Of a stretch of 64,000 nt of DNA, positions 1 to 64,000 are shown one piece after another. Under the pieces are notes generated by a model. The model worked only from the letters and a program-made list of their open reading frames with translations, was not told where the DNA came from and did no database searches. Each line of letters opens with the position of its first letter. Positions within the stretch are counted from its first letter, which is position 1. The position numbers and the translations under genes were made by a program. This stretch comes from Escherichia phage ECP2301. The stretch is taken from the sequence record OR880646.1; one strand, written 5' to 3'.

Positions 1-11
1 AATTTTCCTTA

Positions 12-2189
12 TTAGGCCGCAAGGGCCTTCATAGTTTTAGCGATTTGGGAAACTTCATCATCACTTAAAGAGTTGCGATAACCGATGAAGTCGGAAACAA
101 TACGGAATTTCTTGGTAAACTCAGCAACCATTTTATCACTATTTTTTGAAGCATTATTTGACAATACATCAAAAAGATTAGTTACTGTCCAGATGTCATG
201 ACCGATGGTACCTTTTCCACCGTTGAAATATATGCCCTGTAATGAACTAACCATATTACCAAGACGAGTATATTCTTCAGAAACTTTATCTACACTGAAG
301 TACTTCATCATAAAATCGAGTTCAGGATACTTGATAATTTTATCAATATATCGTTTAGCTGAACTTGAATAACCTACATACTTATCATAATCTACAGCAT
401 CAAAAGCATCTACATATAAATCACGCAGAGTTTCAAAAATACATTGGCACTGACCAAGTTCTTTTACCTTTTTCTGCAAAAGCGGACGAATAACATAAAA
501 TTCATTAATGCCAATAAGATTAGCCATACGAGTCAAAATACTCGTAGATGGATGACAAAGCGATGTAGTACCATCCATAGAGAAAATATCAGAACGATGC
601 ATATACGCTACATAACCAGTAATTTCATCTGCTTCTGATGTGAGCGTAAACAGTTCCTCTTTTTCCCAGCGCCCGTCTTTAATTTCAAACTTAAACGCAG
701 TAGCAGTTTTAGGACGAGGAGCTTTACTTTTAACTGCCTTCGGAATATAACTTTTAACTAAAGCTTCAATTTCTGACAAATAATGAATGTTAACTTCATC
801 ACTTTCAAACATTGCCATAATATCAGGGAGTAAATCAATCTGCGATTCTACTTCCGGATTAATAAACAGAAGACGCTCATTATGATGAATGTTCAAAGTG
901 TTGTTAAATTCTTTATCATCTAACGCATGCGCTAATCCACGGACAATATTAACACGATTTTTAATATTATCAATAACGATATTAATTTTTGTTGTATTAA
1001 TACCGAACAGACGATAACTTGATGCAATGGCTGAAGTTTCATGACTTTGCTTAATGCGTTTCAGTCGAGGGTCAAGATTTACTTCATACACAACTCCTGC
1101 ATTGCATAGTTTACTATCAGGTTCAAACATGCTTTGCATCTTCTTATATGACAGATTTTTAGTCGTAAATTTGACTGAATTACTAATCATATAATCTCGA
1201 GCAGAATATCCCATCTTCATCAATTCACGGTATGTATGACGAGGAGATGTAGATTCTTTAAATCGTTTTACATCTTCATTGAATGCCTTCTCACTAAGCT
1301 CTTTAACACGCTCAATAATATTTTTACGAGTACGATCATCTAGTGAAAGAGCTTCGCGTGATGGAGCAATATCAAGTGAACCCATTGGAAACTTAATGTA
1401 ATTCACTTCATTGCGGATGCTTAACCAGTTACGGTCTCTAATAACACCGTCAATAGGATAAACAATACCACCATAGATAGCGTACAATCCACCACGATCT
1501 GGCCAGTATCTTTCTGGATTTACACCGTAATAGTCATCAAAATCTGGAAAATAATCAATTTCGCGGTCAAGACCATTAATGATAGCCAAATCTTTGAATG
1601 GTCGCATGATATAAGAAACTTCATAAGCAAAGTTTCTAAAGTCTTTTTCTTCAACTGGAACTACGATTTCAATACCAGTTTTATCATCTGGACCCATTTC
1701 TTTTACGAATGTAGGTTTAATCTGCGGACCATCACCATCCATGTAAGCTACATAACCACGAATTTCGCCTTTATGATATGAAGTAATACTAAATGTATCA
1801 GTATAACTAAACGGAGATTTAGAACCTAAACCAAATCCGCCAATGAAATCGTTAGATTCAGCCTTAGATGAACTGAAGTATGAATTATACAACCCAGGAG
1901 AATTATCATCACCTTGAATATCAAAATCACTCATACCCGGACCAAAATCTCGGCAAACAAATCGCGGATCTAATCGTCCTGGAACTTGAATGATAAATTT
2001 TTCAGGATTTCCATTGAGAGCATGGGCATCAATCATGTTGGTAATCAATTCACGGACTACTGCGCGAATCTTGTTTGTATACAAATCAGATGACAGAATT
2101 TTAAATACTTTAGGAGATGCTGTGATGCTAAATGCTTTTGACTTAGAACCATTACCAAGAATTGTTTCTTTTTCAGTGGTGATAATCAT
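12..2189 (-). CDS. rIIA: rIIA membrane-associated protein (GHKL ATPase-like N-terminal region), 725 aa
   Basis: 725-aa ORF whose N-terminus ([20 protein letters not shown]...) and length match T4 rIIA as I recall it; ATG start with GAGGAA upstream. Confidence 0.93.
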
Positions 2190-2199
2190 AATTTCCTCA

Positions 2200-2403
2200 T
2201 TAATTCATATTGCGTTTAATAACTTCAGCAACTTCTAGTAGTTCATCTTTAGTTGCAGTGTCGGATTGAATTTTATCTCTAATATCCTTAAAGCGGTTTT
2301 TAAACTCTTCGGCTTCTCCCATATCGAAAAAGCGTTGAATGATTCTATATTCTCGATGAACTGCTTTATCAAAAAGTTCTAAATTTACTTTATATGATTT
2401 CAT
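2200..2403 (-). CDS. small hypothetical protein (T4 rIIA.1 position), 67 aa
   Basis: ATG-initiated ORF directly upstream of rIIA, preceded by an early promoter and SD. Confidence 0.55.
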
Positions 2404-2428
2404 TTCAATATCCTCATTTGCCCAATTA

Positions 2429-2458
2429 ATTATACCACATCCTTGTGGTAAAGTAAAC
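2429..2458 (-). promoter_or_regulatory. sigma70-type early promoter (-35 GTTTAC, 18-bp spacer, -10 TATAAT) upstream of rIIA.1/rIIA
   Basis: Minus strand reads GTTTACtttaccacaaggatgtggTATAAT, then SD and ATG. Confidence 0.6.
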
Positions 2459-4275
2459 TACTGGCTCATCCATTCTTTACGAAGGTCAGCATTATCTCCC
2501 ATGAGCATTTCAAAAAGCTCTTTCCAATTCTCAGGAAGTTTAACAACATCATATACTGGGTTTTGAATCATCTCACGATATTCAGATTTTTCCAAAGAGC
2601 CAAGTCCCTTAATATAACGGATGCTATGTTTAGGTAGAGCATCTTTGGCACTCTCATATTCAGCGACTGTATAAAACCATTCTTGTTTTTTACCGACCTG
2701 AGCGATGATTACAGGAGTTTTGACGAAACGAATTCTTCCTTGTTCAAACAGTTCTGGCCAATTACTAAAAAATCCGAGCAGAGAAGGATAAATGCTCCCT
2801 AGACCATCATGGTCAGCATCAGTCATAATAGCAATATTATGATAATTCAAGTTTTCAGCTTTTTCACCAAGAACTAATCCAGTGATTGCGCAAATGTCAA
2901 ACAGTTCTTTGTTTTTAAGCATATCGGCATATGACATACCCCAGCTATTAAGAACTTTACCACGCAATGGATAACCACCATGAAGTTCTTTATCACGAAC
3001 ATCAATAAGATATCCGATAGCAGAATCACCTTCAGTCAAGAAAAGAGTAGTATCAGCATCTTTACCACAAAGATTCGCTTTAATATGTTTATGAACCTTA
3101 GCTTTAGAAGCCTTTTTAGCTGCTTTAGTTTCTGCTGCCTTTTCTGCCGCCAATTTACGAGCCAAAGCAGCTTCAATAATTGGCATTAAAATTGCTTCAT
3201 TGTTTAAAATAGCGCGTGAAATCTTTTTAGCATCAAGCTGAATATGACTACGAATTTCACCAAATGGAGAAGTCAAACGCTCTTTAGTCTGAGAATCAAA
3301 TCGCATGTTTTTCATATCACGAACAAACATAACGATAGTCAAACATTCTTTAACCCGTGCTTTAGTTACATCAATTTTGAACTTACGTTTGATTTGTGGA
3401 ATAAGGTCTTCACAAATATCATCCATAACACAGTCAATGTGATGGCCACCATTCTTAGTATGAATGTTATTGACGTATGTTAATTGACGAAAACCATCCG
3501 GTGAACGACCAACCGCAATAGAACAATTTTCCTGTTCTTGAACGATAGCATGCTCATCATATTGGCGTGCATATTTCTTAAAATTACCCTGAACCTTTTT
3601 ACCATTAAAGGTAAATTGAATATCAGGATAAACTACTGCAAGTGTCTGGAGACGATCTAGTGTAATGTCAAGATAAACTTGAGATAGCTCATTAGTTTCA
3701 AATGACATAAAATCAGGAATGAAAGTAACACGAGTTCCTTTCCATTTTCCAGGAATAGTTTCCCATGATTTATTTTCCATGCCATTTGAACAACGAACTA
3801 CAATATTATTTTGACCATCGCCAGTTTCACCGACAAACATCACAGAAAAAATGTTAGTTAAACTAGAACCAACACCGTTCATACCGCCAGTGACGCGTTC
3901 TTTATCATCACCGAAGTTACCACCTGCTTTTGGAATAGTCCAGGCAGCAACAGGACCAGGAATTTCTTCACCAGTAGGTGTTTTAACCATCGCTTGTGGA
4001 ATACCACGACCGTTATCTTCAACTGTTACTTGATTGTTTTTAATAGTAACATTAATTTTATTCGCGAATTTAAACTTAGTACGAATACCTTCATCTACTG
4101 AGTTATCGATAATTTCATCAATAAGCTTAACAAGACCAGGTACATACTGAACACTTTCCCATTTACCAAACAGAAAGCGCTCATGCATTTCATTAGCAGA
4201 AGAGCCAATGTACATGCCGCTACGCTTTTTGATATGTTCAATATCGCTCAGAATTTTAATTTCATTCTTAATCAT
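2458..4275 (-). CDS. 39: DNA topoisomerase II large subunit, single uninterrupted ORF covering the T4 gene 39 and gene 60 regions, 605 aa
   Basis: GyrB-like ATPase motifs (MYIGS, EDNGRGIP); C-terminal part (AIMTDADHDGLGSIYPSLLGFFSNWPELF...KEWMSQ) is continuous with no gap; first track codon is GTG, ATG at 4275 has GAGGA upstream. Confidence 0.9.
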   Translation of the reverse strand: MIKNEIKILSDIEHIKKRSGMYIGSSANEMHERFLFGKWESVQYVPGLVKLIDEIIDNSVDEGIRTKFKFANKINVTIKNNQVTVEDNGRGIPQAMVKTPTGEEIPGPVAAWTIPKAGGNFGDDKERVTGGMNGVGSSLTNIFSVMFVGETGDGQNNIVVRCSNGMENKSWETIPGKWKGTRVTFIPDFMSFETNELSQVYLDITLDRLQTLAVVYPDIQFTFNGKKVQGNFKKYARQYDEHAIVQEQENCSIAVGRSPDGFRQLTYVNNIHTKNGGHHIDCVMDDICEDLIPQIKRKFKIDVTKARVKECLTIVMFVRDMKNMRFDSQTKERLTSPFGEIRSHIQLDAKKISRAILNNEAILMPIIEAALARKLAAEKAAETKAAKKASKAKVHKHIKANLCGKDADTTLFLTEGDSAIGYLIDVRDKELHGGYPLRGKVLNSWGMSYADMLKNKELFDICAITGLVLGEKAENLNYHNIAIMTDADHDGLGSIYPSLLGFFSNWPELFEQGRIRFVKTPVIIAQVGKKQEWFYTVAEYESAKDALPKHSIRYIKGLGSLEKSEYREMIQNPVYDVVKLPENWKELFEMLMGDNADLRKEWMSQ

Positions 4276-4344
4276 CACTTATCCTCGTTTGGTTTCGGGA
4301 ATATTATACTCCGGTAATCATAAAGCTAAAGGCCCGAAGGCCTT

Positions 4345-4605
4345 TTATTTAAAACGGATAGTCGAATCCTTGAAGAATAGACCAGAACATACGGTTCCTT
4401 CTACTTTCTGCCCGGTAGGTCCAATAGCACGAAATCCAGTATGTTGGAAATCATTTTCAGAGCAACCGAACCAGTTATATCCAGTGATTTCAATATTAGT
4501 AAAACCACTTGAAGACAAAACTTTGGTTGCATTATCAGCATCAGTACATCCTGCTAAAGACACTGCTAATACTAATGCTGCGATAGAACGATTAATATAT
4601 TTCAT
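4345..4605 (-). CDS. putative lipoprotein, 86 aa
   Basis: Signal peptide with lipobox (ALVLAVSLAGC); start moved to internal ATG. Confidence 0.5.
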   Translation of the reverse strand: MKYINRSIAALVLAVSLAGCTDADNATKVLSSSGFTNIEITGYNWFGCSENDFQHTGFRAIGPTGQKVEGTVCSGLFFKDSTIRFK

Positions 4606-4609
4606 AATT

Positions 4610-4984
4610 TCACTCAAATTTAATGGCTTGAAGAAGACTAATAATTCTCAAGCGACTTCTTTCATCTTTAACTGTAAAGGAAAGAGGGTCACCAGATTTC
4701 ATAGTAATAGTACATTCAAAATCAAAATCTTCTTCGTGGACTTCTTCGAATAGGTCAAATTCTTCATCATAAATTAGAACATTACTCTGAAAACTGTGAA
4801 GAATTTTTCCGTCATTTCCAGATGCTGTACTAATCATTGTAACATTATTACCTTTCATATCTTCAACGATAAATTCGCTTGTAGATATTACATTACTAAT
4901 AGAACCATTCCTATAAATAGCAGAAAATAGATATTTCTTTTCTTCACCTTCGCGAATACGATATTTCTTACCAATTTTAAACAT
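4610..4984 (-). CDS. hypothetical protein, 124 aa
   Basis: ORF in tight minus-strand array, ATG start. Confidence 0.45.
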   Translation of the reverse strand: MFKIGKKYRIREGEEKKYLFSAIYRNGSISNVISTSEFIVEDMKGNNVTMISTASGNDGKILHSFQSNVLIYDEEFDLFEEVHEEDFDFECTITMKSGDPLSFTVKDERSRLRIISLLQAIKFE

Positions 4985-4986
4985 AA

Positions 4987-5163
4987 TTACCCTTTAAGTA
5001 AGTCGTAAAAACCACCATTCACATGCTTAGGAGCGGAAACTAACCGAATAGCAATCCGATGACAATCAGGACATACATCATTTTCTCGTTCAGAAATTTT
5101 TTTGATTTTTTCGTATTCTTTTGCACAGTCTTTGGATTGACATTTATAATCATAAAGCGGCAT
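4987..5163 (-). CDS. small zinc-ribbon protein (FmdB-like CxxC...CPxC), 58 aa
   Basis: Translated by hand, below the track cutoff: MPLYDYKCQSKDCAKEYEKIKKISERENDVCPDCHRIAIRLVSAPKHVNGGFYDLLKG; fits exactly between neighbouring stop and start. Confidence 0.5.
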   Translation of the reverse strand: MPLYDYKCQSKDCAKEYEKIKKISERENDVCPDCHRIAIRLVSAPKHVNGGFYDLLKG

Positions 5164-5165
5164 AA

Positions 5166-5585
5166 TTATTCCTTAAAGTGTGCTTTCAACATCTGGTACA
5201 ATGACCATGCCTGTTCATTATTTTCAATAGTAACTTTCATGACTGGGAATTCTGTGAAATCTTCTATTTGTTCTTGCTCTTCCTGCTCTTGCTCTTCAGC
5301 TGCCTGATATGGATTTTCAACTTCATCAAAGAATTCAGCTTCGTTAGTAGAAAGCCAGATAAAGTTTTCATCAAGGATATCACCATGTTTTGCATATCCA
5401 ATTGTGCCAGTAAATGACATAATTTTAGTAGGACGACCAAGATGGTCAGCATCTAAAATTTTAAAAGGATGCATACCTAAACGGCGCGCATAGATTCCGT
5501 TATCAGTATGGTCTTTAATAAAATTTTCTTGAGCTTGTTTATTTTTAAATTGATACCATTTATTAACTTCAAATCTAATAGCCAT
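5166..5585 (-). CDS. hypothetical acidic protein with [10 protein letters not shown] repeat (T4 goF position?), 139 aa
   Basis: ORF, ATG start; position after gene 39 cluster. Confidence 0.45.
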
Positions 5586-5800
5586 TAATAAATTTCCTTC
5601 CAGTAAGTTGTGCCATCTTCAGTAATTTCACGGAATACACCGTAAATTGGTTGTTTATCGCCGACTTTCTCATACACATAAACCGAAGTCAAGTGAGTAA
5701 ACTTAACAGTATGTTCCTTTTGAACTACTACCAAATCTGGATCGAATAATACATCTTCAAATTCGTCATTAGTGCAGTTCTGAACAATTTTACGTTTCAT
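5585..5800 (-). CDS. hypothetical protein, 71 aa (size and position consistent with T4 cef)
   Basis: ORF, ATG start, overlaps downstream gene start by 1 nt. Confidence 0.4.
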
Positions 5801-5813
5801 TACAATTTCCTCA

Positions 5814-6083
5814 TTAATTGAACAGTGGAGCGATGCGTTTCAGAAGAGTAGCAGCACCTTTGGCAAATTTTACATCATGAAAAACAGTTTCTTCTTCCGT
5901 TACAACACGGACTTTAATGTTTTCACAATCCCAATTTTTACGAACAATCTTCAAAAGCTGCAGTAAATCTTTACATTCAGCAATATCGATAACACATCCA
6001 CGAGAATCTTCCATTATCGCACGATAACCATAAGCCATACCATAATCGTTGAAAGATTGTTCGATGATAATTAAGTTTTCCAT
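5814..6083 (-). CDS. hypothetical protein, 89 aa
   Basis: ORF; start moved to ATG with GGAGA SD; preceded by promoter-like repeat. Confidence 0.45.
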   Translation of the reverse strand: MENLIIIEQSFNDYGMAYGYRAIMEDSRGCVIDIAECKDLLQLLKIVRKNWDCENIKVRVVTEEETVFHDVKFAKGAATLLKRIAPLFN

Positions 6084-6190
6084 TTTATTCTCCAAGTTGT
6101 TTTCTGTATCAGTAGTTGATATTGATATAGTACCATAATCAACTACTGATGTATATAGTTTTATGAAAAAATTTTAAACTTTATGCAAAT

Positions 6191-6610
6191 TTATGCTAAA
6201 GCTGCTTCGCACCATTTTTTAATTTGGAATTCAGGAACTACCATGAACTGGCCTGCAAAAACAATATTGTAGAGCTTGACGCCATCTTCTACCCAACGGT
6301 CCGAAATAAAACCAGCGACTTGATTCGTTGTCCATGGAGTTCCATCTGTTGCCGCCGCAATTGTGAATTTATGGTCTTTTACAACTAAAACTGAAGAACA
6401 AAGTTTCCATTTAAATGCGCTTTCTTCTGGCTCAATGAATTGGCTTGAGACATAACCAATGTTACCATCAGCGTCACGAACTTTAACCTCGTTACGACCA
6501 AAAACTGGATCACTTACAGAAAGAACTTCAACCAGCTTTCCTGCAACTTTAGAACGAGAAGCAACAGATACATATACGTAATCACCAGTAGAGAGATTTA
6601 CAATATTCAT
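6191..6610 (-). CDS. hypothetical protein, motB-region paralog A, 139 aa
   Basis: Paralogous to the adjacent 158-aa ORF (shared SRSK(V/A)AG(K/R)LVEV and KLYNIVF motifs). Confidence 0.5.
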   Translation of the reverse strand: MNIVNLSTGDYVYVSVASRSKVAGKLVEVLSVSDPVFGRNEVKVRDADGNIGYVSSQFIEPEESAFKWKLCSSVLVVKDHKFTIAAATDGTPWTTNQVAGFISDRWVEDGVKLYNIVFAGQFMVVPEFQIKKWCEAALA

Positions 6611-6619
6611 AATAATTCC

Positions 6620-7096
6620 TTAAGCTTTACGAGGAGAAGCATAACGAGTGATTTCAGATTCTTCAACAACCCGGAAGTCACCTAAAAATACAATATTGTA
6701 TAGCTTTTTACCGTCTTCAATCCATTGGTCTGTAATGAAGCCACACATCCTATCAGTTTTACTTGGACCAGCGAAATCATCAATATAATCGAATTTTTCA
6801 GCAGTTACAAATTCAACGCCTTTGCACAACGGCCATTTAAATTGTGCATTAGGCTTAGTGGATTCAACTTCTTTAACAGAAGCAAAATGAGCGCTAACAC
6901 GAGTTTCCAGAAATTTAGGACTTACGTAAGCGTACTGAGTTTCAATTTTTCCAGAACTAGGAATGATTCGAACTTTAACTTCTTTAACACGACCAGTACC
7001 ATTAGTACGAAGTCCTACCACTTCAACTAGACGACCTGCAGCTTTAGAACGGGATTTATCAGATACACGAGCAATTTCACCAATATTAATAATCAT
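6620..7096 (-). CDS. hypothetical protein, motB-region paralog B, 158 aa (T4 motB position)
   Basis: Paralog of 6191..6610; ATG start; early promoter upstream. Confidence 0.5.
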   Translation of the reverse strand: MIINIGEIARVSDKSRSKAAGRLVEVVGLRTNGTGRVKEVKVRIIPSSGKIETQYAYVSPKFLETRVSAHFASVKEVESTKPNAQFKWPLCKGVEFVTAEKFDYIDDFAGPSKTDRMCGFITDQWIEDGKKLYNIVFLGDFRVVEESEITRYASPRKA

Positions 7097-7140
7097 AGTT
7101 ATCTCTCACTTGTTAAAAAGATTTTATACTCCACGGGACC

Positions 7141-7170
7141 ATTATACTCTGGTCCCAAGAGTTTGTAAAC
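7141..7170 (-). promoter_or_regulatory. early promoter upstream of the 6620..7096 ORF, -10 lies in the loop of an inverted repeat
   Basis: GTTTAC, 18 bp, TATAAT; GGGACC/GGTCCC inverted repeat flanks the -10. Confidence 0.5.
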
Positions 7171-7192
7171 TATTAATTCAAAATAGCTACTT

Positions 7193-7876
7193 TTATCGTT
7201 TTGTTGGAAGAGACAGAGGATCGCACTCTTCCTCTGACGGAGCATCTTCAAGACCCATAGCATACCGCAAAGCATACTTCATCATCAGGATGTCTTTCGC
7301 ACAGTCATGAATAGAATCATGTGCAACGAATCCATCTAAAGTTCCCTTTGGAAGAGGACATGTAGTCATATCACGAACAAGCAGAAGTGCTTCAATTCTG
7401 GTACGAATATCACGCTGATTCCAGAATTTACATGGTTCTAACTTAAATGTATCAAGCTCATTCTCGGAAACGCCGTTAAGACGTTGAATATCACGAATGA
7501 GATCAACTAAAATAGGAAAATCAAACGACATTCCACGGCACCAGCCCTGAGATTTCCAAGGATCGATATTATGCGCATTGATGTAATCATTAAATTTTGC
7601 AATACCATCGATAGTGCTTACATCTTCATCTGATGGCGCAATATTTTTTCGAGCTTCAGGAGATTGATTTTTCCACCATTCGATAGTGCTTTTAGTAAAA
7701 AGACGATGTCCTTTTTGGCTTTTTAAATCAAACTTGATTTTAATGCCGCGTGAAACTAATTCATCAAATGTTTCAACTACTTCTGGATTAGGGTCAAAGG
7801 CAATAACAGCCAAATCAATAACAGCTGCCTTTTCACCGCTTCCCATTGTTTCAAAATCTATAATAAAATCAAACAT
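7193..7876 (-). CDS. dexA: exonuclease A (DEDD-type 3'-5' exonuclease), 227 aa
   Basis: N-terminal DFET exonuclease motif; length 227 aa and position upstream of dda match T4 DexA. Confidence 0.8.
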   Translation of the reverse strand: MFDFIIDFETMGSGEKAAVIDLAVIAFDPNPEVVETFDELVSRGIKIKFDLKSQKGHRLFTKSTIEWWKNQSPEARKNIAPSDEDVSTIDGIAKFNDYINAHNIDPWKSQGWCRGMSFDFPILVDLIRDIQRLNGVSENELDTFKLEPCKFWNQRDIRTRIEALLLVRDMTTCPLPKGTLDGFVAHDSIHDCAKDILMMKYALRYAMGLEDAPSEEECDPLSLPTKR

Positions 7877-8118
7877 TAAATTTTCCTCGCTAAATCGCGA
7901 ATTTGACCTACAGTATAATCTTGGATATAAACTTTATTAATGGGCTCATCAATAAATTTTGCCATAGATTCAATATCTTTTTGTATTTCTTCAAGACTGT
8001 ATACTATCTTTAAAGCTTTTTCGCGAATAGTAACATTATCAGGTCCTGAATTTTCTTGGATGACAGCTTTAACATTTGTCATAAGAGATTTAAACTGCTG
8101 CAAACTTAATTCAATCAT
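7876..8118 (-). CDS. hypothetical protein, 80 aa
   Basis: ORF; track start is GTG, moved to internal ATG. Confidence 0.35.
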   Translation of the reverse strand: MIELSLQQFKSLMTNVKAVIQENSGPDNVTIREKALKIVYSLEEIQKDIESMAKFIDEPINKVYIQDYTVGQIRDLARKI

Positions 8119-8371
8119 TAATAACCGCCTTATAAAGATGGCTAATTTCACTTAAAACATAATCACCGATTGTAACAGTTTTCACTTCGCCGCAAAAGAA
8201 TTCTAACGCAATCAAATCTCGTTCAATTTCTTCCAATTGAAGCATTAACTTGCCTGATTCAATTTTCACGTTTTTGCGATTTTTACTATAAGCTATTTCA
8301 TAAATTTCGCTCACTTTATCTTGAAGCAGATAAAACTGGTCTTTAGTTATTTCCACGAATAGCTTCCTCAA
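8111..8371 (-). CDS. hypothetical protein, 86 aa
   Basis: ORF; first codon appears to be TTG, start uncertain. Confidence 0.3.
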   Translation of the reverse strand: MRKLFVEITKDQFYLLQDKVSEIYEIAYSKNRKNVKIESGKLMLQLEEIERDLIALEFFCGEVKTVTIGDYVLSEISHLYKAVIND

Positions 8372-8603
8372 ATTTAATCAGCAACTTACAGACACTTTCA
8401 TCTAATGTAATTACCGTATCTGTATTACTGTGATATGATTGTTTTTCAATTCGTTTAATTGCTAATATAGTATCACTTATAAGATTAAGCTTATAAAGGA
8501 GCTCAGCTCCTGTTACCATAACACTGAGGTTATCTTGCTTATCAGTGTGCTTCTTTATACCATCTATTAGACGATTTAAATATTTTGAATTGATGTTAAT
8601 CAT
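8343..8603 (-). CDS. hypothetical protein, 86 aa
   Basis: ORF, ATG start. Confidence 0.4.
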   Translation of the reverse strand: MININSKYLNRLIDGIKKHTDKQDNLSVMVTGAELLYKLNLISDTILAIKRIEKQSYHSNTDTVITLDESVCKLLIKFEEAIRGNN

Positions 8604-8609
8604 ATATCC

Positions 8610-9929
8610 TCACACATAAAACACATCATAACGACCACGAGTGACACCAACATAAAGAAGCTGCTGAGCCAATTCAGCATCTGCATAATGAATACAAGGC
8701 GTATAGATGAAAGCACGGTCTACAGACATGCCCTGAGCTTTGTGGAATGTTGATGCAGGAAGTGCTTTCACTTTACTAAACTGTGATTTAGCATCCCAAA
8801 AATCACTCCACGGAGCTTTTCCACCTTTATTCCAATTTTTATAAGTTTCTGCTGTTTTACCTAAAAATAAGTTAAACTTATACAGCTCTTCATCAGATGA
8901 AATTATTTTAATCTTTTCACGATAATATTCATCATCGCCGTAAGTTTCTACTGTTAAATCCCAATGACGAATTAGATATTCTCCAGGAACACCACGAGCT
9001 TTAACAAATGTTGATGTATACTCTGCTTCTATAATACGAACTAATTGTCCGTTATTAAAAATAATTTCTGACACAGGCTTTCCATCAATTTTATATGTTT
9101 TAATTAATGGTTCCTGCATTACAATAATTTCACCAACGATAAAATCTTTATCAGTTTCAAAAATCTTTTTGCGAATAATGCTATTTAACTTATCAACAGA
9201 TTTATTCGTAAATGCCATTACGCGATTTTCAAACAAATCGTCTAGTGATTTTACGATTGAAAAATAATTTACCATAAAATCGCGTAAAGCGGTATCACCA
9301 GTAAATCCACGTACTCCATGCCCGTCAACAACTTTATCATAAATCCACTTACCGTTGCGAACATCAGTAGCTACATCAATAATAGGAGCATTACTGCGTT
9401 TAACTTCAGTGAGTTCACACTGATAAAAATCTTTATGCGTAAAGAATGGACTAATATAAGCAGTGTTTTCTCCTGGGTCAACAGGTCTAATTTGCTTATT
9501 ATCGCCTATTCCAATTATAGTACACCACGGCGGGATAGTTGAAAGCAGAATTTTGAATAGCTTTCTATCATACATTGATACTTCGTCGCAGATTAATACT
9601 CTACATTTAGCTAAATCCGGTACTTCTTTTTGTTCAAAAAGAACGTTTTCTTCATATGTTACCGGGTTAATTTTGAGAATACTGTGAATAGTACTCGCTT
9701 CTTTCCCTGACAGTTTTGAAAGAATCTTTTTAGCTGCATGAGTAGGAGCTGCTAAAATAATGCCAGTTTCGCCCGTAGATATTAAAGCTTCAATGATGAA
9801 CTTAGTAAGAGTAGTCTTACCAGTACCAGCAGGTCCATTAATAGTTACATGATGTTTCTTTTCTTTAATAGCCCTCATAACGATGTTAAAGGCATTTTTC
9901 TGGCCTTCGGTCAAATCATCAAATGTCAT
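8610..9929 (-). CDS. dda: Dda DNA helicase (SF1B), 439 aa
   Basis: Walker A GPAGTGKT, Walker B CDEVSM; 439 aa as in T4 Dda. Confidence 0.92.
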   Translation of the reverse strand: MTFDDLTEGQKNAFNIVMRAIKEKKHHVTINGPAGTGKTTLTKFIIEALISTGETGIILAAPTHAAKKILSKLSGKEASTIHSILKINPVTYEENVLFEQKEVPDLAKCRVLICDEVSMYDRKLFKILLSTIPPWCTIIGIGDNKQIRPVDPGENTAYISPFFTHKDFYQCELTEVKRSNAPIIDVATDVRNGKWIYDKVVDGHGVRGFTGDTALRDFMVNYFSIVKSLDDLFENRVMAFTNKSVDKLNSIIRKKIFETDKDFIVGEIIVMQEPLIKTYKIDGKPVSEIIFNNGQLVRIIEAEYTSTFVKARGVPGEYLIRHWDLTVETYGDDEYYREKIKIISSDEELYKFNLFLGKTAETYKNWNKGGKAPWSDFWDAKSQFSKVKALPASTFHKAQGMSVDRAFIYTPCIHYADAELAQQLLYVGVTRGRYDVFYV

Positions 9930-10237
9930 CGTAAATTCCCTGCAATTGGTATACTAACAATACGCCCAGTATCTAAAATTCGCCGATATAATCTTTGTGT
10001 GTCTACATCAGGCTTAACATGTTTAACTTCTATTTTATTAAACCAAAACTTGCGTGGAGTCTCAACTAATCTCGGAATTCCCATACCCAAAGCTAGTCGA
10101 TACTGCTCTTTAAGAGTGGTAAATACTTTATCAGCAATCTCCCTTTCAAAAAATACAGCAGGGCGATGTTCATCAAGAGGAACAGGCACTGCAAATCCAT
10201 CTTTATCTCTGTACACTATCGCATATACATAAAACAT
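9926..10237 (-). CDS. hypothetical protein, 103 aa
   Basis: ORF, ATG start, 4-nt overlap with dda start. Confidence 0.45.
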   Translation of the reverse strand: MFYVYAIVYRDKDGFAVPVPLDEHRPAVFFEREIADKVFTTLKEQYRLALGMGIPRLVETPRKFWFNKIEVKHVKPDVDTQRLYRRILDTGRIVSIPIAGNLR

Positions 10238-10238
10238 A

Positions 10239-10985
10239 TTATCCTCGGATAAGTTTAAAAATTGAACAATTTAGCGGATATCCTCTTTTTAGTTTAAGTT
10301 TATCAATAAAAGACAAGTTTTGATACCGCTCTACACCTTGAATAATTTTATCACACATATCATATTGCATTTCTGCTTCTGACAACTTTTTCACAGTTTT
10401 CCAATCAGAGCCTTTAAGAAGAACGTTCAATTTAACAACTTCAGTTCCTTCTGCTATACGAGAACCATCAATACGAGCTTTGAGTGCTACAATCGTTAGC
10501 TTAATATCAGAAGTTTGTTTTGATTTAGAAAGCTGAGAAATGTGCTCAATTCGGTTTTCACGTTTTTTCTGTATAGCTTTAATTTGATTATAAGTCTTTT
10601 TGATTTTAGCCCATTTCTTTTCATCTAAATTTAGTTTATGAACTTTTTTCGCAGATGAACGACCAATTCGCAAAGCAAATAAATCACGCTTTTCAATCAA
10701 CTCTTCTAAAGTATAATCAGAACGAAATGTATTATACTTTTTCTTTACTGCAATAACATTCCCTTTAATGTATCCAACGTTATTATCAAAACGTTCTAAT
10801 GATAATTTCTCTCCTTCAATACGATTATCAAAAGGTTCTCCCGAGTAAGCGCAAACTTTCTGATCTAAAATGTTCTTAATGTAATTGAAGTCTAAGTTAA
10901 AATCTTTAGAACGTCTTTTAGCAGATGCCTGAGTATGCTCTAGACGACGTTTAATTTTACGAATTTGATTATTAGTCAGTTTCAT
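10239..10985 (-). CDS. srd: basic hypothetical protein, 248 aa (T4 srd position)
   Basis: Size and position between dda and the mod genes; assigned by synteny only. Confidence 0.45.
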   Translation of the reverse strand: MKLTNNQIRKIKRRLEHTQASAKRRSKDFNLDFNYIKNILDQKVCAYSGEPFDNRIEGEKLSLERFDNNVGYIKGNVIAVKKKYNTFRSDYTLEELIEKRDLFALRIGRSSAKKVHKLNLDEKKWAKIKKTYNQIKAIQKKRENRIEHISQLSKSKQTSDIKLTIVALKARIDGSRIAEGTEVVKLNVLLKGSDWKTVKKLSEAEMQYDMCDKIIQGVERYQNLSFIDKLKLKRGYPLNCSIFKLIRG

Positions 10986-11015
10986 ATTTTTCTCACGGAC
11001 GGGTTAACTACTTAT

Positions 11016-11045
11016 ACTATAACATTTTTACTTCAGCTTGTAAAC
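11016..11045 (-). promoter_or_regulatory. early promoter upstream of srd (-35 GTTTAC, -10 TATAGT)
   Basis: Motif spacing 18 bp. Confidence 0.45.
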
Positions 11046-11101
11046 AACTTTATGAAAAATGCTTTAAAACTTTCATGGTATAATGAATCTAAGTCCTTCC
11101 A

Positions 11102-11704
11102 TTATAGATTAAATCCTTCAAAATCAAGAGTATAGATAGTGTATGTTGAATACTTTTTATACTCATATCTATCCGCAATTCTAAATACACTTCCAGCTGG
11201 TATCATTACTTCTTGTTCATCTGAAACTAATTCCATATTACGATAACGATGGCTATCCGGAAATTTAAAACTCGGGCTATATTCTTTACAACGTAGAGCT
11301 TTTATAGCATACTCCTGGAAATTAAACACCATAGGAGCTTTGAATTCAAAAATAACTTGTGTGTTGTATTCTAATCCAGAAGCAAAATGTAGAGCTATAT
11401 TTTTATCATATGAAGCTGATACTACTTTATCAAATGTAATAATATCAATTCCTTGATTTAACACCTGCTTAGTCTCAACTGGAACACCTCTCCAAAGAGG
11501 TTTATCGTTTGGAACCAAACGAGATTTGATTATTTCATTTAACCAAGAATGATCGTCTGGCTTATTAGTAATACAATGAATTAAAAGTTCAATTTCGGAT
11601 AAATTAAATCCTTCAGAAAGTAATTCTTCACGAATAGAAGCACGCACAGATGCATCCATTGATTTGATTTTAAAATCTTTTAATTGCATTGCTGAATATT
11701 TCAT
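11102..11704 (-). CDS. modA: ADP-ribosyltransferase, 200 aa (ModA-like)
   Basis: Paralog of adjacent ORF; Ser-rich and E(Q)EVMIP motifs typical of ARTs; 200 aa as T4 ModA. Confidence 0.6.
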   Translation of the reverse strand: MKYSAMQLKDFKIKSMDASVRASIREELLSEGFNLSEIELLIHCITNKPDDHSWLNEIIKSRLVPNDKPLWRGVPVETKQVLNQGIDIITFDKVVSASYDKNIALHFASGLEYNTQVIFEFKAPMVFNFQEYAIKALRCKEYSPSFKFPDSHRYRNMELVSDEQEVMIPAGSVFRIADRYEYKKYSTYTIYTLDFEGFNL

Positions 11705-12336
11705 TCAACTACCTCAATATCATACACTTTAAATGTTCCAAATGAATCGTGTAATTTTTCTTTTGAAATAGAAGTTATTTTATACTTTCCAATTGGAATC
11801 ATCCATTCTTGTTCACGTACAATCATCATTAAGTTATCAGTACGTTCTGAATCTAATCCATCAGTATCTTCATATGTATACTTAAACTCAGTATTAGGAG
11901 AAGAAAGTATAATATCGCTGATATGGTCAGAATAATTAAAAGCTTTATCAGTTTTTAAGCGAAATATTATTTCAGTGGAATATTCAACATAAGAAAAACC
12001 ACATGCTGTGTGCAAACTAGTAGTAAATGAATCTACTCTGTTCGTTGAAAACACTTCTCCGACTTGTAAATCTTTAATGAGTTCTTTTGTCGATTTTGAT
12101 ATACCACGATATAGCTGATAAGGTGATTTAGTTAAATGCTTTTTAACGATTTTATTCAACTGCTGATGAAGAGCTTCATTCTTTTTGGCTTCCATACATT
12201 GCCAAAGAATTGACTGTTCAAAGTCAGTAAATTTTTCACAGACCTTTTTATACATATCATATTGAAAATCAACACTTTCAGCTTTTATAGATAACTGTTC
12301 AACATCTGCAAGATTAATAATCATGATAGCCTCCAT
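11701..12336 (-). CDS. modB: ADP-ribosyltransferase, 211 aa (ModB-like)
   Basis: Paralog of 11102..11704 (EQEWMIPIGKYKI vs EQEVMIPAGSVFRI). Confidence 0.55.
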   Translation of the reverse strand: MEAIMIINLADVEQLSIKAESVDFQYDMYKKVCEKFTDFEQSILWQCMEAKKNEALHQQLNKIVKKHLTKSPYQLYRGISKSTKELIKDLQVGEVFSTNRVDSFTTSLHTACGFSYVEYSTEIIFRLKTDKAFNYSDHISDIILSSPNTEFKYTYEDTDGLDSERTDNLMMIVREQEWMIPIGKYKITSISKEKLHDSFGTFKVYDIEVVE

Positions 12337-12391
12337 ATACTTCAGAAGCTATCATATCATCGTCAGAAAGGAAAGTAAACAACTTTTTGAA

Positions 12392-12574
12392 TTATTTTGC
12401 CCAGGGAGCCCAGGGCGGAGGGTCAAGATGGTATGAAGCTAGTTCTTCTAGAAGAGCATCTGGGGCTTCAATTCCATAATTCTGTAATACTATACGGTAC
12501 TCTTTCTTATAATCACTAGAATCATTCTGGATATTCGTAGAATGATTATCTTCTAACATCTCAAATAAATCCAT
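12392..12574 (-). CDS. hypothetical protein, 60 aa
   Basis: ORF, ATG start. Confidence 0.35.
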   Translation of the reverse strand: MDLFEMLEDNHSTNIQNDSSDYKKEYRIVLQNYGIEAPDALLEELASYHLDPPPWAPWAK

Positions 12575-12582
12575 ATTAATTC

Positions 12583-13053
12583 CTAGCGATAAAAACCAAA
12601 TTGACGATTAGCTTCAATAATCTTTCTTTCTTCTTCGGACATTCTCCAGCGTAGTCCAACATCAAAATGAGCCCAGACCATCTTAACAAATGCATTTATA
12701 TCTTTAATATCTTCAATAATGAATGTTTTACTTTTAGAAGGTTGACTAGCTAATTTAACTTTATCGTCTTCAAACAGGTCAAAAAGACCATATTCATGAG
12801 CTCTTTTATAGCCTTTAATAGTTAAAGCTTCAGAAGAAGAAAACGGTGAATCAGTATTCTGCAAAATATCTTCAGTATGCTTTATAATTAGAATAACATT
12901 TTCTGGATATTTTCTTTCTTTTATATCTTTAATTAAAATATCCGGATTTTCTGCTAAAGGAATAATTAATGAGCACTCTTTATCAAGTGTATTTACTGAT
13001 TTACCTTCTTTAGACATAAATTCTATTGAATAATGTTTTGCTACTTCAATCAT
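12583..13053 (-). CDS. hypothetical protein, 156 aa
   Basis: ORF, ATG start. Confidence 0.45.
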
Positions 13054-13206
13054 GTGATTTCCTTTTGCCTACTAATGGACCGTCAGGAATTTTGTTTTCC
13101 TGGATATATTTCTCATTTTCTTCCATCATTTTACTGCCAATTTTAAGAAGCAAATCCATTGCTTCATTTGCTTTAGCTTTAGCCTCTTCTAACGTTATAT
13201 CTTTGT

Positions 13207-13410
13207 TCACGATTTATCCCCATAGATGTCTCTCATTAATTTAAGCGCTGAGCGTTCTAATTTCTTTTCTTTCTCAGCACTAATCATTGATTTCATCCAT
13301 TCTTCTGATTCGTTCTGCATTTCTTTATTTGCCTGTTCAACCCAACCATCATCAATATACATTGAGTTTGGTCTACTGAACCATTCAAGCATTTTCTTCA
13401 GAACTTTCAT
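13207..13410 (-). CDS. hypothetical protein, 67 aa
   Basis: ORF, ATG start. Confidence 0.4.
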
Positions 13411-13870
13411 TTGTTTTACCTAAAACAATAGTAGGAGCATCGTCAAATTCATGAATTTTTAGCAAATTTGGATGTAAACTATTCCACACAGAAGAAATAA
13501 AGTATGATAAAGCATCTTCACTTACAATTATAAATTTATTTCCTTTATCTATTTTCCAACTATATACTGAGTCATACGAATAGAAAGATAAAGGATTATC
13601 ATTATATTGTTCTGCGCTAACATTAATGTATTCTGATTTAGTAAATGCTTCAATTGCTCTAAACGGAATATTTGGTACAGTTTCAATAATACCAATCTTT
13701 TTAAGTTTTATTTCAGCATCTTCTGGAACTGGCATTGAAACGAAATTTTCTACGAGATACATTGGGTCACAATAACCCTTATCAATCATTACCGCTACGG
13801 TAATTGGAACGTCTTTAGCAAACGACAAACTATTACTGCTAATATACATTTCAAACAAAATCGCTTCCAT
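13385..13870 (-). CDS. hypothetical protein, about 161 aa
   Basis: ORF; start moved to internal ATG. Confidence 0.4.
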
Positions 13871-13878
13871 AATTTTCC

Positions 13879-14217
13879 TCAATCACAAGATGTAGATGAA
13901 CAACTAGAATCACAAGAACTTCCACACGAATCGCCCGTCCACACATGAACAGGAACATTAGTATCATATGAATCAGAACTAGACTGTGTATTCTGCATAT
14001 TAGATGATGTAGGTGTTGACCAGCGCCAAGGATTTTTATAATATTCCTGGGCTTCTTCATAAGTCATAGTAACTGCTTCTACTGTTCCATCTCCCATATA
14101 AACATATTCAACTACAGTTAAAGGAAGGTAGTCATTTGAAATAGGAACTACACCTTCTCCGGGAGTTGTAGAGAAAAAATCCGTAAAGAAACTTTTAAAC
14201 CAATTAAAGATAAACAT
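13879..14217 (-). CDS. hypothetical protein with Ser/Cys-rich C-terminal tail, 112 aa
   Basis: ORF, ATG start; C-terminus [18 protein letters not shown]. Confidence 0.4.
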
Positions 14218-14423
14218 TACAAAAAGCCTCTTTTGAATTCAACTTGCTTCTCGCCATAATCATATCGAATCTCTGCATTAAATTCGACAGAACCATCTGC
14301 GTACATCATAAATGAATGCACAACAACTTCTGTAGACCATGGCTGTAGTTCATATTTCTTCATTACATGCCGTGAAATGATAATATCTAAATCTTCATTT
14401 GGTTTAATCCAGCGATTTAACAT
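14217..14423 (-). CDS. hypothetical protein, 68 aa
   Basis: ORF, ATG start with GAGGAGA SD; early promoter upstream. Confidence 0.45.
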   Translation of the reverse strand: MLNRWIKPNEDLDIIISRHVMKKYELQPWSTEVVVHSFMMYADGSVEFNAEIRYDYGEKQVEFKRGFL

Positions 14424-14449
14424 AGTGCTCTCCTCTATAAGATAATTCT

Positions 14450-14479
14450 ATTATACCATACTCATTTTGGAAAGTAAAC
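14450..14479 (-). promoter_or_regulatory. early promoter (GTTTAC / TATAAT) right after the soc terminator
   Basis: GTTTACtttccaaaatgagtatggTATAAT followed by GAGGAGA SD and ATG at 14423. Confidence 0.6.
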
Positions 14480-14488
14480 CGGTAAAAT

Positions 14489-14513
14489 GAAAAAAGGACT
14501 CCCGAAGGAGTCC
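14489..14513 (-). terminator. intrinsic terminator after soc (7-bp stem, UUCG loop, U6)
   Basis: GGACUCC-UUCG-GGAGUCC followed by UUUUUU on the minus strand. Confidence 0.65.
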
Positions 14514-14519
14514 TTGAAT

Positions 14520-14765
14520 TTATTCACCAGTTACTTTCCACAAATCTTCATTTGCAGTAATCCATTCAGTACGTTGATTTTCTTCATATACTGTAGAATA
14601 TGCTGCTTTTTCTGAAGGGAATGTCTGGTAATGAGCGCCAGAAATTTTGTGAACGTCAGAATAAAGAGGGAAAGCTACAGAAATTTCCTTTCCTTCAATT
14701 TTCTTATTTCCATCTAATTTTTGCTCAAATGTTTTAATATTAACATAACCGCGAGTACTAGCCAT
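14520..14765 (-). CDS. soc: small outer capsid protein Soc, 81 aa
   Basis: Sequence MASTRGYVNIKTFEQKLDGNKKIEGKEISVAFPLYSDVHKISGAHYQTF... matches T4 Soc as I recall it; late promoter upstream, terminator downstream. Confidence 0.92.
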   Translation of the reverse strand: MASTRGYVNIKTFEQKLDGNKKIEGKEISVAFPLYSDVHKISGAHYQTFPSEKAAYSTVYEENQRTEWITANEDLWKVTGE

Positions 14766-14781
14766 GTAATTCTCCTTTTAT

Positions 14782-14991
14782 TTAAATTACATGACTATTT
14801 ATAATAAATTCTTGCGGAACGTTAAAATACCCAATTTTAGTTAATATAACAACATCACCGTTAATAATTACCAGAGAATAATCGGCTGGAGCATTAAACT
14901 TCCAATGGGCTCTAATATTATATCCATCAGAACCAAATGCTCGACTAGCCGGTCTCCCGGCTTTTTGCCATGCATAAAAATCAAATTTCAT
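14782..14991 (-). CDS. hypothetical protein, 69 aa
   Basis: ORF between soc and gene 56. Confidence 0.4.
   Translation of the reverse strand: MKFDFYAWQKAGRPASRAFGSDGYNIRAHWKFNAPADYSLVIINGDVVILTKIGYFNVPQEFIINSHVI
14796..14803 (-). promoter_or_regulatory. late promoter TATAAATA upstream of soc
   Basis: Exact TATAAATA on minus strand about 30 nt upstream of soc ATG. Confidence 0.6.
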
Positions 14992-15188
14992 TTTGAATGC
15001 TCTACAATTAATTTTAAGGCTTCTTCATGCACCTTACCTAATTGTATATGTCCAGTTTTAATTGTGTAAGCTTTGTGGAGCTGATTAGATAAGAGCTCGT
15101 ATGTGAGCTCCTTGTCATAATTTTTAAATAGCTGGTCAATACGTTTCTTGCGGGCTTTCTTAAGCTGGCGTTTATTTAAACGAGCCAT
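14988..15188 (-). CDS. hypothetical basic protein, 66 aa
   Basis: ORF between soc and gene 56. Confidence 0.4.
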   Translation of the reverse strand: MARLNKRQLKKARKKRIDQLFKNYDKELTYELLSNQLHKAYTIKTGHIQLGKVHEEALKLIVEHSK

Positions 15189-15706
15189 TAATAACCTCGG
15201 TCTTGACGAGCGAAGTTTTCAGCATTTTTCAGATAATAAAGTTTAAAGATTTCTTCAGCTGACATTCCAAGAGCAATAAATTTATTCATGAAAAAGTGAA
15301 ATTGATCAATCAATTCAAATTTAATTTCAAGTTGATCTTCAGGAGATAAATCTTGAATTTTCTTGGATTGCATTTCAGAATAACGTTTCTTCCAAGGTTT
15401 CCATACAGCAGAAGCTTCTTTTTCGCCATTACTCATACCACCAAGAGAAGTATATAGCTCGCGAGTTTCGTCTGCGATATAATCGTCTTGGTTTCGCAGC
15501 CAAGCAAGAACTTCTCCTGCAGTTTCAAGTGAATCGGGATGACGATTTGTTTCTGGTTTATCATTAGCCAAACGAATCTGTAAATGCCGCTGCATATCAA
15601 GCATAACCTGCAGTGGGTCAATATTGTGCATAATATTCTCAGCATATGCACGATTTGCTTTATCAACACCTTCGATCAAATGAGCGCATTCATTAAAGTA
15701 AGCCAT
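15188..15706 (-). CDS. 56: dCTP pyrophosphatase (MazG-like), about 172 aa
   Basis: Track ORF is N-terminally extended; ATG at 15706 (MAYFNECAHLIEG...) has AAGGAAA SD and gives a T4 gp56-like length. Confidence 0.8.
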   Translation of the reverse strand: MAYFNECAHLIEGVDKANRAYAENIMHNIDPLQVMLDMQRHLQIRLANDKPETNRHPDSLETAGEVLAWLRNQDDYIADETRELYTSLGGMSNGEKEASAVWKPWKKRYSEMQSKKIQDLSPEDQLEIKFELIDQFHFFMNKFIALGMSAEEIFKLYYLKNAENFARQDRGY

Positions 15707-15777
15707 TATTTTTCCTTTCAATTCATGGGTTAGTAGATTAATTATACAATAAATATATAAAGCAATAAGGAGGATAT

Positions 15778-15978
15778 ATGGTACAAAAATTAATGGCACT
15801 TGTTAATGCCATAAAAGGTAATAAAAAACGTATAGCTTTTACTATTTCTGCTATGGTAGGAATTTTACTCTGGAATTTTGTTTTATCACCAATTGCTATT
15901 GCTCATGGTGTTAATATTCCAGTAATTACTCTTGATACATTCGTAGATTTAGCATTTGCTTTAGTTGGGTTAATTTAA
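15778..15978 (+). CDS. small hydrophobic protein, 66 aa (plus strand)
   Basis: ATG preceded by strong SD (AAGGAGGATAT); two predicted TM helices; sits in the gp56-gp61 intergenic interval. Confidence 0.4.
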   Translation: MVQKLMALVNAIKGNKKRIAFTISAMVGILLWNFVLSPIAIAHGVNIPVITLDTFVDLAFALVGLI

Positions 15979-17003
15979 ATCTTAGCATATTTAGATAGCC
16001 GCATTTTAGCCATCAACCCTTGGGCAATATTATTTTTCATATATTCCATAATTTGTTTAGGGGTTGCACCTTCCTTTCTAATCATATCATTAACATCTTT
16101 TGATTTCCAGGGAGATTTGTCCCAAAACATAACCCTTTCTCCTGCATCAACTAATTTAGTCATTCGTTTAATAGTGTCAGGGTGACGAGGTTCATTATCT
16201 AAAACCCACACACGTCTATCTTTAAATGGAACAATTTCTAGGTCTAATTGACCGCCCGTAATAGCTATACCATTTTCAATAAAAAGTGAATCTATAGGTC
16301 CTTCTAGAACATATACATCGCCATCTTTGACTCGTTCAACTCCATAGATTTTTGTTGCCTCAGGATAAGCTTTGATAGTGATATATTTTTGAGGAGCATC
16401 TTTCTTTAATGCACGTCCTTGAAAAGACTCAGCTTTTCCATTAGCATTATAAATTGGAATAACAAGACGAGGCTCAGGTATTTCCTTTTTATATGTTCCT
16501 GGCGCTATACTATTAACTAATTTAGGCCATTCGGTTGTAAACCAAAGATATTTCCATTTATCCTTTGGAATACAACGAGCTTTTACATATTTTATAATTG
16601 GATGGTCTTCCGCCAGTTTATCTAATCTAATGCATGACGGAAGAGATTTAATTATTTTCTTCTCAGGTTGTTTAGGAAGTTCTTTAGGTTTTTCTACTGG
16701 ACGACTTTTACCTTTTTCTTTTCTTATTTCAAAGATATACTCACGATATAAATCAGGTTCAAACTCCTTTAAATATATTCCGATTGGTGCATGATAGTTG
16801 CAGTTATAACAATGAATATTTCCTTCATTATTATCGCCATAATACCATCCACGGGCTTTATTTTGATCGGTTTTTGAATCTCCACAAACAGGGCATCTAA
16901 ACCGCAATTTAAAAGTTGAACTATTATTTACTTGTGTGAATTTAGGTAAATGAGCTAATGCACGGTATGCAAACTCATTATCAATCCAAGGTATTGATGA
17001 CAT
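15975..17003 (-). CDS. 61: DNA primase (zinc-binding domain plus TOPRIM), 342 aa
   Basis: CPVCGD...HCYNC zinc-ribbon; 342 aa as T4 gp61; ATG start. Confidence 0.92.
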   Translation of the reverse strand: MSSIPWIDNEFAYRALAHLPKFTQVNNSSTFKLRFRCPVCGDSKTDQNKARGWYYGDNNEGNIHCYNCNYHAPIGIYLKEFEPDLYREYIFEIRKEKGKSRPVEKPKELPKQPEKKIIKSLPSCIRLDKLAEDHPIIKYVKARCIPKDKWKYLWFTTEWPKLVNSIAPGTYKKEIPEPRLVIPIYNANGKAESFQGRALKKDAPQKYITIKAYPEATKIYGVERVKDGDVYVLEGPIDSLFIENGIAITGGQLDLEIVPFKDRRVWVLDNEPRHPDTIKRMTKLVDAGERVMFWDKSPWKSKDVNDMIRKEGATPKQIMEYMKNNIAQGLMAKMRLSKYAKI

Positions 17004-17005
17004 TT

Positions 17006-17170
17006 TTACTCTTCTTTTTCTTTAGATTCCTCTTTTTTCTTTTTAGGAATCTGTTCAGGACCTTTATTTACTACAGCGCCTGACGTTGTTCCAGTGGAGA
17101 TATTTTCAGGATTACCACCTGAATCTCCAGCTACCATATCTTCTTTGATAAATTCTTTATATGTTTTCAT
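17006..17170 (-). CDS. small protein with capsid-targeting-like N-terminus (MKTYKEFIKE), 54 aa
   Basis: Hand-translated, below track cutoff; fills the gap exactly between the 17172..17798 stop and the gp61 start. Confidence 0.35.
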   Translation of the reverse strand: MKTYKEFIKEDMVAGDSGGNPENISTGTTSGAVVNKGPEQIPKKKKEESKEKEE

Positions 17171-17171
17171 A

Positions 17172-17798
17172 TTAACCTCTATTCATAAAAGCATTAAAAA
17201 TTTGGTCATCAATAGAAACATCTACTTTAGACTGTTTTTCTGATGGTAATTCATATCCACATATTACAATTTTGTGATCAATATCAAAATACACAGAAGC
17301 AATATGATTAATGATGTTTTCAGTAAAGTCTAAATCAACATCAATATCTTTTTGACCACAGCCCAAAGGATAAATAATGCGAGTAATTCGATTATCTTTA
17401 ACAAAGATTCCACCGACATACTCTGTGCTGCGTTTAAAGTCTACACGCCGACGAAATGAAAAATATTCAGGCTCTTTATGAGCTCGGCTCATAGGACACA
17501 ACGAGTAACTAGAATAAGAGATGTCAAATCCTACGCCTTCAATATGAGCCAAAGTATCATGATTAAACCAGTTATAATCGTACGCCAAATCCATTAGATT
17601 ATAATATGTAAAAGGCACCGGATTAACGTCATTAGTCACAAGCATGTAATTAGCAACTGCTATAATTTCATTGTTTTTAACGAATACAAACCGTGATTGA
17701 TGCGAATGACCTGGACCTGCGTTTTCACGATTAATGATATAACACTGGGCACCTTTATATTTGTATGTATCTTTGCACTTGTGCATTTGATAGAGCAT
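17172..17798 (-). CDS. hypothetical protein, 208 aa
   Basis: ORF, ATG start. Confidence 0.5.
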   Translation of the reverse strand: MLYQMHKCKDTYKYKGAQCYIINRENAGPGHSHQSRFVFVKNNEIIAVANYMLVTNDVNPVPFTYYNLMDLAYDYNWFNHDTLAHIEGVGFDISYSSYSLCPMSRAHKEPEYFSFRRRVDFKRSTEYVGGIFVKDNRITRIIYPLGCGQKDIDVDLDFTENIINHIASVYFDIDHKIVICGYELPSEKQSKVDVSIDDQIFNAFMNRG

Positions 17799-18091
17799 TA
17801 TTCACCTACAACTTCAGCAATGATATTTTTATTATTAAAGTTTTTATCGCAATACAGAACATAATTATACTGCATTACACCGCCAGACTTAAGTTGTTTT
17901 TGTACCTCAGCTTTCATTTCAGGACGATCACGCTCAACGATATTCATAATATCCGCTTCAATTTGAGTTTCAACCTCAGTCTGATCTGCAGTCATAGACC
18001 ATTCACACAAATCTTTGTCATAACCCGCCATAGCAGGCTGAGCAGTACAAGAAGCCAAAGCAAAAATTGCAGCAAAAACAAATTTTTTCAT
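17798..18091 (-). CDS. sp: periplasmic protein Spackle, 97 aa
   Basis: Signal peptide MKKFVFAAIFALASCTAQPAMA; 97 aa and position in the 61-41 interval as T4 sp. Confidence 0.7.
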   Translation of the reverse strand: MKKFVFAAIFALASCTAQPAMAGYDKDLCEWSMTADQTEVETQIEADIMNIVERDRPEMKAEVQKQLKSGGVMQYNYVLYCDKNFNNKNIIAEVVGE

Positions 18092-18194
18092 GATAATCTC
18101 CTCAGTAGTTTATGTTTATAGTATCTCAATTTTCAACAAAAGTAAACACTAGTAGAAGCAAACAGACAAATTGCAATAATTGGTGATTTCAGTT

Positions 18195-18377
18195 TCATTC
18201 TTCTCCTCCTTCGTGTTGATGAACATATTCTTTTTCAAGTCTAGAGCACAAGTTTTCATATTCAACTAATAAAAATGAATCAAGTGCGTTATTTCTATGC
18301 TGACACCGTTCTTGTAAAGAATCCATCTCTGAACGTTGTTCTTGTGTTAATAATTGATAACCTGATACTTTAGACAT
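18195..18377 (-). CDS. hypothetical protein, 60 aa
   Basis: ORF, ATG start; early promoter upstream. Confidence 0.45.
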   Translation of the reverse strand: MSKVSGYQLLTQEQRSEMDSLQERCQHRNNALDSFLLVEYENLCSRLEKEYVHQHEGGEE

Positions 18378-18406
18378 TTTGTTCTCCGCGATTAGCTGAT
18401 AGAATT

Positions 18407-18436
18407 ACTATAACACAACTCTATCAGCTTGTAAAC
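18407..18436 (-). promoter_or_regulatory. early promoter (GTTTAC / TATAGT)
   Basis: 18-bp spacing; upstream of 18195..18377. Confidence 0.45.
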
Positions 18437-18438
18437 TA

Positions 18439-18720
18439 CTATTTTACTAGCATCAATAACTGTTTCTCTAACTTGGCGATTTTACGAAAGTATCTTTTGC
18501 ACTGACGAATCTGTCGCTTCGTAGGGCGCACAGCAAACTTAATAAATTCCACTCGACCAAATGGAGGGCTTTCTTCTGCCGGAATATCTAATACTAATTC
18601 CCACGTATCTGCAATAAGTGCTTTGAATTGAGTATTTTTCCTGACGTTATATGGAGTAGGTTTAAATAAAACAATATGCATATTATCCTCGGCAATCCAC
18701 TTCGCATACTTTCTTGTCAT
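18439..18720 (-). CDS. hypothetical basic protein, 93 aa
   Basis: ORF; start moved to second codon ATG. Confidence 0.45.
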   Translation of the reverse strand: MTRKYAKWIAEDNMHIVLFKPTPYNVRKNTQFKALIADTWELVLDIPAEESPPFGRVEFIKFAVRPTKRQIRQCKRYFRKIAKLEKQLLMLVK

Positions 18721-18865
18721 CAATGAAAGCTTTAACTAGTGCTTTATTAACTTCAGCATATTGATTAGTAGCCCATTGAACGTCATCTTTCATCATTGTG
18801 ATTTCTTTAGTAAACATGCTTTCGTTCTTAAACCACCCCATAAAAACTACCTTTACCAATTCCAT
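18683..18865 (-). CDS. dmd: Dmd (discriminator of mRNA degradation), 60 aa
   Basis: Sequence MELVKVVFMGWFKNESMFTKEITMMKDDVQW... matches T4 Dmd as I recall it. Confidence 0.8.
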   Translation of the reverse strand: MELVKVVFMGWFKNESMFTKEITMMKDDVQWATNQYAEVNKALVKAFIDDKKVCEVDCRG

Positions 18866-18894
18866 AAAAATCTCCTCATTTAACCAACAAGACT

Positions 18895-18924
18895 ACTATA
18901 CCATAGTCTTGTTGGCTTGTAAAC
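18895..18924 (-). promoter_or_regulatory. early promoter (GTTTAC / TATAGT) upstream of dmd
   Basis: 18-bp spacing; -35 overlaps gene 41 stop. Confidence 0.45.
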
Positions 18925-20351
18925 TAAAATTTTAATTCATTCGCTAAAGCATCTAACTGAGCTCGAGCGGATTCGTTTCTTTGATAGCGATTCTGTTCAG
19001 CCTGAATCTGCTGTGAACCTGCTACTTCGTTCACTTCAGTTGGAGTAGAATCTTGTTCAATTTCTACCCATTTCTGATTTCCTTTTTGAACACCCATTAA
19101 AAACTTATTCCATTTATTCTTATCACCATATCGTGATTTGATTTGCTTAATGAGTTGTTGTTCAGCAGCTGCTAACTCCTCGGTTTCAATGACCGCAAGC
19201 ATAAAATCGGCTGTTGCTGGAAGACCGGCAGATTCCGCAATATCGCTCATGTTAACATCAGAAGAATCCCAAGCTTGCTTACCAACCTGTGCTGCAGTCC
19301 AAAGAACGGTTTCGGTTTCAACAGCCAGAGCACGCAATTCCTCTGCGATAGCTTTAACAGTTGTGTAACTATTTTCTGAATAAACTCTGATGCGGCAAGA
19401 TTTACAAATACCTAGATAGTCAACAATAATGATTGTTGGAACAAAATTCTTCTTGAGCTTTAATTCATTTAAAAGCGACCGAAATGTATTAGCGTCTGCT
19501 CCACCAGTAGGATATTGCTTAACGATTAAACGACCGAGAGTAGATTTCTCACGCCATTTTTCCATTTTTCCTTTATACTCAGCGTAAGAAATATGTCCAT
19601 CATCAATGTCATCAAGAGAAACATCAAGCATATTAGCGTCAATACGCTTAGCACAAACTTCTTCTGCCATTTCCATGGAAATGTAAAGAACATTATGTCC
19701 GAGCTGCAAATAATCTGCTGCTAATGAACACAGACCTAATGACTTACCAACGTTAACACCAGCCATTAAAACATTCAGTGTTCCAGTTTCAGCTCCGCCT
19801 TTAGTAATTTTATTTAGAATTTTGAGTTTAAATGGAACCTTACGAGCTTTATTCATATAAGATAGCCAACGTGCTTCGTAGTCATCCATCCAATCATGAC
19901 CAACGTAACTATCAAATGAAATTGATAATGCTTGGCGCATGATGTCAGGAATAGCACCTACATCTGGCATTTTCTTATTTCGTTTTTCTGGAGGAAGCTC
20001 AGCATTAGTTTGAATTTCAATTATTTTAGATGTGGCGTTAAACATCGCCCTTTGCTGAACATATTTTTCTGTTTCTTTTACTAACCAGCTGTGGTCTTCT
20101 GGAGAATCGGCTAGTTTCGAAATAAGTGTTTTTACACCAGAATATTCTGTTTCAGTAAATGAACTATTTTCTAATGCAACATTTAACGCATTAATAGATG
20201 GAACGCTATGGTACTCATTAACATGAGATTTAATTAATTTGAATGTATTTTTAGCTGGACCACTTTCAAAATATTCTGAATCCATATATGGCCAAACTTT
20301 TGAAAAATAAGCTTGATCAAATATGAGATGAGAAAGAATAATTTCTACCAC
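18924..20351 (-). CDS. 41: replicative DNA helicase (DnaB-like), 475 aa
   Basis: Walker A GVNVGKS; 475 aa; N-terminus MVEIILSHLIF as T4 gp41; start codon is GTG. Confidence 0.93.
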   Translation of the reverse strand: MVEIILSHLIFDQAYFSKVWPYMDSEYFESGPAKNTFKLIKSHVNEYHSVPSINALNVALENSSFTETEYSGVKTLISKLADSPEDHSWLVKETEKYVQQRAMFNATSKIIEIQTNAELPPEKRNKKMPDVGAIPDIMRQALSISFDSYVGHDWMDDYEARWLSYMNKARKVPFKLKILNKITKGGAETGTLNVLMAGVNVGKSLGLCSLAADYLQLGHNVLYISMEMAEEVCAKRIDANMLDVSLDDIDDGHISYAEYKGKMEKWREKSTLGRLIVKQYPTGGADANTFRSLLNELKLKKNFVPTIIIVDYLGICKSCRIRVYSENSYTTVKAIAEELRALAVETETVLWTAAQVGKQAWDSSDVNMSDIAESAGLPATADFMLAVIETEELAAAEQQLIKQIKSRYGDKNKWNKFLMGVQKGNQKWVEIEQDSTPTEVNEVAGSQQIQAEQNRYQRNESARAQLDALANELKF

Positions 20352-20360
20352 ACTTACTCC

Positions 20361-20705
20361 TTAAAAGAATTTAAATTTTTTCTTTGACCTTTTATTAAAC
20401 GCATCTTGTAGTTGCATTGTAATACATTTTTCTACATGAGGAGCTAACTCAGCTTTTCTTTCTTGGTCAAGAACAGCAAAGTCCATTACGACTTTTCCAT
20501 CAACCCAATCTAATTTTGTCACATACACAATGTGTGTAGAACCGTCTTCTAGTTTAATGACAATCTCTTGGATAACATTTTCCATGGCAGATTTAATTAT
20601 CTTAAGAGATTCATTAAAAAGACGTTCTTTTCTTTCTTCTTCCCCCTCCGAAGAGGGGGATTCATCGATAATTTCTAGATCTAAATCTAAATCATCTTTA
20701 TTCAT
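20361..20705 (-). CDS. 40: hypothetical acidic protein, 114 aa (T4 gene 40 position)
   Basis: Track start is GTG; ATG at 20705 gives a plausible length; assigned by position between uvsX and 41. Confidence 0.45.
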   Translation of the reverse strand: MNKDDLDLDLEIIDESPSSEGEEERKERLFNESLKIIKSAMENVIQEIVIKLEDGSTHIVYVTKLDWVDGKVVMDFAVLDQERKAELAPHVEKCITMQLQDAFNKRSKKKFKFF

Positions 20706-21879
20706 TAAATTCTTCCATATCACTTAACTGATCTAGGTCAGTTTCTAAATCAGCTGCTGATTTACTTTTACTTTCTGGAGATTTAAATTTTTCAACCTTT
20801 GAGTTAATCAATTCATCAACTTCAGCTTCAACAATTTCATTACTATCAATAGCACCTAGCTGATAAGCGCGTTTAATAGCATCTCGGAATGGTTGATGTT
20901 TAAATAAAGGACCCCAGAATGTAGTGCAGTTGGTATCTTTTGCACGCCAAGATTTTTCTTCGCGAATCATCTCGCCGGTTTCTTCGTCAAGAAATTCACG
21001 AGCATACCAGCCATTTTTAGGTTTTACCACAAATCCTAATTCTAGAGCCATATCTAACAATCCAGAATAAGGATCGATGCCACCGTCAAATTTAACATCA
21101 ATAAAGAATTTACTTTTTTCTTTAACGGTACGAGATTTTTCTACATTTAGAACAAATTGATACCCCTGAAGATCAGAACCATCTTTAATCTGGCGCTTAC
21201 CGATAATGAATACAGTATCAGCCGAATACATTACGCCTGTACCACCTGTCATCACGGTTTTACTAAACATTTCAATTGTTTCAATTGTATGGTTAACCGC
21301 AACACACGGAATGTTTTTAATACTAAAATAAGGAGTAACAATACGGAATAATGACTTCAGTGATTTAGCACGAGTCATATCTGCCACAGATTTTTCATTC
21401 AAGGCATCTTCCGTTTCTTTCTTAGAAGCCATATTACCAATTGAGTCGATGAATACAATAACTTTTTCACCACGCTCAATAGCTTCAAGCTGATTCACCA
21501 TATCAATTTTCAGCTGTTCAACTGACTGGATTGGTGTATGAATTACTCGTTCCGGGTCAACTCCCATGGATCGCAAATAAGCTGGAGTAATACCAAATTC
21601 GCTATCATAAAATAGACATACCGCGTCAGGATATTTGTTCAAATACGCCGCAACCATAGTCAAAGACATATTTGATTTAAAGTGTTTAGAAGGACCTGCA
21701 AAAATGGTTAAACCAGACTGCATACCACCATCAATCGCACCAGAAATAGCAATATTAAGCATTGGGATTTTTGTACGGATTACATCCTTTTCATTAAAGA
21801 ATTTAGATGTAGTCAGTTCAGCAGTCATTTTAGAAGTGGAAGCTTTAATCAAACGGGATTTTAAATCTGCAATAGACAT
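20698..21879 (-). CDS. uvsX: UvsX recombinase (RecA-like), 393 aa
   Basis: Near-identical to T4 UvsX as I recall it along its length; Walker A GPSKHFKS. Confidence 0.95.
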   Translation of the reverse strand: MSIADLKSRLIKASTSKMTAELTTSKFFNEKDVIRTKIPMLNIAISGAIDGGMQSGLTIFAGPSKHFKSNMSLTMVAAYLNKYPDAVCLFYDSEFGITPAYLRSMGVDPERVIHTPIQSVEQLKIDMVNQLEAIERGEKVIVFIDSIGNMASKKETEDALNEKSVADMTRAKSLKSLFRIVTPYFSIKNIPCVAVNHTIETIEMFSKTVMTGGTGVMYSADTVFIIGKRQIKDGSDLQGYQFVLNVEKSRTVKEKSKFFIDVKFDGGIDPYSGLLDMALELGFVVKPKNGWYAREFLDEETGEMIREEKSWRAKDTNCTTFWGPLFKHQPFRDAIKRAYQLGAIDSNEIVEAEVDELINSKVEKFKSPESKSKSAADLETDLDQLSDMEEFNE

Positions 21880-21956
21880 TCATTTTTTCCATAGGCATCA
21901 TTATATTTTCCTCACTGGTTAAAGATAGAGTAATTATAACACAATAAATTTAGGCA

Positions 21957-22799
21957 TTAATCAACTGCTATTGGATGAATAGCATTAAACTTATGAAACG
22001 CTTCTGATTTTTCTTTGCGCGAAACACACATGCGAAGAACCTTTAATGGCTCGTCTTCTTCACCCAACGATTTTCTCTTTTCAATATTCGATGTTTTCCA
22101 GCGAGCTTGCTCTGGAAACTCTCTATTGATTTGCTCAAGAGCTCTATTATGTTTTGAATTACTACGAATTGAACTACATCCGCCAGGAGCTTGCGCTTTT
22201 CCGGATACAACCAGATATTTGAACAAGGCCAAATGCGGATAACCTTGATTAATTAAATTGAGAAATGCATACATATCTTCGCATAAATCAATTTTTCCAT
22301 ACCCAATTTGTTCTGTTGTAAGTTTTCCGAGGTCATACCAGGTATTCGTGAATCCATATGAATTTTCACGATAATTACCCCAAGATGAAGTAATTTTAAA
22401 AATTGGTAGACGAGCATGACCATGATAATACCCGCAATCCATGGCATCTTCAACGTATTGAATCAATTCATAGAACTGTTCACGAGTTAACTGATTAATT
22501 TTATCTACGCAGCGACGATCATCTTTCTTTCGCATTGAACTCATACGAATAGTAGTATCATCGTCAATCATCCAAATTCGTTGACCTGCATACATATCAG
22601 TAATTGCTTTGCGAGTGCCAGCAATTCCATTAACATCATCAGGAATAGTTATAATTTTGGCTCTAGACCCGTAAGCGTCATAATAAGCTTTTTCTTCGTG
22701 TTCACGTACTACAATATGAGGTTCATAATCAGTCGGAAACATATCAAGGGCAGAAACTGCCCCTACGCGTTGATAGCTTGGAATTACGAATTGAATCAT
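21957..22799 (-). CDS. putative HMC-DNA glucosyltransferase with DxD motif at the beta-gt locus, 280 aa
   Basis: IWMIDDDT (DxD); sits between uvsX and gene 42 where T4 has beta-gt (351 aa by my recollection); ATG overlaps gene 42 stop (ATGA). Confidence 0.5.
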   Translation of the reverse strand: MIQFVIPSYQRVGAVSALDMFPTDYEPHIVVREHEEKAYYDAYGSRAKIITIPDDVNGIAGTRKAITDMYAGQRIWMIDDDTTIRMSSMRKKDDRRCVDKINQLTREQFYELIQYVEDAMDCGYYHGHARLPIFKITSSWGNYRENSYGFTNTWYDLGKLTTEQIGYGKIDLCEDMYAFLNLINQGYPHLALFKYLVVSGKAQAPGGCSSIRSNSKHNRALEQINREFPEQARWKTSNIEKRKSLGEEDEPLKVLRMCVSRKEKSEAFHKFNAIHPIAVD

Positions 22800-23536
22800 T
22801 TCCACTCACCTTTATAGTCTTTTTTCACAATATGAGTTTCGCCAGTATTCCACCAATGATCAACCAAGTAAAAATGACGAGAATATACATGAAGACTTCC
22901 AACATTCCATATAATAGAACCTGCTTTATACTGACGAGTTGAATCGCCTGCATTCAAATCAGATACTAATTTATCTAATACGTATTTTTGCCATGCATAA
23001 TCATTACGGAATCCGAAGACCACGTCATTTGAACGCATGCTTACTACTGCATTGACTTTCTTATCACGAATCAGGTACTGTACTGTATTCGTACACATGA
23101 AATCTGACATACCATCTTTATTGTAGTCAAACTGCATGGATGGACGAGTATAAATCATGATACCGCGTCGAGAATCAGGATTTTGACCAAGTTCAGCTAA
23201 ACACATATCATACTGGGCATAGTTATCTTCTGACCAGATGGCCCAACCATAATTCGAGTTAATTTCGCCCTTAGAAGATGCTACCTGCTGCCAAATCTTT
23301 GGTGTTTCACCTGGAATATCTTTAACAAACAAACTTTTAGATTTATACCATTCAAGTTCACGCTGAATGTATTCATCATTAAGAGCGCCAAAAATAAAAG
23401 GTTCATCTGCTACAAATGATGCGCCAATAATTTCAATAGTTTTAACACCAGTTTTATCAACTACGAAATCTTTTTCTTTTAATGCAAGCCCCAAATGAAG
23501 ACGGATTTCTTCAACTGTCATAGAGTCACTAATCAT
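22796..23536 (-). CDS. 42: dCMP hydroxymethylase, 246 aa
   Basis: Thymidylate-synthase-like fold; 246 aa as T4 gp42. Confidence 0.9.
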   Translation of the reverse strand: MISDSMTVEEIRLHLGLALKEKDFVVDKTGVKTIEIIGASFVADEPFIFGALNDEYIQRELEWYKSKSLFVKDIPGETPKIWQQVASSKGEINSNYGWAIWSEDNYAQYDMCLAELGQNPDSRRGIMIYTRPSMQFDYNKDGMSDFMCTNTVQYLIRDKKVNAVVSMRSNDVVFGFRNDYAWQKYVLDKLVSDLNAGDSTRQYKAGSIIWNVGSLHVYSRHFYLVDHWWNTGETHIVKKDYKGEWK

Positions 23537-23689
23537 TTAAACCTCAATTGATACATTCATATTTAACTTGTAACAGTAATAAACCCCAACCTATAATAAG
23601 TGTCGGAATCATACAAGGAACCGTTACGCTATAGTATATACTTATTATAATCATCAAGATTAAAAGCAATACTGTTAAAATTTTGCTTT

Positions 23690-23941
23690 TCATTCCTTCT
23701 CTCTGATGATAATTACTTGATTTTGCTGTGCAGATTTTTTAGTTTCGCCCGCAATTGACCAAATAAAGGTAATAAACCAACCAATAATTGACCAATTAAA
23801 CAGTAAAGATGTGAAAAAGATTCCTACTGTCGATTTTGACCCACGCATCAAGGCGATGAACCATGGAAGCATGTATATAATAATAGCCAACACGCCTGAA
23901 ACTAAAACCATAAAAATTGAACCTGCTACTAAAGTTTCCAT
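23690..23941 (-). CDS. imm: superinfection immunity membrane protein, 83 aa
   Basis: 83-aa two-TM protein at the T4 imm position. Confidence 0.75.
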   Translation of the reverse strand: METLVAGSIFMVLVSGVLAIIIYMLPWFIALMRGSKSTVGIFFTSLLFNWSIIGWFITFIWSIAGETKKSAQQNQVIIIREKE

Positions 23942-23948
23942 CTTTTCC

Positions 23949-24329
23949 TCACTTAGTCAAATTTTTTACGCATGAATTATAAGAATTCACTACATACTCC
24001 ATCGGAGCATTTTTACCAGTACGCCATTGGTAATTATTAGCCCAATTTGCCCAAAGTTCAGCGCAGTAGTTTTCAATTTTTTCTTCGCGTGTAATTACAT
24101 CCGAATTACGATATGCTTGAGCAGATTCATCTGGACGAATAGCTTCGTCAAAATTCGCCTGCATTTGTTCTACTGTCTGTTTTGGAGCTTCTTTATAACA
24201 CTTGACGTTAGGATTATAAAATTTGCTTGAACAGTTTACAATTTTTCCTACATCAGATTGATTTACTACCGGTCCTTGAGCTACACAACCAGTAAGACCC
24301 AACGCAATAACCAAAATAGCGATTTTCAT
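23949..24329 (-). CDS. putative lipoprotein, 126 aa
   Basis: Signal peptide with lipobox (LGLTGC). Confidence 0.5.
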   Translation of the reverse strand: MKIAILVIALGLTGCVAQGPVVNQSDVGKIVNCSSKFYNPNVKCYKEAPKQTVEQMQANFDEAIRPDESAQAYRNSDVITREEKIENYCAELWANWANNYQWRTGKNAPMEYVVNSYNSCVKNLTK

Positions 24330-24341
24330 AATAATTTCCTC

Positions 24342-24593
24342 TTAAAACTTAACAAATAATTTTAAAGCATCTTCAGTTTTAATTCCTTTTCTTACACCCA
24401 TAACAGAAATTGGCTGTGACTGAAATTTTCCTTTGCCATTATAAATTTCTAATCCAGTCACCATTCCATTTTGTTCTATAATACCATAAGTATTACCTTC
24501 ATTTTCGAATTCTTTAACTTTAAAGAGTTTATTAGCTTTTTCTGCATTAACAACTTTTAAATTTTGAATAAAATTAGTTTGAATGTTTTTCAT
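24342..24593 (-). CDS. hypothetical protein, 83 aa
   Basis: Track ORF extended through the promoter; ATG at 24593 has GGAGGA SD and the repeated early-promoter cassette upstream. Confidence 0.5.
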   Translation of the reverse strand: MKNIQTNFIQNLKVVNAEKANKLFKVKEFENEGNTYGIIEQNGMVTGLEIYNGKGKFQSQPISVMGVRKGIKTEDALKLFVKF

Positions 24594-24621
24594 TTTGTGT
24601 TCCTCCGTAGTTGATAGTTGT

Positions 24622-24651
24622 ATAGTACCATGGAAGAACAGGGATGTAAAC
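24622..24651 (-). promoter_or_regulatory. early promoter within repeated promoter/leader cassette (GTTTAC / TACTAT)
   Basis: 21-mer GTTGATAGTTGTATAGTACCA repeated at about 24610, 49620 and 51059. Confidence 0.5.
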
Positions 24652-24733
24652 AGTTTTGTGAAAAAATTTTTAATGAATTTACAGGACCTAGAATCATCTA
24701 TTTTTCCTAAGTATAGATTTATATTACTTGTAT

Positions 24734-24756
24734 GAAAAAGGGACCCGGAGGTCCCT
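24734..24756 (-). terminator. intrinsic terminator-like hairpin after gene 43
   Basis: GGGACC/GGTCCC stem with 4-nt loop followed by U5. Confidence 0.5.
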
Positions 24757-24768
24757 AGATTTATTCTA

Positions 24769-27465
24769 TCAGCCAAACAGGAAGTCTAACGAAGCTTTTT
24801 CCTCATAGTCCATACCTGCCGATTCACACATACCCGCAAGCGGTTTAACAAACGATTTTTGGAACAAAGTTGAGTAGTCAATCCAAGACAGTACGTCAGA
24901 ACGAATTTCTTTTGGAAGTTCTGTGCCTGATGGCCAAGCAATGCACTTGTCACCAAATGGATTTCCTTCACGCAATGGAAGAACCATTACCTTATTTCCA
25001 TCCAAAATTGGAGCTACACCTAAACCGCTAACAGCTCGACGATAAGTTAGCACACCACGAATATGGAACGGACATTTAAATCCTGGCCAACCTTTATCAT
25101 CATATTTCGCTATATCGTTCGCAGTTTTTACTTCAGCAATAACTTTATAGTCAAGTTGACGATATTCTTTCTCAAAGTTCTTGTAGTATTCTTGGACGGA
25201 CTCTTCGCCTTCCTGAAGAATACGACGAATACTTTCTTCGAGAGCTTCTTGTACTGCTTTTGGTGTTGAGCTCTGCTGAGTTTCCATACCCATGATTTTT
25301 AGATGTGGTTCGGCAAATCGCTTATCTTCCATATCATAAACGTTCAGAGCATAACGCTTTTTCGCTTTCCAAAATCCACCAACGCCCTTTGAACCAAGCG
25401 GAGGGCAAGAAATAGCTTCACGGTCCATATGCATCAGATGCTCGCGGTTATTCATATAATCACATAACTCACGATATGCAACATCAATCATAGGTTCCAT
25501 CTTTTTCTTACCAAACTGATTCATGAATTCAACTAAATCATTTTGTTCTTTAAAGCGATCAAGACCTACTTTTTCAATAACTTTATCTACACAAACATAT
25601 ACCGAATCAGTATCACCTGCTGCGATGAAATCTTCACCATTAGTTCCACACACTTTATTTAGATATTCATTAATTTTGCGAGCAATCCACTGAATACCGA
25701 CTTGACCGAAAATTGTGATAGCAGTAGCATTTCGCAAATCATAGTAGCGGAAATGAATATTACCAAGAGCACCATAAAGACTGTTAATAAGAATTTTACG
25801 GTTCAGCTGATTTGTGTTAGCAAGTGTAGCTGCTTTTTCGCATTCTTCAATCAGACTATTGAGAACAGATTCGGTGTAATTCGATAATTCGTTTAAGAAA
25901 TCATCACTGAACTTAACATATCGTTCAACTTCTGGTTTAGTTGAGCAAGACCCTGCACCTTTCATAATAATCTTTTTAATAGCTTCGGCATTCATTTCTT
26001 CCGCGAACATTTTCTTTTTCCAATCTTTACGCTGGAAAAATACTTTAGCGATTTCCTTTGGAATGATACCTTCTTGGTGCTTATCATACATCCATCCATT
26101 CGGAGAGCAAGAATATTCATCACTTGGCTTAGGAGCTGTTCCTGCGATATATTCATGAATTGGATGAACTTTAAACTGCCCACGAATAGTCTCAGGACTA
26201 ATGTTAACCTGACGAATAATGCTAGGATACAGAGACGTCAAGTCAAAACTCATAATGTATCGACGAGCAATCGGTTTAGGTTCAAATACAAATGCACCTG
26301 GAAAACTCTGTTTAACATGCGAACCTTGTTGAGGAATAACCTTATGTTCACCTTTCAGTGAGTTAAAAATAATAGCATCCCAAGTTTTAATAGGGCTCAT
26401 TACACCAGAAAAAGGCATTTTAGCGTAATAAGACATACTTAAAACTAGATCGATAAACCCACGAATTTTATCAATTGCTTGAACTGATTCTACGTCAATG
26501 ATGTTATAACTAATGTATCGTTGATGATTAGTCTCACGAAGTTTATTAATAGGACCATCGTACGGCAATTTACCTTTTTTGGTTTCATGTTGAGCAACTG
26601 ATTCCAAAGAGAACGATGGCAAATTAGTAAATGCGAATTTCTTGTACAAATCTAAATAATCAAGAATAGATACGCCATCAATAGAATAAATTTCTTTGCT
26701 ACCGTACATATTTTGAATTAGTTTAGATTTTACTCGACCGATTGGAGAGAAGCGTTTCATACTGCGTTCACCGAGAACCATTTTAACACGATTCATGATA
26801 TACGGAACGTCAAATCCCTCAATATTCCAACCGGTAAAAATAGCAGGTCGTTTCTGTTCCCAGAGATTAATATATTCCATGAGCATATCACGCTCATTAT
26901 CAAATGGCATATAAATTACTCGGTCAAGAATTTCTTGAGGAACTTCATCACCACCTTCACAGTCAAGCTTAGCAGCTAACTTTGCATCCCATTTTGATAC
27001 TGAACCGTACATTGAATTCAACAAATCAAAGACGTAAAAACGATCGTCAATTGAATCATAATGAGTGATAGCATCAATTTCATATTCTGCTTTCATTGGG
27101 TCAGGAAATTTATCACCAGTAACCTCAATGTCACAGTTAGCTACACGAACAAATTTTCGGTCATAAACAATTTCTGAACCATATGTATCACTGATATAAG
27201 CGAGTTTAAAATCGTTCATACCGAGAGCTTCGAGACCGATGTCTTCCATTCGTTTCATCCAATCTCGTGCATCTTTCATTGATGGAAATTTTTGAGGAGC
27301 ACAATTTTTACCATAAATGTCTTTGTATTTTGACTCTTCCTTACAATGCCTAAACATAGTCGGAAGATATTCTACTTCACGAGTACGTTCCTTTCCATTT
27401 TCATCAATATAGCGCTCAACAATGTTATTTCCGACTGTTTCGATAGAGATATAAAATTCTTTCAT
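24769..27465 (-). CDS. 43: DNA polymerase (family B) with 3'-5' exonuclease, 898 aa
   Basis: 898 aa; family-B motifs; operator hairpin upstream. Confidence 0.96.
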   Translation of the reverse strand: MKEFYISIETVGNNIVERYIDENGKERTREVEYLPTMFRHCKEESKYKDIYGKNCAPQKFPSMKDARDWMKRMEDIGLEALGMNDFKLAYISDTYGSEIVYDRKFVRVANCDIEVTGDKFPDPMKAEYEIDAITHYDSIDDRFYVFDLLNSMYGSVSKWDAKLAAKLDCEGGDEVPQEILDRVIYMPFDNERDMLMEYINLWEQKRPAIFTGWNIEGFDVPYIMNRVKMVLGERSMKRFSPIGRVKSKLIQNMYGSKEIYSIDGVSILDYLDLYKKFAFTNLPSFSLESVAQHETKKGKLPYDGPINKLRETNHQRYISYNIIDVESVQAIDKIRGFIDLVLSMSYYAKMPFSGVMSPIKTWDAIIFNSLKGEHKVIPQQGSHVKQSFPGAFVFEPKPIARRYIMSFDLTSLYPSIIRQVNISPETIRGQFKVHPIHEYIAGTAPKPSDEYSCSPNGWMYDKHQEGIIPKEIAKVFFQRKDWKKKMFAEEMNAEAIKKIIMKGAGSCSTKPEVERYVKFSDDFLNELSNYTESVLNSLIEECEKAATLANTNQLNRKILINSLYGALGNIHFRYYDLRNATAITIFGQVGIQWIARKINEYLNKVCGTNGEDFIAAGDTDSVYVCVDKVIEKVGLDRFKEQNDLVEFMNQFGKKKMEPMIDVAYRELCDYMNNREHLMHMDREAISCPPLGSKGVGGFWKAKKRYALNVYDMEDKRFAEPHLKIMGMETQQSSTPKAVQEALEESIRRILQEGEESVQEYYKNFEKEYRQLDYKVIAEVKTANDIAKYDDKGWPGFKCPFHIRGVLTYRRAVSGLGVAPILDGNKVMVLPLREGNPFGDKCIAWPSGTELPKEIRSDVLSWIDYSTLFQKSFVKPLAGMCESAGMDYEEKASLDFLFG

Positions 27466-27483
27466 AGATATTCCTTAGTTTAT

Positions 27484-27501
27484 AGCCCGAGTTATTAGGC
27501 T
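27484..27501 (-). promoter_or_regulatory. gene 43 translational operator hairpin (5-bp stem, loop AAUAACUC)
   Basis: Minus strand AGCCU-AAUAACUC-GGGCU just upstream of the gene 43 SD; loop matches the T4 gp43 operator as I recall it. Confidence 0.65.
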
Positions 27502-27521
27502 CTTGATATATTATACTCCAA

Positions 27522-27545
27522 ATAAGGGGCCGAAGCCCCTTTGCT
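27522..27545 (-). terminator. UUCG-tetraloop hairpin between the small ORF and the gene 43 operator
   Basis: AAGGGGC-UUCG-GCCCCUU; weak U tract. Confidence 0.4.
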
Positions 27546-27782
27546 TTAAATTTCTATTGTACGACGCGATATAACGGACTTACCATCTTTATTTGTGGTT
27601 TTGATAATCGCCTGAAATGCGAGCTGGTGCGGGTAAACTAATCGTTGGAATTCTTTTTGGAATTCTATTTGTTTATCTTCCGGGAGGTCAAAAACCAGTT
27701 GGGTAGAAGACAAACCATATGTTTGTTTTAGATTTTCGAATATTAGAAAAGCTTCGGTAAACTGAATCTCTGATTGTGTCAT
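27546..27782 (-). CDS. hypothetical protein between regA and gene 43, 78 aa
   Basis: ORF with ATG and AAGG SD 10 nt after regA stop; ends at a UUCG hairpin. Confidence 0.35.
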   Translation of the reverse strand: MTQSEIQFTEAFLIFENLKQTYGLSSTQLVFDLPEDKQIEFQKEFQRLVYPHQLAFQAIIKTTNKDGKSVISRRTIEI

Positions 27783-27792
27783 ATAATTTGCC

Positions 27793-28161
27793 TTAATTAC
27801 CAATCGTATATTTAGGAACGAGTTTCCATTCATGTTTTTGTTTAAAAGAAATAACTCGGAAGTTATTAGTTAAATCTTTCATAAAAGTTCTTTGACCAGG
27901 AACGATTTCAATCAATCCCCAATCTTCTAATAGCCATGCAATCGAATCACGACGAACTTCATCTTCTTCTGTCATTTCAACCTGACGGCCATCCATACGA
28001 AGCATTTCTTTAAAATGGACGATATAGTATAGTCCTTTTTTCTGAAGAATGTGGCAGGACTGATACAGAACTTTATCTTTATTATTAGCAATTCCCATAC
28101 GAGTCAAAGTTTCTTTTACTTTCAGAAAATCTTCAGGTTTTTTAAGAGTAATTTCAATCAT
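27793..28161 (-). CDS. regA: translational repressor RegA, 122 aa
   Basis: 122 aa; position between 62 and 43. Confidence 0.9.
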   Translation of the reverse strand: MIEITLKKPEDFLKVKETLTRMGIANNKDKVLYQSCHILQKKGLYYIVHFKEMLRMDGRQVEMTEEDEVRRDSIAWLLEDWGLIEIVPGQRTFMKDLTNNFRVISFKQKHEWKLVPKYTIGN

Positions 28162-28162
28162 T

Positions 28163-28726
28163 TTACCATTCCAATGCTAGTTTTTTGAGTTGTTTCTGTT
28201 CTTTTACGTTCTTAGTCACTTCTTTTAAAAAATCATCCGTGACTAAACCTTTTAGTTCTTTTAATACTAAAGGAAGTTTTCCATTTTTAGTAAGAATTGA
28301 TTTATAGTTAATTGCATCATTTGTATTAACTTGATACCGCTTAGCAAGTAACTTAATAATCAATACTTCAGTAGAATCTTCGACCAGTTTTGCCCATTTA
28401 CCATATCTTTTACCACGAGGAACAGCAGCCATCAGATAATTAAAATGGGCTTCATCGCTTAAACCTGATCCAATTAAATTCATAGCATATACAGCTGGCA
28501 TGCATTCAGGAAATTGTGATAATGCATTCTCAACCATGTATTTTGAATAATCTTTTTGAGCAATAGAGCATTTAGTTTTATTATTAATAGCTCCAATTAT
28601 TTCAAAAAATTCATTTTCAGCTTTTTCCTTAAAAGAATCAGCAGCAGATTGGACAGCTGTCCAATCTTTTGAATACCAAGCAACTTGATGCTCGTTTAAT
28701 TGAATATCATCTTCAAATAAGCTCAT
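28163..28726 (-). CDS. 62: clamp loader small subunit, 187 aa
   Basis: 187 aa; position between gene 44 and regA. Confidence 0.85.
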
Positions 28727-28727
28727 A

Positions 28728-29687
28728 TCACTTCCACTGCATTTCGCATGCTAATTGAATGAAAAGATATGCTAAATGTAATTCAGTATTAGCCGCAATT
28801 CCATGATATTGGTTATTTTCACCAACAATTTCATACATACGAATAATACTTTGTGGAGTTACGCGTGTATAGATTTCTTCGGCAAGTTTACCTACGAACC
28901 ACGAATAATCAGCTGCATATTTTGGTGCTAAAGCTCTGAGCTGTTTAACATCTTTATTTTTGAGAGACTCAAGAACATCATCAATAGCACCACGATCGTT
29001 AGTAACCAGTGATAAAATACCAGCATCCAAAACACCTTTAGATGAATAACTATCGAGCTCACCAATAGTTTTACGAAAATCAGGAAAATTCTTTTTAACC
29101 AAAGCTGCTACAACTTTCATATCAGCTATAGCAATTCCTTCATGCTTGCAGATTTCAGTCAATCGACGAATCATCTGCTTCATCATTTCAATTTTATCTT
29201 CATCAGTCGGTTGACCGAATGTAATAACTCGGCAGCGTGACTGAAGCGGTTTAATAATACCATCAATATTGTTAGCAGTAATAATAATACTACAGTTTGA
29301 ACTATAAGCTTCCATAAAGGAACGAAGATGTCGCTGAGACTCTGCTAACCCTGAACGGTCAAATTCATCAATAACGATTACTTTTTGACGACCATCAAAT
29401 GAAGCTGCACTAGCAAAATTAGTCAAAGGACCACGAACGAAATCAATTTTACAATCTGACCCATTCACAAACATCATATCAGCATTTACATCATGACACA
29501 ATGCTTTTGCTACAGTTGTTTTACCTGTTCCTGGAGAAGGAGAATGAAGAATAATATGTGGAATTTTACCTTTACTTGTAATAGATTTAAAGGTTTCTTT
29601 ATCAAAGGCGGGAAGAATACATTCATCGATAGTAGATGGACGATATTTCTGTTCAAGAATGTGTTCTTTTTCATTTACAGTAATCAT
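28728..29687 (-). CDS. 44: clamp loader large subunit (AAA+), 319 aa
   Basis: Walker A GTGKTT; track start is TTG, ATG at 29687 (MITVNEKEH...) gives 319 aa. Confidence 0.9.
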
Positions 29688-29717
29688 AATTTCCTCATTC
29701 AAGTTTTAGTGTAAATT

Positions 29718-29735
29718 TAAGGGCCGAAGCCCTTT
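29718..29735 (-). other. UUCG-tetraloop stem-loop between gene 45 and gene 44
   Basis: GGGC-UUCG-GCCC in the 45-44 intergenic space. Confidence 0.4.
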
Positions 29736-29736
29736 A

Positions 29737-30423
29737 TTAAAAATCGTGGGTAGAATCAGCTTCAAGAGCTACTACATAATTCGCATGTTCACCTTCAAAT
29801 TTAGCAGCACCTTGTTTACCTTTTGCCCAAAGCAGAAGTTTATAATTTCCTGGTTGCATTTTCATATTTGCCATATTGATAATGAAATTAAATGTATTTT
29901 CACCATCATAATCACCAAGAGTCAAAGAATATTTAACACGGGTCAAAGCAGAATCTTCTACTTTATTAAAACCGTTAATTACGATTTTACCTTCTTTTAC
30001 TGTGATAGCAATTGTATCAATCTGCAGACCGCGAGATACACGCAACAGCTGCTGAAGGTCTTCAGCTTTAATTTCAGTAACAACAGATGCTACCGGGAAT
30101 GGAATTGGTTTATTAGGAGCAACTACTGTACTCGGATCAGCTGCTGGCCAAAAAATTGTTGAACGAGCATCAGCAATTTTAATATTTCCATCTTCTGACT
30201 GGGAAATTTCTGCATCGTCATTAACTAGGGACAGAATACCGAGAAAACCGTTCAAATCGTAAATTGCTACATCAAAATCAATAGTGTCAGAAATATTTGC
30301 TTCCGCATAAGTTGTACCATTAACTGCGCGAGTCATAATAAATTGACCAGATTTAAGCATAATGCCAGAGTTAATAGTAGCGAAATTTTTAAGCAGAGCA
30401 GTAGTATCTTTAGACAGTTTCAT
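29737..30423 (-). CDS. 45: sliding clamp, 228 aa
   Basis: 228 aa; position upstream of 44/62. Confidence 0.9.
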   Translation of the reverse strand: MKLSKDTTALLKNFATINSGIMLKSGQFIMTRAVNGTTYAEANISDTIDFDVAIYDLNGFLGILSLVNDDAEISQSEDGNIKIADARSTIFWPAADPSTVVAPNKPIPFPVASVVTEIKAEDLQQLLRVSRGLQIDTIAITVKEGKIVINGFNKVEDSALTRVKYSLTLGDYDGENTFNFIINMANMKMQPGNYKLLLWAKGKQGAAKFEGEHANYVVALEADSTHDF

Positions 30424-30478
30424 GTAATTTCCTTCAATTCAAATGAGATTTAATTTTATAACTAATTTAATAAAGCAA

Positions 30479-30868
30479 TTAACGATTAAAATCAGCAGCA
30501 ATTGTTTCCGCAACAATTTGAGCAGCGACAATTAGGCGTTCATCTGCATTACCACAATAATCATCTTCAAGGCGTTCACCACATGAAGTCATAATAAATT
30601 TAGCACCAGCATTTAAAGATTCTGTCGTATGTTTGCGCATTAGTTCAATCCATTTATTACTTACTTCACGATCGATAGCTTCATAATACGCATGACGAGC
30701 AGGTGCAGATTTAATTTTGTTCTGAATAACTTCCATTGCGTTATCAGAAAGAGACAAAACCCATGCTCGACGAATTTTATTTTGGTTTTGTGGATTTGAT
30801 TCAGAACGCACGTGTTTTGGCTGAATATCTTTTACATCAACAGTATAATTCACAGTAATTTTAGTCAT
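30479..30868 (-). CDS. rpbA: RNA polymerase binding protein RpbA-like, 129 aa
   Basis: Size and position between gene 45 and gene 46; assigned by synteny. Confidence 0.55.
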
Positions 30869-30877
30869 AATACACCT

Positions 30878-31066
30878 TTAGTCATAATAATCAGTAACAG
30901 TCCAAGCTTCATTTCTGTTGGACATTATTTTCGTATATTCTGCTTTAAATGCATTCTTAAGCATAGATTCAGTAACTATATGCTCTTCATTAGAAAAATT
31001 ATTTCTCAGAATATATCGTTTTATTTCAGGAATAGTTAATAGATGCTGTCCAGTTGAATATTCCAT
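30878..31066 (-). CDS. hypothetical protein, 62 aa
   Basis: ORF with GGAGGA SD; middle-promoter-like motif upstream. Confidence 0.5.
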   Translation of the reverse strand: MEYSTGQHLLTIPEIKRYILRNNFSNEEHIVTESMLKNAFKAEYTKIMSNRNEAWTVTDYYD

Positions 31067-31083
31067 GTTTTTCCTCCATAGAG

Positions 31084-31107
31084 ATTATACTCTAATAAAT
31101 TAAAGCA
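31084..31107 (-). promoter_or_regulatory. candidate MotA-dependent middle promoter (MotA box TGCTTTA about 11 bp upstream of -10 TATAAT)
   Basis: Minus strand TGCTTTA...TATAAT immediately upstream of the GGAGGA SD of the 30878..31066 ORF. Confidence 0.45.
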
Positions 31108-31121
31108 TAATCTCTTATAAA

Positions 31122-32804
31122 TTAAACCATTACAGTAAATCGACCAACTTTCTTCATTTGAAGATGCTGACCATATTCTTGCGGGTCATGGTCTTTATGT
31201 GAAATTATAAAAACATTAGTATTTTTCATTGAATTTATAATATTAGCTACACCTTTAATACCTTCGGCATCAAATGACCCATCAAACACTTCATCAAGAA
31301 TTAATGTACTAATACTAACACCAGATACGATAGAAGCAATATCACGCCAAGTAAATAAAAGAGCAATATCGATTCGTGCTTTTTCACCTTCACTAAATGA
31401 AGCATAACTAAAATCTTCACGACCGCGGGATTTAATTGTCTCATTAAATTCTTCATCTAATGTAAACACATAATCCGCTTCCATTATTTTAAGATAATGG
31501 TTAATCTGCTTATTAAATAATGGAATGTACTTTTTAATAATAGCACCTTTAATACCAGAATCTTTGAGCATATCAGTCAAAATTCCTCTGTGGTATTTTT
31601 CCATTACTAAATTAGTTTTTGTCTTAACAATTTTATCAAGTTCTTCTTGAAGCAGTGCTATTTCATCAGCATGGTCAATAAACTCGGATGATGCTTTTTC
31701 TATAGCCGCTTTAACTTTTTTAGCTTTATCTACCGTCGTGATTAGAGATTGCTTTTTATTGCGAATATCATTTGCCAACGTCTGTTGGGTTTTAATATTA
31801 TCTCGGTATTCATCAACGAGAACTTTTAAATTATCACGATGTGTTGAAAGCTGTTCAAAAGAATGCGTGCATTCAGAAACTTTATCTTTAATTTTAGAAA
31901 CAACTTTATCGCCGGAACTTAATTGTGACAAACAGGCTGGACATAATCCACCTTCGTGATACATATTAATGACTTTATTATACGAGTCAATTTTTGATTT
32001 AATTAAAAATGCTTCTTGACCGATTTTATTAAATGCATCAGTCGGGTCTTCATCCAAAACAATATTAACTAATCTTTCATTAGCTTCTTCTATTTCCGAT
32101 TTTAACGTTCTAGCTTCTTTTGCCAAATCATCATACATATTCTGCAGACGAGTAAGGTTATCACCAGTTAATTTTTTCTGGCGTTCAACGTTATCATTAT
32201 ATATTTTAATTTGTTGGATAATACTATCTTTTTTAACATCAAGCACTTGGTTTTGTGAATTTAATTCACGTATTAGTGCTTTATTAAGCTTATCCATTTC
32301 AGCTAATGTTCCTACCTCGAGCAGGTCTTCCACAAGCTTTCTTCGTGCAGGGGTCGACAAACCCATGAAAGGGGTATACCCTGCTGTACCAAGGACAACA
32401 ATCTGCTTGAAACTGGCATATGACATTCCGATAAGCTGTTCAAATTCTGCTTGGAAATCTTTACTGCTGGCAGATTCATTAAGACGTGTACCGTTAACGG
32501 TGATTTCGAAAACGTTTGGTTTTTGTCCTCTTTTGATATAGTACTTTTTCTCATCATATTCCATCCACAATTCAACTAAAAGTTCTTTCTTATTCGTGCT
32601 GTTTATTAATTGACCTTTCTTTACATCACGGAATGGCTTGCCAAAAAGCCCAAATGTGATGGCTTCTAACATAGTAGACTTACCACCGCCATTTCGTCCA
32701 GTAATAAGAGTTTTTTGAACCTTATCTAGTTGAATGTCAATAGGATTTCCACCTACTGACATTATATTTTGATACCTAACTCGGTTTAGTTTAAAATTCT
32801 TCAC
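31122..32804 (-). CDS. 46: recombination endonuclease subunit (Rad50/SbcC-like ATPase), 560 aa
   Basis: Walker A GRNGGGKST, central coiled coil with CPAC zinc hook, C-terminal signature; 560 aa. Confidence 0.92.
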   Translation of the reverse strand: MKNFKLNRVRYQNIMSVGGNPIDIQLDKVQKTLITGRNGGGKSTMLEAITFGLFGKPFRDVKKGQLINSTNKKELLVELWMEYDEKKYYIKRGQKPNVFEITVNGTRLNESASSKDFQAEFEQLIGMSYASFKQIVVLGTAGYTPFMGLSTPARRKLVEDLLEVGTLAEMDKLNKALIRELNSQNQVLDVKKDSIIQQIKIYNDNVERQKKLTGDNLTRLQNMYDDLAKEARTLKSEIEEANERLVNIVLDEDPTDAFNKIGQEAFLIKSKIDSYNKVINMYHEGGLCPACLSQLSSGDKVVSKIKDKVSECTHSFEQLSTHRDNLKVLVDEYRDNIKTQQTLANDIRNKKQSLITTVDKAKKVKAAIEKASSEFIDHADEIALLQEELDKIVKTKTNLVMEKYHRGILTDMLKDSGIKGAIIKKYIPLFNKQINHYLKIMEADYVFTLDEEFNETIKSRGREDFSYASFSEGEKARIDIALLFTWRDIASIVSGVSISTLILDEVFDGSFDAEGIKGVANIINSMKNTNVFIISHKDHDPQEYGQHLQMKKVGRFTVMV

Positions 32805-33064
32805 AAAAGATTCCTTTTAATGTATCTTTTAGACCATTCTATCATATCATCATAATCTAAAAAGTATTCATCAAATTCAGCCATGCAAACAACGCCTTGT
32901 GCTGCTTTTGATGTGATATAAATTATTCCAACATATCTAGAATCTTCTTCGGTGTAATCAATATTTGCTACGAATTCATCGTTAATGTCAAATGTCGAAA
33001 ACTTCACAGTATGCATCCTTAATACAAGATACAGCCATATCTTGTAATGATTTAGGTGTATCAT
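32801..33064 (-). CDS. hypothetical protein, 87 aa
   Basis: ORF; overlaps next ORF, start uncertain. Confidence 0.4.
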   Translation of the reverse strand: MIHLNHYKIWLYLVLRMHTVKFSTFDINDEFVANIDYTEEDSRYVGIIYITSKAAQGVVCMAEFDEYFLDYDDMIEWSKRYIKRNLL

Positions 33065-33251
33065 TATCTAAAATGTTGAAGTTAAAAGATACAGCCCAGT
33101 CAGTGCAGACCGTAACCTTTTTAATACAATTATCTTCAACCTCTAGCGGTTCAAACCAATATTCAATAATTTCTTTATGCCCAATATCATCTTTTACTTC
33201 GCATTCAAAATGCTGACTCATCATAACATTTTTAAATTCATCAAAAGTCAT
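32988..33251 (-). CDS. hypothetical protein, 87 aa
   Basis: ORF, ATG start overlapping gene 47 stop. Confidence 0.4.
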   Translation of the reverse strand: MTFDEFKNVMMSQHFECEVKDDIGHKEIIEYWFEPLEVEDNCIKKVTVCTDWAVSFNFNILDNDTPKSLQDMAVSCIKDAYCEVFDI

Positions 33252-34267
33252 TGTGTTGCCTCTACATATAACTGATTTGCATATTGAATAAGTGCTTCGC
33301 GGTCAGAATCAGTGATGTCTGGAATTGCATTAATGTATTCTTCCATCAACGTCTGAAGAGATTGAACTTCAACTTCTTCACTATCATCTGACTCGACAGA
33401 GTTATCAATCTTTGACACAACTCGTAATGAATGCACAACTTTTTCTAGTTCAGATTCGAACTTCGTTAGATTTTTGTCTACTTCAGTTACTATAACACGT
33501 ACTGATAGATTTGTAAAATCTTTATAGTCAATTTTTCCCTTAAATGGATATTGAATTCGACGATGCCAGGTGGTGTTGTTTGGAATAAATTCCATTCGTT
33601 CTGTTTCTGTATCAAACATCCAGAACCCACGAGGGTCATTCTCGTCACCTGCAGTTAGTGTCCATGGTGTCCCAATATATCTGACGTTAGCAGCCTCAGA
33701 GATAGTATGGAAGTGACCAGACCACACCTCTTTATAAGTCTTAAGGAAATCAGGTTCAAGACCGTGAGATTTCATTCCTTTATAAAAATAAAATCCATTC
33801 AGTTCCCAGTGACCAACACAAAAAGAAGCAGATGAAGTTTTAATGTGTTCAAGAATTTCACCAGTATTTTCTTCACACATCCAAGGAATTAAATCAATCA
33901 AACATCCGTCAAAATCTACTGTAGTAGGCTTATCATATACTTTAACATTAGGATATTTAGCCAAAAGTTCAGTAGAAGCATTTGGAGTTAAAGTATTTTT
34001 AAAGTGCATATCATGGTTTCCTACAACAGTATGTAGGGTAATACCAGCATCATCAAGCATTTGAACTATTTCACGAGCGAACTCCATAGTTTTATGCGTG
34101 ATTGCTTTTCGCACATCAAAAATATCGCCGTATTGAATCCATACAGTAATTCCATTTTTCTTAGAATATTCTATTGCTTGTTTAATTCCATCCAACTGAA
34201 TAGATTGAACCCACTCATCATCGGCTTTAACACCTAAATGCCAATCACCTAAATTTAAAATTTTCAT
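33248..34267 (-). CDS. 47: recombination endonuclease subunit (Mre11/SbcD-like phosphoesterase), 339 aa
   Basis: Calcineurin-like motifs (GDWH, GNHD, GHxH); 339 aa. Confidence 0.92.
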   Translation of the reverse strand: MKILNLGDWHLGVKADDEWVQSIQLDGIKQAIEYSKKNGITVWIQYGDIFDVRKAITHKTMEFAREIVQMLDDAGITLHTVVGNHDMHFKNTLTPNASTELLAKYPNVKVYDKPTTVDFDGCLIDLIPWMCEENTGEILEHIKTSSASFCVGHWELNGFYFYKGMKSHGLEPDFLKTYKEVWSGHFHTISEAANVRYIGTPWTLTAGDENDPRGFWMFDTETERMEFIPNNTTWHRRIQYPFKGKIDYKDFTNLSVRVIVTEVDKNLTKFESELEKVVHSLRVVSKIDNSVESDDSEEVEVQSLQTLMEEYINAIPDITDSDREALIQYANQLYVEATQ

Positions 34268-34443
34268 ATATCAAGAACCGTCATTGAAATGCAAAATAAA
34301 ATTATTGAAATAAATCCGTCCGGAGTGCTAAAGAACCCAATCCAACATGCTCTGGTGAACAGATAAAACGCTAGAAAAAGTATCACATATCCAAGAAATA
34401 TCATTATATCAAACTCCGTATAAAGCTAAAGGGCCGAAGCCCT

Positions 34444-35646
34444 TTATTTTGTAATAATGTCAAACTGTTCTTTAAAGCAGAAGCTTGAATCTTGATGCTG
34501 ATACAAAAATTCATAAGCTTTTTCGCGTTCACGGTCATAAAGAGTTCGGTCAGATGACAGTTCTTTAATACGCTCAAATGTTGATTCCATGTCATTTTCA
34601 TCAAACCAAACGATACCGCTATCATGAGAAATTAACGGAGTATTATCAACGCGGAATTTTAAATTTTCGCCAGTAGATTTCCAAAATACTGGAATTGTTC
34701 CGCATGCACCAAGCTCGAGATGAGTATATTCTAAAGAACGTTGTAGATATTTTTTGTCCAACTTACTCAGCTGATAACCAAATCCAGATTTACTCATGCG
34801 TTCAAGCATTTCGCTATTTACATAACGGTCAAGAATTTGCGTTGGCAAATTAGGAGCAATTTTAATTTGGTCTACTTGATGAAGACGATAATACTCGTAT
34901 GGAATTCCTTTTTCTTTAATAGGAATGAACGCTGGAGAACGTTCCAGACCTTCCATAATAGTACTTAGTCCTGCAGGTTTAAGATGTTTTTCGTGAAAAT
35001 CAAACATCTGATAAAAACCTTTCCATGTAGTCGTACGACCAATCCAACGGTTGACATTCATGTTAATTTCAGAAACATCTTTCCAGTAGTTTGATCGAAC
35101 CTTCGCAATATCCATAGGAGGCTGAAAGTTGTATACAGTCGGTGCTTCTTCAATATCATCAAACAGAGAAACCGTTTCTGGATACCATTCTTTCATCAAA
35201 ACTTTATTAAAATCGCCATTATCAGAATGACTAAAAATAACATCAGCTCGACGAACAGTTTCTTCTAATCCCAAATTTCGGCGTAAAGAAAGAGAAGAAT
35301 GGTCATGTTGATAAACTACAACACGAACTGAAGGTTTAATGTTATCAATAATTTTTTTATAGTTATTAATAGTGTCTTCTTCGACTGAAGTAGCAGGAAC
35401 TGAATTGATAATTAGAATATCACAATCATTTACCAGCTTAAGTGTTTTATCGTATTCTTTTGCCAATAAAACCGGAATTGAAAATGATTTATAATCATGC
35501 GCGCAATTACGAGTAAATGATTTATCTTTAGCATAAACCAAAATTACTTCATGACCATTTTTAATAAACCAATCACGCTGCTCGAGAGAAAATTTAGTTA
35601 CACCGCAACCTTCAAGACCTCGAGCCATAAAAATGCATACTTTCAT
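34444..35646 (-). CDS. a-gt: DNA alpha-glucosyltransferase, 400 aa
   Basis: 400 aa; position between gene 47 and gene 55 region. Confidence 0.88.
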   Translation of the reverse strand: MKVCIFMARGLEGCGVTKFSLEQRDWFIKNGHEVILVYAKDKSFTRNCAHDYKSFSIPVLLAKEYDKTLKLVNDCDILIINSVPATSVEEDTINNYKKIIDNIKPSVRVVVYQHDHSSLSLRRNLGLEETVRRADVIFSHSDNGDFNKVLMKEWYPETVSLFDDIEEAPTVYNFQPPMDIAKVRSNYWKDVSEINMNVNRWIGRTTTWKGFYQMFDFHEKHLKPAGLSTIMEGLERSPAFIPIKEKGIPYEYYRLHQVDQIKIAPNLPTQILDRYVNSEMLERMSKSGFGYQLSKLDKKYLQRSLEYTHLELGACGTIPVFWKSTGENLKFRVDNTPLISHDSGIVWFDENDMESTFERIKELSSDRTLYDREREKAYEFLYQHQDSSFCFKEQFDIITK

Positions 35647-35889
35647 TTAATATCCTCATTGTTTTGGTTTATTTTACCAAAAATTTATAAAGCAATATAG
35701 GAGCCGAAGCTCCTATCCGCATAATACACCATACAGAGGCTCATTAGAGCTTCTAAATTTTATACGCTTATATGTTATAGTTCCTTCTGCTTTAGCTTTA
35801 TCATGAGACGCTTTAAAGCGTCTCATCATTTCTACTTTAGAGGAACGAATTTTATTATAATCTATTTCAGAAGTCTGGGTGTTCATCTT

Positions 35890-36093
35890 TCACAGCTGCC
35901 ACCATTTTTTGACTTGATAAGAATCAACCCACACTTTCATATTAGGGTCTGCTCTTACAATAGGAGGATTAACTTCTTTAATTGAACTATCATGGTATTC
36001 TTTTTCAGAAATTTTCACACAAAGATGACCATTCAAAGATTCAGTAAATCCTGCATTAATTTTAAGACGCTTGAATTTTACGTGTGTAAGCAT
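35890..36093 (-). CDS. hypothetical protein, 67 aa
   Basis: ORF; start moved to ATG. Confidence 0.35.
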   Translation of the reverse strand: MLTHVKFKRLKINAGFTESLNGHLCVKISEKEYHDSSIKEVNPPIVRADPNMKVWVDSYQVKKWWQL

Positions 36094-36379
36094 CAATCAT
36101 ATCCTCAATCTGCGATCTAGTAGTCTTCCAAAGAATACTAATGAGTTCATCGTTATATGGCTGTTTTAGAATATCCCGACTTTTCTTGATAGCATATTCG
36201 TATTGAGCAAAATTATTGTTTTCAGCTGCAATCTGAGCGTGCTTATAAAGACGGTTCAGTTCGCGTTTGTTTTTAGACAATAACTTATTTGCTTTTCTTT
36301 CTGCTTCAAGACGGTTCTTTTCTTCAATAGAAGAAATAAGCTTTTCCACTTCATCATTAATTTCGGGTTTATCAGTCAT
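36062..36379 (-). CDS. hypothetical coiled-coil protein, 105 aa
   Basis: ORF, ATG start. Confidence 0.45.
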   Translation of the reverse strand: MTDKPEINDEVEKLISSIEEKNRLEAERKANKLLSKNKRELNRLYKHAQIAAENNNFAQYEYAIKKSRDILKQPYNDELISILWKTTRSQIEDMIDAYTRKIQAS

Positions 36380-36380
36380 A

Positions 36381-36599
36381 TTATTTCTCTAATATAAAAT
36401 AAAAATCATCATCTGTTAAATGATACCGATAGTTTAATTCTACACCATTAGATTTAAAAGCGGTATCATACGGATTTTCTGGATCAATATCAATGTCAAG
36501 AGCTAAAACTTCCCTGAGATACATTTTAAGTAAATAGGGAATAGCTTCAACTTCAGGTATTTCTTCCAAGAATCCGGAGAGGTTAATCGTTAGCCTCAT
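36381..36599 (-). CDS. hypothetical protein, 72 aa
   Basis: ORF, ATG start. Confidence 0.45.
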
Positions 36600-37140
36600 A
36601 TAAAAAATCCAAACTAGGAGAATCGTCTACAACACTTTTCTTTTCAGCCCCCGGTGTTCTATAGGTTGATTCTTCGTAATGCGTCATTTTATCGTAGATG
36701 TCTTGAATAAAAGTTTCATCTACTAACGCAACCATATCGTCGTCACGACTGTCATAGACATTGTGAACGAAGTAACTGTATTTCTTTGCAACTTCCTTAC
36801 GTTCTTTTTTAATACGTTGGACGAATGCATTAAAACAAGCTTGAGTTATATATGCATGTGGGTTTTTATATTTCGTTTCATCAAAATTATGAAGCCCCTT
36901 AATAGAAGCTTCTATACCATCTGCAATCATTTCTTGTTTCCAGGATTGGGTGTATCCTGAAAAGTTGAAACGTTTAGATAAGCCTTCTGCAATAAGCATA
37001 ATGGCCAATCCGATAGTATCATTCTGACGAACTACTTTATTTGGGTCTTTATTATTTGCTAATTCTGTTTTCCAATCAATAATAGCTTGTAAAAGCTCTT
37101 TATTGTTTACGTAATTATATTTAGGCTTAGTTTCTGACAT
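36583..37140 (-). CDS. 55: late-transcription sigma factor, 185 aa
   Basis: Track start is GTG; ATG at 37140 ([10 protein letters not shown]...) gives 185 aa. Confidence 0.88.
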
Positions 37141-37218
37141 TTTCACCTCTTAGCTCAATTCATAGATCTATTATATCATAATATTTGAAGATCTATCTTA
37201 AAGCATAGAGGATATCAG

Positions 37219-37488
37219 TTATCTAAGTAAGCAGTATGCTTGGAACACTTTTTCCATCATCTTTTTAAATTCATGAATATCTATATAATGACTAGTTAAA
37301 TCAGCATGATATAAAAAGTCTAAAAACTTTTCATGTGTGCTAGCATATTCACTTTCATTTAATTCAGAAACATGGCTTTCCCAATATCCAACACCAGTCT
37401 TATTTGGGAAAAATGAAATTTTCATGTATTGATCAACATAGAAAATGCCATAATTTTCAATAGTAATAGAAATATTAATAAATTTCAT
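37219..37488 (-). CDS. hypothetical protein, 89 aa
   Basis: ORF, ATG start. Confidence 0.4.
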   Translation of the reverse strand: MKFINISITIENYGIFYVDQYMKISFFPNKTGVGYWESHVSELNESEYASTHEKFLDFLYHADLTSHYIDIHEFKKMMEKVFQAYCLLR

Positions 37489-37706
37489 ACATTCATCAAC
37501 TTAGCCGCTTCAAGAGCTGCATCTAGTGAATCAAACTGGTCAACGTATTCAATCAATTCGCCATAATTAGCGTATAACCACCATTGGCTAAATTCATACT
37601 CAAGGATGAATCCATTTCCTTCAATTTGAGTTAAACCAATGCCGTTTGTATTTACTTCATATCCGGCAAGACGCAAATCGTTAATAAGAGCTTCGTTCAT
37701 ATTCAT
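37485..37706 (-). CDS. hypothetical protein, 73 aa
   Basis: ORF, ATG start. Confidence 0.4.
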   Translation of the reverse strand: MNMNEALINDLRLAGYEVNTNGIGLTQIEGNGFILEYEFSQWWLYANYGELIEYVDQFDSLDAALEAAKLMNV

Positions 37707-38029
37707 ACCTTAGCAATTTTCAGGTCAGCAAATTTTTTCTTGCGTTGATTTTTCATACGACGAATAGTTTTATCGGAAATTTCATGCTTTTGATAAGCTT
37801 TAGATTCTACACCAAAAGCTTTAACATCAAATTCTGACAAGATATATTGAACCAACAATTCACGAACAGTATTGCGTCCAATCTTCTGATCATTCTGTTT
37901 CATCGTCTGATGAAGCTCTTTTTCCCATTTATCCAAAATTTGAGGAGTTACAATATCGCCTTTTTCTAGCAAAGAAACTACTTTATCATATGCATAAGAA
38001 TTGATGGCGTTTTTAATTTGAATAGTCAT
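37703..38029 (-). CDS. hypothetical basic protein, 108 aa
   Basis: ORF, ATG start. Confidence 0.45.
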   Translation of the reverse strand: MTIQIKNAINSYAYDKVVSLLEKGDIVTPQILDKWEKELHQTMKQNDQKIGRNTVRELLVQYILSEFDVKAFGVESKAYQKHEISDKTIRRMKNQRKKKFADLKIAKV

Positions 38030-38061
38030 ACATTATCCTCAATTGCGTTAAAATTTTATTA

Positions 38062-38081
38062 TCCAAAAAGGGCCGAAGCCC
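38062..38081 (-). terminator. intrinsic terminator-like hairpin (GGGC-UUCG-GCCC, U5)
   Basis: Abuts stop codon of 38082..38282. Confidence 0.5.
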
Positions 38082-38282
38082 TTAGCTAAACTGTTTGGCA
38101 CCCTTCCAGCCTTCGTACATCATTGCGGCTGATATTAATATTGCTCCTGCGCATTTTGAATATTTGTGATTCCAAAACCAGTTTAGAAAAACTTCGTCAT
38201 CAATACCCTGGGCTATCATATTTTCAAAGAACTGGCGACGAGCTTCAGCAATTCGTTGCGATAATTTAGATTCAGGATTCAT
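38082..38282 (-). CDS. hypothetical protein, 66 aa
   Basis: ORF; terminator hairpin abuts stop. Confidence 0.4.
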   Translation of the reverse strand: MNPESKLSQRIAEARRQFFENMIAQGIDDEVFLNWFWNHKYSKCAGAILISAAMMYEGWKGAKQFS

Positions 38283-38414
38283 TTAAATTTTCCAATTACC
38301 ATTTTCATCAATAAATTTAATCCAGTCATTTACTGACCACTTGGTCGTATCGCCTTTTGGAGCAACATTTAAAGTATATAATCCCTGTTTAAAAAGCATG
38401 CGTTTGATATTCAT
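38283..38414 (-). CDS. hypothetical small protein, 43 aa
   Basis: ATG with GAGGAAAA SD; track ORF extended upstream. Confidence 0.3.
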   Translation of the reverse strand: MNIKRMLFKQGLYTLNVAPKGDTTKWSVNDWIKFIDENGNWKI

Positions 38415-38421
38415 ATTTTCC

Positions 38422-38715
38422 TCAGCTATAACGATAACACTCGTTTGATTTGCGCTTAGCAACTCGTTGAGAAGTATTATAATCAAAATCATCATCAATG
38501 TAAACTGATTTTTTCAACTTTCTTACTTCACCGCGTAATTGGCGATTTAGCTCATCTTTAACTTCTGAATCAATGCCTTTCATTCTACGCCATTTATCAG
38601 AGCGAAAAATGTTTTCAACCATATCTTTATGACTTACACCATCAGGAGCTTTACGCTTTCCGAAATAGTCATAATCACGAACTTTTAAGTCTTTACGACG
38701 ATACGTTTTACCCAT
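38422..38715 (-). CDS. hypothetical basic protein, 97 aa
   Basis: Start moved to internal ATG. Confidence 0.4.
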   Translation of the reverse strand: MGKTYRRKDLKVRDYDYFGKRKAPDGVSHKDMVENIFRSDKWRRMKGIDSEVKDELNRQLRGEVRKLKKSVYIDDDFDYNTSQRVAKRKSNECYRYS

Positions 38716-38884
38716 GGAGTTTAATTTCCTTAGCAACTGAACTAAATACGGCACGATCACAAATCATCTGTTTATTCCATTTAAGTACAGTATAATGAAC
38801 ATCTAGATCATCTACTGCTGTAACAATAACAATATGTCCATTAACACGATAATACTGATCCCTTTTAATCTCTTTATCAACCAT
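38708..38884 (-). CDS. hypothetical protein, 58 aa
   Basis: Hand-translated, below track cutoff; GAGGA SD; stop overlaps next start. Confidence 0.35.
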   Translation of the reverse strand: MVDKEIKRDQYYRVNGHIVIVTAVDDLDVHYTVLKWNKQMICDRAVFSSVAKEIKLHG

Positions 38885-39042
38885 ATCAAATCCTCAAAGG
38901 CAATTCATATGTTAATAATACCACAGTTTGAACTTCTTGTAAACAACTTTGTGAAAATTATTTTAGGGAACGATAAGAAGGGAACGATAGCTTAGAATGG
39001 TAATATACAGAATGTGAGAAAGAAAGGCCCAGAGGGCCCGTC

Positions 39043-39351
39043 TTAATCTTCTATGATATCTCTATCATATCCAAGTGAAATGAGAGTTTCTTTGAAGTGT
39101 TTAATGTTCTTTTGTCTAGAATCATTGATGAAAATGACTGGATAACGAATGTTAAGAGATGTGAATCCAGCGCGTTTAGCAAGAGATACAATCAGTGGAC
39201 GATCATACTCAATCTTACCATTATTTGTAAGAACTTTATAGAAAGTAAAAGGAGCATTGAGCTCCTTTAGAAGTTTTGTAACTGATTGACATCCAGGACA
39301 ACGACCTACTTCATCTGGAATTCCATAGACTTCAATCTTGTTTTGTTTCAC
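39043..39351 (-). CDS. nrdH: glutaredoxin-like protein NrdH (CPGC active site), 102 aa
   Basis: CPGC motif, thioredoxin-fold length, adjacent to nrdG/nrdD. Confidence 0.7.
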   Translation of the reverse strand: MKQNKIEVYGIPDEVGRCPGCQSVTKLLKELNAPFTFYKVLTNNGKIEYDRPLIVSLAKRAGFTSLNIRYPVIFINDSRQKNIKHFKETLISLGYDRDIIED

Positions 39352-39353
39352 AA

Positions 39354-39566
39354 CTATTCCTTACTAAGAGCAGCATTCAGCTTATTAGTAATTTTATCCA
39401 GACGCTCATTGAACTCGCTAGAAGACAGTCCTTTTTCTGGAGAAATCAAACTAATCACGAAAAATATAGCAATAAAAGGAATAAGAAAAATAGCTCCAAC
39501 TGCCATAAACAAAAAGAATGTTACAGTTGTAAGAAAATCAGCTAAACCTTTGCGAAATTTATACAT
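39354..39566 (-). CDS. small membrane protein, 70 aa
   Basis: Single hydrophobic helix; ATG start. Confidence 0.4.
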   Translation of the reverse strand: MYKFRKGLADFLTTVTFFLFMAVGAIFLIPFIAIFFVISLISPEKGLSSSEFNERLDKITNKLNAALSKE

Positions 39567-39681
39567 ATTTTACCCTTAATTGATTAACCAAGCATTGATA
39601 AGCACTAAACTATATTGCGAATAAAATTCTGGACCAAAATGAAAAATCATATCATTTATAGTGTCCATAATATAATTCAAT

Positions 39682-40152
39682 TTAATCATGTTTCCACACC
39701 CCATCGGTATTTGACCAAAGTCGCTGATTATCTGATCCTCGCCATAGCTTTTTGGTCGGAAGATTTTTCTCATACTTCCCATCAATAATAACATCAACAT
39801 ATTTAAGCATTTCTAGTTGTTTAATATCTTCAAATTTATATCCTGTCCACAACCAAATGCTTTTATTGGGATAAAGATTTTTTACTGTTTGAACAATGCA
39901 ATGAACAACATCTCTATTATCAGGATAGAGGGGGTCTCCCCCAGTTATAGTTAATCCTTCTATATAATCATTATTCAAACATTCAATTAATTGTTCCAGT
40001 GTTTCACCAGTGAATGGAACGCCATTTCTAGCGTTCCATGTTGATTTATTATAACACCCTTCGCATTTATGCAAACAACCTGTAACGAAAAGAACGACCC
40101 TGCATCCAGGGCCATTCACAAAATCGCAAGGATAAAATCTATCATAATTCAT
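39682..40152 (-). CDS. nrdG: anaerobic ribonucleotide reductase activating protein (radical SAM), 156 aa
   Basis: CxxxCxxC cluster (CLHKCEGC); 156 aa; overlaps nrdD stop. Confidence 0.9.
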   Translation of the reverse strand: MNYDRFYPCDFVNGPGCRVVLFVTGCLHKCEGCYNKSTWNARNGVPFTGETLEQLIECLNNDYIEGLTITGGDPLYPDNRDVVHCIVQTVKNLYPNKSIWLWTGYKFEDIKQLEMLKYVDVIIDGKYEKNLPTKKLWRGSDNQRLWSNTDGVWKHD

Positions 40153-41966
40153 TGGTGTTTAACCCTATGCATGATTTCTTTATTTTTGCCAAGATTAAAT
40201 CCACGTTCGTTCGGATTTCCCAAATAACCACAAGTTCTTCTTATTGTGTTCATCTTTTTAGGATCAGTTTCTCCACAAATAGAACAAACAAACCCGTTTT
40301 CAGTAGGAGTCATTTCATGGGTACTTCCACACGTAAAACATTTATCTACTGGCATATTAACGCCAAAATAATCTAAATGTTGTGCAGCATAATCCCATAC
40401 AGCCTCAAGACCCTTTAGGTTATTTTTCATATCAGGAAGTTCAACATAAGAAATGTGACCACCTGTCGCAATGAAATGATATGGTGCTTCGCGAGAAATC
40501 TTTTCAAACGGTGTGATATTTTCTTCTACTGAAACGTGGAAACTATTAGTGTACCAGCCTTTATCAGTAACATCTTTTACACTTCCATATTTTTCAGTAT
40601 CAAGTTTACAGAAGCGATAGCACAGGTTTTCAGCAGGAGTAGAATACAAGCTAAAAGCAAAACCGGTTCTTTCAGTCCACTGCTTAAGACGAGCATTCAT
40701 TTTAGTTAAAATTTCCTGTCCAATATCACGACCGACAAGAATATTCAATTCGTGAATACCAATGTATCCTAGGGACACTGAACTTCTACCGTTTTTAAAT
40801 AACTCAATTATGTCGTCATCGGGTTTAAGACGAACCCCGAATGCACCTTCTTGGTAAAGAATAGGAGCAACAGTCGCTTTAACTCCTTTTAAGGAACTAA
40901 TTCTACACATCAAAGCTTCAAAACACAAATCCATTCGTTCATTGAACAATTCGGCAAATTTCTGTTCATTGAATTGTGTTCCAATATAAGAATCTAACGC
41001 AATACGAGGAAGATTCAGTGTTACAACGCCAAGATTATTACGTCCATCAAGAATTTCATTACCAGTCGAATCTTTCCATACGCTTAAGAAACTACGGCAA
41101 CCCATTGGAGAAACAGGAATAGATGAACCGGTGATAGCTTTATTGTTCTTAGCTGAAATAATATCAGGATACATTCTTTTGCTTGCACACTCTAGAGCAA
41201 GCTGCTTAATATCATAGTTCGGATCGTCTTTATAAAGATTAACACCTTCTTCAACGAACATAACAAGCTTAGGGAAAATAGGAGTTATCCCATCGCGACC
41301 AAGGCCTTTAATGCGATTTTTCAGAATTGCTTTCTGAATCATTCGTTCAGTCCAGTCAGTTCCCGTACCAAATGTAATTGTTACAAAAGGCGTTTGTCCG
41401 TTTGAACTAAAGAGAGTATTTACTTCATATTCATAAGCTTGGAATGCGTCGTATACATCTTTTTCTGTTTTAGATTGGGCATAATTCAACGCATCAGCGA
41501 TTTGCCATTTTTCTGCATCCTCAATATGTTTTGCATAGGTGCGTTTAACATAAGGAGAAAGTACTTTATCTACATTCGCAAAAGTCGTTCCGCCATATTG
41601 ATGGGAAGCAACCTGTGCAGTAATTTGTGCCATAATTGCAGTAGCAACGCCGATTGATTTAGGAGTTTCAATCTGTGCATTACCGAGCTTAAATCCGTTT
41701 TCAAGCATTCCTTTTAAATCTACTAAACAGCAATTAGTAAATGGAAGAGCAGGGGAATAATCAATATCATGGAAATGGATAATTCCGCTTTCATGCGCTT
41801 TCATAATAAAAGACGGGACCATATTTTTGGCAATGTGTTTAGACACAATACCAGCCATAAGGTCCCGTTGAGTTGGAAAAACACGAGAATCTTTATTAGC
41901 ATTCTCGTTCAAAAGGTCTTTATTAGTTTTATGAATCAATCCTTCAATTTCTTTTTCAATTGTCAT
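40149..41966 (-). CDS. nrdD: anaerobic ribonucleoside-triphosphate reductase, uninterrupted, 605 aa
   Basis: 605-aa ORF with C-terminal zinc-ribbon and glycyl-radical region (RTCGYLG); single continuous frame. Confidence 0.94.
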   Translation of the reverse strand: MTIEKEIEGLIHKTNKDLLNENANKDSRVFPTQRDLMAGIVSKHIAKNMVPSFIMKAHESGIIHFHDIDYSPALPFTNCCLVDLKGMLENGFKLGNAQIETPKSIGVATAIMAQITAQVASHQYGGTTFANVDKVLSPYVKRTYAKHIEDAEKWQIADALNYAQSKTEKDVYDAFQAYEYEVNTLFSSNGQTPFVTITFGTGTDWTERMIQKAILKNRIKGLGRDGITPIFPKLVMFVEEGVNLYKDDPNYDIKQLALECASKRMYPDIISAKNNKAITGSSIPVSPMGCRSFLSVWKDSTGNEILDGRNNLGVVTLNLPRIALDSYIGTQFNEQKFAELFNERMDLCFEALMCRISSLKGVKATVAPILYQEGAFGVRLKPDDDIIELFKNGRSSVSLGYIGIHELNILVGRDIGQEILTKMNARLKQWTERTGFAFSLYSTPAENLCYRFCKLDTEKYGSVKDVTDKGWYTNSFHVSVEENITPFEKISREAPYHFIATGGHISYVELPDMKNNLKGLEAVWDYAAQHLDYFGVNMPVDKCFTCGSTHEMTPTENGFVCSICGETDPKKMNTIRRTCGYLGNPNERGFNLGKNKEIMHRVKHQ

Positions 41967-42436
41967 TTTAAACTCTTTCTAAGCTGCTTCTTAAATGAAG
42001 CTATTAATTGTGTTTTAGTGTCAGATTCATTATATTCAAATCCTCTTTGAAGCATCTCAGCCATCATTTCCTCTTTTCCTAAACGAGAAAATTCCTTTGA
42101 TTTATCTCCAACGAAGTTAGGGTGAATATTATTTTGGGTGTAATCGGATTTTAAATAAGTAAGTAAATTTTCTAACCATTCAAGATAATCAACGCCTTGT
42201 CCCTTTAAGCCAGAACGATTAAATTTGTGCTTCATTTGACCTTCCGCTGCATTGCAAAGATTACAGAGCAATCCACGCACCTTTCCTGCTTTTGGTCCAT
42301 TTAATTCATGGTCATGGTCAAGGTGATTAGCTTGAACATCAGGATTTAATTCTCGTTGGCAAATTAAGCATTTACCGTTTTGTGCATCATAAAATTTCTG
42401 TTTTTCTTCTTTATATAATTTGCCAGTCAATAACAT
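41963..42436 (-). CDS. 49: endonuclease VII (Holliday junction resolvase), 157 aa
   Basis: 157 aa with CxxC zinc site (CLIC...CNLC) as T4 gp49. Confidence 0.9.
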   Translation of the reverse strand: MLLTGKLYKEEKQKFYDAQNGKCLICQRELNPDVQANHLDHDHELNGPKAGKVRGLLCNLCNAAEGQMKHKFNRSGLKGQGVDYLEWLENLLTYLKSDYTQNNIHPNFVGDKSKEFSRLGKEEMMAEMLQRGFEYNESDTKTQLIASFKKQLRKSLK

Positions 42437-42485
42437 AATAAAACCCTTACCTTAAATAGATAAGGGTATTTATTATTTTCAAGTA

Positions 42486-42950
42486 TTAAAACGCTCGGTC
42501 AGAAAAAGAAATTTGAGTTTCAAGCCATTCAATGTATTCTGCCGCAGCTTGCATCAAATTTCCTTCATAACCATCGTTATTTTCTTGTGCAGCTAATTTA
42601 GCTAATGCATATGAAATGCGTTCACCTTGAAAAGCGGCTTTAGGTTTATGAATAACTTGATCAACTCGTTCTACGACCTCTTCAATTTCGCCATTTTCTA
42701 CTGATTCAGTATTCCACAAGCACCAATACGTAATTGGCTTATCGTAGATGTTAATAACCTTTCCGCCAGAAAGTTCAATTTCAATAATTCCAGTATCAGG
42801 TTCTATATCATCTTCGCATTCTTTTGCAAGTTCACGAACTTTAAAGACAGTACCTGCACTAAGTTCCGGCCAATAATTACACAGCCCTTTATCAGCACGA
42901 TTAATTCTAAACCACTTATCTACTGTAATCATGTCCCATCTCCATATCAA
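42486..42950 (-). CDS. hypothetical protein, 154 aa
   Basis: ORF, ATG start. Confidence 0.45.
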   Translation of the reverse strand: MIWRWDMITVDKWFRINRADKGLCNYWPELSAGTVFKVRELAKECEDDIEPDTGIIEIELSGGKVINIYDKPITYWCLWNTESVENGEIEEVVERVDQVIHKPKAAFQGERISYALAKLAAQENNDGYEGNLMQAAAEYIEWLETQISFSDRAF

Positions 42951-43055
42951 TTAAGTCATTTATCGTTGGTTCATTATATACTGTTTCTTCATCAGTGTAA
43001 ACCGGTTCTTCCGGCTCTGGCTCTACTGTTTCCCATCTAGCCGCCCACCAAGGTT

Positions 43056-43376
43056 TTATAGCGTAATCCATTCTCGTATTGTCTGAGTTACTACACGTTC
43101 ACGGGGCTCGACTAGTTCAACAGTCGGAACTGCATAATACCAGTCAGAATGGTAAGAACCTGAGCGAGATTCATTTACAGACACATGAACGTTATGTTTT
43201 GGACTAAAATAAACACACTGACGATATTGGCATTTACCATCTTGCACCCAGTCTTCTATTTCGATAGGTTTAAGATAATCCGAAAAATCGAAATCATAAT
43301 TTTCTGAAAATGCATCATGGTCTTCGATGATTTCGCTCAGAACTGCATCAACATCTAATTTATTTTCAATAGTCAT
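43056..43376 (-). CDS. hypothetical protein, 106 aa
   Basis: ORF, ATG start. Confidence 0.4.
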   Translation of the reverse strand: MTIENKLDVDAVLSEIIEDHDAFSENYDFDFSDYLKPIEIEDWVQDGKCQYRQCVYFSPKHNVHVSVNESRSGSYHSDWYYAVPTVELVEPRERVVTQTIREWITL

Positions 43377-43386
43377 TTGTCACCAA

Positions 43387-43596
43387 TTAATTTCGCAATT
43401 TATTAAGTTCTTCGTAATCAATCCAGGATTCTAGTCCTGATGGCAAATCAGATTCAATTTCCCAAAGAAGCTCTTCAATTTTCTGAAGACGATCTAATTC
43501 TTCAGCTGGAATAGTAACCATTGACGGAGTTCTTGATACGCTAATATCGTAAATCATATTTACCCCAGTTTGACCATACAATCGCCATATTTCCAT
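43387..43596 (-). CDS. hypothetical protein, 69 aa
   Basis: ORF. Confidence 0.35.
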   Translation of the reverse strand: MEIWRLYGQTGVNMIYDISVSRTPSMVTIPAEELDRLQKIEELLWEIESDLPSGLESWIDYEELNKLRN

Positions 43597-43775
43597 TTAG
43601 AAATAGACTTTTCACCATTAGAATAATAAACTTCAAGTTTAGCACGGTTATTTTTAATTTGAATAACTTTGGCTGTCATCAAAGTTCCATAACCATAGTA
43701 AACTGCGACTTCATCACCTACATATACCGCGCTTCCGCGGTAGTCATGGATATAATCAGTCCCTTCGAGCATCAT
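43560..43775 (-). CDS. hypothetical protein, 71 aa
   Basis: ORF. Confidence 0.35.
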   Translation of the reverse strand: MMLEGTDYIHDYRGSAVYVGDEVAVYYGYGTLMTAKVIQIKNNRAKLEVYYSNGEKSISKWKYGDCMVKLG

Positions 43776-44035
43776 TTAAAGTATTCCCGCAATTGGTCAA
43801 ATCCACCAATATGACTTCCATCAGGAGCAAATACTTGTGGCATCGTCAAACCAATTTGAGTATCACGACCTAGTTTCGTCAGAAGCTCAGCGATTTTCTC
43901 ATCATCAAAAACACCTTTTTCCGGCATAATGTTGATAAATTCAAATGGCTGTTTCTTTACAGTCAAAAGACGTTTTGCATTATCGCAATACACGCATTTA
44001 TGGATGTTGCTATCATAACCATATACTTTAAACAT
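43772..44035 (-). CDS. nrdC: thioredoxin/glutaredoxin NrdC (CVYC active site), 87 aa
   Basis: CVYC motif; 87 aa as T4 NrdC. Confidence 0.88.
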   Translation of the reverse strand: MFKVYGYDSNIHKCVYCDNAKRLLTVKKQPFEFINIMPEKGVFDDEKIAELLTKLGRDTQIGLTMPQVFAPDGSHIGGFDQLREYFK

Positions 44036-44036
44036 A

Positions 44037-44279
44037 TTATTCCTTAATTCCTAGTACTTGTTTAAAAGTCTCATCGTAATCAAGACTTTGGCCAGTTTGT
44101 TCTTTATGTTTGTATATAATATCACTTACTTCTGATAGCATATTTTTATATGAACGGGTTATAGCAGATTTAAGCACGCTGTATCTATCAGGAAATTTAC
44201 CATGTTCATTATAATACGCTATTGCTAATTCACGGACTGCTTTTTCAGCAGTCTCCATATATTCTTTACGCTTGGTCAT
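44037..44279 (-). CDS. hypothetical protein, 80 aa
   Basis: Start moved to internal ATG, removing overlap with upstream ORF. Confidence 0.4.
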
Positions 44280-44280
44280 T

Positions 44281-44649
44281 TTAATCCAAAATATTATTAG
44301 GCATTGGTTGAACACTCGCAAGTTCTTTAAAGAACTCAGTAGAGTCAGGTAATTTAACCATTTCCGGAGCATGCTTGCTAAATTTGTGTTTACAATGACG
44401 GCATTTATATTCAAGTTCCGGTTTACGCCAGTTAATCAATTGAACCTGTTCAGTACCGCATTCAGGACAATTAGGAACGTTTTTAGAAGCCCTTTCGCGA
44501 CGTTCAACCATAGCCATAATAGCATCCCAGGCTGGAGGTTTAAAATCTAAATCGTCAGTAACTAACAGTCCTTTATCAAACCCAGCGCATGGAGTCCATT
44601 CAGGAAAATCTGAAGCTTCGGCAATATCTTCTAATAGACGCTTTTTCAT
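44281..44649 (-). CDS. zinc-ribbon protein (CPECG...CRHC), 122 aa
   Basis: Four-Cys motif; ATG start. Confidence 0.45.
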
Positions 44650-45575
44650 TTCAATACCTCAATAGCATTACGTAAACCATTTGCTTTTGCATTAAGAGCT
44701 TTTAACAATTTGGTGTGTTCGGCAATCTGGGCTTCAACTTCAATCAAACGAGCATTGAGATATTCACGTTCTTCGCTCAAGTTATCAATCTTTTCTACTT
44801 TAGGCTCTTTTACAACTGTCTTATATGTATTAGGGTTCTTCAGTTTAATTAGAATACGTGAACTGTATAACATTGAACCATTATCTTCGATTTCGTCATA
44901 CATTTCTACTACGTCCATGATTTTTAACATCATGCGGAGTTTATAAGACAACGAACGAATAGTTTTGTTGTGCTTATTAATTTCTTTAGAGTTCATGGTG
45001 CCAAGATTACGTGAGTAATAATAAGGAACCTGGATATTAATTAACACTGATGAACCACCTGGCTTGTGTGTTACTTCATCAGCAATAACCCAATCCTTAA
45101 CATGAACTGTATTTGTACGGTCATCACCAGCAGTAAATAGTTTGCGAGCATGCTTAAAAAGCATATTCACTTGGTCATTGAATTGACAAGCAAATTTATC
45201 AGCAAATTTAGTTTCAGGAATGGTAGATAACCAATCAGCCAAGTGGGTCTTTTTAACATCGTTAACAATAGTAAATTCAACCAAATCGGTTATAGATGTT
45301 GCAGATTTAATGAAGCTCGGCTTCATAAAGTTTTTAATGTTATCGCGAGCTACAGTAGAAGATAACATACGAGAACGTTTAAACCATTCAAGCAAATTGC
45401 CCAATGAATGAGAATAGGCGTTTTGAGTATCTTTACAGATATGATTTTCCTGGCCAACATATTGAAGGAAATCACGAAGAATATTATTGATTACTGCTCT
45501 GTGTCCGATCTGATAATTACGGTGTTTAGTAATAAGACTGTCAAAATAATCAATATAATGTTTACGAGTTTTCAT
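44646..45575 (-). CDS. hypothetical protein with C-terminal coiled coil, paralog family member 1, 309 aa
   Basis: One of four consecutive ORFs with similar size and C-terminal heptad-repeat tail. Confidence 0.5.
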   Translation of the reverse strand: MKTRKHYIDYFDSLITKHRNYQIGHRAVINNILRDFLQYVGQENHICKDTQNAYSHSLGNLLEWFKRSRMLSSTVARDNIKNFMKPSFIKSATSITDLVEFTIVNDVKKTHLADWLSTIPETKFADKFACQFNDQVNMLFKHARKLFTAGDDRTNTVHVKDWVIADEVTHKPGGSSVLINIQVPYYYSRNLGTMNSKEINKHNKTIRSLSYKLRMMLKIMDVVEMYDEIEDNGSMLYSSRILIKLKNPNTYKTVVKEPKVEKIDNLSEEREYLNARLIEVEAQIAEHTKLLKALNAKANGLRNAIEVLK

Positions 45576-45627
45576 GTTCTTCTCACTTGGTTAATGATTT
45601 ATACTCCGAGCCATCCTTGGCTTTAAA

Positions 45628-46629
45628 TTACTTAATTAACTGTAAAGCTTGTTCAAGACGATCCAGGCGATTAACAGATTCTTCCCAAATCCTTTTAGCC
45701 TGCTCATATTCTTTCTGCGCTTTATTAGAAATTTCTAGAACTTCTTTATAAGCTTTTTCTAGTGCAATAACTTCTGGACGAATTTCTACCGGTTCAGGTG
45801 AATCGTCAAGACATTCCATTAGTTCCTCAAGGGTAGTTTCTTCTTTAGGAGTATTCACAATTTCTTCACATTTTTGTTGGTAAATTTCTTTATCAGTCGG
45901 TGAGTACGCACATTTCACTTCACGAAGGCTAATTATAATTTTATATCCTTCCCAACCACACATATTTTTGAAAGGATATGTATGAATACTTTTTACAGTT
46001 TCCATACAGCCCAAAGCCGCCTCTAATTGATAAGTTATAGTGCTAGCAATTGAGAAAAATTTATTAATATTCTTTTGGTTAGCGTTTGGTGTAAAAAATC
46101 CATAATTCACAAAAATAGCTACTTTATTTTTATCAAGCTCATATTCTTTTACGATAATCATATCAGAAGCCAAAGGATGAATTTGACGATAATCGCCATA
46201 ACATAATTTAGAAGCGGATTTTAGAAGTTGCTTCTTGAAAAGTCTGAAATTACTAATCCAACGACGAGTAAAAATATTCTCAGGGTCTTCTTTATTATTA
46301 AGATGATAAGAATTAACATCACCGAACCAATTATATCCTACTACATCTTTAGTTCGTTTAATTTCTTTCCCAAATTTACTAAGAATATCTCTGTTGACTA
46401 AGTATGAAAGAAGACGAGAACCTTTAAAGGTTTCCTTAATATCATCTTTATATTCGCAACTAGAAATTTTATGAACTTCATGAATAAATTTGCCGGAAGA
46501 AACAATACTTGCATCAGTATTGTTGAGCCACTGATTGATAATAGAAAGAACACTATTCTGACTAGACATAGATTTAACTTTATCATCAATAACGCTATTG
46601 AATGATTTGATATATTCGTTACGAGTCAT
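45628..46629 (-). CDS. hypothetical protein with C-terminal coiled coil, paralog family member 2, about 333 aa
   Basis: Start moved to ATG downstream of the early promoter, GGAGA SD. Confidence 0.5.
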   Translation of the reverse strand: MTRNEYIKSFNSVIDDKVKSMSSQNSVLSIINQWLNNTDASIVSSGKFIHEVHKISSCEYKDDIKETFKGSRLLSYLVNRDILSKFGKEIKRTKDVVGYNWFGDVNSYHLNNKEDPENIFTRRWISNFRLFKKQLLKSASKLCYGDYRQIHPLASDMIIVKEYELDKNKVAIFVNYGFFTPNANQKNINKFFSIASTITYQLEAALGCMETVKSIHTYPFKNMCGWEGYKIIISLREVKCAYSPTDKEIYQQKCEEIVNTPKEETTLEELMECLDDSPEPVEIRPEVIALEKAYKEVLEISNKAQKEYEQAKRIWEESVNRLDRLEQALQLIK

Positions 46630-46657
46630 ATTAATCTCCTCAGTAGAAAGTAAGAAC

Positions 46658-46687
46658 ATTATACCACATCCTTGTGGCGAAGTAAAC
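46658..46687 (-). promoter_or_regulatory. early promoter, near-identical copy of the rIIA.1 promoter
   Basis: CATTATACCACATCCTTGTGGCGAAGTAAACTAG vs AATTATACCACATCCTTGTGGTAAAGTAAACTA at 2427..2460. Confidence 0.6.
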
Positions 46688-47706
46688 TAGTTTAGTGCAT
46701 TTAGTGCATTGTTCAGTTTAGAACGTTGCTTCGTGAGATTTTTGACTTTTTCTTGAGCTTTTTCTAGCATCTTTTCAGCTTCTAACACTTCATTAGTTGC
46801 TTTAACGAGTTCATCATCTACTGCCTTGATAGACTTCTCAATCGCATCCGCGTGCCATTTTTCAACAGGTTTAAGACTCGGATTTTCAACAGGAAGAAAA
46901 TTCACTTTATTGAATTTCCATGCATCCTTATTACCTGAACTATACATCCAAAATTTAGGATCGTTTGATGAGTAATTGGATAAATTTAAAATATCTTGCA
47001 CTTCCTGCTTTTTCTCTTGCGGGATTTCGTCCTTTCTCAAAAAATCGTATTTAAATGAAACGATCATATCAAGTTCATATGTTGTTGTGTCTAATTTAAA
47101 TCGCTCAAAACGAGGTAAAATCTTAGACTGAACAGCGGCAACAACATCCATATACTTAAATGCTTCTGTCAACTGCGATTTAAGGCATTCGCAAATTGAA
47201 AGAGAATTTTTTGTATTAGGTTTAAAGCTAATTCGTGCAGTTCTGTTATTTTCTTTTAATGGTCTTACTTCCATCTGAAGAGTATAACCATCAAATTTCA
47301 GGTTCTTTAAGTTAATGTCAGAACCTTTTAATCGACTAGCCGTCGACAAAATTTGCTTTAATTGCTTACGGAATAGAGCAATAAATCTCCATTCAATACG
47401 ATAATGATTTGGATTGAAAAATCCAGATGATAAATCGACCTTACTCTGACCAACGCCTTGAACAAATAGAGGATTTTTATAATCAATAGTTTTACAGAAA
47501 TCGGTGAGTTGCTCACGAGCAGTCATTTGTGTAATATACCCCGCTTTACTAAAATGACGTAACCATTCACTGCTATTCATATATTTAAAGTGAATATCAC
47601 GATTAACTTTATCAGGGTCTAAATTATTTTGGCACAAAAATGTCATAACATCACGAGTATAGCTGGCATTACGAACCATATCTTCAATTTGAGAACGAGT
47701 TTTCAT
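46687..47706 (-). CDS. hypothetical protein with C-terminal coiled coil, paralog family member 3, 339 aa
   Basis: ORF, ATG start. Confidence 0.5.
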   Translation of the reverse strand: MKTRSQIEDMVRNASYTRDVMTFLCQNNLDPDKVNRDIHFKYMNSSEWLRHFSKAGYITQMTAREQLTDFCKTIDYKNPLFVQGVGQSKVDLSSGFFNPNHYRIEWRFIALFRKQLKQILSTASRLKGSDINLKNLKFDGYTLQMEVRPLKENNRTARISFKPNTKNSLSICECLKSQLTEAFKYMDVVAAVQSKILPRFERFKLDTTTYELDMIVSFKYDFLRKDEIPQEKKQEVQDILNLSNYSSNDPKFWMYSSGNKDAWKFNKVNFLPVENPSLKPVEKWHADAIEKSIKAVDDELVKATNEVLEAEKMLEKAQEKVKNLTKQRSKLNNALNALN

Positions 47707-47714
47707 GGTGTTCC

Positions 47715-48605
47715 TTAAGATTTAAGTAAATCGACAATTTTAATTAACTTTTCACGCTCAGATTTAGCTTTACTACTCAGTCCAGATAGTCTGAAAATTT
47801 CATCATCATATTGTTGAATAGAAATATTCAGCTCTTCAATCTGTTTATTAAAATAATCAATTTGTTCAGAATGTTTTTCGTTACTACGAACTGGTACAGG
47901 TTTCGTAGGCAATGTAGTTGAACTGGATTCATCCGGGCGATAAATTAAAATACAACTTGAACCAATAGGGCATTTTGCACCAGATGAATATTCTAATGTT
48001 CCAGCTTCTTTTAAAACTTCAAAAGCTAAACAGAGATGATGCCCCATATTGACATAATCTGTAGAGCGAGCTCTGATATAATAATCATCGCCACGAATAC
48101 TAAATTTAAAGCATTTAAGGTCTTCTGTATTATTGGTCTTAAAAATCATTTGTTTATCTAGACCTTTAGCTAATCGAGCGCCTAATGCTAATAATCGTCT
48201 TTGATTTTCCCACAAATCCGCAATCATTTGATCGAATGATAATTTTGGCATCAGTCGACCGTAAAGGTCATATCCTTTATTATAATTACGAAGGATTTCA
48301 CTCGCATTAATACGAGATAATGCTCCAATTTTATTAAGGGCTTTCATAATGCGATTAGATAAACTCATTCCAGATCCGTTTGTTCGCTGCAAATGTTTTT
48401 CTAATCCAAATCCAATATCAACTTTAAACTTATCTAAAATTTCTGCATGAACATCTCTGTCGATAACATTCAAATCCAAAGTTGAGTTAAATCTATGAAA
48501 AAATTTATCTGGCTCTGCACTGCGAAATACAGTCCATTCATTCATCATTTTTTTATTAACTAAAGATTTAATTACTGCATTGACATTATTAATTACTACT
48601 GACAT
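47715..48605 (-). CDS. hypothetical protein with C-terminal coiled coil, paralog family member 4, about 296 aa
   Basis: Track start is TTG; moved to ATG with GAGGAAAA SD. Confidence 0.5.
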   Translation of the reverse strand: MSVVINNVNAVIKSLVNKKMMNEWTVFRSAEPDKFFHRFNSTLDLNVIDRDVHAEILDKFKVDIGFGLEKHLQRTNGSGMSLSNRIMKALNKIGALSRINASEILRNYNKGYDLYGRLMPKLSFDQMIADLWENQRRLLALGARLAKGLDKQMIFKTNNTEDLKCFKFSIRGDDYYIRARSTDYVNMGHHLCLAFEVLKEAGTLEYSSGAKCPIGSSCILIYRPDESSSTTLPTKPVPVRSNEKHSEQIDYFNKQIEELNISIQQYDDEIFRLSGLSSKAKSEREKLIKIVDLLKS

Positions 48606-48612
48606 ATTTTCC

Positions 48613-49020
48613 TCACTCAATTTCAATTTTACTAAATATACAGAATAAGATGGAACAGACTATATAAGCACCACACACAGATTGAACTAATACCATTCCA
48701 AAGAACCAAACAATATTATCAAACAATGTCTGTTTTACGTCGAAAGGACGTAAACTTACAGTAATATTATCACCTTTTTCTATTGAAGAATACATCTCTG
48801 GGGAAATATATTCACTAAATCTATAACCGTCTTTGAGTTCATATACGGCAATAAACGATAAACTAGACCCTTTTCCTTGTGTTCCTGTAATGGTATTAAC
48901 TACAGTAACATCATAATCTTTATAATGCATATAATCATTAATTGCGTAATAACCATATGCAACTACTACACATAAACAACATATCAATAAATTCAATCTT
49001 TTAATTATCAACTGTTTCAT
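48613..49020 (-). CDS. membrane protein, 135 aa
   Basis: Two hydrophobic segments; ATG start. Confidence 0.45.
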   Translation of the reverse strand: MKQLIIKRLNLLICCLCVVVAYGYYAINDYMHYKDYDVTVVNTITGTQGKGSSLSFIAVYELKDGYRFSEYISPEMYSSIEKGDNITVSLRPFDVKQTLFDNIVWFFGMVLVQSVCGAYIVCSILFCIFSKIEIE

Positions 49021-49075
49021 AATAATCTCAATTAAAAGGGCTTAGAACCATTATACCATCCTTGGTATAAAGCGG

Positions 49076-49603
49076 TTATGCGAGTACCGTCTTTAACCGT
49101 TCTTCAAACTTCCGAAGAGTATTTTGGCGTTCAGCTCTTTGCTTTTTGTAAGTTTCAATACGCTCTGAAATGAGAGTGTATCGTTCATTTACTGATTCTT
49201 TCATAAAATCAGGAATTTCACGAGAAGCTTTAATCTCGTCAAATTTATCAATAACAGCTTGCTCTTCAGCAATTAAGTTATCATACATTAAAATATCTTT
49301 CTTGATGAACTCAATATCTTCTTGAGTTACACGAGATAATTTAGATGCTTTATCCTTTTTGTACTGTTCATTAGTATCACGAGACCAGTGTAATGTACGA
49401 TTTTTATTCGTATTCTTGTAAATTTCTACAATACCGATCTCATCAATAATAACGATCCAATTCCAACGGGATTTGTAAATTTGTCCTCCATCAACAGTGA
49501 TTTCACCTCCGATTGAGATGTCATTAAAGAACTTGCTTTGTGCTTCAGATTTAAATTTACCATCGTTGTAATTTACCAAGTTGAAAATATCTTTAGCGTT
49601 CAT
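49076..49603 (-). CDS. hypothetical protein, 175 aa
   Basis: ATG with GGAGGA SD and repeated early-promoter cassette upstream. Confidence 0.5.
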   Translation of the reverse strand: MNAKDIFNLVNYNDGKFKSEAQSKFFNDISIGGEITVDGGQIYKSRWNWIVIIDEIGIVEIYKNTNKNRTLHWSRDTNEQYKKDKASKLSRVTQEDIEFIKKDILMYDNLIAEEQAVIDKFDEIKASREIPDFMKESVNERYTLISERIETYKKQRAERQNTLRKFEERLKTVLA

Positions 49604-49631
49604 TTTGTGTTCCTCCGTAGTTGATAGTTGT

Positions 49632-49661
49632 ATAGTACCACAGAGGAACAGTCTTGTAAAC
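49632..49661 (-). promoter_or_regulatory. early promoter within repeated cassette (GTTTAC / TACTAT)
   Basis: Same 40-nt -10/leader/SD block as upstream of 24593. Confidence 0.5.
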
Positions 49662-49663
49662 CA

Positions 49664-49978
49664 CTAAAAGAAACTTCTTTCACAATTTTTTCCACTGAAC
49701 CAGGCGCTCACTGCTTTCTTGGTCTCAGGAGCAGTGTTATCCATAAACCATTCAAAGGCAGCCTTTTTGTGATTCTGGAGGGCTTCTCGGGCTTTAATCT
49801 GCTCACGGTCTATTAACACTAACATATGAGCCTTTCTTGTCACCATGGGCTTCTTATGATTTTTTGAATACTCCCAGTCATTTGTCCATCGCATTGTCGT
49901 TGCGAACTGAAATACTGCTTCTTTAATTTTAGTTTCGTAAATTTCACGAGCCTTTGAGTATAACATCATTACCTCCAT
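49664..49978 (-). CDS. hypothetical protein, 104 aa
   Basis: ORF, ATG start. Confidence 0.45.
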   Translation of the reverse strand: MEVMMLYSKAREIYETKIKEAVFQFATTMRWTNDWEYSKNHKKPMVTRKAHMLVLIDREQIKAREALQNHKKAAFEWFMDNTAPETKKAVSAWFSGKNCERSFF

Positions 49979-50067
49979 TCACCAGTTTAATTCTAGTCAT
50001 CTTTTTAATGGCAGTCCATATAATCTATTTCTGAACTGCCTTTTTGTTATAGAAGTCCTCTTATGAA

Positions 50068-51036
50068 TTATTTCAGAAGAGTAACCTCAGCGATTTCTTC
50101 CCAACCGTTTTTGTCGGTCATAATAAAGTCAGCAAGATAAAGAGCAGTACGCAGTGAAACATTGCGTAAACGATTAACATTAACTTTCATCCATGATAAT
50201 GCTTTATAAGTTTCTTCATCAGAAAGACCGCGCTTTTGCATCATGTCAGTTGAAAGAATAACATCTTCAACTCTGACCATAATTTCTTCATTAGTGTGAA
50301 CACCCAGATCTAAATAAACCGAGCGGGACACTAATGCTTGTAAATGTGGAGCAAGTTTAGTACCACGGTCTAATTCGCGGTCAATGTCAACGTTTGTGAT
50401 AAAAACAATCGTTCCTTTAAATTCAAACTCACGCTCAATGCCTTTTTCTTCTAAGTAAGAAGACGCAGTGCTCCAGCAGACTTTACGGGTCTCTCCAGTG
50501 TCCAGAGCGGCTTTTAGAAGATTAAGAATGTCCATATCAGAGAAAACATCCACATCATCAATCAAAAGGACAGAATTCTCTTCACGATTATTCCAAAGCT
50601 GCTCATAAAGACCAATACCAGAGATTTTACCATTAATGCTTTTATATTCAATGTATCCAATATCATTTGCTTTATTTAAAGCTTTATCTAAAGAATACGT
50701 TTTACCAATACCTGCTGCGCCAGAGATAATCAATGAACGAATATTTCCATTAATAATACCATTCGTCATCATTCCCATAACATTAAATCTTTTATTAATG
50801 CGGGTTTTCATATCTTCATATGATTCTTTAACTTCTTCAACTTTTACACCATCATATGAAATATCTGATTTGTAAACCCAAACACCGCGACGCTTACCGT
50901 CAATTTCAACAAAAACTTTACCATCTCCTTGTGCATCTACCGGAGCATTATCTGGGAACCATTCGCCTAAGAGTTCAAAAGTTCCAGAGATTTCTTTACC
51001 GAAGTAGATACCCTTATTGATAGTTACAGTTTTCAT
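50068..51036 (-). CDS. P-loop NTPase (Walker A GAAGIGKT, Walker B LLIDDVD), 322 aa
   Basis: Track ORF extended through promoter; ATG at 51036 with GGAGA SD. Confidence 0.55.
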   Translation of the reverse strand: MKTVTINKGIYFGKEISGTFELLGEWFPDNAPVDAQGDGKVFVEIDGKRRGVWVYKSDISYDGVKVEEVKESYEDMKTRINKRFNVMGMMTNGIINGNIRSLIISGAAGIGKTYSLDKALNKANDIGYIEYKSINGKISGIGLYEQLWNNREENSVLLIDDVDVFSDMDILNLLKAALDTGETRKVCWSTASSYLEEKGIEREFEFKGTIVFITNVDIDRELDRGTKLAPHLQALVSRSVYLDLGVHTNEEIMVRVEDVILSTDMMQKRGLSDEETYKALSWMKVNVNRLRNVSLRTALYLADFIMTDKNGWEEIAEVTLLK

Positions 51037-51070
51037 TTTATTCTCCAAATCCGTATCAGTTGATAGTTGT

Positions 51071-51100
51071 ATAGTACCATAAAGCTTTATGCTTGTAAAC
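51071..51100 (-). promoter_or_regulatory. early promoter within repeated cassette (GTTTAC / TACTAT) with A/T-rich UP-like tract
   Basis: Third copy of the 21-mer; aaaaattttttcacaaaac upstream of -35. Confidence 0.5.
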
Positions 51101-51123
51101 CGTTTTGTGAAAAAATTTTTGAA

Positions 51124-51150
51124 ATAAAAAAGGGAGCCCGAAGGCTCCCT
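51124..51150 (-). terminator. intrinsic terminator (7-bp stem, UUCG loop, U6) followed by an early promoter
   Basis: GGGAGCC-UUCG-GGCUCCC then U tract. Confidence 0.6.
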
Positions 51151-51151
51151 A

Positions 51152-52165
51152 TCATTTATAATAACTTCGATGGTTTTCAAGATAAACCCTCTCAAGGAAG
51201 TCATCCCAGAAACCCATGTCTACTTTTTGCTGCATACCGTTCTTAGAAGCTTCAATGGATGCTGCTTCTACTTGATCGACCACATCTTCCAAAAACTCTT
51301 GAACAGTTTTAAATGGATGTTTACCCAACTTCACGTCAAGAATAAATGGAGCGTCTTGAAGTGGATAGACTAAGTCACCAGTTTTGTAAATTTCCAATAG
51401 TTGGAGTCCACCACGGCAAGCATGACTCAGAGCTTTCCAGTCAATGCCCTCATTCGCTTCAGCCTTACGAGCACGTTCGCCGTATTCAGCATCAAGTTTA
51501 TTCAAAGACTGCTTAAGCTCAATAAGAGAAAGCGTTGTTTGATATTTACGACCCAGCACAGTGTAGAACGTTTGTGGACCTGTTTTCTCATGATTATGGA
51601 ATACCCATTCACAGAATTCGTTCTCTGGAAGACGATGCTTAATATCTTCAACTTTAGTTCGACGCTGCTTAATGGAACCGTCTTCTTGGTAATCAACCCA
51701 TTGCTCAGGGATTTGATTAACTACTTTCAATACATCACGTAATGCGGCCAAACGAGAACCCTTGACGCCGTATTTAGAAGCTTGCTTGCGAACATATCCT
51801 AAATAGGATTTCATGTTAGTCGTATAAAAACGAGAACGGTTGTCTTGAATAAACTTCCATACATCAGGCAAATCAGATTTAACTACCAGTTCAGGTGGAG
51901 TGTGGAGCATATCCAATGCTACAGTTTCACCATCTGCTGCTAATTTAAAGAAATACTTAAGACTGTATAGTTCATGGTCAATATCATCTTTAGTGTTTTT
52001 AGATGATGTGTTGTTAGTGTTTTTACTCATATGCTCTTTAACATTTCCTATAAGAATATCACGAGCAGGAGGAACAAAGATTTCTTTAAAATCTACATCA
52101 GATTCTGGAGTAGAAGTTCCATAAAGATGACTACCAAAATAGCTTTTCATTACTGTTTTCATCAT
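51152..52165 (-). CDS. predicted nucleotidyltransferase-fold protein (GS...DVD motif), 337 aa
   Basis: N-terminal FGSHLYGTSTPESDVDF resembles Pol-beta-superfamily NTase signature; terminator after stop. Confidence 0.45.
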   Translation of the reverse strand: MMKTVMKSYFGSHLYGTSTPESDVDFKEIFVPPARDILIGNVKEHMSKNTNNTSSKNTKDDIDHELYSLKYFFKLAADGETVALDMLHTPPELVVKSDLPDVWKFIQDNRSRFYTTNMKSYLGYVRKQASKYGVKGSRLAALRDVLKVVNQIPEQWVDYQEDGSIKQRRTKVEDIKHRLPENEFCEWVFHNHEKTGPQTFYTVLGRKYQTTLSLIELKQSLNKLDAEYGERARKAEANEGIDWKALSHACRGGLQLLEIYKTGDLVYPLQDAPFILDVKLGKHPFKTVQEFLEDVVDQVEAASIEASKNGMQQKVDMGFWDDFLERVYLENHRSYYK

Positions 52166-52623
52166 TCAGCCTTATATTCAATAACAGGACATACTTTAGC
52201 TTTACGCGCTTTTAAAAATTCGACGATAATAGATTTCTTGGGTTGAATAGGAGGTAAACCTTTATACGCCCTATCAATATTTTCTACATGTAAAGCATAA
52301 TCCTTTTTCCATTTATAATCTTTATATTTTTCATGCAGTTGTGCAGGAATAACAAATGAACCAATAATAAGTAAAACAAGCAAAATGGCAAGTATAAATG
52401 CTGATGGAATAAGAGTCCATAAACTACCAAAAATAAGCCATTTCTGTATGATTTCTGCGCAGATAATAGTTAGACCTGCGAGCATAGTACATCCGAATAA
52501 AGAAACGAAAAATGTAGGGATAACAATAGACCAAAAATACGCGCACAGTGTCTTAGGTCGTTTCCATTCGTCGTTAAACATTTTGAATAATTTATAATGC
52601 CAAGAGTTTTCATTAATAATCAT
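52162..52623 (-). CDS. membrane protein, 153 aa
   Basis: Multiple hydrophobic helices; ATG start. Confidence 0.45.
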   Translation of the reverse strand: MIINENSWHYKLFKMFNDEWKRPKTLCAYFWSIVIPTFFVSLFGCTMLAGLTIICAEIIQKWLIFGSLWTLIPSAFILAILLVLLIIGSFVIPAQLHEKYKDYKWKKDYALHVENIDRAYKGLPPIQPKKSIIVEFLKARKAKVCPVIEYKAE

Positions 52624-52625
52624 AA

Positions 52626-53147
52626 TTATCCTTTCATTGAAGGTGTAACAGTTGTTAAATACTTAATCATAGCTTCAGCTTCTGATTTTGATAATGAAAT
52701 TTCTCCATTGTTTTGACGAATAGAAATAAAATCCGGATGACGGTCACCACCAGCTTTTAAAATACACATATAAGTATCAGTTTCATCTTCAATATCTGAA
52801 ATAATTGAAGCAGTTCCACATGAATGTGGTTTTTGATAAATCAATGCAGCTTTTCTTCCACCGTTTGACTGTTCATAAACTTTTAACACATCAAACAAAT
52901 CGCTTCTTTTATCAATAGCTAAGATGTTGTTTTCATCTTCAATGTTAAATCCTTCGGATACTTCATAAAGTGTCACCCATAAATCGCCAATATCAATGAC
53001 AGCATTCACCTTTCCATGATTTTCAAGAGCATTACAAATTTTCTTAATTTCATCATAACTCATTTTAATAATATCATCTCCTTGAATAAGGAAGATGTCA
53101 TTTTTAAATTCAACACGAATTAAACCACTTCCACTTGAAATAAACAT
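52626..53147 (-). CDS. hypothetical protein, tandem paralog A, 173 aa
   Basis: Shares GFNIE and C-terminal (E/D)EA(I/E)A(L/M)(I/K)(K/T)YL..V.P.M motifs with next ORF. Confidence 0.45.
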   Translation of the reverse strand: MFISSGSGLIRVEFKNDIFLIQGDDIIKMSYDEIKKICNALENHGKVNAVIDIGDLWVTLYEVSEGFNIEDENNILAIDKRSDLFDVLKVYEQSNGGRKAALIYQKPHSCGTASIISDIEDETDTYMCILKAGGDRHPDFISIRQNNGEISLSKSEAEAMIKYLTTVTPSMKG

Positions 53148-53153
53148 ATTTCC

Positions 53154-53711
53154 TCACTTTGAAATCATAGTTGGAATGACAGAATCAAGATAAGTCTTTA
53201 GCGCAATAGCTTCGTCTTTGGTAAATGTGACAATATGCGATCGAAAATCATCAATTTGACGAATAGTTAAGACATCACCATCTTCATAGCATTTTGATAC
53301 GTTTAAAACAGTTTCATCATTCTGATTGCAAGCGTTAGTAATAATAGCATTGCAATTTTTGAGCCATTTTAAACTATGTTTTCTTTCATTAGAATAATAA
53401 AAATATTTAATCTTATCTATAAAACTATCCCAATGAATAACTGATAAACATATTGACTCGCTTTCAATATTAAATCCTGGGCATGAAGAATAAAAATGAA
53501 TTTTATGCTCATCATTAATGCTTACAATTTTATCAGTATAAGGATTTTCAATTTGGGTTAAATGAATGATTTCACTAGGCGTAAAATACATCATATCATC
53601 TTCTTGCGTCAAACGATACATATTATTTACTTTTTCTATAGCTAATTCACCAAAAAGTGAACTAACTTCTAATACTAATCGTTTCATATTGATTCTCTTC
53701 GACTCACTCAC
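53154..53711 (-). CDS. hypothetical protein, tandem paralog B, 185 aa
   Basis: Paralog of 52626..53147; first codon appears GTG, start may be the ATG at 53687. Confidence 0.4.
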   Translation of the reverse strand: MSESKRINMKRLVLEVSSLFGELAIEKVNNMYRLTQEDDMMYFTPSEIIHLTQIENPYTDKIVSINDEHKIHFYSSCPGFNIESESICLSVIHWDSFIDKIKYFYYSNERKHSLKWLKNCNAIITNACNQNDETVLNVSKCYEDGDVLTIRQIDDFRSHIVTFTKDEAIALKTYLDSVIPTMISK

Positions 53712-53878
53712 AATTACATACTCCTTTGAATAATATCAATAATGTTGTTCACCAGATTATAAGTAAACATTGGGTAATTATATTGAATCATCACATACAC
53801 AACAAACAAAACTTTCATTCTCTTCTCCTTGGCAGTTGACAAGATTACTATATCATAACCTTGCCAACTTGTAAACCA

Positions 53879-54052
53879 TTAAATGACGTTTTCAATAAAA
53901 TTCTGAAGCTTTGTGTGAGCATCAACCATGATTTTCATTTCTTCCTTTGCGAAAGCTGTACCTCTTTCTCGAGCAGAATACTCATAGTCAGAAACTGCAT
54001 TAGCATATTCTTCAATTAGCTTCATTAAAAACATCTGCTTTTCAGTTTTCAT
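53879..54052 (-). CDS. hypothetical protein, 57 aa
   Basis: Hand-translated (MKTEKQMFLMKLIEEYANAV...), below track cutoff; overlaps upstream stop. Confidence 0.3.
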   Translation of the reverse strand: MKTEKQMFLMKLIEEYANAVSDYEYSARERGTAFAKEEMKIMVDAHTKLQNFIENVI

Positions 54053-54236
54053 TATTCCACCTAATCATTTCAAGATATTGAACTAACTTAGCTTTGGATT
54101 TATCCAAATCCTTTTTAGCTGCTTCTATACCATCGTATGAGTATCCTTCACAATGCTCAACTGCCAATTGGTATGAATCTATTTCAATATCACGTGCTAA
54201 TTTAATGATTTTTTCAAACTGTTCACGTGTTAACAT
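54042..54236 (-). CDS. hypothetical protein, 64 aa
   Basis: ORF, ATG start. Confidence 0.4.
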   Translation of the reverse strand: MLTREQFEKIIKLARDIEIDSYQLAVEHCEGYSYDGIEAAKKDLDKSKAKLVQYLEMIRWNNEN

Positions 54237-54238
54237 AC

Positions 54239-54442
54239 TTAAACTCTCGTATTATGATCGATAATTTCATCAAGAAACATATCTAAAGCTTCTACAGCAT
54301 TATCAACTTTAGCTTCAAGTTCTTCGGCACCTTTATTTGCAATGCCTGACGAAAACCAAGCAAAGTCACTAAGTTCCTCATCTGCTTTGCGAATTAAAGC
54401 TACCAATTCTTTAATTTTATCTGCTTGTTCAATGCTAATCAT
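54239..54442 (-). CDS. hypothetical protein, 67 aa
   Basis: Start moved to ATG that overlaps upstream stop (TAATG). Confidence 0.4.
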   Translation of the reverse strand: MISIEQADKIKELVALIRKADEELSDFAWFSSGIANKGAEELEAKVDNAVEALDMFLDEIIDHNTRV

Positions 54443-54630
54443 TATTCCACCACATATGAAAGAGAAAATATTGCACACGCCATATGAGTTGCAGCTTCAT
54501 CACACATACTATAGCGTTTCTTAAGAAATTCTACGAGTTCTTCACTAGTAACTTCATCCATGTCAACGAAAAAATCACCATTAATGATGACGTAGATATT
54601 TCCTTCTTGATTGAGTGCTTCAATTTTCAT
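54442..54630 (-). CDS. hypothetical protein, 62 aa
   Basis: Start moved to ATG with AAGAGGAGA SD downstream of terminator and promoter. Confidence 0.4.
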
Positions 54631-54696
54631 GATGTTCTCCTCTTTATCCGATGGTTGTATAGTATCACAGCTCAAATGGAAAGTAAACCGGTAAAA

Positions 54697-54721
54697 TGAA
54701 AAAAGTCTCCCGAAGGAGACT
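54697..54721 (-). terminator. intrinsic terminator (6-bp stem, UUCG loop, U6) followed by a promoter
   Basis: GUCUCC-UUCG-GGAGAC then UUUUUU. Confidence 0.6.
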
Positions 54722-54725
54722 AATG

Positions 54726-55112
54726 TTATTCGAGGGAAAGAAGATATTTACTCTGGTAAAACATCCCAGTAATATCATCTATCGTGCTTTGAATGGCTGG
54801 AGGCATTTCTTTATAAATGCTGTTAGATTGGTCTAGTATGCGATCAATCATTTTAATTGTGTCGGTAGGAAGTTTACTGGCATCTGGAATAGAAGGCGTG
54901 TATTTTCTACCAGAATACCCCAAATATTGCTCACCAAATTTATCAATCAAATCTGGCAACTCAGAGAAAATAAAATCGTATGCTTTGTGTCTAGCATAAC
55001 TTTTAGTTTCAAAATGTGCAGAATGAAAATAAGCTTGTGCAGCCATTAATAAACCTAAGTATTCATCTGCCTTTGAAGGTTTTCCACTTTGTGAAAAGTC
55101 GCTGAATTTCAT
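54726..55112 (-). CDS. hypothetical protein, 128 aa
   Basis: ORF, ATG start; terminator after stop. Confidence 0.45.
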
Positions 55113-55402
55113 TCAGTCTCCAATTTAATGTTCATAATTCTAGCGTATGATTGTGCCATCTCCGCGCCTCGCTCTATACATTCAAAATCGGAAGAGCACG
55201 GGTCATTTTTATAAGTCGTTCGCATAAAACTATAGAACTGTTCAGATGATTCTACGCTTTTATTTTCAAAAAGCATATAAACGTGTCTAATACCAGATTC
55301 CATAAATTTATCAAAATGAGGATCGACATTCGCTTCAATCGGTGGAGATAAAGCAAACGCTAATCCTAGCATGGCAAATAGTGCCGTTGCTTTTAAGGCC
55401 AT
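55109..55402 (-). CDS. rI: lysis inhibition regulator RI (periplasmic antiholin), 97 aa
   Basis: 97 aa with N-terminal signal/anchor (MALKATALFAMLGLAFALSP); matches T4 RI as I recall it; next to tk. Confidence 0.78.
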   Translation of the reverse strand: MALKATALFAMLGLAFALSPPIEANVDPHFDKFMESGIRHVYMLFENKSVESSEQFYSFMRTTYKNDPCSSDFECIERGAEMAQSYARIMNIKLETE

Positions 55403-55414
55403 AAAGGCCTCCTA

Positions 55415-55627
55415 TCATTTTTGTCCTGTATTTACTTTATGCCGATGCACGGCCTTAACTTTATCAAGGTATTTTTCAAAATTTCGCAATCTAGTATAGT
55501 CTGCCGGAGATTGGTTGAGTGATACTTCTCGACGCAAAGCTGAAATGATATTTCCAACTTCCCTACGAATTTCATCTAATTGAAGAACAGTAAGATTGCG
55601 AAGTTGCTTTTCAGTTAATTGTAGCAT
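55415..55627 (-). CDS. hypothetical basic protein, 70 aa
   Basis: ORF, ATG start. Confidence 0.4.
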
Positions 55628-55669
55628 ATATACCCCTTTAGTTAGATAAACCTATTTATAACTTTTGCA

Positions 55670-56251
55670 CTAACCGAGCTTTTTAGTTAATTCATTCCAA
55701 TGTTTTCTACACAAAGAAACATAAATTTCATCACCAATACAGATTTGATTACCTTCTTTAACTGGTGTTCCATCTTCCATTAATCGAGCTGTCATAATAG
55801 CTTTTTTACCACAATGACAAACTGCTTTTAGTTCAATAAGTTTATCTGCAATCGCCAAAAGTTCTTTAGAACCTTCAAATAATTTTCCAGCGAAATCAGT
55901 CCTTAGCCCATAAGCCATAACAGGAACATTATATGTATCAACAATTCGGCTTAATTGATGCACCTGTTCAGTTTTTAAAAACTGGGCTTCATCTACAAAT
56001 ACACAATGAATATCTTTTTGTGCTTCAGCCCATTTATAGAACTCAAAAATATCCATATCATCCGTAATAATATTCGCTTCCTGTTTAATTCCAATGCGAG
56101 AAACGACTTCACAGACAGAATCGCGAGTATCAATAGCAGGCTTAAGAACTAATACACCCATTCCGCGTTCTTTATAATTATGCGCAGCAGTCAAAAGAGA
56201 AGCAGATTTTCCAGCATTCATTGCTGCATAAGTAAAAATTAAACTCGCCAT
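55670..56251 (-). CDS. tk: thymidine kinase, 193 aa
   Basis: P-loop AMNAGKS and CxxC...CxxH zinc site; 193 aa as T4 Tk. Confidence 0.92.
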   Translation of the reverse strand: MASLIFTYAAMNAGKSASLLTAAHNYKERGMGVLVLKPAIDTRDSVCEVVSRIGIKQEANIITDDMDIFEFYKWAEAQKDIHCVFVDEAQFLKTEQVHQLSRIVDTYNVPVMAYGLRTDFAGKLFEGSKELLAIADKLIELKAVCHCGKKAIMTARLMEDGTPVKEGNQICIGDEIYVSLCRKHWNELTKKLG

Positions 56252-56260
56252 ATCACCTTC

Positions 56261-56446
56261 TTAAAGCGTATTCACATAAGCTATTAATTCGTTTTCTTTC
56301 TTATCAAACCGATCAGCAAATTCTTCCTGTTGTTCGGGAGATAGCGGGCCGTATTCATCATAAAAGGTGTTTGCTTCTGTATGCTCATCTAGAAGTTCAT
56401 GGATAAGCTCAAACAATTTATCTTTTTGTTCTTTACTCAGACTCAT
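56261..56446 (-). CDS. hypothetical acidic protein, 61 aa
   Basis: ORF, ATG start. Confidence 0.4.
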   Translation of the reverse strand: MSLSKEQKDKLFELIHELLDEHTEANTFYDEYGPLSPEQQEEFADRFDKKENELIAYVNTL

Positions 56447-56612
56447 ATATTAATTTCCAGGAGTTTTAAAATAATTCGCTTTTGCTTAAATATTTCCATG
56501 GTTAAATGACCAGTATCTTTTTGACCGATTCCAATGGCAAAACCTTTATTGACAGCGAATTCAATTAAATTATCAAGCTCACGTAACACTTCATATTGTA
56601 ACTCAAAACTAT

Positions 56613-56825
56613 TCATTTTGGTTTACCTTCTTTAACGAAATCAGGATAAGGATAAAATCCTGAATAAAATCCTTCACCTTTATGATTGATGCATCCTTTA
56701 TTAGAACAATAGCACCAATAATCGAAATCACAAGCCATTTCATCATTACATAAAGCAAAAACAACCGGCCATTCACACTTTTCGCAGTGGGCATTTTTAA
56801 GAATACTAGTTTGGCTCATAACCAT
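56613..56825 (-). CDS. Cys-rich small protein, 70 aa
   Basis: Start moved to ATG; multiple Cys pairs suggest metal binding. Confidence 0.4.
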   Translation of the reverse strand: MVMSQTSILKNAHCEKCEWPVVFALCNDEMACDFDYWCYCSNKGCINHKGEGFYSGFYPYPDFVKEGKPK

Positions 56826-57028
56826 GTAACCTTTAAGCAATATTCTTCTACGTGCTGTTTACGACCTTTCTTATCTATAAAGGTATATTCAACGAATGTT
56901 CCAATATAGTCTTTATCTACATCATGCGGACTATTAATTGGACATTTAGTACGGCAAATGCGTTCCCATTGACGAATAATTTCCACTTTGTTTTTAGGAT
57001 CAAACGGATGCGGGTAATGTACTTTCAT
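56816..57028 (-). CDS. hypothetical protein, 70 aa
   Basis: ORF, ATG start. Confidence 0.4.
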   Translation of the reverse strand: MKVHYPHPFDPKNKVEIIRQWERICRTKCPINSPHDVDKDYIGTFVEYTFIDKKGRKQHVEEYCLKVTWL

Positions 57029-57479
57029 AATCCACCACTATTAAATCAATATCAGGAGTAAACATGTCGATTAATTTAGAAACCTTATCCCAATCGCCGC
57101 CAGCAATACCGCAACCTATGCGTGGAATGTAAATTACTGGTTTAAACAAAAGGGTTTCTGCCTGTAGATTTAATTCTATCATGCAGTTTACTAAAGCACC
57201 ATAATCAAGATTAGGACCCGGTTCATATTGCGTATACAGGTTATAGCATATACCAAATCCTGTAGGATTATGTTTAAAAACAATAGACATATCGCCTAAT
57301 TTATCACGAGAACCGTACTCGGTAGTGGTTTTATCTATTTCCAAAATTTTAGGATAGGCTCTTGCTAATTGACCTGCTACGCCAGAGCCCATTGTGTGGA
57401 AGCAATTACACCCGTGCGCAATAATATTACCTTGAAGAAATAGGGCGACAATATCGCCCTTGATATATTTTACAATCAT
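57000..57479 (-). CDS. macro-domain protein (ADP-ribose binding/hydrolase fold), 159 aa
   Basis: IAHGCNCFHTMGSGVAGQLARAYP and later GCGIAGGDW resemble macro-domain signature loops. Confidence 0.55.
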   Translation of the reverse strand: MIVKYIKGDIVALFLQGNIIAHGCNCFHTMGSGVAGQLARAYPKILEIDKTTTEYGSRDKLGDMSIVFKHNPTGFGICYNLYTQYEPGPNLDYGALVNCMIELNLQAETLLFKPVIYIPRIGCGIAGGDWDKVSKLIDMFTPDIDLIVVDYESTLPASV

Positions 57480-57817
57480 CTAGTACTCAATCCTCGATTA
57501 TAAGAATCTACTAAACGGTCAACCATTGAATGACAAGCGGCTTTATCTTTCTCCTCCGCAACTGAACATTCTAAGGTATTCCACTTTTTAGCATATCGTT
57601 TTAACAATGTATCATTTTTGTATCTGCTTGATTTATCTCTTTCTCCGTCTTTATATGCATATATTAATTTCTGCGCAAATTCAGCTTGGCATGCTTTATT
57701 TTTCCCACAATAATCCGCGGCAGTACGGTTTACATACTCTCTAATTTCAGTATATGATGTATCTGCTAACGCAGAAAATGAAATTAATCCTATACATAAA
57801 ACCAAAATTTTAGTCAT
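57476..57817 (-). CDS. secreted hypothetical protein, 113 aa
   Basis: N-terminal signal peptide MTKILVLCIGLISFSALA. Confidence 0.45.
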   Translation of the reverse strand: MTKILVLCIGLISFSALADTSYTEIREYVNRTAADYCGKNKACQAEFAQKLIYAYKDGERDKSSRYKNDTLLKRYAKKWNTLECSVAEEKDKAACHSMVDRLVDSYNRGLSTR

Positions 57818-58355
57818 TTACTATTTCCAAAAGTTTATTATTTTTAAGGTAATTAGCCTTTTCTAGGACTTCAGAAGCATATTTAGAACCTGCTTTAACA
57901 TTCCATCCCGAATTATAAGAGGATATTGCTTTTCTTATATCGCCCTTATGTATATTTAACCAATAAGAAAGTTCAATGTACGCCCAGGAAGCTGAATTGG
58001 ACCGTTTATTCAACATTCTTTTTATTTCAGCATCGGTCATATTATAACCAAGTTCCTTAACTCTTGCTCGCATGGTCGGCAAATAATTTTGGAACATTCC
58101 ATAGGCATGATGCTTTGGTTTAGATTTTAAATTAACTCCGGCAGAGCTTTCTTGCCATAAAATAGCAGCCATTATATGGCCCAATCCGCTCTTGTGGATA
58201 TTTTTGTGTGTTTTATATTTTCCATCCTTAGAAAATTGTTCCCCGAATTGATATGCGTAACGCATGTTATCGAGTTGGACATTACTGAAAGTATGCTCGG
58301 AGCTATGTGCCATCATTGAAATGGCCAATAGACCAGCGAGTAGTGCTTTTCTCAT
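57810..58355 (-). CDS. secreted lytic-transglycosylase-like protein (SLT-type), 181 aa
   Basis: Signal peptide; ILWQESSAG ... AYGMFQ resembles the SLT catalytic Glu and GLMQ motifs. Confidence 0.5.
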   Translation of the reverse strand: MRKALLAGLLAISMMAHSSEHTFSNVQLDNMRYAYQFGEQFSKDGKYKTHKNIHKSGLGHIMAAILWQESSAGVNLKSKPKHHAYGMFQNYLPTMRARVKELGYNMTDAEIKRMLNKRSNSASWAYIELSYWLNIHKGDIRKAISSYNSGWNVKAGSKYASEVLEKANYLKNNKLLEIVND

Positions 58356-58362
58356 GCTTACC

Positions 58363-58824
58363 TCATTGAGTTTTAATTACTGCTTTAGAAGCCTTTCCTG
58401 GTAAACGACGACTGTTGATAATTGCCATCCTACATTGAAGCGACGGGTCTTTGAATTTCGCATTAGGTTTACAAACTGTAAATCCAAGCCAAAGATTTCC
58501 ATCTGTGATTTCTAAACGTCCAGGGCGATATTCAACCCCATCAATAAAATCCTCGTCAATGTCAGGACGCGGAGGCATACTCAGGAATTCATTAACTTCT
58601 AAAACATGGTCTTTTATTTTGTGGAATAATTCAAAAACATATGTCTCATCAATCTCCCGTTGAATTGCACGATCAAGAAGATGCTGAGAATATTTTAGAT
58701 GAAACGATGAGACCCCTGCTGCTTTTGATGCCTCACGAATCTCATTGTTAATTTGACGAAACTCCGACTCAAAGTGACGACGAAGCTTATTTCGACGGAT
58801 AAAAACTTCTGTGTTGATAGTCAT
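58363..58824 (-). CDS. regB: endoribonuclease RegB, 153 aa
   Basis: Near-identical to T4 RegB as I recall it (MTINTEVFIRRNKLRRHFESEFRQINNEIREASKAAG...). Confidence 0.92.
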   Translation of the reverse strand: MTINTEVFIRRNKLRRHFESEFRQINNEIREASKAAGVSSFHLKYSQHLLDRAIQREIDETYVFELFHKIKDHVLEVNEFLSMPPRPDIDEDFIDGVEYRPGRLEITDGNLWLGFTVCKPNAKFKDPSLQCRMAIINSRRLPGKASKAVIKTQ

Positions 58825-58851
58825 GTTATTCTCCTCTTAACTGATAGAAAA

Positions 58852-58881
58852 ATTATACCACAGTCAAGAGGAAAAGTAAAC
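58852..58881 (-). promoter_or_regulatory. early promoter (GTTTAC / TATAAT) upstream of regB
   Basis: 18-bp spacing, followed by GAGGAGA SD. Confidence 0.55.
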
Positions 58882-58883
58882 AG

Positions 58884-59162
58884 TTATTCTTTAAATCTAA
58901 TCAATTTATTCATAGACTTTGAAACTTCTGCACGGACCTCATGTAGGTTTTTAAGCTGTTCAAGACGTTGCTCATAGTAAGCAATTTCATCTTCTTCTAG
59001 ACAGTCCTGTGAATCTTCTTTAAGATAACGTGCATAGTCCTGGAAAGCTTTACGGACTACTTCCTGGAAGTCATCAAGACTTTGAATTTTCTTAGGAGCA
59101 ACAGATACACGACGGTCTGCTGCATAATAATGAGTACCAAAACCTGATAGCAATTGTGCCAT
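58884..59162 (-). CDS. hypothetical protein, 92 aa
   Basis: Start moved to ATG overlapping upstream stop. Confidence 0.4.
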
Positions 59163-59458
59163 TAATATTTTTCCTCTGGTTGGAACACAGCACGACAAGC
59201 CCACATACTGGCTTCTTTGAGTTTCGTTTTAGCAATAGTTAACTGATCGAGGCTTTCAGCATAATTCTTCGCGAATTCACAGTCTTCACAATTATCCAGT
59301 GCTTCCCAAAATTCATCGTATAAAGCGTCAAAGATAAGTCCTAAACGAACTTCAGCATCTTTGATAGCATTCACTTTACCGATTTTCTCTTCAGTATGTG
59401 GCTTATAACCTTTAATATCTTCAATCATATTTGACTTCCTCACCAGTACATAAATCAT
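59162..59458 (-). CDS. hypothetical acidic protein, about 98 aa
   Basis: ORF; start uncertain (alternative ATG at 59428). Confidence 0.35.
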
Positions 59459-59642
59459 ATTCAACTAAACGAATAGGTTCATGAATGCCATATCCTTGAA
59501 CAGAAATTTCTGTCGTAGGATAAATTCCATCAATATCACCCATGGTCCACGCTTCATTAAATTGCTGTTCGCCTGAATTACTAAACCACTCGGCGAAAGC
59601 ATTTAACACATCTTTAGAACCTTCAATAATTATCTTTGCCAT
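59421..59642 (-). CDS. hypothetical protein, 73 aa
   Basis: ORF, ATG start. Confidence 0.4.
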   Translation of the reverse strand: MAKIIIEGSKDVLNAFAEWFSNSGEQQFNEAWTMGDIDGIYPTTEISVQGYGIHEPIRLVEYDLCTGEEVKYD

Positions 59643-60004
59643 TACAGACTCTCAGTAAAGGTACGAGCGATAACGTCGCGCTGCTGTTCCGGAGTCAGAG
59701 AGTTAAAGCGAACTGCATAACCGGATACACGGATGGTCAGCTGCGGATATTTTTCCGGATGCTTAACTGCATCTTCAAGAGTTTCACGACGCAGAACGTT
59801 TACGTTCAAGTGTTGACCACCTTCAATTTTAACTGTAGGCTGTGGTTCAATTTCAATTTCACGGGCATGCAAACCGTAGAAAATTTCTGGGTCTACAAAA
59901 GAGTCCTCTTTAAAGGTTTTAGAAACAATAATTCGTGCTTGAATACCATCTTCAAAATAAATAGTACCTTTATGTGTGCCTTCAAGAATTTGATATGCTT
60001 TCAT
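59642..60004 (-). CDS. autonomous glycyl radical cofactor (GrcA/YfiD-like), 120 aa
   Basis: C-terminal ...[60 protein letters not shown] matches E. coli GrcA and the PFL glycyl-radical motif RVSGY. Confidence 0.85.
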
Positions 60005-60010
60005 ATAACC

Positions 60011-60340
60011 TCAATTAGAAAATAAATTTATCCAAGACTGTTCTTTAATTAAAAATGGCTCAGAATCATATGCCATTAAACTTTGGGTGATTAGTCCTTT
60101 AAAAGGACCATCAATAAATTCCATGGTAAAATATGGAATTTTATTCATTAATCTTGCATTAGGAGCAGTACACAAAACTCTGCATCCTTTGAATACACCT
60201 TTTTGTAATTTGTATTGCTTATGATAAAATTCGCTCAAGACGTTGTTATTTGCCAAAATTTCAAAATGATTCACCAATTTATTTTTAATAGTTTTTGGCG
60301 AAAAATAAAGATATTCGAAAAGCTGTGTGTCTGTCATCAT
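60011..60340 (-). CDS. hypothetical protein, 109 aa
   Basis: Start moved to ATG overlapping upstream stop (ATGA). Confidence 0.4.
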   Translation of the reverse strand: MMTDTQLFEYLYFSPKTIKNKLVNHFEILANNNVLSEFYHKQYKLQKGVFKGCRVLCTAPNARLMNKIPYFTMEFIDGPFKGLITQSLMAYDSEPFLIKEQSWINLFSN

Positions 60341-60924
60341 TGCATTCCGATTACGAAAAACTGCGGACGAGTAATACCACCAATGCAACATTTAATATTA
60401 CAGCAGTAGTGTACAGTGTCAATATGGACGCTATAAATCTTATCCATATCAGGAGATTTAACAGGCTCATCGATTATATACAAAATCCGCGAAAGCGATA
60501 AACCTCTGAACTTGCTTCCTTTATTACCGATAAAACTACGGACAGAATCAGTAAATAAGCGGAATCGAATATCATCACTAGAATAACGAGAAAATTCTTT
60601 TTTAATGTGGCCTGCAGAAATTTTAGCGTAAGCTGAAGTATTAGAAAGAACAATAACTGTTCCACCATCATACAGCCAATTAGCAGCAAAGTTAGTCACA
60701 GCAGTTGATTTACCAGATTGACGTCCACCATCTAGTCGAAGTGTACAATATTGTTTAAGCAAGTCTTCAAATGGTGGGATATAATCGTTTTTACAAATTT
60801 CTTCTACTCTAGCATCAGAATGGTGTGTAAAAGCATTCATCAGGGATAGATAAGGGCCAGTTAAAAATGTTCTCATTTTATTATCTCTAAATTTGGGCCA
60901 TTCCATGGCGCATGAATTGTCCAT
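60337..60924 (-). CDS. small P-loop NTPase (Walker A GGRQSGKST, Walker B ILYIIDEP), 195 aa
   Basis: ORF with Walker motifs, next to the internal-protein gene. Confidence 0.45.
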   Translation of the reverse strand: MDNSCAMEWPKFRDNKMRTFLTGPYLSLMNAFTHHSDARVEEICKNDYIPPFEDLLKQYCTLRLDGGRQSGKSTAVTNFAANWLYDGGTVIVLSNTSAYAKISAGHIKKEFSRYSSDDIRFRLFTDSVRSFIGNKGSKFRGLSLSRILYIIDEPVKSPDMDKIYSVHIDTVHYCCNIKCCIGGITRPQFFVIGMQ

Positions 60925-61030
60925 TTTCTGTATTTACCCATTACCGCACTCAGGCTCGACCTTATTACAGGTTGGCGGGAATCCCTCATAGAATCATGAG
61001 GTCCAGCTTGTTCCCATATTTCTTATTTGC

Positions 61031-61504
61031 TTATTTGAATGATTTGACGTACTGAATAGAGCCTTTGCTATTCACGAAAGCGATTTTACCATTTTTGTTA
61101 TACATGGTAGCAGTACGCTGATAACCATAAGTTTGCTTACCAGATTGATAACCAACTAATGCAAAATTATCTTCACCCATTTTATTCTGCTTCGCGCGGA
61201 TACGTTCATGACCGTGCGCCATAAGAACCTTAGCATCGCCAGTTGAAATTGATCTACGAGTTTTTTCATCTTCAACTGTACTAACAAAGTCGTCAAATGA
61301 ATCAAATTTAGCATGAGATTTATTATACAGTTTTCCATCTACTGCATAATTATATCCCTGTACATCCATCTCAACTTCTGTACCATCATCCAATACAGCA
61401 GTGATTTTTTGACCTTTTTTAAATTTCAAAAGATCAGTAAAAGATTCAGCAATAATTTGAGAATTAATAGCTGCTTCAGTGATAAATTCTTGATATGTTT
61501 TCAT
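61031..61504 (-). CDS. phage internal protein with capsid targeting sequence (MKTYQEFITEA), 157 aa
   Basis: N-terminal 11 residues match the T4 IP capsid-targeting consensus MKTYQEFIAEA; length differs from T4 IPII/IPIII. Confidence 0.65.
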   Translation of the reverse strand: MKTYQEFITEAAINSQIIAESFTDLLKFKKGQKITAVLDDGTEVEMDVQGYNYAVDGKLYNKSHAKFDSFDDFVSTVEDEKTRRSISTGDAKVLMAHGHERIRAKQNKMGEDNFALVGYQSGKQTYGYQRTATMYNKNGKIAFVNSKGSIQYVKSFK

Positions 61505-61513
61505 GTGTTTCCT

Positions 61514-61930
61514 TTAAATGTAAATATTTTTACCGTAGTATTTATACCAGTGTGGCTTCATTAAAATTTTTTCATCGAGTCGTTGTTGACTCAATTTAAT
61601 AGCTGATTTGCATGGATTATAATCATTTTTCCATTCTGCTGGAATATCGCTGATGTCAGGAACTTCAGTATCTTTTATACTAAACCCACGTTTTAAGCAT
61701 TCCGTTATAATGTCTGATTGACGCTTTCGCAAAAATTCTAACTTATCATAAAAGAACGTAACATGACCAGAACCTAAAATAAACTCGGAAGATATTTTAA
61801 AATCTTTAACCCGTTTACCATTTGCAACATGTTTACGAACTATACCAAAAACACGCGGCAGTTCACGGTATTCTGCGATTAAATGTTGATCAGCAAGTTC
61901 AGATACTAAAGTCAAATTAATACGAGTCAT
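61514..61930 (-). CDS. denV: endonuclease V (pyrimidine dimer DNA glycosylase), 138 aa
   Basis: N-terminus [29 protein letters not shown] and 138 aa match T4 DenV as I recall it. Confidence 0.9.
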
Positions 61931-61955
61931 TTTATCCCTCCAAGTAACTGTGAAT

Positions 61956-61985
61956 ATATTATCACAATTCTAGGAGAAAGTAAAC
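61956..61985 (-). promoter_or_regulatory. early promoter-like element upstream of denV (GTTTAC, degenerate -10)
   Basis: GTTTAC 18 bp from TAATAT-like -10. Confidence 0.35.
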
Positions 61986-61989
61986 AACT

Positions 61990-62520
<531 letters not shown>

Positions 62521-62962
62521 TTAAAAGAGGCTGTTCATTATTCGGTAAAGTGAAGGGCCCATCACATATTGCCACTGAGTACGAGGAATAAGAGCAAAAG
62601 CATCCATCTCTGGAATCATAACGCCATCTTTATTTTCAAAATAAGACTCACAACGGCAATTTCTAAACATCTCATGCTCTACTGGAATCGTATAATAAAA
62701 TAACTGTAAGTCTTTATTACTAGAATATTTAAATACACCTAGGTCTTCTATAAGGTCTGGATTATAATTGCTAAAGCCAGTCTCTTCTAAGCATTCTCTT
62801 CGTGCTGCATCTAGTGCGCTTAAATCAGAACTTTCTACACGCCCCCTTTGGAATATCCCAGCGATGTGTCATCATTCCAGGCTTACGAGAACCAGTAACT
62901 CGTCCCATAAATAAATCTTTATCTTCTGTCATAAAGATAATACCAGCTGATAGTGTTTTCAT
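62521..62962 (-). pseudogene. nudE: NUDIX hydrolase gene interrupted by a +1 frameshift in a G5 run
   Basis: Frame 1 gives MKTLSAGIIFMTEDKDLFMGRVTGSRKPGMMTHRWDIPKG then stops after 45 codons; removing one G restores RVESSDLSALDAARRECLEETGF (Nudix box) and the rest of the protein to the stop at 62521. Confidence 0.7.
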
Positions 62963-63447
62963 TTTAATTTCCTGCATTCAGTGATAAAGTTATTTAAATT
63001 TTGAGTATATTTCTTTTCATCAAAAATCTTTTGCTGCCTACGTAACCGCCATGGCATTTCAATGAACACGCACCATATTCCTGATAGTACTGCTGCTGTA
63101 AAAATATTAACAAGTATAATTAAAAGAATCCAATCTTCCGTTCTGCCTACTGGACTTTCTCCAAAGAAGCAAAATACAAATGATGTCACAGGAAAACTAA
63201 TAATATACCACAGAATAACCTTCTTATCTGTGAACCAATCAGCGTTCGTTAACTTAGCACGACCATTTTGAATACACACGAATTTATCATCTGTTACAGT
63301 AGATGGCTTAACTGCTTGATATCCCATTCTAAACTCCCTAATTAATCGTTTCTTTGTATCTTCAGAACAGCCGCTCCAGTCAACTCTATCAACTGAAATG
63401 CCATCGTCCCCATCATCTAAATCATACCAGCGAGTTTTTAAAATCAT
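62959..63447 (-). CDS. membrane protein, 162 aa
   Basis: Hydrophobic helices; C-terminus ...FITECRKLK similar to next ORF; stop overlaps nudE start. Confidence 0.45.
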   Translation of the reverse strand: MILKTRWYDLDDGDDGISVDRVDWSGCSEDTKKRLIREFRMGYQAVKPSTVTDDKFVCIQNGRAKLTNADWFTDKKVILWYIISFPVTSFVFCFFGESPVGRTEDWILLIILVNIFTAAVLSGIWCVFIEMPWRLRRQQKIFDEKKYTQNLNNFITECRKLK

Positions 63448-63806
63448 TTAATTTTCCTACAATCACTCACAAACTCTTCCATTGATTCTTTTTCAATATA
63501 AGACATGTAGTTATTATATTCCTTTAATTGTATTTTGTAATCCTTTTTTCTTTGCCAATTTATTTTAAAATTATCATAATGAAAATATAACATGGTACCA
63601 AAGAATGAAAATAATGAAATCGCTATAGTATAATGAAGTTCACTCCAAACTTCTATTATATTTACTGTGCCGTCGATATTTAAAATAAGACAGTCAATTA
63701 ACAATCCAATAAGACTACCCGCAAGAGCTGCAGCCAACGCCACAGCAAAAATTAAAAATGACTCAGGAAGCGAATATTTGACTTTATTTAGTTTTGGCTT
63801 TTGCAT
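63444..63806 (-). CDS. membrane protein, 120 aa (paralog of 62959..63447)
   Basis: Two TM helices; C-terminus ...FVSDCRKIK. Confidence 0.45.
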   Translation of the reverse strand: MQKPKLNKVKYSLPESFLIFAVALAAALAGSLIGLLIDCLILNIDGTVNIIEVWSELHYTIAISLFSFFGTMLYFHYDNFKINWQRKKDYKIQLKEYNNYMSYIEKESMEEFVSDCRKIK

Positions 63807-64000
63807 CGTGATTCCTTAACAAATTTCATAATTTCATCAAATTCATACGCAGCAAGTTTAAGCTGGTGTTCCTTTTTAATCTTTTTACACTGTGCTTTCC
63901 AATCACGTACGCGTTTACGATAATGTCTTCCTTGATACCAGTATCCTACCCAATTTACGGGTACTAATAAAAGTGGAACTATTAATGGAAGAATTAGCAT
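63788..64000 (-). CDS. membrane protein, possibly truncated at window edge
   Basis: ORF reaches the last base of the window; N-terminus may lie outside. Confidence 0.3.
   Translation of the reverse strand: MLILPLIVPLLLVPVNWVGYWYQGRHYRKRVRDWKAQCKKIKKEHQLKLAAYEFDEIMKFVKESRCKSQN

Follow-up and report, generated by a model that had tools for sequence, protein, structure and literature searches.

Does a phage gene whose product closely resembles a host protein over half of its length represent a recently acquired host gene? This question is raised by the gene at positions 59642-60004 of a 64,000-nt stretch of DNA from Escherichia phage ECP2301 (record OR880646.1; that whole stretch is referred to here as the window). 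A preliminary description, made from the sequence letters, had read the gene as a glycyl radical cofactor of the GrcA/YfiD type, had called the C-terminal 60 residues "nearly identical" to E. coli GrcA, and had taken this near-identity as suggesting recent acquisition from a host.

The gene and its protein family

The family assignment stands. The Gly_radical domain of Pfam (PF01228) covers residues 61-101 of the encoded protein with 66.8 bits (cut-off 22.2), and the radical glycine, the residue on which the assignment had been made to depend, is present as Gly95 within the motif RVSGYAVRF. The gene and its immediate surroundings are as follows:

59642..60004, minus strand: ortholog of T4 vs.6/Y06I (phage GrcA), an autonomous glycyl radical cofactor of 120 aa, identified by ORF table, Pfam and synteny; the TAA stop lies inside the end coordinate
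59720..59722, minus strand: codon of Gly95, the predicted glycyl radical site by motif position, equivalent to GrcA Gly102 and PflB Gly734 in alignments to 6OWR and 1CM5
60009..60012, minus strand: SD-like GAGG, 4 nt 5' of the vs.6 ATG and overlapping the TGA stop of a vs.7-like ORF (read from the sequence)
59421..59642, with its start at 59642: vs.5-like ORF downstream of vs.6, whose ATG overlaps the vs.6 stop (TAATG; ORF table)
58363..58824: the neighbour gene regB (PHROG match)

The reading frame runs from an ATG to a TAA codon, is preceded by an SD-like motif of its own, and encodes a stand-alone protein of ~14 kDa. A scan for promoters and terminators around vs.6 gave 16 matches as against 12.8 +/- 4.0 in shuffled sequence, i.e. 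no excess. The sole candidate in the promoter scan, a plausible TTGACA-16-TAATAT site at 60422..60395, lies 5' of vs.7.

PHROG 1209 matches the protein over its full length (residues 1-120 of 121, E 1e-62). Among solved structures, the best phmmer match is 6OWR, the NMR structure of YfiD (E 9e-42), and the second is PflB residues 697-759 (1CM5/1H16; E 5e-26, 77% similar). The GrcA equivalog model of NCBIfam (TIGR04365; IPR011140) aligns only with residues 20-120 of the phage protein and gives 153.3 bits, below its cut-off of 170, as compared with 233.9 bits for E. coli GrcA. The protein falls short of the cut-off because its N-terminal half is divergent, and its interaction with cPFL or with PflA could therefore differ from that of YfiD in detail.

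Neither the gene nor its biochemical role is new: it is vs.6 of T4 (UniProt Y06I), whose biochemistry was described in 2001. The T4 gene (NC_000866 63557..63919) also encodes 120 aa, of which 119 are shared with the window protein, the exception being R73 in the window and H73 in T4, and its neighbourhood (regB, vs.3 to vs.8) is likewise that of the window gene. Indeed, the position of vs.6 between regB/vs.3-vs.5 and vs.7/vs.8 is conserved, according to the annotations of T4 and S1P5QW and the PHROG matches of the neighbouring genes. Phage records with a homolog of vs.6 number more than 1,500, and in about 560 the protein identity is at least 95%.

The comparison with E. coli GrcA (YfiD, 6OWR) is less uniform along the protein. 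Both are stand-alone proteins of 14 kDa, and residues 61-120 of the phage protein correspond to GrcA 68-127 with 60 of 60 residues identical, radical glycine included, so that "nearly identical" was, if anything, an understatement. The structured domain of GrcA (YfiD residues 61-127) is a duplicate of PflB residues 693-759 (PMC8683613). The N-terminal halves, by contrast, are only weakly similar, yet collinear (ARxIVxKxxFxED, RE..E..P.V): the N-terminal 59 aa encoded by vs.6 are ~27% identical to GrcA, and this part is 7 residues shorter. The genomic settings differ as well, with vs.6 sitting in a cluster of phage early genes and grcA next to ung.

Host-like DNA within a phage gene

Identity between the phage and host proteins cannot by itself date a transfer. 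Citrobacter, Edwardsiella, Serratia, Pectobacterium and others have exactly these C-terminal 60 aa, and Pasteurellaceae a near-identical segment; since these residues are invariant across many Enterobacterales, their identity to the host protein carries no weight as evidence of recent transfer. The same 60 aa are encoded by Cronobacter phage Invicta and Enterobacter phage CYPEBC003, with about 29 of 44 synonymous sites unlike E. coli; in Invicta, the tract DNA is ~84% identical to that of E. coli, with a dS of ~1.6. In this respect the original argument for recency was weak. Alignment with grcA at the nucleotide level, which had been proposed as the check, nevertheless reveals recent, Escherichia-specific DNA, although confined to an internal patch of 175 nt. 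According to this alignment the gene is divided into three parts:

59827..60004, minus strand: 5' half (ORF nt 1-178, residues 1-59), phage-lineage sequence, ~54% identical in nucleotides and ~27% in amino acids to E. coli grcA
59652..59826, minus strand: conversion tract of host origin (ORF nt 179-353, residues 60-118, the structured glycyl-radical domain), 173/175 identical to E. coli grcA
59642..59651, minus strand: 3' tail with the stop codon (ORF nt 354-363), in which phage-type nucleotides resume

Over ORF nt 179-363 the window gene matches grcA at 181 of 185 positions in all 5426 complete E. coli genomes, and all four differences are synonymous. The 175-nt tract is 172/175 identical to grcA of a cryptic Escherichia clade, 158/175 to that of Citrobacter, the next-best genus (<=90%), and 150/175 to that of K. 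pneumoniae (147-152/175 with Salmonella included); Salmonella grcA, compared over nt 179-363, is identical at 153 of 185 positions. The dS of the window tract rises accordingly, from 0.07 against E. coli to 0.57 against Citrobacter, 0.88 against K. pneumoniae and 1.3 against Salmonella. Several tracts of sister phages, of both the Tequatrovirus type and the Mosigvirus type, match grcA of certain E. coli strains at all 175 positions. In a megablast search with window positions 39001-64000, the tract was the sole near-identical match to E. coli. Composition follows the same division, GC3 being 0.41 (host-like) in the tract and 0.19 (phage-like) in the 5' half, in a window whose GC content is 0.345. 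We also considered pflB and tdcE as donors of the tract and rejected them, as the tract is ~83-86% identical to pflB versus 98-100% to grcA.

One may ask whether such nucleotide identity could have arisen by convergence, i.e. by purifying selection and codon-usage selection acting on an invariant segment with no transfer of DNA. The 60-aa segment is indeed invariant in many bacteria. However, Invicta and CYPEBC003 encode the same residues with the synonymous differences described above, bacterial genera that share the protein segment are 83-90% identical in its DNA, and the codon usage of the tract is that of the host rather than of the phage, all of which makes convergence scarcely conceivable. 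Even less credence can be given to the patch being an assembly artefact or contamination by host reads, an idea for which there is nothing beyond the identity to host DNA itself: the mosaic is present in the T4 reference, is shared by Tequatrovirus and Mosigvirus genomes in their hundreds and recurs in over 600 independently sequenced phage genomes, and the tract is in frame and carries private synonymous changes that are phage-specific.

As for the direction of transfer, bacterial grcA genes compared between genera have equal dS in both halves. This indicates that bacterial grcA was vertically inherited, and hence that the transfer ran from host to phage.

An old phage gene with a replaced segment

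The tract does not extend over the whole gene, and its neighbouring sequences have a different history. The 5' half of vs.6 is kept among the genera of Tevenvirinae, with a divergence that tracks phage taxonomy, and its motifs MKAYQ.L... and ARxIVSKTF.ED are shared even by T5-like and jumbo phages. At the other end, nt 354 and 357 of phage vs.6 are unlike every E. coli allele examined. The contrast can also be seen within the E. coli phages. When 7 Tequatrovirus-type genes were compared with 3 Mosigvirus-type genes (~44 synonymous sites, with 3 E. coli alleles in full), the two groups proved to be fixed for different nucleotides at 13 positions, all in nt 39-170 and none in nt 179-353 (Fisher p = 2e-4); counting third codon positions only, there were 8 versus 0 (p = 0.006). 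At nt 360 the groups again show a fixed difference.

The boundaries of the patch are informative with regard to mechanism. Identity to grcA jumps from 54% to ~99% at nt 178/179, within a few bases and inside one reading frame. The patch starts where the phage and host sequences become alignable, at codon 60 (just inside the structured YfiD domain, by a few residues), and it ends a few bases 5' of the stop codon that overlaps the downstream start. Phage alleles that appear unconverted are 79-83% identical to host grcA over the tract, the longest uninterrupted matches reaching 17-20 nt, and no homology at the DNA level was found between the 5' half of vs.6 and host grcA. The presence of homology in the tract region and its absence from the 5' half would explain why this gene, and only this half of it, was affected. 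Moreover, a patch bounded by alignable sequence inside a gene points to replacement by homologous recombination and not to the insertion of a captured gene.

Could the whole gene nevertheless have been captured recently from E. coli, its 5' half then diverging rapidly because it encodes a disordered, weakly constrained segment? Disorder is indeed reported for the corresponding half of YfiD (PMC8683613), and the 5' half has the higher dN. Fast protein evolution would, however, not account for a drop in identity from ~99% to ~54% within a few bases, nor for synonymous sites that are saturated in the 5' half as against a dS of 0.07 in the tract. Furthermore, the 5' half has a phage-like GC3 and is conserved across phage genera, T5-like and jumbo phages included, and capture of the whole gene is thus very improbable.

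We infer that the recent event was the conversion of part of a gene already resident in the phage, with no acquisition of a whole gene. An old vs.6 gene has had a 175-nt segment overwritten by homologous or homeologous recombination with chromosomal grcA, the donor being Escherichia for Tequatrovirus and Mosigvirus and Klebsiella for Jiaodavirus (see below). The proposal of recent acquisition from a host thus applies to the 175-nt patch (173/175), which is however also found in T4 and its relatives, and does not extend to the 5' half, which is old phage sequence (54%).

One conversion or several

T4 vs.6 has the same host-identical 3' tract as the window gene, with the same breakpoint. The two genes nevertheless differ at 10 of 363 nt, and their alleles can be told apart within the tract: the window has the E. 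coli nucleotide A204 and two private synonymous changes (T196 and T228), as opposed to T204 and the non-synonymous A218 in T4. Between phages with no sign of recent exchange, dS is equal in the two halves of the gene, the values in the 5' half and in the tract being 0.116 and 0.098 (window and T4), 0.051 and 0.048 (Invicta and CYPEBC003) and 1.05 and 1.10 (Roth90 and Invicta), respectively. Between the window, which is of the Tequatrovirus type, and O157 typing phage 6, a Mosigvirus, dS is 0.45 in the 5' half and 0.18 in the tract.

A different host is implicated in the Jiaodavirus phages of Klebsiella. Their vs.6 has a phage-type 5' half that is 72% identical in nucleotides to that of the window, with clear similarity of the protein, whereas the tract shares 94-97% of its nucleotides with K. 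pneumoniae grcA, has a GC3 of 0.57-0.59, and encodes the Klebsiella-type residues LLDAVE where the E. coli type has LEDAVK. Between the window and Jiaodavirus the tract dS (0.635) is close to that between the E. coli and K. pneumoniae tracts (0.669), and the 5'-half dS is 1.3. A Klebsiella-type tract on a phage-type 5' half implies that host-specific events took place independently at least twice.

Within the E. coli phages, three haplotypes at nt 204/219 are found both in E. coli strains and in phage tracts:

A/T: E. coli FDAARGOS_497; in phages, the window
T/T: E. coli SK1144; in phages, T4 and most others
T/C: E. coli 504239; in phages, L109 (Tequatrovirus-type) and tp6 (Mosigvirus-type)

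These haplotypes cut across the groups defined by the 5' half. Their sharing suggests that the E. coli phages underwent conversion more than twice, although, the counts being small, parallel mutation could account for part of the polymorphism common to hosts and phages at nt 204 and 219. Overall, the tract sequences indicate that there were at least two conversion events, and several are likely.

An alternative is a single ancestral conversion from E. coli, followed by spread between Tequatrovirus and Mosigvirus through recombination in co-infected cells, with the Klebsiella-type tract as a separate single event and no recurrent exchange with hosts. T-even phages recombine readily, the two groups share the boundaries of the tract (fixed differences stop after nt 170, and differences set in again at nt 354-360), and T204 is present in most phage tracts. 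Yet independent events would also be expected to share boundaries, as homology to the host ends at the same places in each case, and the three E. coli haplotypes are spread among phage tracts in a manner that does not follow the 5'-half groups. In addition, two Jiaodavirus phages, pzk-kv19 and PKO111, differ more in the tract (dS 0.537) than in the 5' half (dS 0.245). We therefore consider a single conversion per host genus rather unlikely. Recurrent conversion may have a broader meaning, which we offer tentatively as quite possible: that strictly lytic T-even phages in nature recombine with the host chromosome often, so that the radical half of vs.6 evolves in concert with grcA of the main host genus while the phage keeps its own N-terminal targeting half, and that the patch would serve as a selectable module matching PflB and PflA of the host and, at the same time, as a record of the recent host history of the phage lineage.

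Conversion is occasional rather than continuous, since Salmonella-type tracts were absent from all phages examined (no tract was more than 88% identical to Salmonella grcA) and T4-like phages from Yersinia, Proteus, Hafnia or Salmonella hosts keep the patch type of their own genus. The tracts of Karamvirus, Slopekvirus, Pseudotevenvirus, Krischvirus, Aeromonas, T5-like and jumbo phages are 67-86% identical to any sampled bacterium. Jumbo phages and T5-like phages (Epseptimavirus and its relatives) carry GrcA-like genes that share with vs.6 the two-part build and a related N-terminus (MKAYQNL..., MTIKAKQILSGEHTGTI...), but they differ from it in having 3' halves that are 76-79% identical to any bacterial grcA, with no host-identical tract; their C-termini are PflB-like (...RTFTQAM). 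We also looked for a donor of the tract of Jiaodavirus PKO111, and found none above 90% identity; a metagenome scan with a PKO111 23-mer gave 8 bacterial contigs, all with at most 157/175 identical positions.

Proposed function

YfiD and T4 Y06I are the two validated spare parts of pyruvate formate-lyase (PFL): according to PMC8683613 (citing Wagner et al. 2001), the PFL activase introduces a radical into the spare part and the activity of O2-cleaved PFL is restored. The preliminary description had pointed out that a T4 homolog has been described as acting in this way, and the ortholog is indeed vs.6/Y06I, whose activity is published (PMC8683613). In YfiD, residues 1-60 are disordered yet aid in the binding and activation of cPFL (PMC8683613).

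By orthology with T4 Y06I (99% identical), rescue of PFL is the most likely function of the window protein. In an infected cell where oxygen is low or fluctuating, O2 would cleave the host PFL at Gly734. The vs.6 protein may then dock on the cleaved enzyme, its C-terminal domain (residues ~60-120) standing in for the lost C-terminus of PflB, and the host activase PflA would place the radical on Gly95 of the phage protein, bringing PFL activity back. In this manner the supply of acetyl-CoA and ATP would presumably be kept up in a cell that no longer makes GrcA or PflB.

The window has a second glycyl radical system, also noted in the preliminary description, and the Pfam domains of its two genes are borne out:

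39682..40152, minus strand: nrdG, activase of the anaerobic ribonucleotide reductase (Fer4_12, 165 bits, and Radical_SAM)
40149..41966, minus strand: nrdD, anaerobic ribonucleotide reductase (NRDD, 572 bits), with a Gly_radical domain of its own at residues 481-586 and the C-terminal motif RRTCGYLG

An endonuclease VII gene follows nrdG/nrdD in the window.

It could be argued that the partner of the vs.6 protein is to be sought here, i.e. that the protein serves NrdD as a spare part or NrdG as a substrate, or else that it acts as a decoy against host PFL rather than rescuing it. The homolog directly follows nrdD-nrdG in Aeromonas phage PX29 and is flanked by nrdD and nrdG in the jumbo phage fENko-Kae01, and we found neither a benefit of vs.6 during infection nor an infection phenotype in the literature searched. 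On the other hand, BLASTP of the vs.6 protein against the window NrdD gave E 2.6, i.e. no detectable similarity, and the NrdD motif RRTCGYLG is unlike RVSGYAV and is intact in all three phages (the window phage, PX29 and fENko-Kae01). The vs.6 domain is identical to that of GrcA and, as noted above, 77% similar to PflB 697-759, vs.6 and nrdD/nrdG are 18 kb apart in the window, and restoration of PFL activity is what is reported for Y06I (PMC8683613). With no detectable similarity to NrdD, and with a different, intact motif in NrdD itself, the PFL spare part is taken as the likeliest function, and the alternative roles are improbable. A related idea, that a grcA-like gene adjoining nrdD/nrdG could be part of a split NrdD, was rejected, as the NrdDs encoded there keep their own glycyl motif. 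Taking function and history together, we regard it as quite probable that the gene is a T4-type vs.6 encoding a PFL spare part, whose radical domain has undergone gene conversion by host grcA.

Host-phage recombination within genes

No description of the nucleotide mosaic of vs.6 was found in the literature searched, key older papers being outside its coverage and a prior report being possible; the mosaic is possibly an unreported evolutionary detail, of modest interest. It may be seen as a clean natural case in which a lytic coliphage that degrades host DNA has copied a domain-sized piece of the host into its own homolog, with a parallel in Klebsiella phages, and the vs.6/grcA pair may offer a tractable system for measuring host-to-phage gene conversion. 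It also carries a warning, namely that a protein identical to that of the host is no proof of recent transfer where the segment is invariant. Finally, it raises the question of what a phage N-terminal half joined to a host-identical catalytic half means for infection at low oxygen, for example in the gut.

Intragenic recombination between host and phage is a known kind of event, reported by Zeidner et al. in 2005 and Sullivan et al. in 2006 for psbA and other auxiliary metabolic genes of T4-like cyanomyoviruses. The cyanophage psbA resembles vs.6 in being a phage copy of a conserved host metabolic gene with internal patches that are host-like in sequence and composition, pointing to recombination between phage and host alleles. 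In contrast, the phage considered here is a strictly lytic coliphage that degrades host DNA and has HMC-modified DNA of its own, and its patch of 175 nt, up to 100% identical to alleles of living hosts, coincides with one structural domain, the other half of vs.6 being unalignable with the host gene as DNA.

The grcA patch and its relation to phage lineage

When window positions 39001-64000 were compared by megablast with 5426 E. coli genomes, the grcA patch (59652-59826), which encodes the radical domain of the vs.6/GrcA-like gene, was the sole match at that level, with a weaker echo of pflB coinciding with its position. In the same comparison no megablast-level match came from nrdD, from nrdG or from any other gene with a host homologue.

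As far as these sequences indicate, the type of patch tracks the genus of the phage, not the host on which it was isolated. The vs.6 proteins of Yersinia phage PYps47T (match H147) and Proteus phage Isf-Pm2 (H159) are 99-100% identical to that of the window, which implies an E. coli-type patch in both. Salmonella phage PSE-D1 (ON550260.1, H249, about 166 kb) was isolated on Salmonella yet carries a Klebsiella-type patch, 97% identical to K. pneumoniae, the type seen in Klebsiella phages from the same search. The patch may be a record of the principal or recent host of a lineage.

Relatives of the gene in other phages

GrcA-like genes lie as follows in three other phages, of which PX29 and fENko-Kae01 are distant ones (coordinates are within the extracted sequence piece, L):

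L100:2501-2878, Aeromonas phage PX29, directly downstream of nrdD-nrdG and overlapping nrdG
L088:1321-1683, Klebsiella jumbo phage fENko-Kae01, flanked by nrdD and nrdG
L087:1320-1688, Citrobacter phage CitS1 (T5-like, Demerecviridae)

Such positions in PX29 and fENko-Kae01 could arise if nrdD were a split gene, an explanation that is ruled out because the NrdD of each phage retains its own glycyl motif; the GrcA-like gene is therefore co-located with the anaerobic RNR genes. This linkage may be a sign of co-regulation, or of NrdG acting as its activator.

In T5-like phages (CitS1 and the T5-like IMG/VR contigs L150-L176) the gene encodes 122 aa; the N-terminus is of the phage type (MKAYQNLKSG...) and the C-terminus resembles that of PflB (...RTFTQAM). 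Its GenBank labels vary among 'ribonucleotide reductase subunit', 'acetyltransferase', '2-ketobutyrate formate-lyase' and 'pyruvate formate-lyase'.

Against TIGR04365 the window protein (59645-60004) scores 153 bits, under the curated equivalog cut-off of 170 bits. Despite such a sub-cut-off score, 'autonomous glycyl radical cofactor GrcA' is the RefSeq name for T4 vs.6 and for many of its phage orthologs, while PHROG 1209, the vs.6 family, is still labelled 'unknown function'.

The region between vs.8 and the endolysin region

60337..60924, vs.8
61031..61504, internal virion protein gene, 157 aa (phrog_3155)

Whereas T4 has denV, ipII and ipIII at this site, the window (60924-61504) holds only the single internal virion protein gene, and the arrangement in S1P5QW is identical to the window's.

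Anomalies among database grcA sequences

Host grcA sequences were drawn in part from chromosomes in PLSDB (CP125156.1, H116/L089; NZ_AP026896.1, H132/L091; H120-H122), a 'plasmids' set that includes entire chromosomes tagged as plasmids, a data-quality issue: one of K. pneumoniae (5.37 Mb), one of Aeromonas caviae (4.94 Mb) and several of E. coli (4.8-4.9 Mb). Contig NZ_JBQPOM010000029.1 (L033), attributed to the Gram-positive 'Vagococcus sp. WN89Y', has a grcA of the Enterobacteriaceae type, whose protein is 91% identical to that of E. coli and shows the LLDAVE of the Klebsiella/Enterobacter type, probably through contamination or mislabelling. Lastly, grcA in K. aerogenes NCTC10006 (LR134122.1, L090) is frameshifted, likely by an indel sequencing error, and its annotation reads 'Pyruvate formate-lyase', truncated.

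Follow-up and report, generated by a model that had tools for sequence, protein, structure and literature searches.

The 157-aa open reading frame (ORF) that follows denV in Escherichia phage ECP2301 (sequence record OR880646.1; the whole stretch of 64,000 nucleotides that was analysed is referred to here as the window) is the gene of the known internal head protein Ip4, lying in a normal regB-to-e segment of a Tequatrovirus and in an arrangement that is common among these phages. According to this reading, to which we assign a probability of roughly 85%, ip4 and denV are independent cassettes, and the genes that come after them, vs.8 and vs.7, are fixed early genes located outside the ip cassette. 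Public records already contain the gene and the order in which it lies, together with its name and Pfam family, and no discovery is claimed. The value of the window lies instead in its use as a map: of the four classes of a polymorphism between e and vs.8, it represents the one with both denV and ip4, and the boundaries that it reveals for the ip4 cassette leave out both vs.8 and vs.7.

Gene order and identity of Ip4

The features of the locus are all encoded on the minus strand (Table 1), and their order along the direction of transcription is e, denV, ip4, vs.8, vs.7, the GrcA-like vs.6, vs.5, vs.4, vs.3 and regB. A preliminary description of this DNA, made from its letters, had placed three ORFs of 157, 195 and 109 aa upstream of denV. 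This is correct in plus-strand numbering, but in the sense of transcription the three ORFs sit downstream of denV. [quoted passage not shown]

Table 1. Features of the e-to-vs.7 interval, in window coordinates and in the order of transcription.
Feature	Position	Strand	Basis or remark
Gene e, encoding a T4-type lysozyme of 164 aa; borders the variable site upstream	61990..62484	-	Pfam Phage_lysozyme, 1.3e-13
e-denV intergenic region, 59 bp	61931..61989	-	Intergenic sequences compared side by side
denV (endonuclease V, 138 aa)	61514..61930	-	Pfam Pyr_excise, 2e-13; PHROG 1183, 1.5e-62
ip leader AAAAATATTTACATTTAAAGGAAACAC (with Shine-Dalgarno) and CTS-coding 5' end of ip4	61473..61532	-	blastn against T4 ipII and ipIII
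ip4 (IpIV), internal head protein, 157 aa	61031..61504	-	Pfam DUF7412; PHROG 3155
Capsid targeting sequence (CTS) of ip4, residues 1-10	61475-61504	-	
Conserved segment 5' of the Vs.8 start; downstream boundary of the ip4 cassette	60877..61019	-	
vs.8 ortholog, 179 aa from MRTFLTG	60337..60876	-	Open frame to 60924 (195 aa)
Walker A GGRQSGKS of the 195-aa ORF	60706-60729	-	
Walker B ILYIIDE of the 195-aa ORF	60466-60486	-	
vs.7 ortholog, 109 aa	60011..60340	-	PHROG 2049, 8.7e-54
ATGA overlap of vs.8 stop and vs.7 start	60337-60340	-	

The sequence of the 157-aa protein identifies it as Ip4 (IpIV). It matches the Pfam family DUF7412 (PF24183) at 1e-95 with 318.6 bits, far over the curated cut-off of 27 bits and across residues 1-157 of the 158 profile positions, and it matches PHROG 3155, annotated as 'internal virion protein', at 1.8e-101. 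With T2 IpIV and AR1 Ip4 it shares 98.7% identity, and a fold search of BFVD retrieved Ip4 of phage K3 (UniProt Q38388) at 97% identity; for the mature body of the protein, fold searches gave no informative match. The designations ip4-10 are reportedly found in a 1994 paper. The family matches bear out the earlier assignment of the ORF to the CTS-bearing internal proteins, and the remark that its length resembles neither T4 IPII nor T4 IPIII also holds, because these have 100 aa and 193 aa, respectively. Outside the CTS, no similarity of Ip4 to either of the two was detectable.

The N-terminus, previously noted as a near-consensus CTS, is identical to that of IPIII at Y4, F7, I8 and E10. In IPIII, the first 10 residues suffice for packaging, with residues 4 and 7 serving in targeting and residues 8 and 10 in processing (PMC9026906). 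Among 13 members of the Ip4 family (60-98% identity), F7 and E10 are invariant, and positions 4 (Y/F) and 8 (I/L/M) vary only conservatively. The gp21 protease cleaves after L/I-x-E, and the propeptides of internal proteins comprise 10-19 residues (PMC9026906). Ip4 shows a gp21-type motif, I-T-E followed by A, at residues 8-11, and a second one, [ILM]-x-E followed by A or S, at residues 18-21, of which E20 is invariant in the 13 family members. The predicted mature Ip4 would thus have 137-147 aa and a pI of 9.1-9.3. In the literature library that was searched, no report of virion proteomics for Ip4 was found.

The DNA that encodes this N-terminus is likewise of the internal-protein type. A 34-nt sequence made of ip leader and CTS, in which one degenerate Y position accommodates a C/T difference from T4, has a single, mismatch-free match in the window, where 100 shuffles give an expectation of 0, and the CTS is therefore not due to chance. 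By blastn, the 5' end of ip4 is 93% identical to that of T4 ipII over 60 nt and 91% identical to that of T4 ipIII over 47 nt. The leader abuts the end of denV, overlapping its last codons and its stop codon, and ip4 is the gene that stands behind this conserved ip leader at the e-proximal ip site.

Cassettes between e and vs.8

The preliminary description regarded the locus as rearranged. The order does differ from that of T4 (e-ipIII-ipII-denV-vs.8), but it is not new: the denV-ip4 junction is present in at least 164 phage records, as counted with a 241-nt probe across the junction at a coverage of at least 80%. The window shares its order e-denV-ip4-vs.8 with pSs-1 and BW-1. In T2, AR1 and F2 the order is e-ip4-vs.8 and denV is absent, and the gene map of EC128 reads e-denV-vs.8, with no internal protein at the site. 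Similarly, the junction sequences of ES21 and APTC-EC-2A join denV directly to the segment upstream of vs.8, again with no internal protein. A further combination, e-Ip4-ipII, is found in the Klebsiella phage 311F, a Jiaodavirus.

The boundaries of the exchanged DNA can be placed by comparison with T4, to which the flanks of the window are about 94% identical (93% for the flank in the e region). According to blastn, homology with T4 stops at 61019, right after the ip4 stop codon, and restarts at 61941, right before e. The denV gene enclosed between these points is a divergent allele, with 78% identity to T4 denV in DNA and protein alike. In EC128-type phages, ip4 is cleanly missing between TTTAAA and TTCAAA. 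Taken together, the arrangements and the boundaries imply that ip4 and denV are cassettes independent of each other. Each is gained or lost within a stretch that is delimited by the conserved segment 5' of vs.8 and, on the side of e, by a conserved early promoter and the ip leader. That internal-protein loci are hypervariable, as had been stated for this locus, agrees with published accounts of their variation from phage to phage (PMC3012670; PMC9026906).

The region between e and denV is homologous to the DNA that separates e from ipIII in T4 and from ipIV in T2, and it then switches to the denV ribosome-binding site. It contains GTTTAC(N17)TAATAT, which, judged against the T4 early-promoter consensus, we infer to be a T4 early-promoter-like element; it was not picked up by a scan for generic sigma-70 promoters. 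A second candidate signal, a perfect late-promoter motif (TATAAATA), is located inside denV at 61546-61539, 35 nt 5' of ip4, where it arises from synonymous codons in a WYKYY stretch. As a conserved feature of the denV-ip4 arrangement this motif was rejected, since TATAAATA is found in the window, pSs-1 and BW-1, whereas TATAAGTA or TACAAGTA stands in its place in Kelasse, G29, JK1 and ESh18, whose arrangement is the same. The motif is thus missing in four of the six other phages of this arrangement, and no claim of late ip4 expression from the site is made.

Homology with T4 is continuous from vs.1 through vs.8 to the conserved segment in front of it, and therefore the ip4 cassette excludes vs.8. 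This speaks directly against the proposal that ip4, the P-loop protein and the 109-aa ORF constitute one rearranged accessory module, moved together as anti-defence cargo. The three genes are indeed co-oriented and tightly packed, two of them overlap by ATGA, and the wider vs cluster has proven anti-defence genes, all of which would suit such a module. However, the neighbours of ip4 are orthologues of T4 Vs.8 (90% identity; PHROG 1488 at 7e-79) and Vs.7 (97% identity over 109 aa), which are placed in T4 as they are here although T4 has no Ip4; EC128 likewise has both genes while lacking an internal protein at the site, and T2 combines ip4 and vs.7 with a broken vs.8. Joint movement of the three genes is accordingly very improbable. 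Since Vs.8 and Vs.7 keep their T4 order and position without Ip4, they are not part of the ip cassette, and the earlier suggestion that they are accessory cargo tied to the internal protein does not stand. Correspondence of all three ORFs to conserved T4 ORFs in the same order had been named in the preliminary description as the outcome that would speak against it; such correspondence was found for two of the three, Vs.8 and Vs.7, and not for Ip4.

Vs.8, Vs.7 and the vs cluster

The length of 195 aa earlier given for the P-loop ORF is that of its open frame. In an alignment of 18 family members, reaching down to 40% identity, the conserved Vs.8 begins at Met17 of the ORF and has 179 aa, with GGRQSGK and IIDEP showing little or no variation. 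T4 Vs.8, in contrast, is annotated as a protein of 219 aa, which includes an N-terminal extension of 40 aa that is out of frame in the window, T2 and AR1. About 140 nt of DNA 5' of the Vs.8 start are conserved in T4, T2, AR1 and EC128. When the window, T4, T2 and AR1 are aligned, this segment shows 1-nt and 8-nt indels that do not keep the frame, and it is therefore probably non-coding. It probably comprises the promoter and 5'-UTR of vs.8. The segment has a GC content of about 41%, compared with about 35% nearby. A structured RNA was considered for it and rejected, as the segment has no Rfam match, a fold z-score of -0.06 and an energy equal to that of shuffled sequences.

Vs.8 shows a distant resemblance to the ATPase of the terminase gp17. 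As in the gp17 ATPase domain, its Walker A motif is of the type RQxGK[ST] and its Walker B motif of the type hhhIDE, with the same spacing between them; unlike gp17, Vs.8 has 179 aa and is devoid of a nuclease domain and of the N-terminal gp16-binding region. Alignment of Vs.8 to residues 160-275 of T4 gp17 with hhalign gave a weak match (E=0.0025; probability 11.7%) with Walker A and B in the correct register. The match to the terminase family PHROG 2 was also weak (7.9e-6), that to Pfam Terminase_6N (14.8 bits) was under the cut-off of 22, and no terminase match in the PDB was found by sequence. According to a 2026 preprint, the product of T4 vs.8 is structurally similar to the gp17 terminase ATPase and becomes toxic if the sensor EcAvs2 is expressed alongside it.

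These observations raise the idea that Vs.8, perhaps with the translationally coupled Vs.7, is a terminase-ATPase paralogue that takes part in defence or counter-defence, for instance as a decoy for terminase-sensing Avs. The alignment of RQSGK[ST] and IIDE with gp17, the PHROG terminase match, the findings of the preprint and the vicinity of vs.8 to the genes for Acb2 and TadIV-1 all point in this direction, as does the state of vs.8 in T2, where two 2-nt deletions have broken the gene, which is therefore dispensable. On the other hand, activation of Avs2 would harm the phage rather than benefit it, the similarity to gp17 is weak by both hhalign and Terminase_6N, and the fold of Vs.7 is uninformative. 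Nor do we know of any vs.8 mutant phenotype, which also counts against the idea. A role of this kind is unlikely on balance, the alternative being that Vs.8 is a housekeeping NTPase.

For Vs.7, an AlphaFold2 model (pLDDT 90.4) predicts two N-terminal helices and an SH3-like barrel, and a fold search with this model gave no informative match. Homologues of Vs.7 carry the precomputed Pfam family PF26834, and relatives are few, only 16 among 1.8 billion representative proteins. Long repetitive matches to Vs.7 (P0051, P0057 and P0059) were discarded as artefacts of tandem-repeat translation. The T4 orthologues of the pair, Vs.8 and Vs.7 (T4p119 and T4p118), follow each other as they do in the window; their genes likewise overlap by 4 nt and are likewise neighboured by vs.6, vs.5, vs.4 and vs.3. 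Some GenBank records label Vs.7, Vs.8 and Vs.3 as 'endoribonuclease'. These labels are unsupported by Pfam, PHROG, NCBIfam and PADLOC and were taken to be propagated names. When the PADLOC profiles of defence systems were run against the three proteins, the matches were at noise level only.

Further downstream lie Vs.4/Acb2, 100% identical to its T4 counterpart, and Vs.3/TadIV-1, 91% identical to that of T4. Acb2 is a published anti-defence protein that acts as a cGAMP sponge, and TadIV-1 is a published anti-Thoeris IV sponge. With both of them in the vs cluster, the region is rich in counter-defence genes. This richness belongs to the conserved vs cluster of T4 and not to an ip-linked module. 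Hence the proposal of anti-defence neighbours fails for cargo linked to ip4, but it has some merit independently of ip4, given Acb2 and TadIV-1 nearby and the toxicity of Vs.8 with EcAvs2.

Possible roles of Ip4 and its relatives

By reference to T4 biology, the CTS would bring Ip4 into the scaffolding core of the prohead. There, as its motifs suggest, the gp21 protease would trim it after E10 and probably also after E20, leaving a protein of about 15.5 kDa. If Ip4 behaves as the internal proteins of T4 do, roughly hundreds of copies may be injected with the DNA, after which Ip4 probably acts as a binding inhibitor of one particular host nuclease, or modification-dependent restriction enzyme, that attacks glucosyl-hmC DNA. 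The model for this last step is provided by IPI*, Ip2 and Ip3: T4 Ip1, Ip2 and Ip3 each inhibit one distinct type IV restriction enzyme of the GmrSD type (PMC12373910), and the anti-restriction picture of internal proteins given elsewhere is in agreement with this (PMC3012670). By this analogy, Ip4 probably blocks a specific nuclease directed at modified DNA. The mature domain of Ip4 shows no sequence or fold relationship to the GmrSD inhibitors IPI*, Ip2 and Ip3. Furthermore, Silas et al. tried ip4-10 on additional GmrSD variants and saw no reproducible inhibition (PMC12373910), a result that counts against the anti-restriction step; the ip4 of that screen is matched to the present protein by name.

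The outcome of this screen would also suit a different role, in which Ip4 is mainly a structural or DNA-associated filler of the head without a dedicated anti-defence target, aiding the assembly of the core or the condensation of DNA, a function that has been suggested for IPIII. The basic character of mature Ip4 and the slower head assembly of T4 IPIII mutants (PMC9026906) fit such a role as well. Yet phages that are nearly identical differ in whether they carry ip4 (in EC128 the site is devoid of an internal protein, and T4 lacks Ip4), and thus Ip4 is not needed for head assembly. Moreover, the sequence of its globular body changes little from genus to genus, many positions being invariant, which points to a specific binding partner over bulk charge, and three of three T4 internal proteins are specific nuclease inhibitors (PMC12373910). 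We therefore consider a mainly structural role to be quite improbable, and a specific nuclease as the target of Ip4 remains the preferred reading.

A broader proposal can be formulated tentatively. Injected Ip4 might inhibit some host defence other than the tested GmrSD variants, and the regB-to-e interval, with Vs.3/TadIV-1, Vs.4/Acb2, Vs.8 and the ip cassettes, might form an anti-defence island whose cassettes are swapped via the conserved early promoter and ip leader, with Vs.8-Vs.7 as a terminase-mimic module. Taken as a whole, this is conceivable but rather doubtful. Whatever its target, Ip4 is a putative injected protein that is widespread in T-even phages, being encoded in 470 phage records from several genera.

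Among known systems, the closest are the Ip4/IpIV proteins of K3, T2 and AR1, which are the same protein as that of the window (97-98.7% identity from end to end, and the same CTS) and are likewise positioned beside gene e or denV. The surroundings differ in that ip4 directly follows e in T2, AR1 and F2, which lack denV, whereas denV stands between e and ip4 in the window, an arrangement common to pSs-1, BW-1 and about 160 other records. T4 IPI*, IPII and IPIII resemble Ip4 in having an N-terminal CTS (10 of 11 residues), ip leader DNA, a basic mature protein and an L/I-x-E cleavage site for gp21, and the T4 internal proteins and Ip4 occupy the same hypervariable site beside e. They differ from Ip4 in length, and the resemblance between the proteins is confined to the CTS.

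Putative transcription signals at e and vs.8

Two TATAAATA late-promoter motifs lie in tandem immediately upstream of gene e, and a similar pair of late promoters precedes e in T4. Read-through from these putative promoters could provide late transcription of denV and ip4.

The segment of approximately 140 nt that lies 5' of the conserved Vs.8 start is 93-95% conserved in T4, T2, AR1 and EC128, but its reading frame is shifted by indels among the compared phages despite this conservation of the DNA. The T4 annotation assigns the equivalent segment to Vs.8, which it thereby extends by 40 aa at the N-terminus. Since an Rfam search of this segment returned no match and its folding was not in excess, it probably comprises the promoter and 5'-UTR of vs.8.

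Features of the ip4 region and of the primase-adjacent ORF in the window
Feature	Position	Strand	Assignment
e promoters	62498-62518	minus	putative tandem late promoters
denV	61514-61930	minus	divergent allele
Segment 5' of vs.8	60877-61019	minus	probable vs.8 promoter and 5'-UTR
Vs.4	59162-59428	minus	100% identity to T4 Vs.4/Acb2, cGAMP sponge
Vs.3	58884-59162	minus	91% identity to T4 Vs.3/TadIV-1, anti-type IV Thoeris sponge
gp61.1-like ORF	17006-17170	minus	CTS-like N-terminus

Neighbouring counter-defence genes and a second CTS-like ORF

The identities of Vs.4 to Acb2 and of Vs.3 to TadIV-1 place two proven counter-defence genes less than 2 kb from the ip4-vs.8-vs.7 locus. Several deposited GenBank annotations, e.g., that of phage BW-1 (2124-2989), give Vs.8, Vs.7 and Vs.3 as 'endoribonuclease'. 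None of the profile libraries searched supports this label for the three proteins; the name appears to have been carried over from one annotation to another.

Besides ip4, another ORF of the window has a CTS-like N-terminus (MKTYKEFIKED..., with I-K-E at residues 8-10). It adjoins the primase gene 61 and encodes a small, acidic/lysine-rich product of 54 aa that is 96% identical to T4 gp61.1.

Variation of vs.8 and denV among T-even phages

In phage T2 (LC348380.1), two distinct 2-nt deletions break vs.8 (3615-4150), of which the annotation shows solely a 110-aa remnant; Ip4 and vs.7, which flank it, are both intact. The denV allele of the window shares 78% identity with that of T4, at the DNA and protein levels alike, whereas the flanks on both sides show approximately 94% identity, a sequence pattern that indicates mosaic replacement of denV. 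T2, AR1 and F2 lack denV at this site.

Follow-up and report, generated by a model that had tools for sequence, protein, structure and literature searches.

Does Escherichia phage ECP2301 carry a broken nudE gene and, if so, by what kind of event? As deposited (record OR880646.1), the gene starts normally and then runs into an early stop codon, and dropping one G from a short homopolymer restores its frame. A first reading, made from the sequence alone, had offered three options for this extra base, namely, a homopolymer sequencing error, a real inactivating mutation, or a slippage-prone site. We followed up these options in the window, i.e., the whole stretch of 64,000 nucleotides that was analysed, which covers the initial 64 kb, from rIIA onwards, of a Tequatrovirus (T4-like) genome. 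Among deposited genomes, ime09, ESh26, PP01 and others come nearest, with an identity of approximately 96 to 98%.

A single inserted G interrupts nudE at the first residue of the Nudix box

The genes e.2, nudE and e lie on the minus strand in the order that is conserved in the relatives (Table 1). Translation of nudE from its ATG gave MKTLSAGIIF...HRWDIPKG, followed by ACRKF and a TGA at 62827..62825. The stop that the sequence-only reading had placed 45 codons in, after DIPKG, is indeed present, and the start that it had proposed holds as well, since the ATG (62962..62960) overlaps the e.2 stop (TGA, 62961..62959) as ATGA. The reported GGGGG run was also found in the window sequence, where the site reads CCA AAG GGG GCG. 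The five Gs are the last base of the Lys39 codon (AAG), the Gly40 codon (GGG) and one extra G. Past the run, the +1 frame gives RVESSDLSALDAARRECLEETGF... and contains no stop for 106 codons, up to a TAA at 62523..62521, as had been claimed for the gene with one G dropped; this remainder carries the REUXEEXGU core and the catalytic Glu pair. Minus one G, nudE encodes a protein of 146 codons. The lesion consists of this single inserted G, and nudE does not contain a second, compensating indel.

Table 1. Coordinates of the features at the e.2 - nudE - e locus
Feature	Position	Strand	Remarks
e.2	62959..63447	-	162 aa; PF26896; stop overlaps nudE start as ATGA
nudE 5' fragment as encoded	62825..62962	-	45 codons (MKTLS...DIPKG + ACRKF) + TGA
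G5 homopolymer with extra base	62842..62846	-	only gap in nudE alignment
nudE 3' remainder, +1 frame	62521..62841	-	106 codons, Arg41 to Phe146, + TAA
Two TATAAATA motifs	62511..62518 and 62498..62505	-	in 36-nt nudE-e spacer (62498..62518)
Gene e, T4-type lysozyme	61990..62484	-	164 aa; intact; own AGGAGG ribosome-binding site

A second in-frame ATG is found 15 nt upstream, at 62977, and corresponds to the T4-type start. Its use would yield a truncated product of 50 aa rather than 45 aa; the better ribosome-binding site (AGGA) belongs to the ATG at 62962. Separate translation of the 3' part was ruled out, since its frame holds no ATG, GTG or TTG ahead of Met98 (ATG at 62670). The sole open reading frame (ORF) called in this frame encodes 49 aa (MFRNC..., 62521..62670).

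The repaired 146-aa protein matched Pfam NUDIX (PF00293) with 52.2 bits, a score obtained only after removal of one G. By comparison, the 45-aa product as encoded scored 11.6 bits, which is under the gathering cut-off of 21.1 bits, and the 3' part alone scored 28.9 bits. The repaired protein falls into phrog_1185, "nudix hydrolase" (E = 5e-73), and by tblastn it is 98.6% identical to the ime09 protein (144/146) and 96.6% identical to that of T4. Together with the e.2-nudE-e order, these matches confirm the assignment of the gene as nudE. T4 NudE.1 (NP_049737) resembles the present gene, once repaired, in its position between e.2 and e, in its noncanonical Nudix box, in its phrog_1185 membership and in sequence. 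In contrast to T4, the gene in ECP2301 is interrupted after Gly40, for which T4 has a GGC codon and a run of three Gs (G3). The two records also differ in that T4 nudE is annotated from the ATG located 15 nt upstream (MQEIK..., 151 aa) and does not overlap e.2.

We then compared the repaired frame with the Nudix box pattern GX5EX7REUXEEXGU. The box reads G40-RVESS-D46-LSALDAAR-R55ECLEETGF63; its REUXEEXGU core is exact, and its first half has an Asp where the pattern has Glu and is longer by one residue. An alignment including the Deinococcus structure 1sjy located both peculiarities also in T4 and in all Tequatrovirus copies, the spacing being canonical in other genera. The frameshift falls at Gly40, the first residue of the box, and this Gly is the only box residue that stays in frame as encoded. 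The residues E64 and E65 of T4 (151-aa numbering) correspond to E59 and E60 in the 146-aa numbering and lie 19 to 20 codons past the shift. Because the catalytic Glu pair is downstream of the shift, the encoded product of 45 or 50 aa, which lacks the REx2EE catalytic residues, is predicted to be inactive, and the allele would be null.

Two substitutions in nudE are private to this phage, and both are nonsynonymous. One of them, A32T, falls on a variable residue; the other, L71I, changes a residue that is conserved in 90% or more of the family. They give a weak hint of relaxed constraint. We rejected relaxed selection as proof of a true pseudogene, since there are only two substitutions and A32T affects a variable site.

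The neighbouring genes were inspected as well. The TATAAATA motifs in the spacer between nudE and e match the T4 late-promoter consensus. Since gene e has these motifs of its own together with the AGGAGG site, its expression should be independent of nudE translation, provided that the predicted late promoters are active. At 62220-62233, gene e carries four substitutions within 14 nt that are private in comparison with 15 genomes and change KLKPVYDS to KLNSVYNS. We found the identical lysozyme encoded in 7 further contigs whose DNA is only approximately 95% identical, which suggests that this patch is mosaic and does not consist of new mutations. Upstream, the long, 162-aa form of e.2 that overlaps the nudE start is found here and in many relatives. 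In the T4 record (NC_000866), e.2 is annotated with 102 aa and ends 161 nt ahead of nudE (locus L012, 1192-1352). In T4, the DNA immediately preceding nudE is still similar to the 3' end of the long e.2, and the T4 reference may thus carry a truncated e.2.

The G5 allele and other nudE lesions among relatives

The length of the G run was compared between ECP2301 and its relatives. The gene has 442 nt here and 441 nt in ime09, AndreasVesalius, KRT47 and Aplg8, and the sole gap in the alignment is the G run. The +1 frameshift that had been proposed inside the Nudix box was thereby verified as an insertion relative to 441-nt homologues, at the codon that specifies the box's first Gly. Counts of the run in T4-type homologues, which the sequence-only reading had called for, gave GGGC (G3) for T4 and G4 for T6, which matches a 35-nt query over 34 bases with one gap. 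More generally, the flanks match exactly in T6, RB33, RB51, RB68 and ime09 and span one base less, indicating G4. In the 24 loci that were fetched, we read GGGG, GGGC, AGGC or GGGA at the site. Variation of the Gly codon is limited in these loci to its synonymous third base (GGG, GGC or GGA), which argues that the residue is under selection in the relatives. Of these loci, 23 have an open 146-codon nudE frame; in the remaining one, the gene is broken at another site.

Homologues sharing the G5 run with another downstream frame would have spoken against a lesion, and we therefore looked for them. In a collection of 50,697 phage records, G5 had no gap-free full-length match among the 648 records matched by the 35-nt query, nor among the 32 records matched by a 71-nt query. 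In IMG/VR, no copy of G5 and three exact copies of G4 were found, and both truncated products (45 aa and 50 aa) were absent from the exact-product index. Moreover, nudE is intact in ten contigs with an identical e.2 and in six with an identical lysozyme. Scans of metagenome_contigs and genome_contigs matched neither G5 nor the G4 control pattern (which had three N/R positions); because the control was also unmatched, these nulls carry no information. The absence of G4 from the scans was seen although IMG/VR holds an uncultivated viral genome (UViG) of JGI sample 3300010279; likewise, GenBank E. coli assemblies hold T4-like contigs, yet the genome scan matched none.

An independent assembly of the same lineage was not found by look-ups of the truncated products, the 49-aa ORF, the DNA polymerase or the lysozyme. 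The 49-aa ORF led only to REP2, in which nudE is broken elsewhere. Hundreds of assemblies share an identical DNA polymerase, which is thus useless as a lineage marker. The lysozyme protein is common to the 7 contigs mentioned above, and the divergence of their DNA indicates other lineages.

Several other phages carry single-nucleotide lesions that truncate nudE in otherwise complete genomes, differing from the present one in site and type, and none of them is a G5 insertion. REP2 (OQ174501) and REP3 (OQ174502) have a common G3→G2 deletion located 13 nt upstream of the present site. One G is gone from TGGGAT in both records (OQ174501.1, locus L023, 2711-3150; OQ174502.1, locus L044, 239-364), leaving a 41-aa product that the REP3 record names a "nudix hydrolase". 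Both records have a length of 167,921 bp and may essentially represent one phage. In vB_EcoM-ZQ3 (MW630116.1, locus L045, 130-600), nudE lacks 1 nt past the Nudix box (C3→C2 by our own reading), and the truncated gene is annotated as a 76-aa "nudix hydrolase". In scaffold_14 of YOKO23-1 (ENA ERZ28666444, 167 kb, locus L048, 1086-1300), a T4-like genome assembled from a metagenome, codon 20 of nudE is changed from GGA to TGA. This nonsense change is a substitution and, therefore, not a homopolymer artefact; judged by its sequence, it looks like a natural nudE-null allele. The gene call in YOKO23-1 starts at Met30 (P0002, 117 aa, in a cluster of 20 member sequences).

Other unusual forms of the gene were noted. 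In vB_EcoM_WFK (MK373775.1, locus L046, 257-685), a gene of 142 aa begins with approximately 48 residues that show no relation to NudE and stand in place of the N-terminal strands, and another chimeric N-terminus is found in cluster P0003 (13 members). P0005, a nudix hydrolase of phage CJ20 with 224 aa, has an N-terminal extension of approximately 73 residues that is unique in the family and probably reflects a mis-called start or read-through from the upstream gene. P0026 (NCBI "NUDIX hydrolase [Escherichia phage T4]", 92 aa, from a 159,752-bp contig) changes frame at more than one place, and the nudE product P0029 shows many scattered substitutions. Both look like products of noisy assemblies, in which case erroneous nudE calls exist in public data. 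In an even sample of 60 drawn from the 984 records with a NudE relative, nudE was aberrant in two.

Mutation, record error or recoding

The rest of the window was audited for signs of an error-prone record. Comparison with ime09 and ESh26 revealed only five places with a frameshifting indel that differs from both genomes, nudE being one of them. In a diverged patch at approximately 15.6 kb, the indels compensate and the ORF is open. The intergenic indels at 29719 and 51115 were rejected as error signatures, since they are common alleles with exact matches in many deposited phages. The +1 homopolymer insertion at 60924 was rejected as well: the T run concerned (60924..60927) immediately precedes the vs.8 start, and its length is not constant among other phages (sb4, NHEP36). 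On the plus strand, this TTTT is one base longer than in 15 genomes; the vs.8 start codon is at 60924..60922 (minus strand). The run has the same length in sb4 and is one base longer in NHEP36, indicating that the length of the spacer varies naturally. The annotated length of vs.8 itself ranges from 179 to 200 aa between records. Apart from the one in nudE, the small indels checked that separate the window from ime09 and ESh26 all have counterparts in deposited phages.

By this audit and a scan for gaps between ORFs, no other broken gene was found in the 64-kb window. The ORF-free gaps at nrdH, dexA.2 and modA.4 were rejected as broken genes, since intact ORFs with GTG or TTG starts occupy them. 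The window and ESh26 have two overlapping ORFs for dexA.1 and dexA.2 (8111-8371 and 7876-8151), whereas ime09 has a single dexA.1 of 480 nt (locus L005, 8960-9439). The difference from ime09 is a 1-nt indel at approximately 8122 of the window; the ime09 gene is either fused or has a single-base problem of its own. Homopolymers of at least 5 nt number 441 in the window, including 63 of 6 to 7 nt, and the nudE run is the only anomalous one. Runs of five G or C occur six times, and the other five agree with ime09 and ESh26. On these comparisons, the assembly shows no apparent general signature of homopolymer errors. Moreover, the lineage has 13 private substitutions in approximately 4 kb relative to 15 genomes, which marks it as a natural lineage of its own, where private mutations are to be expected.

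We favour the explanation that the extra G is a real and very recent G4→G5 slippage mutation that inactivates nudE, to which we assign about an even chance of being correct. The closest nudE sequences carry G4, and one slippage step thus gives G5. The independent nudE lesions of REP2 and REP3, ZQ3, WFK and YOKO23-1 also speak for a real mutation, as does the lack of further broken genes in the window. Replication slippage, i.e., the Streisinger mechanism, would have added one G to the GGGG at the Gly40 codon. Streisinger-type frameshifts at short homopolymer runs were reportedly first worked out on the T4 lysozyme gene, which adjoins nudE; the lesion in ECP2301 resembles them, since here too a mononucleotide run is longer by one base (+1) and is soon followed by a stop that is out of frame, and it would not differ from them in mechanism. 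A ribosome coming from the normal start would meet the TGA five codons after the shift and produce the 45-aa (or 50-aa) peptide. Active NudE would then be absent, except for what an occasional spontaneous +1 slip of tRNA-Gly on GGG-G might yield. Very little time would have passed since the mutation, given that the 106 codons downstream remain open and hardly differ from those of working relatives. It would be tolerated because NudE is auxiliary, and the phenotype would be a modest lysis delay and nothing more, gene e being unaffected. The presence of the extra G in the phage DNA, its origin by slippage and this phenotype are what we infer. The points against a real mutation are that the allele is a singleton and that the downstream frame shows no decay, giving it the same appearance as a one-base error in the record.

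Homopolymers are a classic place for such record errors. In that event, the phage DNA would read GGGG with an intact 146-codon nudE, and the fifth G would be a homopolymer miscall in the consensus. We regard this as quite possible, if somewhat doubtful. The uniqueness of the allele among all sampled relatives is consistent with a miscall, as are the fully open rest of nudE, with a protein 98.6% identical to that of ime09, and the location of the lesion in a homopolymer, the window having just six 5-nt runs of G or C, this one included. Noisy nudE calls in public data (P0026 and P0029) point in the same direction. Moreover, the phage is annotated as encoding a hydroxymethylase and glucosyltransferases that modify cytosine, and cytosine modification can disturb the calling of C and G on some platforms. 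However, the window lacks any other broken gene and any other indel without a counterpart in other genomes, the 63 longer runs that are the usual site of such errors are all unremarkable, and the other five G/C runs agree with ime09 and ESh26. Of the three options left by the sequence-only reading, mutation and error both stand, while a conserved or programmed slippage site is not supported.

For such a site, G5 would be real and useful NudE would be made by +1 slippage of tRNA-Gly on GGG-G or by transcriptional slippage, or else G4 and G5 would form a reversible toggle; we consider this very improbable. If the P-site tRNA-Gly moved by +1, from GGG onto the GGG that overlaps it, the wild-type K-G-R-V-E would be restored exactly, and traces of the full-length protein are therefore conceivable; in addition, the AGGGGG string resembles the Shine-Dalgarno-like stimulator of prfB. 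Sites of the prfB type combine a slow or stop codon in the A site with a Shine-Dalgarno-like stimulator located approximately 3 nt upstream. In nudE, however, the codon after the shift is GCG, which is neither a stop nor notably slow, and AGGGGG lies on the shift site itself, not ahead of it. Nor does the UGA located five codons further on provide an alternative, since it follows a UUC that is unable to re-pair in the +1 frame (UCU). Five Gs are also short for efficient transcriptional slippage or phase variation. Furthermore, the shift site and its two-frame arrangement are not conserved: G5 occurs in 0 of the 648 matched records, and a single frame suffices for NudE in 23 of the 24 loci. The run was also rejected as a recurrent hotspot, since the other nudE lesions lie at different positions. 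Programmed recoding of nudE is thus not supported. One version of the toggle would have a lineage with the GGG codon switch NudE off (G5) and on (G4) at an appreciable rate, trading NAD and NAD-cap hydrolysis and faster lysis against a host-dependent cost, with low-level slippage on GGG-G supplying residual enzyme in the off state; this is slightly less probable still.

Dispensability of NudE and meaning of the lesion

NudE.1 was the first enzyme of a phage for which decapping of NAD-capped RNA was demonstrated in vitro. In vitro, T4 NudE.1 hydrolyses NAD, NAD-capped RNA, FAD, ADP-ribose and Ap3A, and a T4 phage carrying NudE.1 E64,65Q is viable and has a similar burst, with lysis approximately 15 min late; the role of the protein was termed auxiliary and nonessential, with reference to an earlier T4 lacking the gene (bioRxiv 10.1101/2024.04.04.588121). 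The nudE lesions in deposited genomes, described above, support this view of the gene. The functional catalytic Glu pair is gone both from that mutant and from the product encoded in ECP2301, and by this likeness a viable phage with late lysis would be expected here. The two differ in that E64,65Q is a full-length inactive protein, in contrast to the peptide of 45 to 50 aa in ECP2301.

The nudE lesion is an ordinary single-base frameshift in a known auxiliary gene. No new mechanism is involved either way. If the extra G is an error, only the annotation changes, to an intact 146-aa nudix hydrolase. If it is real, its value lies only in providing studies of NAD-capped RNA during phage infection with a natural NudE.1 knock-out, i.e., a wild comparison for the engineered T4 mutant, and it would add to the evidence that nudE is dispensable and occasionally lost in nature.
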